Shown here: positions 1-64,000 of the stretch, piece by piece
Layout of the letters: every line of letters starts with the position of its first letter
How positions within the stretch are numbered: the stretch's first letter is position 1
DNA from: Stegostoma tigrinum
Taxonomy: Eukaryota
Assembly (NCBI RefSeq): GCF_030684315.1
Contig: NC_081376.1
Span: 34,315,608-34,379,607 of the forward strand
Direction: 5' to 3'
DNA length: 64,000 nt
Made by a program: the position numbers and the translations under genes
Notes under the pieces: generated by a model
The model's database searches: none
What the model was told of the DNA's origin: nothing
The model's input: the letters and a program-made list of their open reading frames with translations, nothing else

Positions 1-295
1 CTTGTCTAACACTTCCTCGCATTCTAACCTGCCTATTCCAGGTATTGGTCTAGTAAATGTTCTGATTTTTGCCTTCAAAGCATTTACATTCTTCCCTCCC
101 TTCACTTGTCTTTGCTCCTGAAAACCTGCCACTTGCAGAATGCTCTCTAGCCACTTAACCTTTTCCTTTTGACTCCTTTTCAGTGTTTGTCTGACTATCC
201 CTTGGGTCCTTTAAGTTTGTTCAATACACTATATAAAAGCAAGCTATTCATGTGCATCAAAAATTCAACACTGAACTTGTTCTTTTACTTTGCAG

Positions 296-437
296 CGCTC
301 TGCAGGATCTGCATGGGGTCATGTTTTACCTGATCTGCCTGACTCCAATGTGCATTGCTTTTCTGCAGATTCTTGCATGGACCCCATATTCCATCCGGGA
401 TAGTCACACTGACTTTGCAAAGTATATAGAATCCTAA
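296..437 (+). CDS. Last coding exon of an MFSD13/TMEM180-family membrane protein (probably MFSD13B-like)
   Basis: Pyrimidine tract + AG at 294-295 (alternative AG 304-305). ALQDLHGVMFYLICLTPMCIAFLQILAWTPYSIRDSHTDFAKYIES* resembles the recalled MFSD13A C-terminal helix ([24 protein letters not shown]). AATAAA at ~1060. Position upstream of METTL9 matches recalled mouse order Mfsd13b-Mettl9-Igsf6-Otoa. Confidence 0.6.
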
Positions 438-1284
438 AGACCAACACTCCAGTGTGAGGACCATGGTTATGAGATTTAAAAATTTTTAAGTCAATTTTTC
501 ATACCGGGAATCGTAATGTTAGGTGCCATTGTTATTCAGAGAGGTGGTAGGATGTTTTTAATTTCTTTCTTATTTATGGGATAAAGGTGTTGTTCACAAA
601 ACAAAAATTGCCCATCCTGCATTGTTCTTGAAGATGGTGATCGGCTATGTTCCCAAACTCTGCAGTCAATGTGTTGTTAGGAAGGAAAATCTAGGAACTT
701 TTTTAGTGACAATGGGATGGTAATATATTCAGGTCAGAGAGCTGAGCTTGGAGATAATGATGTTCTCATGTGTCTGCTGACCTTGTCCTTTATGATATGA
801 GTTGTTAGTTTGAAAGGTACTGTTGAAGTCATAATTTTCTGCACTGTAGCTTGTGGATAGTACACAGTACACACTGCTGTCGCTGTCTGCTGATTTAGAT
901 AATTGGGCTCAGAGCAAATAAGCTTTGTTTCTGGTGGTGATGTGCTTTTTAAGTCTTGTTGCAAGTTGCCTTATCCAAGGAAATGGAGAGTCGTGTGTAT
1001 TGATGAGTACAGTTTTAGTGTATAATGTTTTTATTGATACCTTCAGCCCGCTGAGTATAAATAAAAATGGAAGTCACCATACAAAGAACTTTTGCTTCTG
1101 AATTGGGAGTGCTTTATGCACCAAGGAGGGTGATACAGAAGAGAAATTATTCAATGTGCCTTGTAAGATCTGATGTATAAATTCTGCCTTTTTGTGATTC
1201 TGACCCTGGCCTTCTCCACTGTCATCTGCATTCAAAAAGCTGCCTTTTCTAAAGTAGATTTTGCTGGACCTTCCTAAATTCAGG

Positions 1285-1505
1285 AACAAAAACAGAAGTT
1301 GCTGGAAAAGCTCAGCAGGTCTGGCAACACCTGCGGAGAAAAAAAAATCAGTGACTGTTTTGGGTCCAGTGACCCCCCCCCGTCGCCTCGGAACTGGTCA
1401 CTGGACCCGAAACATTAAGTCAGAATTTTTTTTTCCTCTGCAGATGCTGCTGAGCTTTTCCAACAACTTCTGTTTTTTTTTCCTGATTTACAGCATCTGC
1501 AGTTC
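1285..1505. mobile_element. Old fold-back Penelope-like pseudo-LTR relic
   Basis: Inverted arms AAAACAGAAGTTGCTGGAAAAGCTCAGCAG / CTGCTGAGCTTTTCCAACAACTTCTGTTTT around GGGTCCAGTGACC / GGTCACTGGACCCGAAAC. Confidence 0.6.
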
Positions 1506-2559
1506 TTTTGGCTTTTATTTCCTCAGTTCAGACTTGATATCTTGGTTCTCTCGTCCAATGCTGTACCAAGTGACTACTTCTGTCTATAACACTGTCCATA
1601 ATGTGCAAAGCATTCAATCTTTGTGGGATTCTCACAATCTTTCTAATGTCAAATTTTCTGCTAAAACTATATTTTATATATTTTTTAAAAAAACTTTATT
1701 TTGTAAAACTGCAAGAGAATTATTTGTAGTAAGGACAGTGAGGGTAAAACAAAACCAGATGAGGAAGAATAAACTGTCCTTTTCATGTCAGACCTGAATT
1801 AGAATTCCCAGGTTAGTAATCACTCCCATTATACCTTTGTGCCTGTAAAGTGAATGTGGTGCTATTAAGAATGAGTTGAAGTAGATACACGGTCTGGGTA
1901 AGCAACATTGTTTTACTGAGCCGTTTTAGTATGATGTATTGATTAAACTGTTTTATTCACATCATGTGGTCCATGTTGGTTATTTTACTTTTATTCAGAC
2001 CAATGATATTTGTGTTGAAAAGATTGGAGAAAATCATTAGTGTTACTTCTATCTGTACAATTGAAGGATTCTAGCCTTGTGATATTCCATGTTCAATTGT
2101 GGGTAACTAGTGAGTTATTTAATATGAGCCAGGACATTGCTTGATTCACCACAATTAAATGCTTGCTTTCAATGAAAGAGAATTGAAATCACTATTTTCA
2201 CACTCTCTAAGTTATTCATGTGTAACGGTGGAGAAAGGCAAAAAGGATAGCTAAAAGATTGAAAGGAGATTCTAGCTCCTTACTAAATCAAAGTGGACTG
2301 TAAGGAGAGGCTTTGACTACAGCACCAGTAATTTATGTAAAGATATTCAGGTCAAATAAAGCGTAACTGAAGTGCTTTCTTTCCCCTTCAATGCTACAAG
2401 TATAAAATTGCACAATGAATTCCCAATTCTCAGAGGGTGCCTATGCTTTAGAATGAAATTGCATTTCTGTAGTAAATTTCAGGTCTTAGAAATGTGCTTT
2501 ACTGCCACTTGAACTACTTTTTGAAGCGTAGTCATGCAACGTGAGAAACACCAGGTTCT

Positions 2560-3740
2560 GCGTGGCAAACTAATTGGTAAAGTTAGGTCACGTGGGATTC
2601 GGGGTGAGATTACCAACTGGATACGTGATTGGCTTAAGAGCATGAGACAGAAGATGGTAGTGGAGGTTGCTTTTTGCACTGGAGGCCTGTCACCAGTGGC
2701 ATTTCACAAGGATCAATTCAGGGTCCACTTCAGTCTGTCATTTATATAAATTATTTGAATGAGGATATAGAAGGTATGGTTAGTAAGTTTGCAGATGACA
2801 CCAAAATTGGTGGCATAGTGGACAGTGAAAAGGTTTTTGTAAGATTACAGAGGAATCGTGATCAAATGGGTCCATGGGCTGAATAATGGCAGACGGAGTT
2901 CAATCTGGACAAATGCGACATATTGCATTTGGTACAACAAACGAGGGGTAGGGCTTATATAATTAATGGTAGGGTCATGGGTAGTGTTTTACAACAGAAG
3001 GACCTGGAGAAGCAGGTACATAATTCTTTGAAGTTTGTGTCACATACAGACAAGTGATTTTTAAAAAGTTGTTTGGCATATTTGCGTTCTATACTCAAAG
3101 GATTGAGCGATGGAGCTGAGAAGTCATGTTGAGGTTGGACAGGACATTGAGGCCTTTTTCTGGAATTGTTTGTCCAGTTCTGGTCACCCAGTTACAGGAA
3201 GGATATTTAGCTGGAGAAGATTCAGAAGAGGTTTACCAGGTTATTGCTGGGTGTGGAAGGTTTGAGTTATGAAGAAAGGCTGGGGCTTATTTCACTGGAG
3301 TGTAGGAGGTTGAGAGGTGACCTGTTGGAATCATAGAATCCCTACAGTGCAGAAACGGGCCATTTGGCCCAACAAATTGCCCCTCTGAAGACCATAGAAG
3401 TTCATAAATAATGAGAGACACAGATAGGGTTAATGGTAGTTGTCTTTTCCCTGGGATGATGGACTTCAAGACCAGGGGGCACAGTAAGGTGAAGGAAGAG
3501 ATGTGGGAAAGACTAGGGGCAATTTTGTATTTTAACACAGGGTGTGGAATGAACATCCCGAGGAAGTGGTGGATGTGGGTACAATAACAATGTTGAAAAG
3601 ACATTTGGATAATTACGTAAATAGGAAGGGTTTGGAGAGATATGGGGTAGGAGCAGGCAGGTGGGACTACTTTAGTTTGGGATTATGTTCAGCATGGATT
3701 GGTTGGACTGAAGGGTCTGTTTACTTCTGTATGACTCTGA
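2560..3740 (+). mobile_element. CR1-type LINE, 5'-truncated and degraded RT 3' region, with a short insertion near 3325-3392
   Basis: WRPVTSGISQGSIQGP...SKFADDTKIGGIVD and WNEHPEEVVDVGTITMLKRHLD, followed by CR1 3' UTR. Confidence 0.9.
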
Positions 3741-3784
3741 CCTTTTACAGGCAGCATAAATCTCATAAATAAGAAATTATTCGT

Positions 3785-3870
3785 AGAATCCCTACAGGTG
3801 TGGAAACAGGCATTTGGCCCACCAAGTCCACACTGCCCCTCTGAAGAGCATCACCCAGACCCGTTTCCGC

Positions 3871-3905
<35 letters not shown>

Positions 3906-4090
3906 ACCTACTTATCCTCAACATCCCTGGGCATTATAGACAATTTAGCATGGCCAATCCACCTAGCATGCACATCTTTGGACTGTGGGAGGAAACCCAC
4001 GCAGACAATGTGCAAACTCCACACACAGCCACCCAAAACAGGAATTAAACCCAGGTCCCTGGAGCTGTCAGGCAGCTGTGCTGCCCCACT
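3785..4090 (-). mobile_element. HE1-like V-SINE with an internal poly-C run (3872-3903)
   Basis: Reverse complement carries GGGACCTGGGTTTAATTCC (B box) and TCCCACAGTCCAAAGATGTGCATGCTAGGTGG (V-SINE core). Confidence 0.8.
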
Positions 4091-4947
4091 GTATTAATTC
4101 AGTGGATGTGGACTTTGTTGAATGGCTCAGCACTTAGTGGCCACATTTAGAGGTGGAGGTAAGCTACCCTGAACCATTGCAGTCCATTTGATGTGGGTAC
4201 CTCCACAATTGTGAGAAGGTAGTGTTCCAGGAGTTTGACCCAATCACCATGAAAGAACAATAGTTCCTAGTTGGGACTGAGTACTTAGAGAAAAGTTTCA
4301 TGTTCCTGGTATATGTTGTCCTAGTTCTTGATGGTAGGGGGGCAGCTGGCTCATTGGTCTATAGTATGATTCTTGCTTCAGGTTTTTCAGTGATTGGGTT
4401 TGTATTATCTGGACTATCAATCTTTAAATCCATTTCATACATTTGCAAAGATGTTTTTCCTTTTTTTATATATATTAAAAAAATAAGCATTTGGTTAAGG
4501 GCATAAACTCATCAGTAACTAATGACTTCTTTGCTTCTCAGTTTCCTGTTGAGGAGTTCAAAATGCTAACAGTTTTAAAGTCAGTGATTTTTTTTTTTGT
4601 TTTTTGTTTTTCTCATCCCAGATCAGTTTAGATGAAAAGTCAGCTGGACTTGGATTTTTGAATGGAAGTAACAGATCAGCTTTCAAGGCTGATGAAGTAG
4701 TCAGACTAATATTCAGAACTTTCTCAGGCTATCAGAGATACTTTCTGATAGTCCTGCTTTTTTAAGGTTTCTTATTTTTCAGGAGTGAGTCTTGTTTATT
4801 GCAAGTTTTGGAGGTCTTTTCTACTCCACAACTAAGTATCCACTGGAAAATATGCCAACTTCAGAAGAATGTCGTTAGGCCCTATCTCTACCAAACCAAG
4901 TTTTCCAGCGAATAAAGCAATAAAGCTGATCCCATCTCAAACAAAGA

Positions 4948-5034
4948 ATGAAGGGTCTAGGCCCGAAATGTCAGCTTCTGTGCTCCTAAGATGCTGCTTG
5001 GCCTGCTGTGTTCATCCAGCTCTACGTTTTGTTA
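4948..5034 (+). mobile_element. Isolated Penelope-like pseudo-LTR fragment
   Basis: ATGAAGGGTCTAGGCCCGAAATGTCAGC...GCCTGCTGTGTTCATCCAGC, same family as 6777-6864. Confidence 0.75.
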
Positions 5035-5078
5035 TAATAAAGAATTGTTTGTCGTCTTGCCAAAGTTACTTGACTTTC

Positions 5079-6864
5079 GTCCAGTCCCTGTACACCTGCA
5101 TTCCGCATGGAGATGGCCTCAAGGCCCTCCGCTTCTTCCTGTCCCGCAGGCCCGACCAGTCCCCCTCCACCGACACTCTCATCCGCCTAGCTGAACTCGT
5201 CCTCACACTCAACAACTTCTCTTTTGACTCCTCCCACTTCCTACAGACTAAGGGGGTGGCCATGGGCACCCGCATGGGCCCCAGCTATGCCTGCCTCTTT
5301 GTAGGTTACGTGGAACAATCCCTCTTCCGCACCTACACAGGCCCCAAACCCCACCTCTTCCTCCGGTACATTGATGACTGTATCGGCGCCGCCTCTTGCT
5401 CCCCAGAGGAGCTCGAACAGTTCATCCACTTCACCAACACCTTCCACCCCAACCTTCAGTTCACCTGGGCCATCTCCAGCACATCCCTCACCTTCCTGGA
5501 CCTCTCAGTCTCCATCTCAGGCAACCAGCTTGTAACTGATGTCCATTTCAAGCCCACCGACTCCCACAGCTACCTAGAATACACCTCCTCCCACCCACCC
5601 TCCTGCAAAAATTCCATCCCCTATTCCCAATTCCTCCGCCTCCGCCGCATCTGCTCCCACGATAAGACATTCCACTCCCGCACATCCCAGATGTCCAAGT
5701 TCTTTAAGGACCGCAACTTTCCCCCCACGGTGATCGAGAACGCCCTTGACCGCATTTCCCGCGACACATCCCTCACACCCCGCCCCCGCCACAACCGCCC
5801 CAAGAGGATCCCCCTCGTTCTCACACACCACCCTACCAACCTCCGGATACAATGTATTATCCTCCGACACTTCCGCCATTTACAATCCGACCCCACCACC
5901 CAAGACATTTTTCCATCCCCTCCCCTGTCTGCTTTCCGGAGAGACCACTCACTCCGTGACTCCCTTGTTCGCTCCACACTGCCCTCAAACCCCACCACAC
6001 CCGGCACCTTCCCCTGCAACCGCAGGAAATGCTACACTTGTCCCCACACCTCCTCCCTCACCCCCATCCCAGGCCCCAAGATGACATTCCACATCAAGCA
6101 GAGGTTCACCTGCACATCTGCCAATGTGGTATACTGCATCCACTGTACCTGGTGCGGCTTCCTCTACATTGGGGAAACCAAGCGGAGGCTTGGGGACCGC
6201 TTTGCAGAACACCTCCGCTCAGTTCGCAACAAACAACTGCACCTCCCAGTCGCAAACCATTTCCACTCCCCCTCCCATTCTCTTGATGACATGTCCATCA
6301 CGGGCCTCCTGCACTGCCACAATGATGCCACCCGAAGGTTGCAGGAACAGCAACTCATATTCCGCCTGGGAACCCTGCAGCCATATGGTATCAATGTGGA
6401 CTTCACCAGTTTCAAAATCTCCCCTTCCCCAACTGCATCCCTAAACCAGCCCAGTTCATCCCCTCCCCCCACTGCACCACACAACCAGCCCAGCTCTTCC
6501 CCCCCCACCCACTACATCCCAAAACCAGTCCCACCTGTCTCTGCCTCCCTAACCGGTTCTTCCTCTCACCCATCCCTTCCTCCCACCCCAAGCCGCACCC
6601 CCCGCTACCTACTAACCTCATCCCACCTCCTTGACCTGTCCGTCTCCCCTGGACTGACCTATCCCCTCCCTACCTCCCCACCTACACTCTCTCCACCTAT
6701 CTTCTTTACTCTCCATCTTCGGTCCGCCTCCCCCTCTCTCCCTATTTATTCCAGTTCCCTCCCCCCATCCCCCTCTCTGATGAAGGGTCTAGGCCCGAAA
6801 CGTCAGCTTTTGTGCTCCTGAGATGCTGCTCGGCCTGCTGTGTTCATCCAGCCTCGCATTTTAT
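5079..6864 (+). mobile_element. Penelope-like retroelement (Neptune-type), 5'-truncated, with open RT + GIY-YIG frame and 3' pseudo-LTR
   Basis: RT motifs (D)VQSLYT, GVAMGTRMGPSYA, LRYIDD; CxxxxCxxC knuckle; NVVYCIHCxxC...YIGET..RF.EH endonuclease; 13-bp TSD TTACTTGACTTTC at 5066-5078 and 6865-6877. Confidence 0.93.
6775..6806 (+). ncRNA. Minimal hammerhead-ribozyme-like motif in the Penelope pseudo-LTR
   Basis: CTGATGA - A GGG(TCTAGG)CCC - GAAA - CGTC: both core boxes around a stem II, palindromic ACGT stem III. Stem I is only ~2 bp. Confidence 0.6.
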
Positions 6865-7474
6865 TTACTTGACTTTCAGTTTATTTTGGGTAAATTACAG
6901 TCCACGTTATTGTCGAACAGTTACAGGAAATCCTTTTTTAATAACAATGTCCAAATAGTTCTGTATTCCAGTTTTAAATAAAAATCTGTATTCTTAACAT
7001 GCCTTCACAATTATTAATTGAAACAAAATGAAATGGTGTTTATAATGTAAATGTGAAAACATGCACCACAAAGGCATTTTTAAAAGTTGGACTTGCACTA
7101 ATTTATCTTCACATATATACATTTATATGGTTTCTGGTTTCATTCTTAATCTCTGAATAATGGCAATGTGCATCAATGATCTTGGCTAACATTTTTTGAA
7201 CAGTAGAAAGTTGTTTCTGTAGCGTGCGTAGGAGTTGTATGATGCAACCCTGCATTGTTCTGACATAACAGAATCAGGCAATTGTCAGTGGAAATAAAGA
7301 TCCCTTACGGCTGATACTCTTTGAAAGTATCCATTTAAATCATAATTTGAAGAGATTTCCTCTGGTTAATAGTTACCCAGGAAAAGTCAGACAATTAAAT
7401 AAAACCTGGCTTAACATATAGGTAACATTTAAACGAGCCCCTGACTTATTGCACCAAATAGGGATAAACAGAGA

Positions 7475-7625
7475 GGGGTCAAACACACTGAGTGAAAGAG
7501 AGGGGTTGAAACACAATGCGAGAAACAGAGGGGCGCGGAACACAGCGCGGCTGGAGCAGGGGGTCCGTAACGGCGCGCGAGAAACAGTGTGAGGAAACAG
7601 AGGGGCTGATACGTGTGAGAAACAT
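7475..7625 (+). repeat. Degenerate GC-rich tandem repeat, ~27-30 bp unit (GAAACAGAGGGG...AAACACA)
   Basis: About five diverged units, several CpGs. Confidence 0.5.
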
Positions 7626-8123
7626 GCATCACCCAAGCCCCTTATACCCCCAAAGATTGAGTTGACATCCAGTTCCAATGTGCCACTGACCCTGACACCC
7701 GGTAGGATCTGTCAACACTCCCTCTTCTCAGTGACATGACTTCCCCGTCGTACTTCTGGAATTAGCACCTCTTTGCTGTGGTAGTCAACGTCTCCCTCCC
7801 TTTGTCAGACCCAACAGTCCTGCCCACCATCGCTTACCTTGCATTCTAACCTCACACTTTGCGGATATTTTCTAATCTACTCGTTCAGTTGCCATTAGAT
7901 ACTTTGGAGCAGGTGGGATTTGAATCCAGGTCTCCTGATTCAGAGGTGAGTGAACCACCACTGCACAAATAAACTCCCTTTCAGACTATTTTCCAGGAAA
8001 CATCAAATTGGCTGTCTTAATGCGAGACATTTAAATCACAGAATATAGCAACTACTGCTGTGAAAAAGGGTTTGGGTTGACATTTCCCAATTATTCTGCA
8101 CTACCTGTTGGATTTAAGATACA

Positions 8124-8299
8124 AGATAATAAAATGTGAGGCTGGATGAACACAGCAGGCCGAGCAGCATCTCAGGAGCACAAAAGCTGACGTTTCGGGC
8201 CTAGACCCTTCATCAGAGAGGGGGATGGGCCTGCTGTGTTCATCCAGCCTCACATTTTATTATCTTGGATTCTCCAGCATCTGCAGTTCCCATTATCAC
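8124..8299 (+). mobile_element. Short fold-back Penelope-like insertion
   Basis: Inverted arms 8124-8161 / 8228-8265; 14-bp TSD GGATTTAAGATACA at 8110-8123 and 8300-8313. Confidence 0.88.
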
Positions 8300-8779
8300 G
8301 GATTTAAGATACACCTCATTTCTGAAGGAGCCATAATTGGAATCTACTGCCAGAAATGCGAACTTCTTACTTAATGGGGAAAAACTCTTGGTTGAGATTA
8401 ACACTCTGAAAAGTCGGGTCTAATTCAGAAATATGTTTTTGAGACTCAGTCAACCAACTCCACTGATGCAGTATAGTATTTGATGTTTAGATTACCGTAC
8501 AAAAGGTAAGGGACGAAAGTCAGTTTATATTTTGATTCTTTGTGATCCTCGTAGGCACAAACTTCAAAATGTTTAGAGAGACAATACCGATCTCGTAGTT
8601 TTTCTTTGGTTTTCCACACTCCATTGTGGTGACCAAAACCCACCAAAATGAAACGTTAAAAATGATCACCATTGCCATTATCCCTAATCCGTGTTAACGC
8701 GTTCAAATCCGAGTCTCCAGCTTGAGTCCTGGACCCGGGAACTTTCTCACTTTCAAACGGCACGCCTCTTTGGAAACCC

Positions 8780-8925
8780 AGAGTAGCCAATCAGGAGCGC
8801 CTTCGTCGACTGGCCAATCATGGCATTGAGCTGCAAACCAATCAGAGACGCAAGAAAGCTGTCCAATGCTGAACTGCTCAAGTGTCAGCCAGGAGCGGAA
8901 ATCTCCCGGGATACAGGAAGTCAGC
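8780..8925 (+). promoter_or_regulatory. METTL9 promoter: four CCAAT boxes and two ETS-type sites, TATA-less, CpG-enriched
   Basis: CCAAT at 8787, 8814, 8838, 8863; GCGGAAAT at ~8895 and CAGGAAGT at ~8914; 300-430 bp upstream of the first coding exon. Confidence 0.7.
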
Positions 8926-9218
8926 GGGAATGGGGGACTCTGAGGCTGATTACAGAAACGCACCTTGAGTTTGGGATGTGGTGGGGTCCGTGCTGGTGAA
9001 GGGGGGGGGGGGTGGGAGGATGGGAGGATCCTGGACGCATCTGCTGCTTTTTCACCTTCTCTGCAAAATGTTTGCCCCCTGTTGACCCCCGAGAAGGGGG
9101 TAAGGGAAGGGTCTCCTGTGGGGAGGGGGTCCCCTGGAGTCCCCGGGATCAGACGGGGTAGCGTTGAGTGGGGTGAGGGGTGTCACACCCCCTCCCGCCC
9201 GGAATTCCCAGGACGGCT

Positions 9219-9368
9219 GTGAAGCGAGTGCTGCTCCTGCTCTGTTACTTTGTTGCACTCCTGCAGCTGAGGAAAATGTGGAGCAGTAAATACCTGCGGA
9301 GCCCCTTGTCCCGCTCGTTGTTCAGCAACGTGAGGCATCAGGGCGACGAAGAACACGACAAGTCCCAG
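9219..9368 (+). CDS. METTL9: METTL9 coding exon 1 (GTG 9219 or first ATG 9276)
   Basis: VKRVLLLLCYFVALLQLRKMWSSKYLRSPLSRSLFSNV vs human MRLLAGWLCLSLASVWLARRMWTLRSPLTRSLYVN; donor CAG|GTACAT, phase 0. Confidence 0.85.
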
Positions 9369-10802
9369 GTACATCAGTCTGTTTCTTTGGTTGGAAATAG
9401 AAAGTTGTTTTAACCGAGAAAAAGCTTTTGGTGCTGCTGTGAGATTCTAAAGGACGTGCATTTCTGCCGGAATCAAGTTACTGTGTAGAAACCTTGTTGT
9501 AATTCATTTCCTGATGCTTATTTTATCCTGCTCCAGTTGTCATAGAGATAGTGATGATAATTGTCTACCTTGATTGAAGCAGACTGGATGGGCTGAATGT
9601 CTTACTTCTCCTCCTATATCTTATGGTCACCTGTGACGGATGCCTGTGGTTTGCCGTTCCACTCCAGAAACTTGAGCACAAAATCTTGGTGGATGATCCA
9701 GTGCTGTTCTGAGGGAGGGTGAGGATGCCAACAGAGGGTGAACCCTGAGGCATTGGGTGAGGGGTGGGTTGGGCTGGTGGCAGAGTGGATGCACTGAAAG
9801 AGGCAGCATGCTGGCAGAGGGCAGGCTGTAAGGTAGGAGGGTAGCTAACAACGGTGTGATCCTGAGAGAAAACTTAAGAATACAGTTCTGAGAAACTGCT
9901 GTGTTGTTGGAAAATTGGTACTAGGATCAGGGCTGAGGGTATGCTACACTTTTGAAGTTGTTATTACCTCTTCGATGAGATATTTAGACTGAGGTTCTGG
10001 TTACTTTCCCGAGTGGACTTACAACTAATTATACCCTAGTTTGGTGTAAAAATAGCTGCCTATAATTCTTGCTAATGTAATAACTATCATAACACTTCAA
10101 ACACAAAAATAAATTGCTGGAGAACCTCAGCAAGTCTGGCAGCAACTGGGGACAGAAAGCAGACTTAATATTTCTAGCCCAGTGACATTCTTCAAGACTT
10201 TGAGGAAGTTCAGAGGAAAAGTCACTGTACTCAAAACATTGACCCATAGGACCCTAGACCTGTATTCCAGAGTTTTGTGAATTGAATTTGAATTCCACCA
10301 GCTGCTGTAGAAGGATGTGAACTTATACCCCAGAGCCTTAGCCTGGGCTTCTGGATAGCCAAACCAGTGACCTTACTTTGCCACTTTCTCCTCCACCCCA
10401 GCTATACAGTGATGGAGCACTTAAAATCCAGGAGGTGCATCAAAAGCCCAAAATTGGAACTCAGAGGGTTTGGGGTCTGGAGCAGATTAGAGTTAGGGAG
10501 TGTGAGATGAGGCAACGGAGGGATTTATAAACAAGACCAATAGTTTTAAAATTGAAGCATTATTTAGTTATGAGTGAATGTACAAGGATGCTGATGATTT
10601 GGTGCAAGTGAGGATATGGCCAGCAGAATATTGAAAGAGCTCATGTTTACCAATGGTGTGAGATGGAAAGCCAGCTAGGCGTAGGATAATCAAATTGGGA
10701 GGTAACAAAGGAAGAAGAGATTTAGTAACAATTGTTTGGAGCATGTATAATTACCAGTAATTTCTATCGAAGGTGCTGACACCGTTGTCATTCTTTTTGC
10801 AG

Positions 10803-10993
10803 TGGTATGCCTGTGACATGGAATTGCTGCCAATATGTCTGCAGCCATCATTTGTTCAGAGTCATCTAGATGTGGGGACACATGCGTTTCTCAGGCAATG
10901 TTCAGAGAAATCCAGCTGGCTTTTTGTTCAGATTTATTACTCCCTCGTCACTTCTGTGTTTGGTCTGTTCATGTCCAAGACCTCCATCAATGG
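10803..10993 (+). CDS. METTL9: METTL9 exon 2
   Basis: WYACDMELLPICLQPSFVQSHLDVGT...FMSKTSING; AG 10801-10802, GT 10994. Confidence 0.96.
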
Positions 10994-12779
10994 GTAAAAT
11001 GATTAATTTTTTAAAAAAATTGTATTTCCAATTTTGTGGGGTCACAAGGCTGTCTTATATTGGTGGTAACTCTCATCCCAGGGTGAAGTGTCTGCTAAGT
11101 CCCCACCACCAAGGATCATGCGTATTGTTAAAAGACAGATTAAAAACAGGATGCTGGTTTTAGCTCAAAAAATCACTGAAAATTGACCTGCCATGAACAA
11201 AGATGATTGGCACTCTCTCTTGATGCATTTTGAAGGTGGCCAGAGGAGTTCTGACCTGGAGTCCTAGTCATTATTTACATTCCCAACTGTAATGACTCCA
11301 GTTGATGTTGTTATTGGACAAGCCAGATCCCAGACTGAAATTTGGGTTGCTAGGTCATGTTAATAAGTGTCTTTCACTGAAACCCAAAATCTAATGATGC
11401 AGATTCCAGTTTAACATTAGAACAAGAGTTTATTATACAAAAGAAATGAAGATAAAATAGAATAAATCAAGCTATTGAAATACAACTCAAATTTAAAGAT
11501 TTTGAATGACATGATAAAATACAATCCCGTTCAACTCAAAAACCACTCCTTTACATAAGAGAGAGTTTTCTTCCCTTTAACACTTATAGTTTTTAATTTT
11601 ACTGAGGTTTCGGGTTTGAGAATTTGATAGCAACTTCCTGGAGCTTTCATATAATTTATCTTTGGGCTAATTGATGCTCAAAGTCATTCAGAGTTTAAAT
11701 CAAACACTTCTCATCTGGAACCTTTTAAGCTAAAATTAAACTGAGGCAACCCCTTTCTTAACAGATGTAAAACTACCTGCCTTTCTCAGGAACAACTGAA
11801 TGACACTTCCAACTTCAGGCAAGTCTTTTGCAAACTGCCCCAAACTGAAACTTAAAAAAAAATTTTACCAAGCTGTGCATACTTCACCTATGGACAAAAA
11901 AAAACTAGAATCTTCTATATGAAATTCTAATGTTCGCTTCATTTGCTTGTATGCTTCCCCACTATAAAGAAAACACATTATTCTCCAAAAAGTGTGTCTC
12001 TAATATTTGTGATTTAAAAGTAATCACTATGCCTACAGAAATACAAGTTAATAATTTAAGCCCCGTAAGACATGCAGAAAATTATTACCCGTAGTTCTCA
12101 ATTCAAAAATTCAAACTAAATGATATTAAAGTCACAAAAATCTCAAATCTCGCATCAATGTGACAAAAACCAGATTGTGTTCATAAAATCAGTTTTAATA
12201 GAGCAGAAGGTGGTTATTTACCTATTATGTTGGTCCTGGCTCTCTGCAATAGCAGGTCACCAAGTGTCACTTCCCTGTAGTTCCTTCAGTTTTTTTGTAT
12301 TAAAACCACGGAGCTGCTATTTTGACCAGCATTTTTTTTAAAATCAGGCTTTTTTTTTCAGAACTTTGGTGTGTGCAATGAATGATTTAAATTGATGTTA
12401 AATGTTCCAATCAACCTATTCAGATTCTGGAGCAGGTGGGACTTGAATCTAGATCCCTAAATGCATCCTTCCTCCTCTCAAACCTTTAAAAGATGTTTGT
12501 TAGTAGCAAGGCAAGTGGCGCCAGAACTCACTGCAGAAATACTCCTTGAAGTTTAATTGATTTTCAGAGGATAAATTTACTACTTGCTGAGTGATACCAG
12601 AATCAATTTTTGTTTTGTTTAAGGCACAGATTTAAAGCACAGCAACACAGCTGTTTCACTGTGATCTTGGGCTTCCCTGCAGTGACAGCATTAACCATGT
12701 GCTGTGGAAAATTCTGTTGTTGGTGATTTGTGCTGTGGTTTATTTTGTATTTCTATTTTTAAAGTAGATTTAGAATATA

Positions 12780-13025
12780 CTGATAGAGATTTATAAAGTC
12801 ATGGGGTGGGGTATAGATAAGGTGAGTGCCAGGTGTCTTTTCCCTAGGTTTCGGATTTCAAGACTAGAGGTCATATTTTTAAGGTGAGAGGAGGAAGCTT
12901 TAAAACAGACATGAGGGGCTCTGTTTTACACAGAGAGAGACAGGTGGGACTAGTTTAGTTTGGGATTATGTTCAACATGGACTGGTCGGACCAAAGGGTC
13001 TGTTTCCATGCTGTATGTCTATATG
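12780..13025 (+). mobile_element. CR1 LINE 3' fragment
   Basis: GATAGAGATTTATAAAGTCATG...AAGGTGAGAGGAG...GGGTCTGTTTCCATGCTGTATG. Confidence 0.75.
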
Positions 13026-13795
13026 GCTATATTGAGAATTTTTGTTTTCTATTTTTGTTCTCTGGATTTACTGACCTGGTTTAAAAACAATACACATTTC
13101 TTGCCCCAAGGACATTGAGAGTTAGCCATGTCACGGGGGCAGAGACTACGTGGACACCAGGTCAGGGTGGCAAGACAATAGTTAAATCAGTTGCTGAAAG
13201 AGTCGACGGCAACTCTGTCTTGTCCAGTTCAATTTCTACAAGGTGAGATTTAAACCGATGACTTTTGGACTTTCAATGCAGCACCATTAACAGCCACGTA
13301 CCAAACAGGCGCATGTTATTAATTATAAACAGAAATAGAGACATTGCAGGAGGCCGGTGCCAGAATTGAAATGTAAGACTGTCAGGAAAGACTGAACAAG
13401 TTGGAACTCACTTCGGCAGAAAAGGGAAGGCCGTGGTTTGACCTGATCTTTAGAATTATGAGAATGTTAAAAAAGATAATGGAGTTTTTTCTGCTTGTGG
13501 GTAGACTGAAACAAGGGGTGCATACACGGTACACAATAATAAAATCCAATAGCGATTTCAGGAGAAACCTCTAGCTAGAGATAAAGTGAGAACATAGAAC
13601 CTGATTCCAGAGCTATTGTTCAAATGAGTAAGCAAGATGCTTTTGAGGGAAAGTGGGATAAATGCATGAAAGGGTTAGTGGGATACACTGAGTGTGAGTT
13701 GAGGAGAAGATGGAAAGATGCTCATGTGGCCTGCACCAATGGGTTGTGAGACCTGTTTCTGTGCCATGCATTCAATGTCTCTTTCTCTTCATTGA

Positions 13796-14011
<216 letters not shown>

Positions 14012-14359
14012 TAAAATGAGAACTTCCGTCTCTGTACTAAACAGGACGTCTACAGAAGCATCTGTTTAACTAGGTAATATTTAAAATCCTATCTATCCCT
14101 ATCTGCTGGTCATGATTTTCATACAACTGAATAATGGGTTGAGCTACACCAGAGCCAATCATCCATGTTTAATTGGGACAAAAATTCTGGACTGGGTCAG
14201 GTTAGATATCCTTCCCCAGAGGATGGTCAGATTGTCATGAAAATCTGATAACTTTAGGGTCACTTTTACTGATCACAGCTTTTTATTCCCAATTGAATTC
14301 AAATTTCTAAACTGCTATAATAAGATTTGAACCACATTCGACTGAATTTAAGGGAACAG

Positions 14360-14700
14360 GGGCTATGATAGTAATGACCCTGGACTTGTAATCCTGAAAT
14401 CCACGAAGTTCTTCTGGATATGTGGATTTGAATCCTGCCACAGTAGATGATGAAATTTTAATTCAGTAAAAAGATGGGATTGAAAGTTGGCCTAATAGTG
14501 ACCTTATAACTGTTGTTGATTGTCTTTATAAAAAAAAAACCCCTTCTGGTTCACTGATATTCTTTAGGGAAGGGGAAAGCTGCCATTCTTACCCAGTCTG
14601 ACTTGTATGTGACTTTGGAACCAAAGAAATTGGTTTACTGTTCATTACCCTGTGGGCAGTAAGGAATGGGTAACAAATGCTAGCTTAGCATTTGCCACGT
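14360..14700 (+). mobile_element. SacSINE1-like shark SINE, degraded
   Basis: TTTGAATCCTGCCACAGTAGATGATGAAATT...CTGGTTCACTGATATTCTTTAGGGAAGG, same family as 18700-19010. Confidence 0.6.
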
Positions 14701-15733
14701 TGCTACAGAAAGTTGTGGAGGTCAAGTCAGATATTTAAGGAAGAGAGATTCTTGATTAGTAAGGGGATCAAGGGTTATGGGGAGAAGGCAGGAGAAAAAG
14801 GGTCTGAGAAACATATCAGCCATGATCAAATAACGAATCAGACTTGATGGGCCAACTGGCTTATTCTGCTCCTGTATTTTATGGTTTTGTGGTCACTGCA
14901 CCCCCTCTAGCAAAGGTAGCTACCCATATCTTTGTCACACTAGACTTGACCATTCTAATACACTTTTGGCCGACCTGCAATATTAAAAACATCCAAAACC
15001 TGCTGACTGAGCAGTGGCTCTCGTCAGCTCTCAGTCACCCAGCATCTCGGTGCTTGCTGACCTACACTGGGCGCTGGTTCGGTAGCACTTCAGTTTCAAA
15101 ATTCTCATCATTGTTTTTTGATCCCTCCAAGATTCTAATCTCTCCTTTGACCTTTTGATTATCTCCCCTAATATCTGCTTACAGAGCTTGCTGCTTGGTG
15201 TCAAATTTTGTTTCATAGTACTCCTATGCAGTGTCTTGATAGTTAAATATATTAAAGCTGTTATATAAGTACAATTTTTGTTGTTGTAATGGTTTGCTAG
15301 GCAACCTGATGCTTGCAAGTAACACAGCATTTCTAGATAAAACACTACAGTCATTTAAAGAAGATTTTTGCATGATATTGCATAAAACAAAAGCAAGTGA
15401 ATCAGATGGTAAGATTGTAAAGGTTAGAGACAGAAGAAGACATTAAGCCTGTCTAGCTCATCTGTCCACCATTTCCTTAATGACTCCCCATTTCCATTGG
15501 TTGTCAAGCATCTGTTTAGTTTCCATCGTGAAATCCAGTAAAGCTTCTTGTTCAACCCCTGAATCTGTAATCTGCTTTGCAGACTGATCAGCCTTTTTTA
15601 TAACTAAGACAAAATTGTTGTGTGCGCATTTCCTTTAAGAGCAGATTGTGTAACCAGACTTATGGATTCAGGTGCTGATTTTTCAATGAACAATATTGAC
15701 AAGGCTATGTTACCCTTGTGTTAGTGGTAATAA

Positions 15734-16294
<561 letters not shown>

Positions 16295-17771
16295 TAATCT
16301 TTTAAATAAGTTGTGTCATAAAGATTCTGCTGCTCAAACTGCAAAACCATTGAGCGAAAACAGAACAGGAAACGAAACACTCTCGATCTAGGTTGGAGGT
16401 AAATGGCATTTTATTAAGACAGTCTGTGTGCAAACCTCAGTCTGGATTATTTTTCTTTTCACAGCCTTTCCATCATCTTGGAATGTGGGATTGCCCAATT
16501 TATTGAGCCTCTAACATTCTCATAACATTGTCATTGGGCTGTGCAGTACAGGGTTGTTCAATACATTTGTTACGAACTACATGTGACCACTTCTGTCATG
16601 TGATCTCAATTATCCTATTTGATGTGAACTTCAAGCTTGTGTGTTTTCGTGAGATGAAAAGCAAAGTAAATGTTCATATTCAAATCAGGTTTACTTCCTT
16701 AGTTACTATTTGGTGTCAGCTGTCTGTTGATTAGATCCCTGGCAAAGTCAGCATTTATTTTATTTGTTCTTGAGAAAGTGGTGATAATTTGCCTTTTTGA
16801 ACCACTACAGTCTGTGCAGCATAGGTATACCATCAGTGCTGTTCAGGAAACAGTTCCAGGATTTTGACTGACATTGAAGAAATGGCAGTAGGCTTCCAAG
16901 CATGTGGTGATAACTTCAAGGTGGTGGTGTTCCTATGTGTCGGTAGCTGTTGTTTTCTAGGTGGTACGTTTTGCAGGATTGGAAGGCGCTGTTGAAGGAG
17001 CCTTGGTGAGTTGTCGCATTGCATCTCCTGGATGGTACACACTGCTGCCACTGTGCATTGGGTTGGTGAAGGGGGTAGTTTTTAAAGTGGTGGAAGAGCT
17101 GCTGACCAAGCAGTTTGCATTCTCTAGGATTCTACTGGGGACCAATAAACACTGTTTAATTTTGGTATTATTTTCTAATCAGCTTGGTCAGAGCTATGAC
17201 ATGTCTGGATCAGGTGGGACTTGAATCTGGGACTCCTGGCTCAGAGATAGAGACATTAACACTGGGCCACAAGAGCCCTTCTATTTTTGTTAACTTTTTT
17301 CTCTCTGCCGACCTGTTTGGAGATGTTATTACACACCTTGAAGCAGATGGGTACTTGACTCAGGCCTCCCAGTCCAGGGGTAGGGACTGTACCATGAGTG
17401 CCTCCCTTTTGACTGTGGTATGCAAACTCTTTCCTGGGTTATCGGTTGCTCAAAAGATTTTAATATCAAGTTGACCCTTTATAATCAATTAGCAATTCAT
17501 AATAGACTTCAGGAACAGGTCGAATTTAATTAGTTTAAAGAGAAGATTGAAATGAAGGGAAGCAATGCTGTCTGGATATGACACGATCAGCTCCAAAGAA
17601 TGAAAAATGTGGACTAAACACAGATTGAAATCTTAAATCACAGGTCCCTCTTGCATTGCTGCCCACTGGTTAAGCTTGTTAACTGAGAGTCTCCTTTATC
17701 TTGTCCACGTGCAAGTCTATTAACACTGTCTTGGGAATTCCATTCATTTTAGTTGGTTGGTGATGGCACCC

Positions 17772-17828
17772 TCAGGCATTTTGATAGATACTGTCATCGT
17801 GCTGAGCACCTTGAAGTTGTGTCTCTTG
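17772..17828 (-). CDS. IGSF6: IGSF6 last exon (Tyr motif)
   Basis: TTTGTATTTGTAG| QETQLQGAQHDDSIYQNA*; compare human DNNTYEN. Confidence 0.8.
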   Translation of the reverse strand, partial: QETQLQGAQHDDSIYQNA

Positions 17829-18344
17829 CTACAAATACAAAAGAACAGACATTGTTATGCAGTGACCACATTAGAAATAACATTAAATTAGCCCGACCTC
17901 CCCAACCTGGAGTAGCACCAGACAATAACTGGGTTGAAACTTCTTTACTTGTCCTTGACAGTATTGAGATAAACCAGACTTAGGCAAGAAAATGTTCCTC
18001 ATTGTATTTTGACAAGGTCAGGAATCACGACACCACGTTATAATCCAACAGGTTTATTTGGAAGCGCAAGCTTTCAGAGCCTCGCTCCCCCTTCGGGTGT
18101 TAGTGAGAGAGATTGTATCAGACACAGAATGGAAGAAACTCAAACAACAGAGGATCAGCCATAATCAAATGGAAAGTTAGAGCAGGCTCAAAGGGCGAAT
18201 GACCTACTCCTGCTCCAAGTTTCTGTGTAACGCAAGAAGGACGACGACAATCCAAGACAAAGGAATCTGTTTGATAAACAGCCCATTCACTCCCTCCGCC
18301 ATTAGTGCACAGTGGCAACAGAAGGTACCATCTGTTGAACAGTA

Positions 18345-18650
18345 AAGGTTTTTCCCCCTAGGGTAGGGGAGTTCAAAACTAGACAGCATAGGTTTAAGGT
18401 GGGAGGGGAAAGATTTAAAAGGGACTGAGGGACAGCCTTTTCACACAGGGTGGTGCATATTTGGAATGAACTGCCAGAGGAAATGGTAATACAGGTACAG
18501 TTACAATATTTAAAAGACATCTGGGCAGGTACATGAATAGGAAAGGTTAGAATCATATGGGCCAAACACAGGCAGATGGAACTAGTTGAGTTTCGAAAAC
18601 TGGTCATTGTGGGCGAGTTGGACCAAGGTGTCTGTTCCCGTGTGATATGA
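18345..18650 (+). mobile_element. CR1 LINE 3' fragment
   Basis: TTTTTCCCCTAGGGTAGGGGAGTTCAAAACTAG...TGGAATGAACTGCCAGAGGAA. Confidence 0.8.
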
Positions 18651-18699
18651 ATTTGTACAAAATGCACTGCAGCAACTTGCCTTCCAACTCTCAGCCTGT

Positions 18700-19012
18700 C
18701 GGGGATATTATTGCTGGACCATTTAATCCGGAGACCCAGATAACATTCTGCGGACCCTGGTTCAAATCACGCCACAGCAGGTGGTGGAATTTAGTTGCAG
18801 TAAAATATCTGGAATTAAGAATCTAATGACCATGAATCCATTGTCGATTGTCGGAAAAACCCATCTAGTTCACTGCCATCCTTACTTGGTCTGACGTACA
18901 TGTGACTCCAGTCCCACAGCAATGTGGTTGACTGTCAACTCCCCTCTGGCAATTAGGGATGGGCAATAAATGCTCCCAGCCAGTGGCACCCTCATCCCGT
19001 AAAGAATAAAAA
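18700..19012 (+). mobile_element. SacSINE1-like shark SINE
   Basis: tRNA-like GGTTCAAATC box, GGTGGAATTT...CATGTGACTCCAG...GGGATGGGCAATAAATGC, A-rich end. Confidence 0.7.
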
Positions 19013-19955
19013 TCCTCTATCATCTCATGTGCAGGGGCAGCAAGCAAATGGAGACACCACCTGCAAGTTCCCTTCCAAACCATACACCATCCTGACTTGG
19101 AACTGTATTTCTGTTCCTTCACTATTGCTGGGTCCAAATCCTGGAACAGCACTGAGAGTGTATCAACATCATCTGGACTATACCAGTACAGGAAAGTAGC
19201 TCACCATCGCCTTCCCCAGGGTAATCAGGGATGGGCAATAAACCCTCTGGCCTTGACAGCAACATTTACATCCTGTGAACAGTTTAAACAGAATGTACCT
19301 CTGGGATAACAGACTAATCCTGAGGTGGTTATTTCATCTGATAATGATCAGATGCAGGTATATTGAAACTGAAACTGACAGGCATCTACAAGGACGTTAA
19401 TGAAATAACTCCTCAGAGGCTGGTTTCACTTCACCAAATCACCCTTTATTTACACATGGAAAGAATTTAACATTGATTCAATTTCCTCAGAGCTAGCTCT
19501 GAGTGAACAGAACCCCTGGCACTCCTGTTTATGTGACAGCCAGGGCTTCCTAATTGGACCAGATTAACAGCCCCAGTCGGGGAACTCATATTCTTTGAGA
19601 TCCACCTGGCTGACCTAATTTAAATTACCAGCAGGATATTACATTCAGGAAGGTTTGTAACACTTATCTCATGAGATTTCTTGTCCTAGTTTTCCATCTT
19701 CTCTTCTGAAACTTAACAGTATATATACCTTTCCAGCATTTGTAAGAGGCTGCAATGAAATTGAAAATGACTCCTAAGAGCTCATGCTTAAAAAAAAAAA
19801 ACCACAGGTTGACCTGATTTTAATTCTGTGCATGTGAATTTGTTCAGTTTCTGCCAGTCATTCAGTGCAGCAGGAATCTGCTTCCTCTCATTCAGTAAGC
19901 TCCTTGTACACAGTTTTCTTTCACAAACAAAGGCTATATTTATCCCGATTCTCAC

Positions 19956-20057
19956 CTTTTCTTCATTTACTTCTGTCGCATGCTTTTTATTTCTATACTT
20001 TTTGTTGAATTCCAGTGCAAGGTCCTTGAAAGCTCGGCTCTTCTGTTCTTCATTTGG
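19956..20057 (-). CDS. IGSF6: IGSF6 exon 5 (cytoplasmic)
   Basis: PNEEQKSRAFKDLALEFNKKYRNKKHATEVNEEK; compare human KSARRIFQEIAQELYHKR; CAG| and |GTGAGA, phase 0-0. Confidence 0.85.
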
Positions 20058-20499
20058 CTGTGGGCAGTTAACAGAAAATAGTCAGACAGAAGTTTGGAGG
20101 GACAAACTTTGAAAACATTATTTTGCATTTTGATAGTGCCTTCTGCAATTGCCAAATGTCCCTAAGTGCGTTAAAACTAACAAAGCACTTTTTAAAATTG
20201 TAGACACTGCTGTAATGTAGGAAACATGACAACCCATTTGTACAGAGGAGCTCCCACAGCAGCCATTTGGTATTGACCAAATAATCATTTTTTGTGATTT
20301 TTAAGGATATACAGTGGCTGAGGATTTCAGGGTGAATATCCCTGCTGTTCTTCAGAGTGGTGCCATTTGCATCCACGGGAGTATAGGTGAAGAGAAGGCA
20401 CTTAAAAGTTCCATGTGCAGGAGATCCTCTGGCAGTGCTGCATTCTCTCCCCCCCCCCCCCCCCCCAAAAAAAAAAAATTGCACTGGGAGCTTGATCAG

Positions 20500-20801
20500 A
20501 TTCCCTACAGTGTGGAAGCAGGCCCTTCGGCCCAACAAGTCCACACCGCCCCTTAGACCATCCCGCTCAGATCCATCCCCCTATAACCCACACACCCCTG
20601 AACATTACAGGCAATTTAGCATGGTTGATCCACCTAGCCTGCACATCTTTGGACTGTGGGAGGAAATCGGAGCACTCGGAGGAAACCCATGCAGACACGG
20701 GGAGAATGTGCGGAGTTTGCACAGACAGTTGCCCGAGGCTGGAATTGAACCCGGGTCCCTGGTGCAGTGAGGCTGCAGTGCTAACCATTGAGCCACCGTG
20801 C
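20500..20801 (-). mobile_element. HE1-like V-SINE, full length
   Basis: Reverse complement: GCACGGTGGCTCAATGGTTAGC (A box), GGGTTCAATTCC (B box), CACATTCTCCCCGTGTCTGC V-domain, CR1-like tail. Confidence 0.88.
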
Positions 20802-21199
20802 CTCTTCAGCCTAGATTTGTGAGTTCAGTTCTTCAGAGTGGGACTTAAAGCCTTATTGTACTCCTGAAAGAAAGGGTTCATGTCAGGGTTTGTGGTCAGT
20901 GGCTTGCTTGGAGCATTGACTGAGTGAACAATTATACAATCTCAGATATAATCCTTGCATTTTTCTCAAACTGTGGGCATAACCAAATTGTAAACCTTGT
21001 TCCCTGGCCCCTGCAACAGCAGAAATAGTAAGCTGTGCATGCTTGATTTTAAAAAAAAGTCCTTTTATAACCCAGTACGCTCAATGTGTCCTGTTCTTTC
21101 AGGTCTGCTACCCACTCAGTCCACCCCATCACCCTAGTACCCTCCTGTAGCTATAGCTCTCACAGTTGTGTTTGGAGGGTTTCATCATAATATATGGTG

Positions 21200-22255
21200 A
21201 TGATATATGGATAGAGAACTGGCTAGGCAACAGGAGACACAGTTGTAGTGGAAGGGATTTTCTTAAAATGGAGAACTGTGACCAATGGTGTTCCACAGGC
21301 ATCCGTGTTGGGACCACTGTTATTTGTGATATTCATAACTGATCTAGAGGTATAGATGGTCTGATCAGCAAGTTTGCTGATGACACTACGATGGTGGAGT
21401 GGCAGATAGTGAAGGGGACTGTTGGAGAATGCAGCAGAATAGAAATAGATTGGAGAGTTGGGTGCAGAAATGGCAGATGGAGTTCAATCCAGGCAAATGT
21501 GAGCTGATGCTTTGTTGGAAAATCCAATTCAAGAGCAAACTATACAGTAAATGGAAAAGCCCTGGGGAAAGTTGATGCACAAAAAGTTCTGGGTATTCAG
21601 ATCCATTGTACCCTGAAGGTGGCAGTGGTCAAGAAGGCATATGGCATGCTTTCATTCATCGGACGGGGCACTGAGTACAAGAGTTGGCAGGTCATGTTAC
21701 AGTTGTATAGGACTTTGGTACAGCCACATTTGGAATACTGTGTACAGTTATGGTCGCCACATTACCAAAAGGATGTGGATGCTTTGGAGAAGGTACAGCG
21801 GAGTTTCACCAGGATGTTGCCTGGTATGAAGGGAGGTTGAGTGGATTAGGATTATTTACATTAGAAAGACTGAGGTTGAGGGGGACCTGATTGGGGTCTA
21901 CAAAATCATGAGAGGTATAGACAGGGTGGATAGCAAGAAGCTTTTTCACAGAGCGGGGGACTCAATTACTAGGGTTCACAATTTCAAGGTGAGAGGAGGA
22001 AAGTTTAGGGAAGGTATGTGTGGGACGTTCTTTACACAGAGGATGGTGGGTGCCTGGAACGTGTTTGTCAGTGGAAGTGGTAGAGGCGGGCGCGATAGCG
22101 TCATTTAAGATGTATCTAGACAGATACATGAATGGGCAGGGAGCAGAGGGATACAGATCCTTGGAAAATAGGTGACAGGTTTAGATAGAGGATCTGGATC
22201 AGCACAGACTTAGAGGGCCGAAGGGCCTGTTCCTGTGCTGTAATTTCCTTTGTTC
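21200..22255 (+). mobile_element. CR1 LINE, 5'-truncated
   Basis: [36 protein letters not shown]. Confidence 0.9.
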
Positions 22256-22615
22256 TTTTTTCTATACCTCTGGCCTTTAAATGGGGCCCTGATGGGAAGA
22301 GAAAGAATTGAAAACACTGGCCTGCATTTTAAGGCGGCAGCCAACAGTTACCTGATGAGATTCCGGATGTTAAGAATACTAAATGTGTAGTTTGCTTTTG
22401 TTTGTTGCTTTTTGGATTTTTTGGTTGATGGATGGTTATCTGATGGGACATGGTTGGGAGGGAGGAGAGTAATTCCCTGTTCTTCTAGAGTTCTGACTGG
22501 TGCTTTGTGCCTTTTGGATTGTTACAGCCCAGAATATATAGGAAGATCCTTAAATTGTAACACCGGTCTAAAAGATGGTGCATTTCCTATTAAAAGGATA
22601 GCAATGTATACGTAC

Positions 22616-22672
22616 ATCATTTCTGCTGTGGTTATGATTGGAATTAGCCTGCCGCATCAATCTGATGGTTTG
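22616..22672 (-). CDS. IGSF6: IGSF6 exon 4 (juxtamembrane)
   Basis: TTCTATCCTTCTACAG| QTIRLMRQANSNHNHSRND |GTACGT; phase 0-0 fits both neighbours; sequence similarity to human is low. Confidence 0.7.
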
Positions 22673-23760
22673 CTGTAGAAGGATAGAAGCAATGAGAAAT
22701 GGAGGCTGCACTGTTGACCTTAATTACAAATTTCAAAAGTCCAGTCCTTGCCACTTAAACCATACATCAGGTAAATGACACTAACCAATTTCCGTTATCA
22801 AGCTTGTTCAGTATAGCGTTGGATTCAGGCAGCATTGGTTGTGTTGCTAGACTAGTAATGTAGACACGGTAATTTTCAATACAGTTTGAAAAAAAAAAAA
22901 TTGGAAATGAAAACAAACAACTGGGATCATTAAATGTGACCATGATCCTGTTCATTGCCATCAAACCTGACTGGTTCACTCTCCTCCCTTGGAGGAGGGA
23001 AACTTGCTGTCTTTATCAACCTGTAAATCCTTCCGACATGTACTAATGGCGGGCGGGGAGGGAGTGGAATCCTTGCTTCTCATGAAATGAAGAGGAATTG
23101 GTGTCTCTACAATCACTGTCTGCAGGCCCAGTCTACAGTAAATGTGCAAGTTATCATATTAACCAAAGACTCCTCAGCAGACGAGGTTGATAAGTTTAGT
23201 TGGCTGGACAACCGGTGTGGATCAAATTAGAGACAACACCTTGGAGTTTGACCTCCATTCTGGCTTGAGTAGGTTCAGGACCTACCTCCTTGGCCTTCCC
23301 TTTGGAGGTTGTGGCACTGAATCATATTTGCCTTTGTTTCTTCTTCAGTTCTGCACCCCATGTAAGTAGGGGCATGGAGTACTAAAGCAAGGAATTCAGG
23401 TGAACATCTTATAAAACACTGAAGTGTTGTGTCCACATCTGGGCCACCAATGGAAATGCAAACAAGATTTGTTTGGGATGTTATCTCTGGATGAAGGGCT
23501 CCAGTTATGTGGACTGTTTAGAATCGAGCAGAGAAGGCGAATGGTAGGTTTAATAGACACGTTCAAAATTATTAGAGGATGTTGCTGGAGTAAATAAGAG
23601 AGATAGACAATTAAGATAGACTTGGCAGGATCTCAACATCCTGAGAATGAATTTTTAAAAGAACGTCCCTGAGCTGCCCCAAAATTCCTCTAACTTTGCA
23701 CTTGTTTAAATTCTCCCTGAATGGAAAACTAGAAGTTGAAAGTGCCTTTCAGCAACTCAC

Positions 23761-23852
23761 GACAAGGAGAATGGTGATGCAGATGGTGTATAGGGTGAGA
23801 ATCATTATCAATGTTGATTGGAGCAATAGATCTGATCCTATGTCAGTAGGTC
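23761..23852 (-). CDS. IGSF6: IGSF6 exon 3 (transmembrane)
   Basis: GPTDIGSDLLLQSTLIMILTLYTICITILLV; TTGCAG| and |GTGAGT, phase 1-0. Confidence 0.87.
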
Positions 23853-24179
23853 CTGCAATTAAAAATATACAAATCTCTTAATCTTCACGAGCATATTTAG
23901 TATCAAACAGAAATTATTGTACTTCAGTGGCCATTGTTGCCCAGCTCCTGAAATTACTGTTCTTTACAGGAGCTTGGGCTGAGAATGTGTCCAGTTGGGA
24001 ATTGATAAACTTGACAGATGTGTGTCATTTTGCACACTTTCCTGCTACAACAAATAGCATAGGTAAGAGTCAGCCCAGAGCAGGTAGGTGTTGAGTCAGA
24101 AGCAGTGACAGCTCAGAAACTGGCTATTTGGCCAAACTAGTCCATGTGGGTATTTTACATGGAACGTGGTGCATCACGT

Positions 24180-25205
24180 GGAATTTGCACATTCTCCCCG
24201 TGTCTCCATGGGTTTCTTCCGGCTGCTGTCATTTCCTCTCACATCCCAAAGGTGTGAAGGGTCAGGTAGATTGGCCATGCTAAATTGCCCATAGTGTCCA
24301 TGGATGTGCAGGCTAGGTAGATTAGCTATGGGAAATTGTAAGATTAAAGGCAGGATTCTCGGCAGTGTGGAGGAACAGCGGGATCTTGGTATTCAAGTGC
24401 ATAGCTCCCTCAAAGTTGCCACCCAGGTGGATAAGGTTGTTAAGAAAGCATATGGTGTTTTGGCTTTCATTTAACAGGGGGATTGGGTTTAAGAGCTGCA
24501 AGGTTATGCTGCAGCTCTACAAAACCCTGGTGAGACCACACTTGGAATATTGTGTCCAGTTCTGGTCGCCCTATTATAGGAAAGATGTGGAGGCTTTGGA
24601 GAGGGTGCAAAGGAGGTTTACCAGGATGCTGCCTGGACTGGAGGGCTTGTCTTACGAGGAGAGGTTGACTGAGCTCAGACTTTTCTCTCTGGAGAGAAGG
24701 AGGAAGAGAGGTGACCTGATCGAGGTGTACAAGGTAATGAGAGGCATGGATAGAGTCGATAGCCAAAGACTTTTCCCCAGGGCAGGATTGGCTGCCTCGA
24801 GGGGTCATAGTTTTAAGGTGTTAGGAGGAAGGTATAGAGGAGACGTCAGAGGGAGGTTCTTCACCCAGAGAATTGTGAGCACATGGAATAGTTTGCCAGT
24901 GGTAGTCGTGGAAGCGGAGGCATTAGTGACATTTAAGCGACTGCTGGACATGCACATGGACAGCAGTGAATTGAGGGGAATGTAGGTTAGGTTATTTTAT
25001 TTTTGGATTAGGATTATTCCACGGCACAACATCGTGGGCCAAAGGGCCTGTACTGTGCTGTACTTTGCTATGTTCTATGTTCTATGAAATGCAGGGTTAC
25101 AGGGATAGGGTGGGGAGGGGAGGTATGTCTGAGTGGGATGCTGTTCAGAGGGTTGGTGTCAACTCAGTGGGCCAAATGGCCTGCTTCCACACTCCGGGGA
25201 TTCAA
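24180..25205 (+). mobile_element. HE1-like SINE interrupted by a younger CR1 insertion (~24339-25085)
   Basis: SINE V-domain at 24180-24337 resumes at ~25086. CR1 part reads LYKTLVRPHLEYCVQFWSP...FKRLLD in an open frame and ends in (TATGTTC)n. Confidence 0.85.
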
Positions 25206-26717
25206 TGACAAATGGAAACATCTTGTCTACATCTACCCGATGCAAGTCTCCTGTAAACTTAAGATTGCTACTGAGTCACCTCCTTCACCTTTGCCGATGT
25301 AAAGAACCCCAATCTATTTTGATAGATATAAACTCTGTTCTGGAGTAACCTTTTGTAAATTTTCTACACTTCATGATATTCAAAACTAAACAGCCCCATT
25401 TAACCTAGCTTAAGTCCCAGTTGGTCTGTCATCGATGCTCTAACGATGATTGGAGATCAATACTTGGTTCAGCTGCCAATGTAAGTTTCCATAAGAGAAT
25501 GAGAAAATGCATTTCGCATGAGACTTGGTGAAAATTCACAAGGTCAAATGAATTAGGACTGCAATAAAATTAATGTTAAAGGACACTCTGTCAAAAAAAA
25601 GCCTTCAAAAAGTGTGTACTTATGCAGGTTATTTAGGTGCCTGTGATAAGTTAACCTTTGATCCACCTTCCAGCACAGGGACCGTAACATGTACACCTTA
25701 CAAATGGAGACCATTAGCTTATGCAGTGATATAACTTGTAATTGGCAAGCCCCAAAAACTAATGTTTAAACTTTTTTATGCATTAGATTAGTTCAGTTTG
25801 GCGCAGCATCGAGGGCCGAAGGGCCTGTTCTGCGCTGTATTGTTCTATGTTCTATGACTGACTATGTAGTGGGTTGTGATGTTCATGTTTTCTCAAAGAA
25901 CCCAAGCAGTATGGGGGTGCTATTTAACCCCTTGAACTTCTGTACAATTCAATAAAGTCTTGGCTGATCAGAGACCTGACCTTTTGGTTAGCGAAGACTG
26001 TCCAGCTCAAGTTTAAAATTTACAATTGACCTCTTATAAATAATAACGGGCAGTAGACAGAGTTTCAGACTTTTACCACCTTTTGCATGGGGAAGTATTT
26101 CACGATCTTACTCCTGAAAATTTTGGCTCAGTCCCCTAATCCCAGACTCACTGACCAATGAAAATGATTACTCACAATCTACTCGTTGTTTTCTTTAGAA
26201 TCTTGAATGTTGTTGGGATCAGCCCTCAACCTTCTAAATTGGAAAATGCAACCTAGTTTGTGTAATGTCTCCTTGTAGCTTAACCCTTGAAGCCCAAGTT
26301 CTAGCCTGTCACTATTTGGGAAATACCTTTCCTTCTCCCTTTTAGGTCCAAAGTGGATGATCTCACCTTTGCCCATGACTTTCGACTGCATCATCTCATT
26401 AATAAATAAAGTGAGACCCCAGCACAAACCCTGCTAGGGCATCATTGATCTCGCCTTGCTCAATAGAATACCTGCCCATTATCCTTAATCTTACTCTCCC
26501 TCTGTTCTGATCCGAATGAGGTCAATAATTTGCCTTCAGCTACACTCACTATGCCCCCCTCCCCAATCCATTTGCCATAGTTATGTTCATTTACTTAATA
26601 TGCAGAAGTATTTCCAAACATACACAGGTAATGCAACAATTATACACTTTTTCTGCACTGGTGTACAGTGCACTGATACTATCCCTTTCTAACAAACTTA
26701 AAACCTGTGTAACTGAC

Positions 26718-27080
26718 CTTTGAGCACCAGCATTGTACCATTTCCCATTTGTTTGGACTTGATGGAAGGGGATTTCTGGAAGGCTACACCACAGTAATAC
26801 ATGCCGTTGTCTGCTTGGGTCAGTTGCTGAATTCTCAAGGCAGCATTGTCACCAGAACTTGTGTCGGACAGAGTAAACCTCCCATTAGACGACTTACTTG
26901 AACAGGCTCCCGAGCACAGATTTGTCGTTTGGTTGGTGTTGATCTTGAACCACAGCACTTTAGGTGTGCTGTGGCAATAGGCATGAGTGAAAGTGCAGTT
27001 GATGGTCACATTTTTGGTCAAGTGACCTTCAATGAAAGGTTCTTGATTGACAGTAACAGTACAGTCTTTTGAAGCAAAGC
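26718..27080 (-). CDS. IGSF6: IGSF6 exon 2 (V-type Ig domain)
   Basis: CTVTVNQ...VTINCTF...C...LWF...NLCSGAC...DNGMYYCGVAF...KQMGNGTMLVLK; six-Cys pattern and GxGT as in human IGSF6; phase 1-1. Confidence 0.93.
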
Positions 27081-28939
27081 CTGTTGAAAATGCAAACTGT
27101 TATTTCATTGTACTTTTTTCCTTGCTGTTTTGAATACTAAACATGGATTGAAAAAACATGGTTTAGCTCATTCAGGTTTTGGTTTGTAAGAGGCAAGTAA
27201 CATTCACACCACACGAGCGCCAGGCACTGACTATCTCCAACAAAAGAGTCAGATCAGCAGCATTACCATTGTTGAACCAGGTGGCAACCTGCTTATCCGC
27301 AGCATGTGGAATCCATAAGATCCCAGGAAATGCAGACGGCCTGGGAGTCCACTAACCATGTAGGCAGGTGTGAGGACATGCACTATGCCTCTTATTGCAT
27401 AAGCATTACCACCTCTGAGCAGCAGCCAAAACAGGAAATGCCTCCGAGAAATCGGAACAGGATGGTGAGGATTCCCAGGAGACCTTTCATATTTCAGCGT
27501 GGGGCTCCAAAAGGAGGTTTCGCAACCCGAGGCCAAAGTGAAGTTTCATCTGAACAGGAGTTACTTTGGACCAGAATCCACCACATGTATCAACCACATT
27601 GAATCCATCCTCTGAGCACCAGTGGATGGTATTGACTACAAGCTGGATATCCATAGGTGCAAAGCTTGTGGACTCATCTCTCACTCTCTTCCACCAGCCA
27701 GCACATTGCCAACTCATGTCACCACCATGGCAAATGTCTTTGTATTCTTTTAAATAAATAAATGTTTTGAACAGTCCTTAGTGGTGCACTACGAAAAATT
27801 CAATACATTAACAGAGGCTATAAAAATTAAAACAGACCTTTTTAAAAAATATTTAACCTTTGGGACGATGACGATGATACAGCCCAACTCCTACAGAAGC
27901 TATTGTTCAAAATCTTTTTATATTTTCAAACTTGGTTACATCAAATCAACTGAATGAACTAATCAATTTAACCAGCATTTAAAGTGGGATAGTTGGTGTC
28001 TGTCTGGATAGCTCGCTTAAAAAATAAACTTAGCTCATTAAAAAGTGACATTTCTTAAAGGGCACTGTAACAAAAATCAACTTGTAAAGGTCAAAATAAA
28101 TTTAGAAAAATTTGATTTTGAGAGTTGCAGAAGAAATTCATTTTTATATAATCTCAAGGTTAATCAATCTATGCCTACCACATACATCTTTAACCTTAAT
28201 TTGGTTAACATATAATTAACAAAGAAACTCCACATCATTCAGGGCAAAGTATCCCTTTGATTGGCACACCCTCCATCAGGCTTCCATCACCAGGTGCGGT
28301 GGCAGCATTGTATCTACATTGTTTCTTGTTGCTGCAGAAACTTACTGAGGCACCTTCAAAAGTTTCTTTCAATGCATGACCTCCTACGTTGAAGGACAAG
28401 AGTAGCACGCAGCAACCAGTCCAATCTGTTTAATTAAACGTTCCAAAGAGACTTCACACGCATCATAAAACAAAATTTGAGAAGGGGCCTTTTCCCCCAC
28501 TTCCTTTGTAGTCTCCTCATTCATCTAACCTCCATCTTGCGACATCTATCCTATCTTCCCCCAGCAGCCACTGCTTCCCCTGGCCTGGCCCAGGGCAAAA
28601 GCTCTGAAAGGTCCAACTCCTGTCAAAAGCCCTGGTCCAAGTGAAAAGTTGTTCTGGCTCTAATTACTTCCCCACACTCACCACGTACTTTCCAAAGAGT
28701 TTGTGCACTTCCAGTGGGAGAATACCAACCTGCGATTGGAGGAGTTGCTCCTCAGACGTTCTGTCCTTTCTGTGTAAGGGGGTGACTTGTCTCATTTGGT
28801 GGCCCCAGTAAATGAATTGTCTAAGGTGTATTGTGGACTTTTTGGAGTAAATTTACATATTTTGAGTGCTGACATCAACCAGTGGATGTTTTCCCCTAAA
28901 TTGTCATTGATTCACGTTTTTATTGGGGTCCTTGGTAGA

Positions 28940-31045
28940 AATATAGAAAATAGGAGTAGGCCATTCAGCCCTTTGAGGCTGTCCACTATTCTATATCATA
29001 ATGGCTGATCAGCCATCTCTTGTCTCTCTTTCACCCCGTACCATTTGATTCCTTTAACTCTGAGAACAATATCCAACTCCTTGAAAACATGCAGTGTTTT
29101 GGCCTCGTCATTTTTTGTTCCAGTGTTTCCCCAGGCTCACCACACTCTGGGTGAAGAAATTTGTTCTCATCACAATTTTAAATGGCCTACCCTGTATCCT
29201 TAAGCTGTGATCTCTGGTTCTGGACTATCCAGGCGTTGGGAACATCCTTCCCGTGTTCACTAGTCTAGTCTGTCTGAATTTTATAAGTTGCTGAGATCCC
29301 CACTCATTACAGTCATCTGACATAGAAATAGGCCCTTCAGCCCACCAACTCTATGTTGATTACCAAACTGCACTAATACCATTTACCTGTACTAGGTCCA
29401 TAATTTACTATGGCATAGTGACCAGAGCTGCACACAAGTTCCATCTGTGGCCTGACCCGTAAAGTTGTTAGCCCCAGCTAATGAAGGCAAGCATCCCATA
29501 TCCCCTTTTCACTACCATGTCTGCTGGCGCTGGCACCCTCTGGATATATGGACTTGTACATCAAGGTTCCTTTTATAATTCTGAACTCAAATGAATATAG
29601 TCCTAACTGATCTAGTCTCTCTTAAATGTCAGTCTTGCTATCTCAGGAATCAGCCTGGTAAACGTTCATTGCAATCCTTCCATAGCCAGAAGATCCTTTC
29701 TCAGATGAGGAGACCAAAACTGCCCTCGATGTTCCAGCTGTGGTTTCACTAAGACCCTGTGCAATTGCAGCAAGACATCCCTGCTCCTGCGTTTGAATCC
29801 TTCTGCTATGACGGTCAACAACCATTTGTCATCTTCTTCACCTGCTGCATGTGAAAGCATACTTTTGGACTGTTGTTCAAGGACACTCAGGGCATGTTGC
29901 ACCTCCCCCTTTTGCAATCTATCACCATTCAAATAATCTGCCTTCCTGTTTTTACCACCAAAATGGATATTTCACGTTTATCCACATTATACTTCATTTG
30001 CCATGCATTTGCCCACTCACTCAACCAGTCCAAATCACAATGAAGCATTGCTGCATCCTCCTCACAGCTCACCCTCCCAGCCACCTTTGTGGTGTCTGCA
30101 AGCTTAGAGATATTATGTTTGGCTCCATCATTTAAATTATTAAGAGAATTTGTGAATGGCAGGCATCCAAGTTCTGATCCCACTAGTCACTCCATGGCAC
30201 TCAGAAAAAGACCTGTTCGTTCCTACTGACCACCAACCAGTTCTTTATCCACATCTGTCAACTCCCCCCAACCAGGTCCCATGCACTTTAATTTTACATG
30301 TTAATCTCTTATGTGGGGCCTTACTGAAAGCCTTTTGACAGTCCAATTAAACCACATCTACTGGTTCCCCCTTAAGAACTCTACTCGTTTCCCTTTTGTA
30401 AATCCATGCTTACTCTGCCAAATCCTGTCACTGTTTTCCAAGTGTTCTGCTATTGGATATTTCATAATGGACTTTAGTATTTCCCTACCAAAGATGTCCT
30501 GCTAACCTGTCTATAATTCTCTGTTTTCACCCTATTTCCTGTTTTAAATAATTGGGTTACATTGGCAATTCTCCAATCTATAGGAACCATTTCAGAGTCT
30601 ATAAAACCTGGAGAGATGACCACCAAATCATCCACTACTTCTATGGCCACTTCCTTAAGTACTTTGGGATATAGATTGTTGGGCCCTTGGGCTTTATCAG
30701 CCTTAATCCCAGCAATTTCCCAACATTATTTCCCTACTAATACTGATTCCTGCCTTTTACTAGACCCTGCGTTCTCCAATGTTTTTGGGAAATTAATTGC
30801 CTCTCCTGTGAAGAGGGAACCAAAATATGTATTTATTCATCTGCCACATCTTTTTTCCCATTACACCCGTGCCCCTATTTTTGACTGTAAAAGACATACA
30901 TTTTTCTTCACTCCTCACATACCTATAGAAACTTTTACGATCAGTTTGAATTTACCCTGCAAGCTTACTGTTGGACTAATATTTTCCCCCTCTTAATAAA
31001 TTTCGGTTCTCCTTTAAAAAGTGAACTGCTCCCAATCATCAGGTT
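28940..31045 (-). mobile_element. Long degraded CR1-type LINE with nested fragments
   Basis: Minus-strand ISKLADTTKV, LHRVLVKPQLEHRGQFWSPHL. Confidence 0.85.
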
Positions 31046-31404
31046 TGTTGCTAGTATTGAGAACTGTCACATCACACCATTGAATGGTGGAGCAAATGCA
31101 ATGGGCTGAATAGCCTTCTGCTGACCCATCTGATAATATTTACAACATGTTTCAAGACTTTAGGCGTCAAATAGGAAGAGATTAGTCAAATTAAATGTGG
31201 GCCTGTTATGTCTAGCAGTCTAATTGCTCTTATTAAGTAGCCTAACATATGGCGTATTATCAAATATCTTCTGGAAATCCCAATATGTTACAGCTACTGC
31301 TTTTTTTTAAAATCCTGCTTGATACCTCCTCAAAGAATTGGAATAAATTTGCCAGGCATGATTTTCCCCTTCATGAAACCAGCTGACTCTCCCTGATAAT
31401 AGAA

Positions 31405-31662
31405 TAGAACTACTACAATGCAGAAAGAGGCTAGTCAGCCTGTACCAACCCTCTGAAGAGTATTCCACTCAGACCCTACCTAATCCCCACAGCTGATCCA
31501 CCTAACCTGCATACCCCTGAACACTGGGAAGTTTCCCCATGGCCAGGCCACCTAACCTGCGCATCTTTGGACTGTAGGAGCACCCAGCAGAGACCCACAT
31601 TTAGGGTGGAATCAAACCTGGGTCTTTGGTGCTGTGAGACAGTAGTGTAACCACTGAGCCAC
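31405..31662 (-). mobile_element. HE1-like SINE with internal deletion
   Basis: Reverse complement GTGGCTCAGTGGTTACACTACTG...CCAGGTTTGATTCC...CAGTCCAAAGATGCGCAGGTTAGG. Confidence 0.8.
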
Positions 31663-32494
31663 TAATCTCTTTTTTTCTAGTTGACCATGAGCAGCCAATG
31701 TAAGGACACAATTGACATTGGAACACAACTGTTAAATCATTGGATCTCGTGGATTCACCAATCACAATCTATGTTGAAAGATGCAGAAGAGATTAAATGA
31801 AGCAGAGTTCTTTCCCTTCAGTGACTCACTGTCAGCAGTGGACACATGCCCAGTGATGCTGTGGATTGAGCTCAGTTCTGTTGCCCACTCAAAACTGAGT
31901 AACTAGTGACACTTGCCATTTAAGGTCATGATGAACAATATCTTGGGGAATGCTATTCAACGTGCACTGATGCAACAAAGAGAAGGGAAAGGGGGACTTT
32001 TACCAAGCATTTTGCTCCAAGTGGCATTGTTTTGTCAGCAGAAGTTATGCAATCATGCTAAAGCAGAGTTAAGTTCCCAATATTGAACTATTTTTACATC
32101 AACGTACTTCAATGTTGCACAATTGAGGAAGTAAGGACATGTATCTGCAGAATTATTATTTTTTAATAGCAGTTATATCCAATACATTTTTATCAAATGT
32201 CACTTAACTAGTTGAATTGTTCCTTCAGAGAGCCAGCACAGAAATAACTGGCTGACCAGCCTCCTCCTGCACTGTAACAATTCTGAGAATAACTTAATCA
32301 AATGGCTTTTCCTGGAGAGAAAACATCGATCCCAAAATTTTGTATTTCAAATTTTAGCTAGTGCCGTTATAACAATTTTTGTCTTTTGCTGATTAAACAA
32401 TGTGTGAAATATTTATGTCCTCACTGAACACCACTTCAGTAATGGCCAACTTCTAGTGAAATTAATTGTAGGTAATTTGAGAAATTATTCTGTT

Positions 32495-32653
32495 CACTAC
32501 TGTCTCACAGCACCAAAGACCCAGGTTTGATTCCACCCTCTGCGTGGGTCTCTGCTGGGTGCTCCTACAGTCCAAAGATGCGCAGGTTAGGTGTCCTGGC
32601 CATGGGGAAACTTCCCAGTGTTCAGGGGTATGCAGGTTAGGTGGATCAGCTGT
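32495..32653 (+). repeat. Near-identical inverted copy of SINE segment 31489-31647
   Basis: About 154/159 identical by manual alignment, same internal deletion. Confidence 0.85.
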
Positions 32654-32974
32654 TCATTAAGTTTTTAATGTCTCTGCAGAAACAGCAGAACTGTCTTAGT
32701 CACAACGACAAAATCCCTCTGAAGCTGGTTCCGTTCAGTATCAGGTAAAAATCACGATTAAGACTCGAGTTGTGGTTGGTTCCTGATGACAGCAACAACC
32801 TTACACAAAAAAACTAGAACTTAAAACAAGTTCCAGTACTCGCTGAAAAAAATGTGGATTAGGTCTTTGAGAAAAATAAGGGAAAGGATGTTTAAACAAA
32901 CCTGTACAAAATTTCTCAGTAATATTCCAAAGCTGTTCACCTAAGATGTACTGCAATGTGTTGATACTGTTCTC

Positions 32975-33440
32975 ATAGAATCATAGAGTCATACAGCACA
33001 GAAACAGACCTTTCAGTACAAACAGTCCACATCAACCATGCTCCCAGTCTAAGCTAGTCCTCTGCCTGCACTTGGCCCATATTCCTCCAAGCCTTTCCTA
33101 TTCATCAACTTATCCAAATGTCTTTTAAATGCTGTAACTGTACCTGCCTGCATGCACCACTTCCTCTGGTAGCTCATTCCACACATGAACCACACTCTGT
33201 GCAGCGGAGAACAAAGTTGCCCCCATATCTTTTTTTAAACCTTTGTTCCCTCACCTTTGAAATATGCCCCTTAATTTTGAACTCTCCTGCCCCCCCCCCA
33301 CCCTAGGAAAAAGACTCCTAGTCAATCATTTTATCTACGCCACTCATGACTTTATAAACCTCTGTAAGGCCACCCCTCAACCTCCTATGCTTCAGGGAAA
33401 AAAGTCCCTGTCTTTCCAATCTATTTTTATCTCTCAAACT
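32975..33440 (-). mobile_element. CR1 LINE 3' fragment
   Basis: CATAGAATCATAGAGTCATACAGCACAGAAACAG tail and CR1 3' body. Confidence 0.8.
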
Positions 33441-34230
33441 CTCGTGTGAATCAGTTTTGTTTACAGGTGGATTTCATTGGTACCAATTGCCCTTTAATTT
33501 GATTTATTGATGTTAGTAACTTGTAAATATTAATTAAAGCTCGAGTAGCCCTGCCTGGTCATCTTTTGAGGAGAGGCTGAAGATCGAACAGGAGCCTCAA
33601 TTTAGTATCTCATTTGAAAGACTGTACCTCCTGCGGTGCTTCAAGGCCAGGCACAGTACGTGTTAGATACAGAGTAAAGCTCCAATGCCCCATCACAACA
33701 CTCCCCAGACAGCTTTTAGAGGTTACAATGCAAAAAGACTATTGCCCCCTTCTCAACCAGTCCTTGCTAGAGTTTACCCTTCACGCCAACAAATAACTGT
33801 AATCATGTTTACCAACCACGTTGCCCTCTATTCTGTTGGTCATCTTTACCATCATTCAATTTGAGTGAAATGTGAATATTTCTGAATCACACAGCCCAGG
33901 ACTGTGGCTGGTTTGGACCCCACTTCTACCCCCATCCCCCAATCAGTGCGAGGATAGTTGATTCCAACTGAGGAGGTAATAAAAATGCTTTGAGTATCAT
34001 CTCTGGGACAAAATCCAGTAATGTCAGTCCGGGTTCTTTCTCTTCAGCTCAAACTGGGTTGAGTCTTTCCGCAGTTAATTAGCTATATTCATATTCACTG
34101 CCCCGAACATGAAAGAAGTGAGATACCTAAGAAACGTTGCAATTCACTTAATGCCCATTGTGTCAGCTGTTGAGCTCTTTGTTGGACTGGCTAGGTGAGA
34201 AAGGTAGAGTAAAATAAGTTAGTTTCTCAC

Positions 34231-34300
34231 CTCCTGTGTACCAGTTGGAAGCTTGAAGGTAGAGGAAGAAAACCTCTGTAAGTCTCCTCATAAGTTCCAT
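34231..34300 (-). CDS. IGSF6: IGSF6 exon 1 (leader)
   Basis: GCAATGG Kozak; MELMRRLTEVFFLYLQASNWYTG; donor GAG|GTGAGA, phase 1 matching the IgV exon. Confidence 0.72.
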
Positions 34301-34396
34301 TGCTCAAACACTTTCAGCTGAAGCAGAACTGTGTGTGCCTGTTCCAAGTTGAGAAACTGTTTCCTTTCTGAGGCTATTGCTGCAACATCACTGGGA

Positions 34397-34404
34397 GAGG
34401 AAGT
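34397..34404. promoter_or_regulatory. PU.1/ETS-type site in the putative IGSF6 promoter
   Basis: GAGGAAGT ~100 bp upstream of the IGSF6 ATG. Confidence 0.4.
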
Positions 34405-34830
34405 TGTATGGGAGCATGTGTAGGAATGATTTTGTGTGTCTGTGTCCTTTAGCAGACACCACACAATAATGATTGACACAGCATTGCACGAGAGGTGCAT
34501 GTGAAAGCATTGAGGTGTTAAGATTTGACTCATTTTTAACTTATGCCACACAATGTATATGGGCTGTATGTGTGGATTGTGCAAATTTATGTATGCATTA
34601 GGCTTTCACTATAGTTTGTGTGTAGATAATCAGTGCAATGTATCTATTTAGATTCCCTACCTGTAGATTGTAGGATAATAGATGTTTGTGCAGATAAGAT
34701 GTGGATTGTGTTCTGTACATCAACAGAATTGAGTGGAATGAATGTGTTTGATTATTGTCACTAAGTTATACTTGCAGATTTGTCATCCCATGATATAACT
34801 TGTGCTATAACCAAGTCTAGTAGTTTACTG

Positions 34831-35034
34831 AGATAATAAAATGTGAGGCTGGATGAACACAGCAGGCCAAGCAGCATCTCAGGAGCACAAAAGCTGACGT
34901 TTCGGGCCTTCATCAGAGGTCTAGGCCCGAAACGTCAGCTTTTGTGCTCCTGAGATGCTGCTTGGCCTGCTGTGTTCATCCAGCCTCACATTTTATTATC
35001 TTGGAATTCTCCAGCATCTGCAGTTCCCATTATC
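34831..35034 (+). mobile_element. Fold-back Penelope-like insertion with perfect 79-bp inverted arms
   Basis: Arms 34831-34909 / 34923-35001; 15-bp TSD TCTAGTAGTTTACTG at 34816-34830 and 35035-35049. Confidence 0.9.
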
Positions 35035-35957
35035 TCTAGTAGTTTACTGCTTGATTTCAACATTCTGTCCTGTGGAGGTAAACCAATTTTACGTGATTTT
35101 TTTTTCAAGTTGTGGATGTGCAGCCCTTTAGAAAGGACGCCTGATTCTTGTCCCGACAGTAGGGTCTCTTCCTGGGATGGGGACAAAAAAACTGCAGTTG
35201 CTGGATCCATGGAAGCCAAACAGGACTCTGGAAGAACAGGCAGCATCTGGAGGAAAGGAACAGTCAGCATTTCGGGCATAACCCTTCTCCAGGACTGCTC
35301 TTTTCCTCCAGAAGCTGCCTGGCTCGCTGTGTTCTTTCAGCCTCCTGTTTGGCTATACTGTTCCTGGGACACCAGTTCCAGCTCCTCTTCCCCAAACCAG
35401 CAATCTGGTTATTCCTTTTATATATGTAAACAGAGGGTCCGAGGGGGCAGTACTACTGTGGAGAATTACATCTGAACCCAATTATTACAAGATCAAGGTC
35501 AGGAAGACCATTCAGTCATCTAGAGTGACCCTACATTTGCATGAAAGAAGCATCTGGCTGTCTTTTAAATGCTTCCCAGGTTTTTAACCTCTATTCAGAA
35601 TCCATTCCAAGTACAAGTCACTCCTTGTGGCTATCTCAGACTGTATGTACCATGGTACTGGTTTGATTCTGTGACCCACACTCAATTTTATTTAAAGCAG
35701 TAACTTTCTCCAACACTCTTAACCAGCGTGTCATTCTTGGGATTCCTCTTTTACAGGCTGAGTTCCTCCGGTCTCTCTAGACTTTCTTCATCTCTAAAAC
35801 CCTGACGCACGAGATCAGACTCCTCTTTCTGATATTGTGTCTCCTGATGTTGAATAACCCAGTGACCTCCTATTGTCAGTGATTCTCTTTGAGGAGTAGG
35901 GAGTTTGGTGAGGATTACTAGCATCTATAGAATTGGTTAAAGTGAGCTGGGAGGTAA

Positions 35958-36224
<267 letters not shown>

Positions 36225-37327
36225 AACTGCATTGTCCAGATATTTCATAACGAAGAAAGCAACACAACAATTTCAAACAGCTAGAATGGTTTCATCTTTC
36301 TAATCAGTCAAATAATGGGTTAAAGCACAGCTTGTTTAACTTTAAGTGAATTTAAATATTTTGTGAACTATTTGATAGACACTCTATGGTCATATATATA
36401 TTACTTTTCTTGTTGAACCCTCCTTTCTATCTTGCTGCTGTGACTTTGAACACAGCATCCCGTGCCTCTCCCTGCTCAATGATTCATGCTTCGGTGAACA
36501 GCTAGGTAGGGTTCCCAGCTCTCCAGGGTTGGCCTGGACTCTGCGGAAATTGACAATTAATCTTATGAATGCTGCTACAAACAGAATTCAGGAGGAGAAC
36601 AATCATTGAAATCTTTTTTAAGAAAAAAAATCATTGCATTTATTTCCCCCAGTTTATTTGATTACCTTGATTATTAATATTGGGAAAGTTGGAAATCATG
36701 TGAAGAAACCAGGAATACATCCAATGTCGAGTTGGCAACCTTAGGGGTTGGTGAGAATTTCGTTCCACTCTAAGTGGTAGTCCTCCACTCATGGCATCTA
36801 GCCAACAAAGTCAGAACTGGCAACATTTAAGCAGAAATGGGGAGACTGGTTTGAAACCATTGTTCAAAAAGGTGTCCACTCCTGCACCTCAGCACAGCCA
36901 CAATAACTGAGCCAACGCTAGCAATGAGTTTAATTGAAACACAATGACATAAAGGATTCATTGAAATTTCCCGGATATTGTGTTATTCCAGTGGAGCTGC
37001 TTTATTTTAGAATTTAGAAATCTGGTTCATTTGTACATCGCCATCTGTGGGCTGTCACAAGAGGCGAAGAGTCATAATCGTCTTGGTTTAAGTGGGATTG
37101 TTTAAACCATCTTAAATATTCTACGGTGTTTTACAGTTTAACAAGCAATCCTCTAAGTTCATGACAAGAACTGGTAAATGCTTAACATGTGACAGTCCAA
37201 AGTTTAATTTTTTAATCTTGTAGATTATTTACTTTTAAAACAGGTTGCCTTTGGATGTAAGAGATGATCAAGTGTCGGTTTCCTTGATCTAGTACTTTAT
37301 ATTTTATTCCATGTTGCCTATTGAAAG

Positions 37328-37333
37328 AATAAA
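37328..37333 (+). terminator. Candidate METTL9 polyadenylation signal
   Basis: AATAAA ~1.1 kb after the stop, before repeats resume. Confidence 0.4.
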
Positions 37334-38739
37334 AGAAGAATACATTTTCCTTACCTTTTTGAAGTTCTACTGTTTCATCATAAAGGTCATTATTGACTAG
37401 GGTTGGATCATGTGGCACCAGGCAACAAATACGTGACTTCAAGATAGAAAGCAGAGAGCAGCATTATGCACATTATTGAAAAGGGCATATATTCAGACTG
37501 GCACAAGGATTGGGTCTTCACAATTTGTAATTCTATTGATTTAGATTTTAGACTAGAAAAGAAAATGTCTAAATTTGTGAACAAATACTAATATGGAGGT
37601 TCTGAAGAAGGGTCACTGAACCTGAAATGTTAACTCTGATTTTTCTCCAGAGATGCTGCTCGACCTGCTGAGCCTTTTGAACAATTTCTGTTGTAGTGAC
37701 TAAAATGGGAGGGATAGTCATATATATTCTTGCATGAGATGTGGCTCACGCTGGCAATGTCAGCATTGATTATCCATCCTTAACTTCCCTTCAGCTGATT
37801 GACTCTTAACTGTCCCCTCCCCCTATTATTTCAATTATATTTGTTGATCTGGAATGTATTGCCTGTAAGAACAGTAGTAAACCAGGTGGATTTTTACAAC
37901 AAAATGGGTGCATGGTTCCTGTTAAACTAGTGTTTTAATTTGTGATTTTATTGAATTCAAATTTCACCCTATGCCACGGTGGGATTAAAGCCAGTCTCGC
38001 CAGAACATTAGCTTGGGCTCTGAATTCCCAATCCACTGACATTACCAAATTGCTACTGTGGCCCCCAAATACTGAGGACTACAGCAAAGTACAAAAGGAC
38101 GTTAATAATCACGCAGGGCAGGCCCATCGTGATGAATTTCAGCATTAAAAAGTATTAAGCGTGCAAAAGCAACTTTTTGCGAATGCTGGAAATCTGAAAT
38201 AAGAACAAAAATGTCTGGAAACACCGAACAGATCAGGCAGCATTTCTGGAGAGAAACAGTTCTGGTTTCAGGCCAATAACCTTGCATCAGAACTCCGAAG
38301 AAAAGTCATCAACCTGAAATGGTAGACGTTATTATGTTTTGGTAGGAAAAATAAAAAGGTTGAGTTACAATCCCATTGGAGATAAATCAATTTTAAAAGA
38401 AAGGAATCTCTATGAAGTCAATGAAAGCTGTTGGACGAGATCTCACCTTTTAAAACTTACAAGCCAATTAAAATTAACGTGAATATTAATTAAAAGGTGA
38501 AAGATATTTCAAATAAAAAGATAAACCTCACCTTAAGTAATTGATACAATAAAGATACACCTCACGTTTAGCATTCCTGTTATTATCCACATAAATCTAA
38601 TACCACAGGTAATGACAATACAGTGTGGAGCTGGAGGAACACAGCAGGCCAGGCAACATCAAGTAATGTCGGGCTTTCCAGCTGGCCTTTGTTTCGTAGC
38701 ACCTCTTGCTTAACTCTATGGCTGTCAAAATGGTTTTTT

Positions 38740-40845
38740 TGCACACTGCTTGTTGCGATTAAATAATCATAAGTTACATTTAATTTGGCTACTTATTAGG
38801 ACATCTCACAGATAATCAAGTACTGAAGCAATGATTTAAACTTTTCTAAGACCCCTCAAGTAACTGAGTTAAGCCTCACAACTCAACTTGGCAATTACTC
38901 GATTAATGGTGGAATTTAACTACAGTTCCAACCAACAATATGTGTCTCTGGCAGTGTCTGGGATTCGATCCTTGTGTTGTTCTTCGAAGGTTTACTAATA
39001 AGAGGTTCTAGTGTTGGATTCTTCTATAGATTTTCATCCTTCAGCTCTGTGAGGTGATATTATTGATGATTATTTAGATTCTTTCATATAAAATATTATA
39101 GGTTTGCAGCTTGCCTTCTTATCAGAAGTAACTCCTCTGTTCCTCGTTACATTCAGTGTTATCTGTCTGTTTGAAGACACGTCCTGTCTTATAATTAACT
39201 CCTTCAATCCTTTAGCAAGGTGGTCATTTATCTTTGTGGCCCAAGGCAACCAGTTGTCAAGCAGATGTCGAAACAATTTTGTTCATATTGCTTTGACTCA
39301 TTCATCTCCAGATGTGGCTAATTACTTTCAAATCCTGTCTAAGTTTGTGCTAGTCCCTTAATAGTTTACTCCAGACTGAGTTATTGCTGCTTCTTTTGTG
39401 TGTAACAGTTTATCTTTGATTCTTTCACTCCATGAACAGTTATTAAAGTTCTCAAGTTTATAATATCACAGGCCCTGTTCTTTGTTCATTATTTTCAATA
39501 TGATGAGAAAACACTAGTATGATTGATCATTTTCCATCATATCGGTTCATATCTAAGCTGAGTTGCTACACTTTGCACAATTTAAAATGTACCAATTCAC
39601 TATGTGGTATAGCTTTATGCAGACAAATAATCAAAGAATGAGTTATAGATGAATGATCAGTAAATAAAACACAAACCAAAGATGGATTAATGAGTTTGGA
39701 TAGTGCTTCACCCATTGCAGCTTTAAGATGATCATGTCTTAACAGAACTACAACGAGATGCGTAATAATATGAACCCAAGGTTGTGTGTACATTATTTCT
39801 CCAATTTCGGATGTCATCCCATTGGGAATGTTCCTTAATGTTTTTAGTATCTATTTTGATTCTCTGACTATACTGCTGAACCTTAACATGTAACCTGTGT
39901 GCCTTTCTCAAAAATCCCTTTTGTTGCTTCCAAATGTTCCCTTTTCAGGGCAATATGGGCTTCATATTTTTGCCAATAAGATACAACTATTTCTCTAAAA
40001 GATCACATATTTTCCCTTCCTGATGTTAATTCATCCCATTGTTGCTATGTGTGTGGACAGTTGAGTGTGTTGAATCAGTGATGGGACAAGTTATGATAAT
40101 ACACTCTTTTAAAGACTTTGTGATACTGTATTCCCCTTCACCCACATTTCCAACCCTGATAATATTGTCTAGAATGGTACTTCAAACTTCCGGACTATAG
40201 TTAACTGTTTCATTACCGCTGAACTCACAGCCACATGTGACTTGTCAAGTTGTGTAAATGGGATAAGGACAAACAATAATTTTATCAGTCAGTCTTAAGT
40301 GCTGTCCCAACAAGTCTCCCTCGCTCTTGGTCTCCCCCACCCCAAACCCTTTCCGTACAATGTAGAACTTTCTTACCTCTCATCCAGATGGTGTTTTGAA
40401 TCACTGTAATATTTTGCAATGTTATAACTTTGAATGGTTTGTCTTCATTAGACATAACAGGGTTCCTTAAAACAAGACCTATTCCATTCCCTCCCATACT
40501 CAAATCATTAGTCCGTACATTTATTAACGAGATTAACTCACAGATAGTGATTTTTCTTGAAGTTCCTGTCCCATCAACTAATTTCCTTAGTGTAGTGTCA
40601 TCAACCCATGTAGGAACTTCTCCATTTTCTCTGTACTGATCTAACGTCCAATTGAGTCTTAACATGGTTACGTGAAGGGTCTTGTTTTGGTTGCTACATG
40701 CAATAATGTTTATGTCATTGTTTCAGTACTTGATTGTCTATGATATTTCTTAACAATTAGCCAAGTTAAAGGTAATTTCTGGCGATTTATCCACAATAAC
40801 TTGCATAGCTGAAAAGTGCCCAGTCTATGTCAAATTTCCCTGGAA
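38740..40845 (-). pseudogene. Degraded endogenous viral element: env/fusion-glycoprotein-like frame plus downstream ORF
   Basis: Stop- and frameshift-interrupted minus frame with a Cys-rich ectodomain (IVCPYPIY..TCG...VGNVGEGEYSIT...TCPI), heptad-like helix, W-rich membrane-proximal segment and TM start (WDDIRNWRNNVH/PWVHIITHLVVVLL). Confidence 0.62.
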
Positions 40846-41199
40846 AGGGAAAGTAGCTCAAAAATTTGAATAACAGGTTAAGGAGCCATTTCACAGGCTA
40901 CGAAGCAGTGTCACACAACTGGCATTTCCCATTGACAGGATGTTGCCTTCTGTTCAAAAAGATATTCTACCAACCACGCCTGCGAACAAAACCATGCATG
41001 AATTTTAGTGGCGCAATGCCAGGTAAGTGGGCAATATGGGCAAACGATCAACTGATATTGAATCAAACAGCATCTTCTATTGTTTGTTTTGTGTTGAGTA
41101 GGTCATTACTCAACTGTCAATGCTTGCAAAACCCAAAGCAAAACATCCATTGTTAGATGTAACTGTGAACAATCCTGATTGTGGTAATTTCTTTTTAGG

Positions 41200-41530
41200 G
41201 AGAGGCACAGATGTGTTGATAACGTCACTGGTCTAGTGATCCAGAATCGCAGGTTGATGTTAGTGGTTTGAATCCCAACACAGCAAATGATAAAATTTTA
41301 AATTTGTTAAAAAGCTGGCCAGTACACCCACGAAAGCACTGATGATTGTTGTAAAATCTCTTGTAGTTTACTAATGTCCTTTTAGGAAGATAATGAGACA
41401 TCCTTGCCTCAGAATGACTCCAGACTCTCAGCAATGTGGTCGATTCTTAACTGCCCATTGGGTAATAGGGATGGAAGGTACTGAATACTAGCCTAGCTGG
41501 TGATGCACACTTCCTGTGAACCAAAAACAC
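41200..41530 (+). mobile_element. SacSINE1-like SINE, degraded
   Basis: GGTTTGAATCCCA...TTTACTAATGTCCTTTAGG...TGACTCCAGAC...GCAATGTGGTCGATTCTTAACTGCCC. Confidence 0.65.
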
Positions 41531-41749
41531 AATTTAACATAATCAGTCAAACTCATAATGTGCTTAATTTATGTTTGGTAGCAGCAACTGCATGCAAAAG
41601 GAAAATTTTTGAGTAAACCAGGAACTTAGGGTTTATGGTTCCCATTTATAGAGGAAGCAATCAGAGTTGCCGTGATAACCAATGACCACACTTTTCTCCT
41701 GAAGTACAAGTTACTGATTGCTTGAAACTTGGTATTCTTCTGTTTGCCC

Positions 41750-42100
41750 TGATGACCTTATGGAGGGTTATAAAATCATGAAGGGTATGGATAGGGTGGG
41801 GGAGTCCAAAATTAGAGGACATAGGTTTTGAGGTGAAAGGGGAAAGATTGAGAGGGGACCTAAGGGGAAGTTTCTTTTTTCATACAGAAGGTGGTGCATG
41901 TATGGAATGAGCTGTCAGAGGAAGTGATGGAGGCTGGTACAATTACAAGATTTAAAAGACATCTGGATGGTTATATGAGTAGAAAGGGTTCAGAAGGATA
42001 AAGGCCAAATGGGACTAGCTTTATTTAGGATTCTGGTTGGTACGGATGGGTTGGACTGAAGGGCCTGTTTCAATGCTGTATATCCTATGACTCTATGACT
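41750..42100 (+). mobile_element. CR1 LINE 3' fragment
   Basis: GAGGGTTATAAAATCATG...TGGAATGAGCTGTCAGAGGAAG...(CTATGA)n tail. Confidence 0.82.
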
Positions 42101-44609
42101 GCAAGATAAAAAGGTTCGGGAATGTGTGTATCTTCTCAATGGTTCTGTGTCAACAAAAGTGAGACCTCCGTTAAAATTCCAATGGATTCCAGAAGTGGGT
42201 TCAAGATCTGGAAAGCTACCCACAAGGTTTTCCAACTTCAAGGGGAAAGCTCAGCTCTTTTTCTCTCTCTGAATTTCTCCCTCACTTCCCTTCTTACTAA
42301 GTGTCTCTCCATCACTTACAATCCCTTTCTTTATGCATATGTCCTTTTTTTCTCTCTCTCTCTCACTCCTCTCCTCTCTCTCCATATATCTCTGTCTGTT
42401 ACACATGAGAAATTCCACTGTGCCCTCCTGACCTGGCCCCTCTTGTTCTCCTTTAACTCAATAATACATTGTCCTACCAGCACTGTCTCATTCTTGGAAT
42501 GATCCTTTCATAACACCTTTCTATGAATAGATTCAGGAAGGATACAATATCTGGCAATATGAATTCTTGGGAATCTGCAAAACAGAAAATTGGGTGATTG
42601 AGCTGCAAATCCTTGAGGCTTATCTGTTTGAACTGGACACCTGTTTACCTTATCCCTGATATTCATAAATATCCAATGAGGCAATGAAACCATCTAGTGT
42701 GGATGGAGATGTAGATGAGGCATTGCCGTTTGTGAGAAGGCATTAAAGAAGTTGCAATCCTAACATGTCCATCCTCAAACACTGTTTTACCTAACTCACC
42801 TTCCAGTATAGATTGGAAAGCAAACGCTTTTGTTATCTTTAAACACACTCTTCAAATGCTGGTCCTGGACATCTTGTAAATTATGCTGCCCATGAACCTG
42901 TGTCCTAACTTGCTCTAATCCCTGCTCACCCGTGCTCTCTGACCTATCTTGGCTCCCACTTCAGCAATTCCTCAATTTTAAAATTCTCATCTTAGCATTA
43001 ACATTCCTCCACAGCCTCACCCATTTGTAACTCTATCACTTCCTCCAGCTATAACCTTATGAATTCCTCCAATCCTAACCTCTTGCCCAGATCCAACTTC
43101 TTTTGAGCCACTATTAACAGCACAGTCTCCAGCTGCGTGGGCCCTAAACTCAAGAACTTCCCTCCCCATCCCTCCACCTTATTACTTCCCTGTTGTCCTT
43201 TTAAGTCTCTGATAACATAGCTCTTTCACCAGCTCCTGGTCACCTGTCCTAATACTTCCCGATGGGGTTAATGCTTGTCTGAAAACAGCCTCAGGATATT
43301 TTACCACTTTAAGCACACTGCACGAGTGGAAGTTATTGAAAGAGGACAGGTGTCATCTTACATTTGACTAACGTCAGCAAACAGAGATGGGGATAAAAGG
43401 TCCTTGTTCCCTCACAAGTGTCTGGTTGCTGACTTTAGTCTGGGGACAGCCCAGTGAAAAAGAAAACAAGAAACATATGTAGGAGATCAACAAATTTTTT
43501 GCTCAGGTATCCACTCTTCGTTATTTTTTTCCTCTCTTGTTTACATGAATCTAATAAATGGCAGTGGATGTTAATCAAGAAAAACGGTGCCAGAAATAGA
43601 ACATTTTGAGGAATTCACCTATAGCTTATTTGCATTAGCATTTCTTTTTATTTCAAGTTAATGGAAGGATATGTTAAATTTGCGGGGGTATTTTTGCATC
43701 TTTTTTTGGTACATGCTGCTAATTCAAAATCTGTAAATGCCACAAGTGCATTGTGTGTGACCCAGAATATCCATATTCACTTGTTAATTTTTACCCTGAT
43801 TGTGTGCCAGATTGAACAGTGAATTGATTGTCTTGTATTCTCTCAATAGAGGGGACTGGTTCAGAACTTGTTGCAAGTCCATTGCAAACATAAAAATGAC
43901 TGATTTTATTTTGTTCTCTGTTAACTGTTCAATTCCATTTGCAGCACCAGCTCAGATTTATCTCTCATTTTCGATGCGGACATTAAAATATTTTGCACAG
44001 TATTTCAGTGGAATATTTTGAATTTTTAAATTTAAAAATGTTGTGTTCTGCATCAATTGGATTTTGTATATGTCCTTTTAAAAATTTAATCATTCAATTT
44101 TAATTATTTAAGTTTCAGCTTTTGAAGCTTGTTTTGTAGTTTGAATTACGATTATTGACAAAATGAACTAGGGATTAGGTAACACTTGACAATTGGGAAT
44201 TCAATGCTGAGTAATTACATGGAAAGAAAAGAAAGTATTTTGGTCAATTTACCTAAAGTACAGAATTAAAAGTATAATTTCAGTGGCCGAACTTTGTAAA
44301 TGGTGTGCAGGTTTCAATGACAAGGCCAGCATTAATTGCCCATCCCTAATTGCTCTTTGTGTAATGGTGAGCTGCTACATTGAGCTGCTGCTGTTCATCT
44401 GGTGTAGTTATACCCACAGGAGTTGAGGATTTTAACCCAGTAACAAGGAGCAGTGATACATTTCCAAGTCAGAATGGTGTGTGGCTTTAAGGAGAACTAG
44501 AAGGAGATGATGTTCCATGTTTCTGTTGCCCTCGTCCTTCTAGGTGATAGAGATCACAGATTTGGAAGGTGCTGTGGAAGGAAATTTTGTGAGTTGCTGT
44601 AATGAATCT

Positions 44610-45315
44610 TTCATCATTTATATAAATGATTAGGATGTTATTGTAGGAAGCATGGTTAGTAGTTCGCAGATCATGCCAAAGTTGGTGGTGTAGTGGACTG
44701 GAAAGAAGGTTATCTCAGATTACAATGGGACCTTGATCAAACAGGCCAATGGGCCGAGGAGTGGGAATGTGTTGTTGCAGTAGTACAGGACATTGGTGAG
44801 GTCACTTTTGGAGTATTCCGTACAATTCTGGTCAGCCACGATGTATTAAACTTGAGAGGGTGAAGAAGAGGATTTACAAGCACATTGCCAGGACTGGAAG
44901 GTTTGGCTTATAGGGAGAGGCTGAATAGGCTGGCGCTGTTTTCCCTGGAGTGTTGGAGGTTGAGGAATGACTTTCTAGAGGTTTATATAATAATGAGGGG
45001 CATGGATAGGGTAAATAGCCAAGGACGCTTTCCTGGGGCGGGGGAATCCAAAACTAAAGGGCATGGGCTTAAGGTGAGAGGGGAAAGATTTAAGAGGGAC
45101 CTAAGGGGAAGCCTTTTCTCACAGAGGGTGGTGTGTGTGTGAAATGAGCTGTTGGATGAAATGGTAGAGGCTGGTACAATTACAACATTTAAAAGGCATC
45201 TGGATGGGTATATGAACAGGAAGGATTCAGAAGGATATGGACCAAATGCTGACAAATGGGACTAGCTGAACTGGACTGAAGGGTCTGTTTCCATGCTGTA
45301 TGACTTTCTATGAGT
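44610..45315 (+). mobile_element. CR1 LINE 3' fragment
   Basis: LPGLEGLAYRERLNRLALFSLE...FSQRVV. Confidence 0.85.
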
Positions 45316-45920
45316 CACTGCTGACACAGTGAAAGGATCAGCATGGTGTAGACCAGAAGTAAGTTGAAAGGGTGAGTGTGAGAAAAGAATGAATGGGAAT
45401 AACTGTGATAGGGTGGAAGACAGCAAAGATTAAATGACAAAACCATTGGTGCGCTACAGCCATAAAAAAAAGAAACAAAAGCAATGTCTGAGGGAGGTGT
45501 GAATGGCAAAATGGCAAACTTAATTGAATTAATGAACATAATGAATAGTGAAATGGTCTGCTTGAAGAGTTAGTGAATGCAGATTCAACAGTAAGAGGAA
45601 TTGGTAAAGTGCTTGGAATGTGGCATAAGTGAAATGGGACTAAATTGTTTAAACTTTCAAAGAATCTGCACAGTCACAGGCTGAATAGACCCCTCCTGTG
45701 CCACGTGACTGCCTTTGGGAGACTTGCCAAAGCCACTGGGGATTTACTTTAACCTTTTAGGCTCAGGCCTGCCAAACGGTAATACTGACTGACTCTCTGG
45801 TCTTTTCGTGGTGAATTTTTCCATTACGTAATTCTGTGAGAAATGTTTCACACAATATTGTCCATCACACATGTTCACAGTAGCAGCACCACTGGAGGAA
45901 CTGGATGACATTGTATAAAG

Positions 45921-46002
45921 ATGCAAACAAACCTCTGGATTTGGCTGGTTGTCCTGAGTCTTTGCCAAGCTGGGTCCACTGTTGATGCAAATCCAGACAA
46001 AA
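45921..46002 (+). CDS. OTOA: OTOA first coding exon (signal peptide)
   Basis: MQTNLWIWLVVLSLCQAGSTVDANPDK; donor A|GTAAGG, phase 1. Confidence 0.75.
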
Positions 46003-48105
46003 GTAAGGAATCAATTACTTAAATTACTCTACTTCTTTTTTCAATGCATTGGTGCCTTTTAAATTATTTTCAGATTCAACCACATAAAAATGGAAGTGGT
46101 GTTAGGGGTTGGTGTTAATTTTAAAGGTATTAATAAATAAAGTGTTAATTTTTAAAAAGTCATCCTAAAGCCTTATTGTTGTTTGCTTTGTCAGTTAAAT
46201 TGCCTTTCAAACATAAGGTGCACCTGCAAGAAAGTTCAGCAGTTAACTACCAATCTTTGTCTAACTTCACCATAACAATGCCTCAGAGTCCACTTGCCAA
46301 CCAATCAGCATTCTCTTCTCATACAGTATGAAACATCGCTCCCCCTGTACATTGGTATTCTTGCAATTGTGCTGATAAGTGCATGATGAAACGTTTCAAC
46401 AAAATTAATTATTTTTTCAGCAGTACAATTTATACTTTTCGAACTTTCTAACGTACTGAATAGCCTTGTGTGAAAGTCAACCCTATGCATTTTGGCCCAA
46501 TAAAGAAAATTTTTTTTGTCTATAACATGTGTAAAAGTCTTTTTTTTTAGATTTTCAGGAATCAAACCTCAAAAAGTTCACAATTAAAGAGTATATGCTT
46601 TAAATGCTTAAATTACAATTGGAAATGTGAGTGAAGCCAATCAAATACCTATCAACAAAAGCAAATGCTGGATATCTGAAATAAAAAGGTTGGAAATACT
46701 CAGCGGGTCTGGAAGCATCTGTCAAGTGAGAAACAGTAAATGTTTCAGCTGAAGGATGTTTCTTTAGAACATTTGATAATAATAGGACAAACAAATTCGG
46801 GTTGTCATGATTGTTAAAAAGTGATAATTAAGGGATGGGATTATAAATGCTGATTTATTTCTTAAAAAGGAGGCCAATGCTGTATTGTCTGGAACTCTGT
46901 GTCACTGCAGTACTGGAAGGTAACTCACTCAATGATATTATTAAAAAATCATAGCAAATGGAAAGATACCTTTTATAAAATGCAGTTGAAATAGATCTTT
47001 TTGTGCTATATATTAACATTGAGCAGTAAAAATCAAGGGGTTTGAAAAGTTTATTTACAGATTTTTGCCCCTTTTTTGTTTTATATTAAAATTCATTAAA
47101 TTCATTTAGAAATACCTCCACTTCCTGGCCACAAGATGTCACCTTGTCTATGCAATAAAGCCCAAATCAAGTATTGATGCTGACCTCATGAAAACAGTAC
47201 TCAGTTAAAAGTTGGCAACTTGTCCTTTGGGCTAAAACAAAATGAACTGTGACTTCAGTTACCTTAAGTTTTCTTCTTCCTTTCCTCCCTGTCACAATAA
47301 TGTTGTTGTTACCTGATGTGCACATTGAGGTGTTTCCAAAACTGGACAGTTCATTGTAATGAGGAGTTAATGGTAATTTATTGAATATCCCACTGCAACT
47401 GCACCCACCCCCAACTCTGTGACCCAACTACTAACTCTGTATTCCCCTTTCCCGGTATGAACAATGCCCCTGGATAATGGTAATGAGTGAGCAGTGACCC
47501 TCAAGTAACAGGAAAGAAATCTTACCTTAAACAAAACCGGCAAAAAGAAAGCATCGCTTCTGTTCTCGTTTTTTTAAGAAAGGGCTTGTAGTTCTCCTGC
47601 ACCTATCACAACTTCAAGACATCTCAAACATTCCTCAAACTCTGAAGTACTTATGAAAATGTAGTCACTTTGGCATACCAGGCAGTTTGGCACAGCAAGC
47701 TGGCACAAACAGTAATGAGATAATAACCACTTAGCATAGTTTGATGATTGAAGAAGAAATATTGGCCAGGACACTGAGGAGAATGCCCTGAGTTTTCTTC
47801 AAATATAACACCACAGAGTGTTTTGCATCCACCTGAGAAGGCAGGCTGTGGCTCTTCGCTAGTATCTCATCTGAAAACCTGCACCTACAAGTGTGCAACA
47901 CTCAGTCAGTACTACACTGAAACTTCAGCCTAAAGCTTTGTGCTGGAACTGTCAAATGTCAGAATCAGAAGCAAGATGTGTACCCCGCTGGCCATAACTC
48001 AGCACCTCAAACTCACTATAAGCCTCAAAAGGCTTATTGCAATATTCTGGAATTGCTTTACTCTCTGCCACTTGTGTTTTTTTCATCTCATTGTTCCTTT
48101 TACAG

Positions 48106-48134
48106 ATTTACCAGCTGAATTGAGACGAGTACTG
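48106..48134 (+). CDS. OTOA: OTOA micro-exon (29 nt)
   Basis: CCTTTTACAG| (N)LPAELRRVL |GTTAGT; compare human DLHPLLQNM. Confidence 0.7.
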
Positions 48135-48243
48135 GTTAGTGGCAGGATTTTATTTAAATTCCATCTTTCTTTGCTTTCTGTTGCTGCTTTTATTGTGATT
48201 TTTAAATTCTGCTGAACAGTTTAACCATGTCTCTTTTGTTTAG

Positions 48244-48274
48244 GATGAGTTATTGGATGAGAAATACATAGAAG
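48244..48274 (+). CDS. OTOA: OTOA micro-exon (31 nt)
   Basis: TTTAG| DELLDEKYIE |GTGAGA; compare human AEEIIDGSYLN. Confidence 0.72.
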
Positions 48275-48381
48275 GTGAGATCTCCCATTTTTATTGGAAT
48301 CCAGCTCTTTAAGCATACTGTGCCAGAATGATTGATTGTCTTCATATATTTACATCCTTCACCTTCACTGTTTTTTATCAG

Positions 48382-48409
48382 GAACTATCAAAGCAGTGGA
48401 GTACCTCAG
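48382..48409 (+). CDS. OTOA: OTOA micro-exon (28 nt)
   Basis: TTTTTATCAG| GTIKAVEYL(R) |GTGAGA; phases 1-2 keep the frame. Confidence 0.7.
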
Positions 48410-48627
48410 GTGAGACCTTTGTATTGTTGGAAGACTAGTGAAAGAATCAACAAACATGCATTTCTTTTAGGAACAAAAGCAAGTTTTTAAAATTTTTTTA
48501 AAATCAATTCCAACACCTTCTGTTTTTGCTCCTGATTTACAGCACCCACAGTTCTTTCCGTTTTTATGCATTTTTATAGCACCATTCCCTATTTCAGCGT
48601 GGCTAAAAATGCTTTTCAACCAATTAA

Positions 48628-48826
48628 AGATAACAAAGTGTGGAGCTGGATGAACACAGCAGGCCAAGCAGCATCTTAGGAGCAGGTAAACTGATGAAGG
48701 GTCTAGGCCTGCAACTTCAGCCTTCCTTGCTCCTGAAATGCTGCTTGGCCTGCTGTGTTCATCCAGTTCCATACTTTGTTATCTTGGATTCTCCAGCATC
48801 TGCAGTTCCCATTATCACTGATAAAA
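48628..48826 (+). mobile_element. Fold-back Penelope-like insertion
   Basis: Inverted pseudo-LTR arms around CTGATGAAGGGTCTAGGCC; 14-bp TSD TTTCAACCAATTAA at 48614-48627 and 48827-48840. Confidence 0.85.
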
Positions 48827-49613
48827 TTTCAACCAATTAACTTTTTTTGAAGTGTTGTAGTATAGGAGATGCAACAGCCAATTTGTGCACAGCAAGCTCC
48901 CACGTGCAGTAATGTAATTATGAGCAGATAATCTGGTTTAGCGATATTGTTTTAACGATACAGGAACCCCCACCCCTGCCCACATCTTCAATAAAATAGT
49001 TACATTTAACTGATAGGACATTGCTTTAACATCACCTCGAATAGCTCAAGATGCCCTTAGTGTGTGCTGAGCATGTTAGCCTCGGTTTCAAAAACCAGTG
49101 ACTGGAGTGTTTGTGTTTTGGGGAAAGGATAAAACTGGAGTGTGTCTTGAACCCAGGGCTTTCTGACAGGAGGGCAAAGACCGCTCCCTACTGAACCTCA
49201 GCTGTAAACCACCAGTTTGGCTGGTACGAGAAGTGGGTAAATATCCTAACTGTGCAGGGCAGAGGAAGCAGCAGCTTCTGAGTTAGATTAAAGTGCACTG
49301 TTGGGACAGAGCAGAAGGACGTCTAATTTGCATCTTGCAGTGGTGTAATTGACTTGAGGACTGATAAAGCGTTATCCACCACTGAGGATGAGGGACCCAG
49401 ATTAATCTTTGTCCCGAGAATTTATGGTCCCACGCAGTAATAAGGATAACAGTTCGTATGTGCAATAAAGAAAAGCAGATTATGATGCCTCCTTTGGATG
49501 GTTTTAAATCACTCGAATTGGAGGGATCAGATTTCTTTGATTCAACTTGAGAAGAATTAATTGATATATCTAGATCAAACAGCAACTTTAATTATTTGTT
49601 TTCTGGATTCCAG

Positions 49614-49692
49614 GGGGACCCCTGTAACTGAGTATTATGCAGACATGCTGCGATACCTTCGCTCAAAGTGGTCTAGTTTGCAGATGCTTCAG
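49614..49692 (+). CDS. OTOA: OTOA exon
   Basis: GTPVTEYYADMLRYLRSKWSSLQMLQ; compare human VLAYLNSRN...SLQ; phase 2-0. Confidence 0.75.
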
Positions 49693-51307
49693 GTTTGATT
49701 TATACCTTTCTTGAATGATTATAGTTTGTATGTGTGTGTCAGTGCATGTATATCTATGCAAATGACAACAGCTTGTATCCATACAGCACCTTCCAAATAG
49801 TTAAACGTTCCAAGGTGCATCACGGGAATTGGAAGTTGAGGGGAATGCCTGCTAGCAATTTATTTCCCTGGTTATGATCCCATGGGCCTTGCTCCCAAAC
49901 GTGCACAACAGAGAGTTGGGGCCTTGAGGGTGGGCTCTGGTGGGAGCGCCTGGTCATGGTTTTGACTCAAGGCCCTCTTGTCGAAGGTGGTGCAGAGATT
50001 CTGAGTGTGGGTTCAGGCTGTGAAATCTGGGATTGGCCTGCACAGGAAAGGGTGGGGGGTGAGGGAGCAGGGTCTTCATTGGTGGATAGTTCCAGGTCTG
50101 TGGATGAGACTTGATCTCAGTGAGGTGGGGCCTGGGAAGCGGAGAGTGAAAAATGATAGTGGGACCTGGAAAATATATCGTAGAATTATAGTTACGCGCT
50201 GGAATTGGCCAATCAGTTGCTCAGTCCATGACAGGACTCTGAAAAAGCAATTTGGCCAGTCCCACTCGCTGGTCTTTTTCTATAATCTTGTAGTTTTTTG
50301 TCAATTTTAGGTGCATATTCCTTTTTGAAACTCATTAAAAGGCACAACTGAATCTGCCTATATCACACTGCTGGCCAGGTTCACATTACAGATCTTAACC
50401 ACTCTGTGTAAATAAAGGACTTCCTCATGTCATCTTTGGTTTTTTTTTGCCACCTGCCTTGTATCGCTGTCCTCCAGTTCTTGACCGCTTTACCATTAGA
50501 ACAGTTTCTCACTGTCTAGACCCTTCATGATTTTCAACCTTTTATCAAATCTTTCAATCTTCTCTTCTACAGGAAAGCAGCGCAGCTTCAACTTATCCAA
50601 ATCATTGAAGTCCCACATCCCCGAGACCATTCTTATAAAACTTTCCCAAGTCCTTCCTGATTCCTTCTCATCCTTCCTAAAGTGTAGTGGACAAAAATAT
50701 GTGTCACACCATCATAGATTTTGTACGCTGTACGTTCATTTACAATTAATACAGCTCAGGATCCCATCTGCTTTGTCAAGAACTTTCTCAACCTGCCACT
50801 TTCAAAAATTTGTGTAATCATCTACCCCCAGCTCTTCCTGCTCCCACACCTCTTTTAGAACTGTGCGCTTTTCTTTATGTTGACTCTTCTCATTTCTCTC
50901 AGCTTCTGCACTTTAAACTTACTCTTCCACATGCCTGTTGGATCCAGCAACCTGGGAATATTTGCTTGAGGTCTACCATTATTCCCTCACATTTCACAAT
51001 TCTTCCAAGCTTAGTATCATCTTCAAATTTCAAAGTTGTGCCGTACACTCCCATGTCTAGGTCATCAGTAAAGCACTAGTCTTCACCCCTGTGGATCTTG
51101 AGTGGAAACTGTCCTCCAGTGCAGAAAAACATTCTCCACTATGTTCTTTCCTGTCACACCATTACTCCCAAACCATGCTACCACCACTGTCCCTTCCCTT
51201 GTTCGCCCAAAGATTTTGAAAGGATGATGTGGTGATGCTGTCAAATTTTGTGCTGAATTCCCTGGCACGTTTTGATCTCAATGTTACTTCCACTTTTCTT
51301 CTGGCAG

Positions 51308-51436
51308 AATTCATTCTCCAGCTACTTCAGAGAAATTGTCCTTCGGCCAAGGAAACTGGCCACGGACCTACAGCAGATGGACACCTCAGCCTTCTTGCTT
51401 AGCGCAAAGTACTTCCACAGCGGTATAAGTGTAGAG
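51308..51436 (+). CDS. OTOA: OTOA exon
   Basis: NSFSSYFREIVLRPRKLATDLQQMDTSAF; compare human QPQKLLEDLRKTDAQQF. Confidence 0.85.
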
Positions 51437-52211
51437 GTGAGCATAGTAGCTGTTTGTTCTTATGTTCAAGTCCACTCCGGCACCACCCCCCCCCCCAGAT
51501 AATGTCACCCTCCATGATCTAATGATGACCATGATTGCTGGAAAAACCCACTAGGCTCATTAATGCCCCTCTTAGGGAAGGTAATGGCCATCCTAACCTG
51601 GTCTGGTCCACACCAATGTGGTTAACTCTTAACTACCCCCTGGTGGCCTAGAAGGTGACGCCTTCATTCCATGACTGGACACAAAGACAACTCTGCCTTA
51701 AAAAGCTGTGATTGTTGAGCATCAGTAGAAGCTGGGGGGGGCGGGGGGGGGGGGAGGGGCTGGACTGGGGGGTTTTGGGGGGGTGTTGTAATTTCCCGCC
51801 GTACTCATTGGAAAGGGAAGGCTAGAAACAAGCTTTGCCTCCCTGAGATTTTCAGGTCAGAGGCAGGAATGGGGCAGGGTCATTACCCAGCAGCCTCTAC
51901 TCCTCGGGAAGGTGGTAACTTCCACCCTCCGCATTTAGGAGTATTTTCCTACTTTCAATCCTGCAATGTCTGCCTCTAAAGTTTAGGCTATGGCCATAGA
52001 CTAGCCTCCTCAGCCAACAGAAATAGTTCCTCATAATTTACTCCATTTTAATATCTCACAAATTTCAATCCACACGTCCCTCAAATCTTGTAAATGCCAT
52101 GGAACCTTAAGGTTAACCTAAACACAATCTTAGTTTGCTTAATGCAGCCATGTACGTTAACCCTTGAACTTTATTCTGTTTTGTGGTTTTGTGGTTTCTT
52201 TGGCATGATGG

Positions 52212-52385
52212 NNNNNNNNNNNNNNNNNNNNNNNNNNNNNNNNNNNNNNNNNNNNNNNNNNNNNNNNNNNNNNNNNNNNNNNNNNNNNNNNNNNNNNNNN
52301 NNNNNNNNNNNNNNNNNNNNNNNNNNNNNNNNNNNNNNNNNNNNNNNNNNNNNNNNNNNNNNNNNNNNNNNNNNNNNNNNNNNNN
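52212..52385. other. Assembly gap (174 N)
   Basis: Run of N ending 15 bp before an OTOA exon. Confidence 1.
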
Positions 52386-52400
52386 CTCTCACTTACCCAG

Positions 52401-52633
52401 CTTGCATTTACTACCATCGACTTTGGGCATGTTAAAAACCAGTTAACACAGATGCCAGGAGGGAACCGTTCTCTCTTTGAGAGCAGCTGGAAGAAGTGTT
52501 TACCGTCGATCAGCTCCTTTCAGTGTCTGGAGCTGGTGATTGAGGCCCTGAGACTGACTTCAGCTGTCTACCTACAGCCAGAGATGGTTCTGAACCTGCC
52601 AAAAGACCTTCAAGAGGAGACATTTAAAAATAT
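52401..52633 (+). CDS. OTOA: OTOA exon
   Basis: IDFGHVK...PGGNRSLF...C...C...YLQPE...LPKDLQEETFKN; CCCAG| and |GTAAGA. Confidence 0.92.
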
Positions 52634-52868
52634 GTAAGATCTTAACTTATCCTTTGGAGTGTGCTTTCTAACCTGCTATAATATTCCTTGGGTGTATTTC
52701 ACAGGCTCATTTTTCTCATTGCCTTGAGCAGGTTGGCGATCCCTTGTCTGAGAGATTGTCAATGACATGGTGCTGCTGGACAGTGAGAACCATAGAGAGG
52801 GGTCTCAGTTTGCCCCACCCCTGTCCTTTCCAACAGCATTCACTTAAGGAAGCTTGAAACCATTGGAG

Positions 52869-53927
52869 TCCCCGCCATAACCGCCCAAAGAGAATCCCCC
52901 CAGTCCTCACACACCACCCCACCAACCTCCGGATACAATGCATTATCCTCCGACACTTCCACCATCTACAATCCGACCCCACCACCCAAGACATTTTTCC
53001 ATTCCCCCCATCCTTGTCTGCCTTCCGGAGAGACCACTCTCTCCATGACTCCCTTGTCAGCTCCACACTCCCCTCCAACCCCACCACACCCGGCACCTTC
53101 CCCTGCAACCGCAGGAAGTGCTACACTTGCCCCCACACCACCTGCCTCACCCCCATCCCAGGCCCCAAGATGACATTCCACATTAAGCAGAGGTTCACCT
53201 GCACATCTGCCAATGTGGTATACTGCGTCCACTGTACCCGGTGTGGCTTCCTCTTCATTGGGGAAACCAAGCGGAGGCTTGGGGACCGCTTTGCAGAACA
53301 CCTCCGCTCGGTTCGCAATAAACAACTACACCTCCCAGTCACGAACCATTTCAACTCCCCCTCCCATTCCTTAGACGACATGTCCATCCTGGGCCTCCTG
53401 CAGTCCCATAATGATGCCACCCGAAGGTTACAGGAACAGCAACTCCGATTCTGCTTGGGAACCCTACAGCCCAATGGTATCAATGTGGATTTCACCAGCT
53501 TCAAAATCTCCCCTCTTCCCACTGCATCCCAAAACCAGCCCAGCTCATCCACTCCCCCCACTGCATCCCAAAACCAGCCCAGCTCGTCCCCGCCTCCCTA
53601 ACCAGTTCTTCCTCTCACCTATCCAATCCTCCCACCTCAAGCCGCACCTCCATTTCCCACTTACTAACCTCATCCTGCCTCCTTGACCTGCCCGTCCTTC
53701 TTAGACTGACCTATCACCTCCCAACCTCCCCACCTATACTCTCATCTCCACCTATCTTCTTCCCTATCCATCTTCAGTCTGCCTCCCCCTCTCTCCCTAT
53801 TTATTCCAGAACCCTCACTCCATCCCCCTCTCTGATGAAGGGTCTAGGCCCGAAGCATCAGCTTTTGTGCTCCTGAGATGCTGCTGGGCCTGCTGTGTTC
53901 ATCCAGCGCCACACTTTGTTACCTTGG
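52869..53927 (+). mobile_element. Penelope-like (Neptune-type) 3' fragment: GIY-YIG region + pseudo-LTR
   Basis: Close paralog of ~5780-6864 (CNRRKCYTC, VVYCVHCTRCGFLFIGETKRRL); hammerhead GAAA box mutated. Confidence 0.92.
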
Positions 53928-54414
53928 AGAATGTTTCTCACTTGTTAATAGTTATCCATCAACCTGTATCACAAAGACAGAGAATCTGATTATTATCACC
54001 TTGCTATGTATAATTTGGCTGCCACATTTCCACATCACAACAGGGGGCTATATACCAAAAAAGTACTTAATTGGCTGTAAAGAATTTTGGGATGTTTTGC
54101 TGTTGTGAAAGATACCATAGAGATATAAGACTCTCTCTTTCTTCATTGTCATGCACTGACCTATAGTCTATTCCCAATGGTATTTTCCAAGAGTGAGAAT
54201 ATAGTTAGAAAGTGTATCTTTGACATAAAGACAGTGGGATGCGGATGAAATGTTTTGCTCCTCTTGTCAGCCTGATTGTAGGTTGTGAATTGTCAGCCAT
54301 GGCTCAGAGTCTCGCCTCTGAGTCAGAATGATGTGGGTTCCAGCGCCCTCCGAAGGATGGACCATATAACCCAGGCGGCCAGTCTTGATGTAATCCTGAT
54401 ACAGAGCCTCTGTC

Positions 54415-54634
54415 GAAGATAACAAAATGTGGGGCTGGATGAACACAGCAGGCCAAGCAGCATCTTAGGAGCACAAAAGCTGACATTTCGGGCCTAGACC
54501 CTGCATCAGACAAAAGGGTCTAGGCCCGAAACGTCAGTTTTTGTGCTCCTCAGATGCTGCTTGGCCTGCTGTGTTCATCCAGCTTCACACTTTGTTATCT
54601 TGGATTCTCCAGCATCTGCAGTTCCCATTATCTC
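54415..54634 (+). mobile_element. Fold-back Penelope-like insertion
   Basis: Inverted arms meeting near the hammerhead motif; 14-bp TSD ACAGAGCCTCTGTC at 54401-54414 and 54635-54648. Confidence 0.88.
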
Positions 54635-54734
54635 ACAGAGCCTCTGTCTGCTGTTGTACCAGCCTGTTAACCAACAATGTTCCTTGTTAACCAAAGGTGT
54701 GAACTCAACTGACCAAACAAAACTCCAACTCTAG

Positions 54735-55185
54735 AGATAATGGGGACTGCAGATGCTGGAGAATCCAAGATAACAAAGTGTGGAGCTGGATGAACACAGC
54801 AGGCCAAGCAGCATCTCAGGAGCACAAAAGCTGACGTTTCGGGCCTAGACCCTTCATCAGAGAGGGGGATGGGGAGAGGGAACTGGAATAAATAGGGAGA
54901 GAGGGGGAGGCGGACCGAAAATGGATAGAGGAGAAGATAGGTGGAGAGGGGAGTATAGATGGGGAGGTAGGGAAGACGGACAGGTCAAGGGGGCGGGATG
55001 AGGTTAGTAGGTGGGAAATGGAGGTCCGGCTTGAGGTGGGAGGAGGGGATAGGTGAGAAGAAGAACAGGTTAAGGAGGTGGGGACGAACTGGGCTGGTTT
55101 TGGGATGCAGTGGGGGGAGGGGCGGTTGTGCTCCTGAGATGCTGCTCGGCCTGCTGTGTTCAGCCAGCTCCACACTTTGTTATCT
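54735..55185 (-). mobile_element. Penelope-like 3' fragment with inverted pseudo-LTR
   Basis: Reverse complement of the element 3' UTR plus inverted arm 55127-55185; 12-bp direct repeat CTCCAACTCTAG at 54723-54734 and 55184-55195. Confidence 0.87.
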
Positions 55186-55336
55186 CCAACTCTAGCGGTT
55201 TGTTTTGCAGTGAATGGATATGTAATGTCTACAAAGCTCCATTTATTGACTTTTGCAGTTTCATCCATGATAAATCTTGCCTTCTGTGACTCATTTTGTA
55301 TCCCTGTTGATAAAAGAATTACTCTGGTTTTTTCAG

Positions 55337-55440
55337 AACAACTGTGTTTAAGGAGCTCTATGACAAAATGGCTGCTCGCACACAAAGAGCGATATATGAA
55401 TGGATGAGACAAACGCTGCAGCGATCCTATAAACCACCTG
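55337..55440 (+). CDS. OTOA: OTOA exon
   Basis: TTVFKELYDKMAARTQRAIYEWMRQTLQ; compare human AVFKDLYDKTSAHSQRALYSWM. Confidence 0.94.
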
Positions 55441-55526
55441 GTAGGTTGGCCTGAACTGGATGAATGGGCCCTTTCAAGAAGAGGGTGGACTTTTCACAGT
55501 GATGAATTTCATTCTCCACAAAACAG

Positions 55527-55633
55527 GGCTGAGTGGATCAGGATCGTGGATCACTGCTGAGAACCTGTGGTTTCTGGGTCGATACATTGTCCACCTGCCT
55601 GTAGAGGAGATCCAGAAGATCAGCCTTAATGAA
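55527..55633 (+). CDS. OTOA: OTOA exon
   Basis: SWITAENLWFLGRYIVHLPVEEIQKISLNE. Confidence 0.94.
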
Positions 55634-56147
55634 GTGAGTGAAAGGGGCTCAGAATGCAAGCTGTAAAGCTTGACTCTTCTCCAAATTCGGCAAAATTAGT
55701 GAGGCTAGCAGCTATGAAGGGGAAGAAAGGCCTATTCTTATTCCATGACTGCTTGTATCCCATAAATGATCTCTGAAAGAGGCCACTGGTTTGTGGAATA
55801 AAAATGAATGGCGTTACCCATCACCATTGTTCCAATGATTCTATTTCCACACCCTTCCCCTCAACTGAATCGGTATGTGAAGATCAATGCAGGAATTCAT
55901 TTATCCCTGCTCACTATGCTTGTATTAAAGAGGTTTACATTAGGGAGCAAAGATGGGGGTTGAACTGGAGGCTAGAATTGGAGGGAGTGCCCTGATTTTG
56001 AAGAGTATACAGTTGCAGGAAGTTACAGTGATGGGGTGGCTTAAGGGAGCGTTGCTTATGTTGAGTGAATCTCTTTAAAGGTTGGCTGGGGTATCTGTGA
56101 AATGCCCACTCTAATTTACTGGGGGTGGGTGTTTTCTTTAATCACAG

Positions 56148-56287
56148 ATTCGACTGTTCATTAATTATGACAATGCGACAAAGCAGCTGGACTCAGTGTA
56201 TGACATTACACCTGCCACTGCTAAAGCTTTCCAAGAAAGGATTGATGCCAGTGGGTTTGATTTGACCAACACTTCCACGGTGTACAG
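56148..56287 (+). CDS. OTOA: OTOA exon
   Basis: IRLFINYDNATKQLDSVYDITPATAKAFQERIDASGFDLTNTSTVYR. Confidence 0.95.
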
Positions 56288-56459
56288 GTAAACAGCAGTT
56301 CCTTCACCTCACCCTACCCTCCAACCCATCACTCAGACCAGTCCCTCCACACTCCAATGTGACGTCCTGCTCCCCCTCTCTTACACACGAAAGCACTTGC
56401 TGTCGGGAATGTGACTTGATTTAGTCGCATGTGCTCAGCCACTTCCTGAACTTTTCCAG

Positions 56460-56583
56460 GCTTGGTCTTCTGGTCTGTTTCTTCGACAACATCCAGGAGC
56501 TAGACACTGGGGAGGCTCACAGCTTACTCCACCAGATGATAAAGTGCAACCGTCTGAAGGGATTCCAAGTTGCTGTGAGAAAG
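56460..56583 (+). CDS. OTOA: OTOA exon
   Basis: LGLLVCFFDNIQELD...LLHQMIKCNRLKGFQVAVRK. Confidence 0.95.
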
Positions 56584-56689
56584 GTAGGACATTCCTTGGA
56601 CACACACGCAGGTATTTCTGCAGGAAACCTGGGACCTTAAATATCAGAGCAACCAAGAAATCCGAAAAGAAATTTGGGAGGAGTTTCTG

Positions 56690-57060
56690 CTGGGGCTATT
56701 TTTCCTGGAGGGCCGGCAGCTGAGGGATGACCTTATACAAGTTTATAAAATCATGAGGGGCATGGATAGGTTGGATATTCAAGGTCTTTTCCCCAGGGTA
56801 AGGGAGTCCAAAACTAGAGGGGTGAGAGGGGAAAGATTTAAAAAGGACCCAAGGGCTAACATTTTCATGCAGAGGCTGAGATGGCGTTGGGTTCACTTAT
56901 AACATTTAAAAGGCATCTGGATGGGTATATGAATAGGAAGCGCTTAGAGGCGTATGGGCCAAATGCTGGCAAACGGGACTAGGTTAGTTTAAGATATCTG
57001 GTCAGCATGGACAGGTTGGACTGAAGGATCTGTTTCTGTGCTGTATATCCCCCTGATTCT
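56690..57060 (+). mobile_element. CR1 LINE 3' fragment
   Basis: GTTTATAAAATCATGAGGGGCATGGATAGG...GGACTGAAGGATCTGTTTCTGTGCTG. Confidence 0.82.
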
Positions 57061-57829
57061 GACTGTTTATACAGAGAGTGGTTTTAGTTGTGACGGACTG
57101 CATGTCAGTGCAGTCTTGGAGGGTCGAAGTGTCTGTTCCTGTACTGTAATTTTCTTTGGTGAAAATGGGCAATTCGCTACCACAAAGAGTGGTGATGTAC
57201 AGTATAGATATGCTCAAGAGGAAACGAGATAAACAATGAGGGAGAAAGGATGCCTGACAAGGCTTAACAATGAGATGAAGTGTGGGTGTGAGGACGCAGG
57301 TGTGTGCACTAGTACGGATGGGTTGGGCTGAATGGCCTGTTATTGCGCTGTATTCTGCTCTTCACCCCTCATTTCATCCTCCTCTTTATCCGCTTATAGA
57401 CTCCTATTGATTCCAGATGTTTGCGAGTGTTGTATAATGATGTTGGAGTGAATTCCACTTGCCACTACAAACACATTTTACCACAAAAAGGATCTCAAAG
57501 AGATATTTAGAGACACTTGGGAACACTTTCAACTTCTGACCCTAGTAGAGGCATGTCATCTTCTCTGAACATCCACAAATGGTCTATTCAGGGTGTGTTT
57601 ATGGTTTAAAAAACACAAAGAACTGCGGATGCTGGAAATCAGAAACAAAAATAAGATTTGCTGGAGAAACTCAGCAGGTCTGGCAGCATCTGTAGAGAAA
57701 AAGCAATGTTATCATTTTGGACTCAGTGAACCTTTTTCAGGACGTTGAGCACAGAGTGTTTAGAGATTCTCAACTCAGAAATCTAGACAGATTCAGAAAT
57801 GACTGTTTCCCCTTTTGAGACTCTGTGGA

Positions 57830-58250
57830 TATCGCTGTTGTCTCGGAGTCTGAAGCTCATGGTTTCAAGGCCCATTCTAAAAGATGAGCATGATACCTAA
57901 CTGACAACCTCAGTGCAGGACTGAGACAGTTCTGCACTATTAGAAATGCCACTTTTGGATATGATGTTAAACTGAGAATCCCTCTGCCCCCTCAATGAGT
58001 GTGAAAATTTCCATTGCACTATTTTGAAAAAGGGACAGGGGTAGTCCTTCCCGATATCCTGCTCTTTATTGGTCCTTCAACCAACAGATTCACTGGTCAT
58101 TATCACATTGTTATTTGTGGAAGCTCACTATGCACAAAGTGGCTGTTAAGTTTCCTACATTTTAACAGTGATCAGACTTCAAAAGATACATAATTGTTGT
58201 ACTTTGCAAAATTTCTAAAGTTATGGCGGTGTTATGTAGATGCAATTTTT
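57830..58250 (+). mobile_element. Old tRNA-derived SINE (DeuSINE-like)
   Basis: GAGTCTGAAG..GGTTTCAAGGCCCA..CAGTGCAGGACTGAG..GATGTTAAACTGAG..TGGTCATTATCACATTGTTATTTGTGG; related copies at ~47580-47990 (-) and 54305-54400. Confidence 0.55.
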
Positions 58251-59326
58251 AAATTTTAATTTTTGTTAATGTTCTCATGTGAGTGTGTGCTGGAAAGGGG
58301 ATGATCTCTATTTGGCAGTTATTGGAGGAACTCTAATAGGCTTCAGTACCCTCCCCAATCCTGGGAGTGGGGAAGGAGCAATCATTGTTTTGTTCCAGGC
58401 TACCATTGCTGGACCCTCTGCTGGTGACAAAATGAATCCTTTGTGATGAATACCTTGGCCAAATAACCCACTGACACTGACAGATATACCAGAGCATTGC
58501 TCATTTCGTTACGCAGGAGGCCAAAAAGTGGCAACAGTTGCAGAGGATAATGTTGTTTTGCACACATCCATATTTAAACAACAACAATTTGTATTTATAT
58601 AGCACCTTTCAATGCAGCAAAACGTTTGCAGAATGTTTGCAAGAGTGATATCAAGCAAAACTTGACACCTACCCACACAGGGAGACATTAGGACAAGAGA
58701 TCAAGAGCTTAGCCTAAGGGTTAGGTTTTAAGGAGCATCTTTGTATTTGGTATTCCCTTCCTCAAAAGGCAGTGGATTCAGAATATTTAAAGATTTTAAG
58801 GCAGAGTTGGATAGATCATTGATTACCAGAAAGATAAAGGATTGTCGGGGGTATGCAGGAATGTAGAGTTGAGGCTAAAATCAGATCAGCCAGGGTCTTA
58901 TTTGAATGAATGAGCAGGTTTGAAGGACCGAGTGGCCTACTCTTCCCCTTTGTCTGTCTTTGTGAAAGAGTGAAAGAGAGGAGGGAGGGAAGGTTCGGGG
59001 TGGGAATTCCAGAGCTTTGGGGTAAAGGTGAAGTGAATGAAATTAGGGATGTTAAAAAGGCCAGTATTAGAGGAGCAAGGGGCTTTACAGGGTTGGTTCT
59101 GGGGATTACAGAAAGTGGAAGGGGAGGGGCCTTGAAGGAATTTGAGAATAAAGACAAGGCATTGCCAGACTGTACATCAGTGAGCACTTGAGACCTCCTC
59201 CTTTCTGCTCACTATGGAACCCTCTGGTAAATTTTGCCACTTTGACGGCACCATTAATGAGGCCAAATTGAATTTGCAATGGCAGAAACTTGATTCTGTA
59301 TATTTCTTTCTCTTTTTTGCTTTCAG

Positions 59327-59542
59327 TTGAAATCCCACCTCCTGGAATTAGTCCTAAAAAACCAGACCCTGAATGAATCCTTGGACTCCATCTCAGATGC
59401 AATTGCTGGGCTGTCTTTCACACAGCTTGAGTCACTGTCCCCACAAGCTGTGCGGAGCGCCATTTCTGCCCTAAGGACAGTAGCCGGGTGGACAGAGAGC
59501 CAGATGATCATCCTTGTGGACAAATTTATCGGCGACAGTAAG
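59327..59542 (+). CDS. OTOA: OTOA exon
   Basis: LKSHLLELVLKNQTLNESLDSISDAIAGLSFTQLESLSPQAV...GWTESQMIILVDKF. Confidence 0.95.
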
Positions 59543-61793
59543 GTGAATAGTGGCCCAATTGGGGAACTCGTACAGGCCTGCATCTTAAGGAGTGAACCCT
59601 TGTCTTCTGAATTTTGAGAAAATACAGAGAATGACTGAATGGAATTTGATTCCCTCGACATATGGATCAGTAACTGGAGGTCACGGGGCTGAGTTTCACC
59701 GCAATTTGGCCAAGTGTCAATTCTGAAGAGCTTTGGAGAGCGGTTCCCTTCGCGAGAGGCTGCAGCATTGATCTGGCCACAGGGAAATGAGAGAAATGTC
59801 ACAGCCTTGATACATTTGTAGGTTGAAGATTGAGAATCCCTGGGGTCTTCTTAGAAAGAGCCAGCTAAGTGAGAAATGTAGCTCAGCTGTCACCTGACAA
59901 CGACTGAGCCACTTGCTCTGTGGTGTCACAGGTCCTGTTTCCTGACCTGGTCCTGTGGTATTACTGGGAATATGAGAGTTCTCAAGGATATGGACATCAT
60001 GCCACTTGCAGGGTCCTGAGTGATGATGTTTTAAACTGTGTGTCCTTGCAAGGTCCATGCATGGGTGCCAGTGCATCAGCACATGTGCTGAGCCTGCCAG
60101 CAGCTGCATGGCTGTGCAGCCACACTGCTTGGAGGTCACGGGACACCCTCAACCTGCAGCAACACTGCACCCCTCTCACCTGGAGGAACTGGAATTCAGG
60201 CCCCTCCGCCAACACTCCCCCCAACCCCAGCACATCCTGAGGGGATCTTCCTGTCTAACCTCTTTATGTAGAGGCTGGTCACCATCCACTGGAGAGTGTA
60301 GTTGGGCCTGAGTTTGCACTGGACCCATCTGTGTTCCTCCTAAATTTCATTGCATCACAGTAACAGTGATGCTAACCCCAGCTCTGGCTGGACCCATTGA
60401 CCATACGTCCAATGACCCAATGTGGGAAATATCAGAAAAAAAACAATTGATCCTTAGTAATGTGAGCAGTTGACATTCACCCCTCCCACAAATAACAGCT
60501 GAGCATTCTCCTGCACACAGTGGAACATGGAGGACTCCAACAAGGAGCACCATGGAACACCTCTGAATGGAACTATGAAATAGAAATCTTCCTCTGATAA
60601 ATCAATACAAGACTTGTCACAAAAACATAGGAATTATACAATACGTCAAATCTCCCAAGACAACCTTGTCTCAGGCCCATATCACACAAGAAAGGCGTCA
60701 TTGTAGAGAAAAGCGGGTTGGTAAAGACAGTTCCAGTTGGGAGAGAAATTGGTTCAGTTGCCCCTGTGCGGAACAGCCTGTGCATTATCTTTGTGCTCTG
60801 TGACCTGCGTGGTCACCAGGGATTACATCTGATTGTTGGAGATGACTGTCTTTGGTCTGTAATGGCCAATGACATGATGTTGTGATTACAGATGACTTCA
60901 GCCTGCACTGTGAAAGTATCTGATTCATGCAGACAAACCTTGAAGGGATTCATGTCCCTCACAAGTGCAGCCCATTCCTCAGACAGGAAAAAAACCACTC
61001 ATTCTACTTGTAGTTGCAGCTATTCTGTATTTTGACTGCACATTTATGATTCACATGAGTACTGAATGCCACTCAGGTCACACTTAGCACATTTAGTCTC
61101 AGGATCTGGTGATCAAGACCCCCCGCACCTGCCCCAAACCTTCATGTGTTTTTTTGTTCTGGACTGATTTTTGTGCAGTGCTCTGACTGACTTCATGAAA
61201 ATCCCCAGTATGCTTGAGCTGGACCTGCAGGCCCGCTCTCCCTGGATTGTAGTGACACTGATCCTGTATCAGCCCAAGCTGATGCATGCAAACAGACCTT
61301 CTGTTGTTCACGAATGAAGCTCTCATCTCGCCGTTGGTAAATGGGACTCTTGCTCTCAAGATTAAGAAGCTACCTGCTGGCCATTTTGTGCAATTTTCCC
61401 AGCTCTCTCAGCAATGCCCACGTCATCCATTACCCGGGGAAGATTCAACCCACAGCTTTCAAATAATTAGTGATTGTCTTACACAACTAGTTGCTCCTGG
61501 AATGCACTGTCCCAATGAGCTGTGGAATCTGATTCAACATCAACTTTGAACAACGATAAATTAGAGGAAAGGGAAAAGAAATTCTGTAGAGGTATGAGGA
61601 ACAAGCAGGGGAGCGTGACAACCAGATAGATCTTTCAAAAAAACTAGCAGAGGTTTGATGGACTGAATGGTCTCCATGCTGGTTGTATTATTTTATGGTG
61701 ATGTGAAACAATCAATGAGATGTTGAAGTCCAGGGGAAGGGCATGTTTTCAGTGGGATTTCTGTATCTCTGTTTTATTGTCTCCACTTTGCAG

Positions 61794-61961
61794 CAGTTGT
61801 CGCTCTTCAACATCAGCCAGTTGGGTGAGCTAATGTTGGGAGTCAGTTCAGGCTTGTTGTACAACGTGAGTGCCGAGGATCTCATTCAGGCTGTGACAGG
61901 CACACTGTCAGATCATGCAGCACAGCTCTCTCCAGTCCAACGCATGGTGGTGGTCTCCAAG
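61794..61961 (+). CDS. OTOA: OTOA exon (CAGCAG tandem acceptor)
   Basis: QLSLFNISQLGELMLGVSS...LSPVQRMVVVSK |GTAATC. Confidence 0.93.
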
Positions 61962-62004
61962 GTAATCTGTACTCTTTTATCTCAGAATTGTCCTACTTAA
62001 TTAT

Positions 62005-63090
62005 TGAGTCATATGCTCAGAAACAGGCCCATCTGTCCACCTCATCTGCACCGATCAGACATCCCAATCTGAGCTGATCCCATGTGCCAGCATTTTGCCC
62101 ATATCCCTCTAAACCCTTCCTATTCATATATCCCTCCAGATTGTTGTGATTGTACCATCCCCCACCACCTCCTCTGGCAGCTCATTCCATACATGCACCG
62201 CACTCTGTGTGAAAATGTTACCTCTCGGGTCCTTTTTGAACTTTCCCCTCTCCCTTAAAACCTATGTCCTCTGGTTATGGACTGCCCGCTCCTGGGAAAA
62301 GACCTTGACTATTATTCCTATCCATGCCCCTTATGATTTTATAAACCTCTAAAACGTCACCCCTCAGCTCCAATGCTCCACTGAAAATAGCCCTAGCCCT
62401 ACAGCTCAAACCTTCCAACCCTAGCAACATCCTTGTAAATGTATTCTGCATCCTTTCAAGTTTAATATCTTTTCCATACAAGTGCGACCAGAATTGAATG
62501 CAGCTTTCCAAAATACTCACCAATGTCCGGAACAGCTGCAACATGATGTCCCAATTCCTATACTCAATGTTATGACCAGTGAAGGCAAGTGTGTTAAATG
62601 CCCTCTTCGCCACCTTGTCTACCTGTGATGCTACTTTGGAGGAACTGTGCACCTGCACCCCTAGGTCATCTGTTTGGCAACACTCCCCAGAGCCCTACCA
62701 TTAACTGTGTGAGCCCTGCCCTGGTTTGCTTTCCAAAATGCAATACCTCACTGTTTTCAAAATTCAACTCCATCTTGCCACTACTCAGCCCATTGGCCCT
62801 TCTGGTTGAGGTCCTATTGTACTCTAAGATAATCTTCTTCCCTGTCTACTAGACCACCTATTTTGGTATCATTGCAAACTTACTAACCATGCCTGCTATA
62901 TGTACATCCAAATCATTTATATAAATGATGAAAAGCAGTGGACCCAGCACCAATCTTTGTGGCACACCGCTGGTCACGGGCCTCCTGTCCAAAAAACAGC
63001 CGTCACACACCACCTTCTATCTCCTACCTTTGAGCCAACTTTATATTCCTTTGGCTAGCTCCCCCAGATGATCTAACCTTACTAACCAGT
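62005..63090 (-). mobile_element. CR1 LINE, 5'-truncated
   Basis: [13 protein letters not shown]; QVHSSSKVASQVDKV...LFRTLV..LESCIQFWS. Confidence 0.9.
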
Positions 63091-63110
63091 CTATCCTTGC
63101 TTGTTTTCAG

Positions 63111-63906
63111 TTGTTGGTTGGTTCGCCGAGCTGACTGGTTTTCATTGCAAACATTTCATCTCCCTTCTAGCTGACGTCTTCAGTGCTGCCTAGACTATGT
63201 TGAAGCGCTATTGTCCTGTCTCGTTCTGAATTTATATGGTCCAGTCTGCCATGGTAAGGAGTCCTGTTTCTGGTTTTGTACCATAGTGGGACCTAGATGG
63301 GGTTTATTTCAACATGTTTGTTTATCGCACCAGTAGTTGAAAACCAGGCCTCCAGGAATTCTTGTGGTTGTCTTTGCCTTGCTTGTCCTAGTACTGTGAC
63401 ATGGTCCATGTTCAACCGATGTCCTTTTGTCGGTGTGAATAGAAGTGAGGGAGAGTTGGTCATGCCATTTCGCTGCGAGTTGGTGTTTGTGTATCCTGGT
63501 GGCAAGTTTCCAGCCCGTCTGTCCTGTGTGGTGTTTCTCACAGTAGCTGCATCCATACCATGTATCGAAGGACATTAATTTAACTGGGACCCTGTTACAG
63601 TGCTTGGATAAGTGAGACAAAGACAAACAGGAGAATTCCTGGAGGCCTGGTTTTTGACTACTGCTGTGATAAACAAACATGTTGAAATAGACCCCACCTA
63701 TGTACCACCACAGTACGAAACCAGAGACAGGACTACTTACCATGGCAGACCGGACCATAAAAATTCAGAGTGGGACAGAACAGTAGCGCTTCAACAGAGT
63801 CTAGACAACACTGGAGATGTCAGCTTGAAGGGAAATGAAATGTTTGCATGAAAACCAGTCAACTCGGCGAACTAACCAACAACTCCAGCCACAACCCGCT
63901 AAAACA
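63111..63906 (-). mobile_element. Second-family Penelope-like (Poseidon-type) 3' fragment with long inverted duplication
   Basis: TGQTGWKLATRIHKH...EFLEAWFS..AINKHVEI on - and EFLEAWF...INKHVEI on +; 16-bp direct repeat TTGCTTGTTTTCAGTT at 63097-63112 and 63907-63922. Confidence 0.85.
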
Positions 63907-63961
63907 TTGCTTGTTTTCAGTTTTTCTTCTTTTGATCCTGAGCACTTACTCTGATCTACAG

Positions 63962-64000
63962 ATGGTCGAAACCATGGATATCCCTTCCGTGTTGGACCTG
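63962..64000 (+). CDS. OTOA: OTOA exon, truncated by window end
   Basis: CTACAG| MVETMDIPSVLDL; compare human MVQAEDTAPGIVEI; phase 0. Confidence 0.75.
   Translation, partial: MVETMDIPSVLDL

What the first reader, a model, noticed from the sequence alone, without database searches (positions are those of the whole stretch)
39740..40845. Fossil viral envelope gene with a class I fusion (F-like) architecture between METTL9 and OTOA
Seen: an AT-rich, intronless minus-strand frame broken by stops and frameshifts: ITFNLANC*EIS*TIKY*NNDINIIAC...TLDQYRENGEVPTWV...CELISL...GIGLVLRNPVMSNEDKPFKVITLQNI...LVGTAL / IIVCPYPIYTT*QVTCG...VGNVGEGEYSIT...TCPI / LRKAHRLHVKVQQYSQRIKIDTKNIKEHSQWDDIRNWRNNVH / PWVHIITHLVVVLL. 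The order is Cys-rich ectodomain, heptad helix, Trp-rich membrane-proximal region, TM. No CKS-17/CX6CC motif of gamma-type env was seen. Established: some vertebrate retro-lineages (lokiretroviruses) have Env related to Mononegavirales F proteins. Inference: this is such an env relic. No gag, pol or LTR was recognised nearby.
Basis: partly seen in the sequence, partly recalled or inferred. Interest (0 to 1): 0.75.

Follow-up and report, generated by a model that had tools for sequence, protein, structure and literature searches.

The report
Shark retrovirus relic with F-type envelope
This is a broken leftover of an old retrovirus, present in dozens of decayed copies in this shark-type genome; its envelope protein is predicted to be built like the fusion protein of RSV and measles-type viruses, while its enzymes likely belong to the snakehead-retrovirus group, a pairing that would make this envelope type more widespread among fish retroviruses than published.

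Summary
Real, but richer than reported and partly misread. The family has dozens of 65-76%-identical copies: a few gag-pol-env proviruses and more ~5.4-kb pol-less ones, primed by tRNA-Asn. The insertion is shared with two other organism labels. An intact Mustelus homolog, folded (pLDDT 60), matches RSV/paramyxovirus F (Foldseek E 1e-6) and foamy Env, so F-like is supported, though no sequence profile shows it. The RT is closest to snakehead retrovirus (clade Huo), not to lokiretroviruses (hand count, no tree). F-like Env is published for loki and foamy viruses, and SnRV-like ERVs for elephant shark. I did not find the pairing in print, but this scan noted it twice on other genomes. The locus itself is a dead fossil. 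Best side lead: a solo, uninterrupted 764-codon env of this superfamily elsewhere in the genome, without indels in three other organisms (pN/pS about 0.24), a candidate co-opted gene.

The parts
40288..40653 (-). env ectodomain piece A (end of central helix, core beta-sheet region), stop-free frame
   Evidence: 44-58% identical to 11 other copies; 28-30% to shark database Env proteins
39786..40298 (-). env piece B (Cys-rich domains, HR2 heptads, Trp-rich membrane-proximal region), another frame, 5 stops
39740..39796 (-). shortened TM remnant, third frame; the stretch between membrane-proximal region and tail is 47 bases against 134 in a pol-bearing copy, and equally short in L019, L026, L032
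39484..39739 (-). remnant tail and 3' untranslated part of the provirus
   Evidence: continuous DNA similarity to other copies
39471..39483 (-). polypurine tract before the LTR
   Evidence: read directly from the sequence; same place in L019, L025, L026
38751..39470 (-). 3' LTR, 720 bp, TG...CA
   Evidence: matches both LTRs of full copies; 40 of 40 scored candidates (of 1018) match, the long matches of other copies at 69-76%
   Evidence: hits of 5' LTRs run 10-17 bp past the LTR end (to 40806-40813), hits of 3' LTRs stop by 40796
36012..36215 (+). context: last DREV-matching exon of METTL9, 2.5 kb from the LTR

Best explanation
The stretch is the broken 3' half of the env gene and the 3' LTR of an old endogenous retrovirus whose enzymes likely belong to the snakehead-retrovirus group (clade Huo, class III) and whose envelope is predicted to be an F-type class I fusion protein. 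Shown: family of dispersed LTR elements; gag-like ORF, RT, tether, integrase and env in longer copies; tRNA-Asn PBS; signal peptide, basic cleavage site, hydrophobic peptide, two heptad regions, Trp-rich region and TM in homologs; insertion shared by three organism labels. Inferred: the ancestral Env was furin-cleaved and fused membranes by the F-type hairpin refolding; this copy came from a rearranged, pol-less master with a shortened TM that was copied in trans by full-length helpers, so its env was probably already disabled when it inserted; an inversion plus deletion later removed its 5' half; it now decays without function.
For: Copies: 15 matches of 150 scored, 42 of 98, 30 of 73 for the gag-like piece. 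LTR pairs in 6 of 20 fetched loci, K2P 0.14-0.31. Pol domains RVT_1, RT_RNaseH_2, Integrase_H2C2, rve in L021 and RVT_1 in L056; best PDB RT hits MLV-type (6e-22), foamy (5e-19), Ty3 far behind (9e-7). Hand count over four RT blocks, 109 positions, against rows of the PMC7947760 supplement: SnRV 65, one loki row 50, HERV-L 45, FFV 42. PBS pattern: 8 of 12 genome hits examined are the 3' ends of tRNA-Asn genes, 3 are untyped tRNA-like genes, 1 none. 6 of 8 short copies share the same small integrase-linker remnant between gag and env. Fold of Mustelus homolog P0010 on a 91-row alignment: all 37 Foldseek PDB rows shown are pneumo/paramyxovirus F, best E 1.3e-6, 96 matches at E<=0.001; VIA Z 9.3 RSV F (rmsd 19.4, 331 aligned), Z 8.4 Nipah F (rmsd 4.5, 255 aligned), Z 7.7 foamy Env (rmsd 5.8, 243 aligned); BFVD hits include lispivirus G, baculovirus F, mumps F. 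Atlas leads for the Heterodontus homolog include Baculo_F clusters (under the tool's bar). Orthology: contigs of organisms B and C cover the element at about 90-94% identity, above paralog level, and bridge the inverted piece into unique flank; one contig of C crosses the env/inversion junction.
Against: No sequence-level link to F: no Pfam hit for the window pieces, PF00523 not among the families listed for 91 alignment members (one Baculo_F at E 0.007) and no PF00523 hit in the genome (its control rang nowhere), no PDB sequence hit. The fold is of a homolog 17-30% identical to the window pieces, not of the relic; pLDDT 60.4, pTM 0.39, TM-scores only 0.17-0.26; the first, shallower model gave only E 0.07; in the unbiased wide search the best Z was 7.5, within the range the tool calls common. 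RT placement rests on a hand count with one representative per group, from broken copies, without a tree. The pol class of the Mustelus element itself was not seen.
Confidence: 0.8

Rival explanations
1. It is a lokiretrovirus env relic, extending lokiretroviruses to cartilaginous fish.
For: By eye the shark Env family runs motif by motif with the loki Env sequences in the PMC7947760 supplement: GP..G(I/V)V start, R-x-K-R site, G-(R/K/E)-(I/V)-P-x-(Y/W), (F/L)-I-(I/L)-N/I-P strand, C...CP, CG. The gag-like ORF has a long coiled coil, recalling the loki smc ORF.
Against: RT has LPQG and LDISNGFWSI, as SnRV; the loki rows have CPFG/TPFG. Loki Env hits PF00523, this family does not. The paper screened four chondrichthyan assemblies found in its Table S2 by my search terms and marks none as positive.
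Confidence: 0.07
2. It is a foamy-like ERV (clade Tu), whose Env is known to share the F core.
For: Foamy Env is a joint top hit of the wide fold search (Z 7.5); foamy RTs are second-best in PDB.
Against: RT count lowest for FFV (42 of 109); no Foamy_virus_ENV among listed Pfam families; cleaved N-terminal signal peptide and ~700-760 aa length rather than a leader peptide with a large RBD; a CCHC-like remnant before the protease in L056.
Confidence: 0.06
3. It is a directly endogenised Mononegavirales F gene, or a decayed cellular gene.
For: Fold hits are dominated by paramyxo/pneumovirus F.
Against: The frame sits in LTR elements behind gag and pol, with PBS and purine tract; all named sequence homologs are uncharacterised shark proteins, one preceded by an integrase-type C-terminus.
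Confidence: 0.02
4. The retroviral assignment is right, but the F-like fold is an artefact of long helices plus a low-confidence model.
For: Low TM-scores and large rmsd; many helical non-viral hits near Z 7 in the wide search.
Against: The F matches span residues ~172-556, covering the beta-rich parts, with 240-330 aligned residues, whereas the non-viral hits align 55-106 helical residues; five of the seven best rows of the independent first model were already hMPV F.
Confidence: 0.08

Closest known systems
CmiERV lineage I of elephant shark / SnRV-like ERVs, clade Huo (PMC4422223, PMC6001957, PMC4977317)
   Same: Cartilaginous-fish ERV whose pol is closest to snakehead retrovirus; LTR-gag-pol-env layout.
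   Different: Env type is not described in the passages read; here tRNA-Asn PBS, an amplified pol-less 5.4-kb form and a predicted F-type Env. CmiERV sequences were not compared.
Lokiretrovirus Env (Wang and Han, PMC7947760)
   Same: Signal peptide, R-x-K-R site, fusion peptide, coiled coil, TM; collinear motifs by eye; link to paramyxo/pneumovirus F.
   Different: Carried here by an LPQG-type RT closest to SnRV; no PF00523 hit; the shark Env has a ~150-190 aa N-terminal extension and a long HR2 with a Trp-rich membrane-proximal region.
Foamy virus Env (Fernandez et al., PMC11468914)
   Same: Shared F-type core by structure comparison (Z 7.5-7.7).
   Different: No leader peptide or large RBD insertion; different pol clade.
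Paramyxo/pneumovirus F, baculovirus F, errantivirus F-type ENV (PMC13524379, PMC12583693)
   Same: Predicted fold.
   Different: 7-15% identity in structural alignments; retroviral, vertebrate context.

Membership tests
Endogenous retrovirus (Retroviridae) | Two LTRs with TG...CA, PBS and purine tract | tested here: met
   LTR pairs in 6 of 20 loci; ends, PBS, tract; tRNA-Asn. The window copy keeps the 3' LTR and an inverted 5' piece.
Endogenous retrovirus (Retroviridae) | gag-pol-env order with RT before integrase; RT closer to retroviruses than to Metaviridae | tested here: met
   L021, L056/L018, L058; PDB ranking MLV > foamy >> Ty3
Endogenous retrovirus (Retroviridae) | Dual RNase H (tether plus RH) | tested here: inconclusive
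   Tether start hit (PF17919); a second RH-like stretch is visible by eye in L021/L056 but gave no Pfam hit
SnRV-like ERVs (clade Huo, class III) | RT groups with snakehead retrovirus | tested here: inconclusive
   Hand count favours SnRV 65/109 over loki 50, HERV-L 45, FFV 42; no tree, since the reference sequences could not be loaded into the tools
Lokiretrovirus | RT of the loki type (sister to all retroviruses; CPFG/TPFG in the rows read) | tested here: not met
   LPQG/PQG in L021, L056, L058 against supplement rows
Lokiretrovirus | Env with detectable similarity to PF00523 | tested here: not met
Lokiretrovirus | Integrase close to CGIN1 | not tested
   no reference sequences available in the tools
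F-type class I fusogen (paramyxo/pneumovirus F-like) | Signal peptide, basic cleavage site, fusion peptide, HR1, HR2, TM | tested here: met
   Homologs P0010 and the C6 ORF, and other family copies; the window copy keeps only the part after HR1
F-type class I fusogen (paramyxo/pneumovirus F-like) | Nested three-domain core with strands from both sides of the cleavage site | tested here: met
   Predicted model only: alignments to F and foamy Env span model residues ~172-556 across the cleavage site; moderate confidence
F-type class I fusogen (paramyxo/pneumovirus F-like) | Trimer that fuses membranes | not testable with these tools
   no functional data
Gamma-type Env | CX6CC motif in the TM subunit | tested here: not met
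   absent in P0010, P0011, P0006, P0001, P0002 and the C6 ORF
Foamy-like ERV (clade Tu) | Foamy-type RT and Env with leader peptide | tested here: not met

The most novel reading that the evidence does not exclude
F-type Env is the old, default envelope of aquatic retroviruses: it sits on SnRV-like (Huo) proviruses in sharks as well as on loki and foamy viruses, and predicted walleye epsilonretrovirus Env matches it too (E 2e-9), so the gamma/beta SU-TM type would be the later replacement. Sharks would also have domesticated one such gene: the solo 764-codon env on contig C6, kept without indels in three other organisms.
Probability: 0.4. Interest if true: 0.75.

Novelty: new variant of a known kind. 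Interest (0 to 1): 0.5.

Why it matters
The origin of retroviral Env is open: the lokiretrovirus paper lists four scenarios it cannot separate, and the foamy Env structures split class I fusogens into two origins. An F-type Env on a third retroviral lineage (SnRV-like), with dozens of fossil copies and intact homologs in sharks, favours an ancestral F-type Env and gives material for an Env-versus-RT tree. The window locus itself is dead and adds only a datable fossil. The conserved solo env on C6 would matter more: captured env genes such as syncytins are known from gamma-type and related envs (recalled), and my searches found none of F type in cartilaginous fish.

Tried and rejected
Pfam and PDB sequence searches of window pieces and family profiles: nothing. 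Word-index homolog search with the piece-A alignment: none among 7998 scored; the full HMMER search found 6, of which the 5397-aa sea cucumber protein was dropped as a repeat-like match over 30 positions. PF00523 in the genome: none, with an uninformative control. First fold (19 rows): pLDDT 43.6, no match at E<=0.001. The Atlas did not hold P0010 or P0029. My first idea that the family lacks pol altogether was rejected when L021, L018/L056 and L058 showed pol. LTR dating in years was dropped: K2P 0.14-0.31 gives about 30-70 My at the mammalian rate and 320-700 My at the rate assumed in PMC4422223. No target-site duplication can be read because the 5' end is gone. Expression: no RNA holder listed on record for the C6 ORF; run X13 is of unknown kind, so its cover of the window is not read as transcription. 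The C6 protein is not in the collection by exact look-up, 3 starts tried. OTOA could not be confirmed. Two papers asked for by id (the cartilaginous-fish foamy ERV paper; the original SnRV paper, id recalled) are not held.

Full report
OBSERVATION. The quoted peptides lie in three minus-strand frames between 40824 and 39740. The region 40656-40288 is stop-free for 123 codons, the next piece has five stops, and the third holds a short hydrophobic stretch. Neither Pfam nor PDB sequences recognise them. The own genome (3.2 Gb) holds many relatives: 15 matches of 150 scored candidates for piece A, 42 of 98 for piece B, at 64-78% DNA identity.

ANATOMY. In 20 fetched 10-kb loci the shared sequence spans about 5.0-5.7 kb, and 6 of 20 show direct terminal repeats of up to ~750 bp. 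The window carries one such repeat at 38751-39470, starting TG behind a purine tract and ending CA: the 3' LTR. No gag or pol piece lies in the window. An inversion followed by loss of the 5' half is the simplest account (inference). The PBS pattern matches tRNA-Asn gene ends in 8 of 12 hits examined. METTL9's last DREV exon is 2.5 kb away; OTOA was not confirmed.

THE FAMILY. Short copies hold a gag-like ORF (N-terminal domain, coiled coil, PSAP-like motif) and env with a basic site, hydrophobic peptide and heptads. Three longer copies (L021; L056 with L018; L058) add RT, and L021 and L018 integrase. Six of eight short copies tested share the same small integrase-linker remnant between gag and env, so the pol-less form was amplified from one rearranged master (inference: in trans). 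Of the 8 copies in which both anchors were found, the window copy, L019, L026, L032 and L033 have the short TM region (36-49 bases) and L018, L024, L034 a longer one (90-151); the window copy therefore probably arrived with a disabled env. LTR-LTR distances of six copies are 0.14-0.31, and the other scored LTR copies are at most about 76% identical over long matches: an old family. Contigs from organisms B and C match the window element at about 90-94% and bridge it into unique flank; one contig of C crosses the env/inversion junction. Insertion and rearrangement predate their split.

WHICH RETROVIRUS. PDB ranks the RT piece nearest MLV-type and foamy RTs and far from Ty3. The supplement of the lokiretrovirus paper prints an RT alignment. 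The loki rows have CPFG or TPFG where retroviruses have LPQG; this family has LPQG and LDISNGFWSI, as SnRV does. Counting by hand over four blocks (109 positions; two from L056, two from L021): SnRV 65, the first loki row shown 50, HERV-L 45, FFV 42. This points to clade Huo but is not a phylogeny.

WHICH ENVELOPE. HMMER over 1.84 billion representatives gave 6 hits, three named from sharks, two unnamed, one repeat artefact; further searches added Mustelus, Chiloscyllium, Pristiophorus and Heterodontus proteins. P0010 (Mustelus, 714 aa) is intact and collinear with the window pieces. None has CX6CC. Its first model (19 rows) was poor, yet hMPV F took five of the seven best rows (E 0.07). With 91 rows pLDDT rose to 60.4; Foldseek then gave only pneumo/paramyxovirus F in the 37 rows shown (best E 1.3e-6), VIA Z 8.2-9.3 for RSV, hPIV3, Langya, Nipah and hMPV F and 7.7 for foamy Env over residues ~172-556 and beyond, and foamy Env and NDV F on top of the unbiased search at Z 7.5. 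BFVD added lispivirus, baculovirus F and walleye retrovirus Env. Against: low TM-scores, no PF00523 hit anywhere, and the fold is of a homolog. By eye the family follows loki Env motif by motif.

MECHANISM. Shown: proviral anatomy, decay, shared insertion. Predicted: F-type fold. From established knowledge of class I fusion (PMC11468914 passages): cleavage frees the fusion peptide and HR1/HR2 zip into a hairpin. Inferred: mobilisation of the short form by helpers; present neutrality of this locus.

KNOWN VERSUS NEW. F-like Env is published for lokiretroviruses (PMC7947760: main text parts 1-3 of 4, supplement parts 1 and 68 and search passages seen; the PDF is cut at 300 of 318 pages) and foamy viruses (PMC11468914: passages), and for invertebrate errantiviruses (PMC13524379: abstract and passages; it defers vertebrate ERVs). 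SnRV-like ERVs are published for elephant shark (PMC4422223: first half of the text; PMC4977317 and PMC6001957: passages). Viro3D (PMC12583693: passages) expects more retroviral F-type proteins but names none of this group in the passages seen. Two EVE surveys (PMC11521997, PMC11089739: passages) and one preprint (10.1101/2024.03.17.585361: one passage) did not describe it in what I saw. Searches found no paper on an F-type Env in SnRV-like ERVs or on a co-opted shark env; subscription papers, among them the original SnRV description and Calcraft et al. 2024, were not seen and may cover it. This scan's earlier notes e1-7857565 and e1-7805497 report the same pairing in other genomes; they are AI notes and not support.

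SIDE FINDING. A solo, uninterrupted 764-codon env on contig C6 has no LTR or pol in 38 kb, is covered without listed indels by contigs of three other organisms, is less diverged than the window locus, and shows 12 silent of 23 listed differences (pN/pS about 0.24); a frame of this length survived random change of 3% without a stop in 2.5% of 400 trials. It is a candidate co-opted gene; expression is not shown.

VERDICT. Real fossil; F-like supported by prediction; SnRV-like rather than loki; locus dead. New variant of a known kind, interest 0.5.

Noticed in passing
L037:917-3211 (+) = G000:C6:85878916-85881210: Uninterrupted 764-codon env of the same superfamily (22-24% identical to P0010; signal peptide, RKRR site, TM). 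No LTR pair or pol in 38 kb around it. Contigs of organisms B, C and D cover it with no indel listed inside the frame; B differs at 114 of 3001 bases against about 6-7% at the window locus. Of 23 listed differences to B in the first third, 12 are silent, pN/pS about 0.24; only 40 of 328 differences were shown, so stops elsewhere are unchecked. Candidate co-opted env.
   Followed up: partly
(BFVD): Predicted Env models of walleye dermal sarcoma virus and walleye epidermal hyperplasia virus 1 rank 4 and 5 (E 2e-9, TM 0.15-0.26): epsilonretrovirus Env may be F-type too. Model against model, a lead only; not found in print by searches.
   Followed up: no
G000, 65 matches; L038-L055, L076-L115: Several further decayed ERV families with the same Env type, some with RT and integrase upstream (L038, L039, L046, L047, L051, L054).
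   Followed up: partly
P0010, P0029, P0030 (Mustelus), P0006, P0017 (Heterodontus), P0012 and others (Chiloscyllium), P0015, P0016 (Pristiophorus): Intact or partial homologs annotated only as uncharacterised proteins; several near-identical Mustelus copies point to a young family there.
   Followed up: partly
L019, L026, L025, L032, L017, L020 (short copies): Short form: gag N-terminus with coiled coil and a PSAP-like motif, then two small integrase-linker blocks separated by about 410 bases that the pol-bearing copies lack there, then env. The 410 bases are unexplained.
   Followed up: partly
window 26698-27096 (-): Ig V-set exon inside a METTL9 intron on the opposite strand; IGSF6 by recalled synteny.
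   Followed up: no
window 4836-6821 (+), 52858-53601 (+), 24326-24985 (+): A 661-codon RT frame with a GIY-YIG-like end by eye (Penelope-like, label recalled; RVT_1 E 0.003), a second partial copy, and CR1-type LINE ends (label recalled).
   Followed up: no
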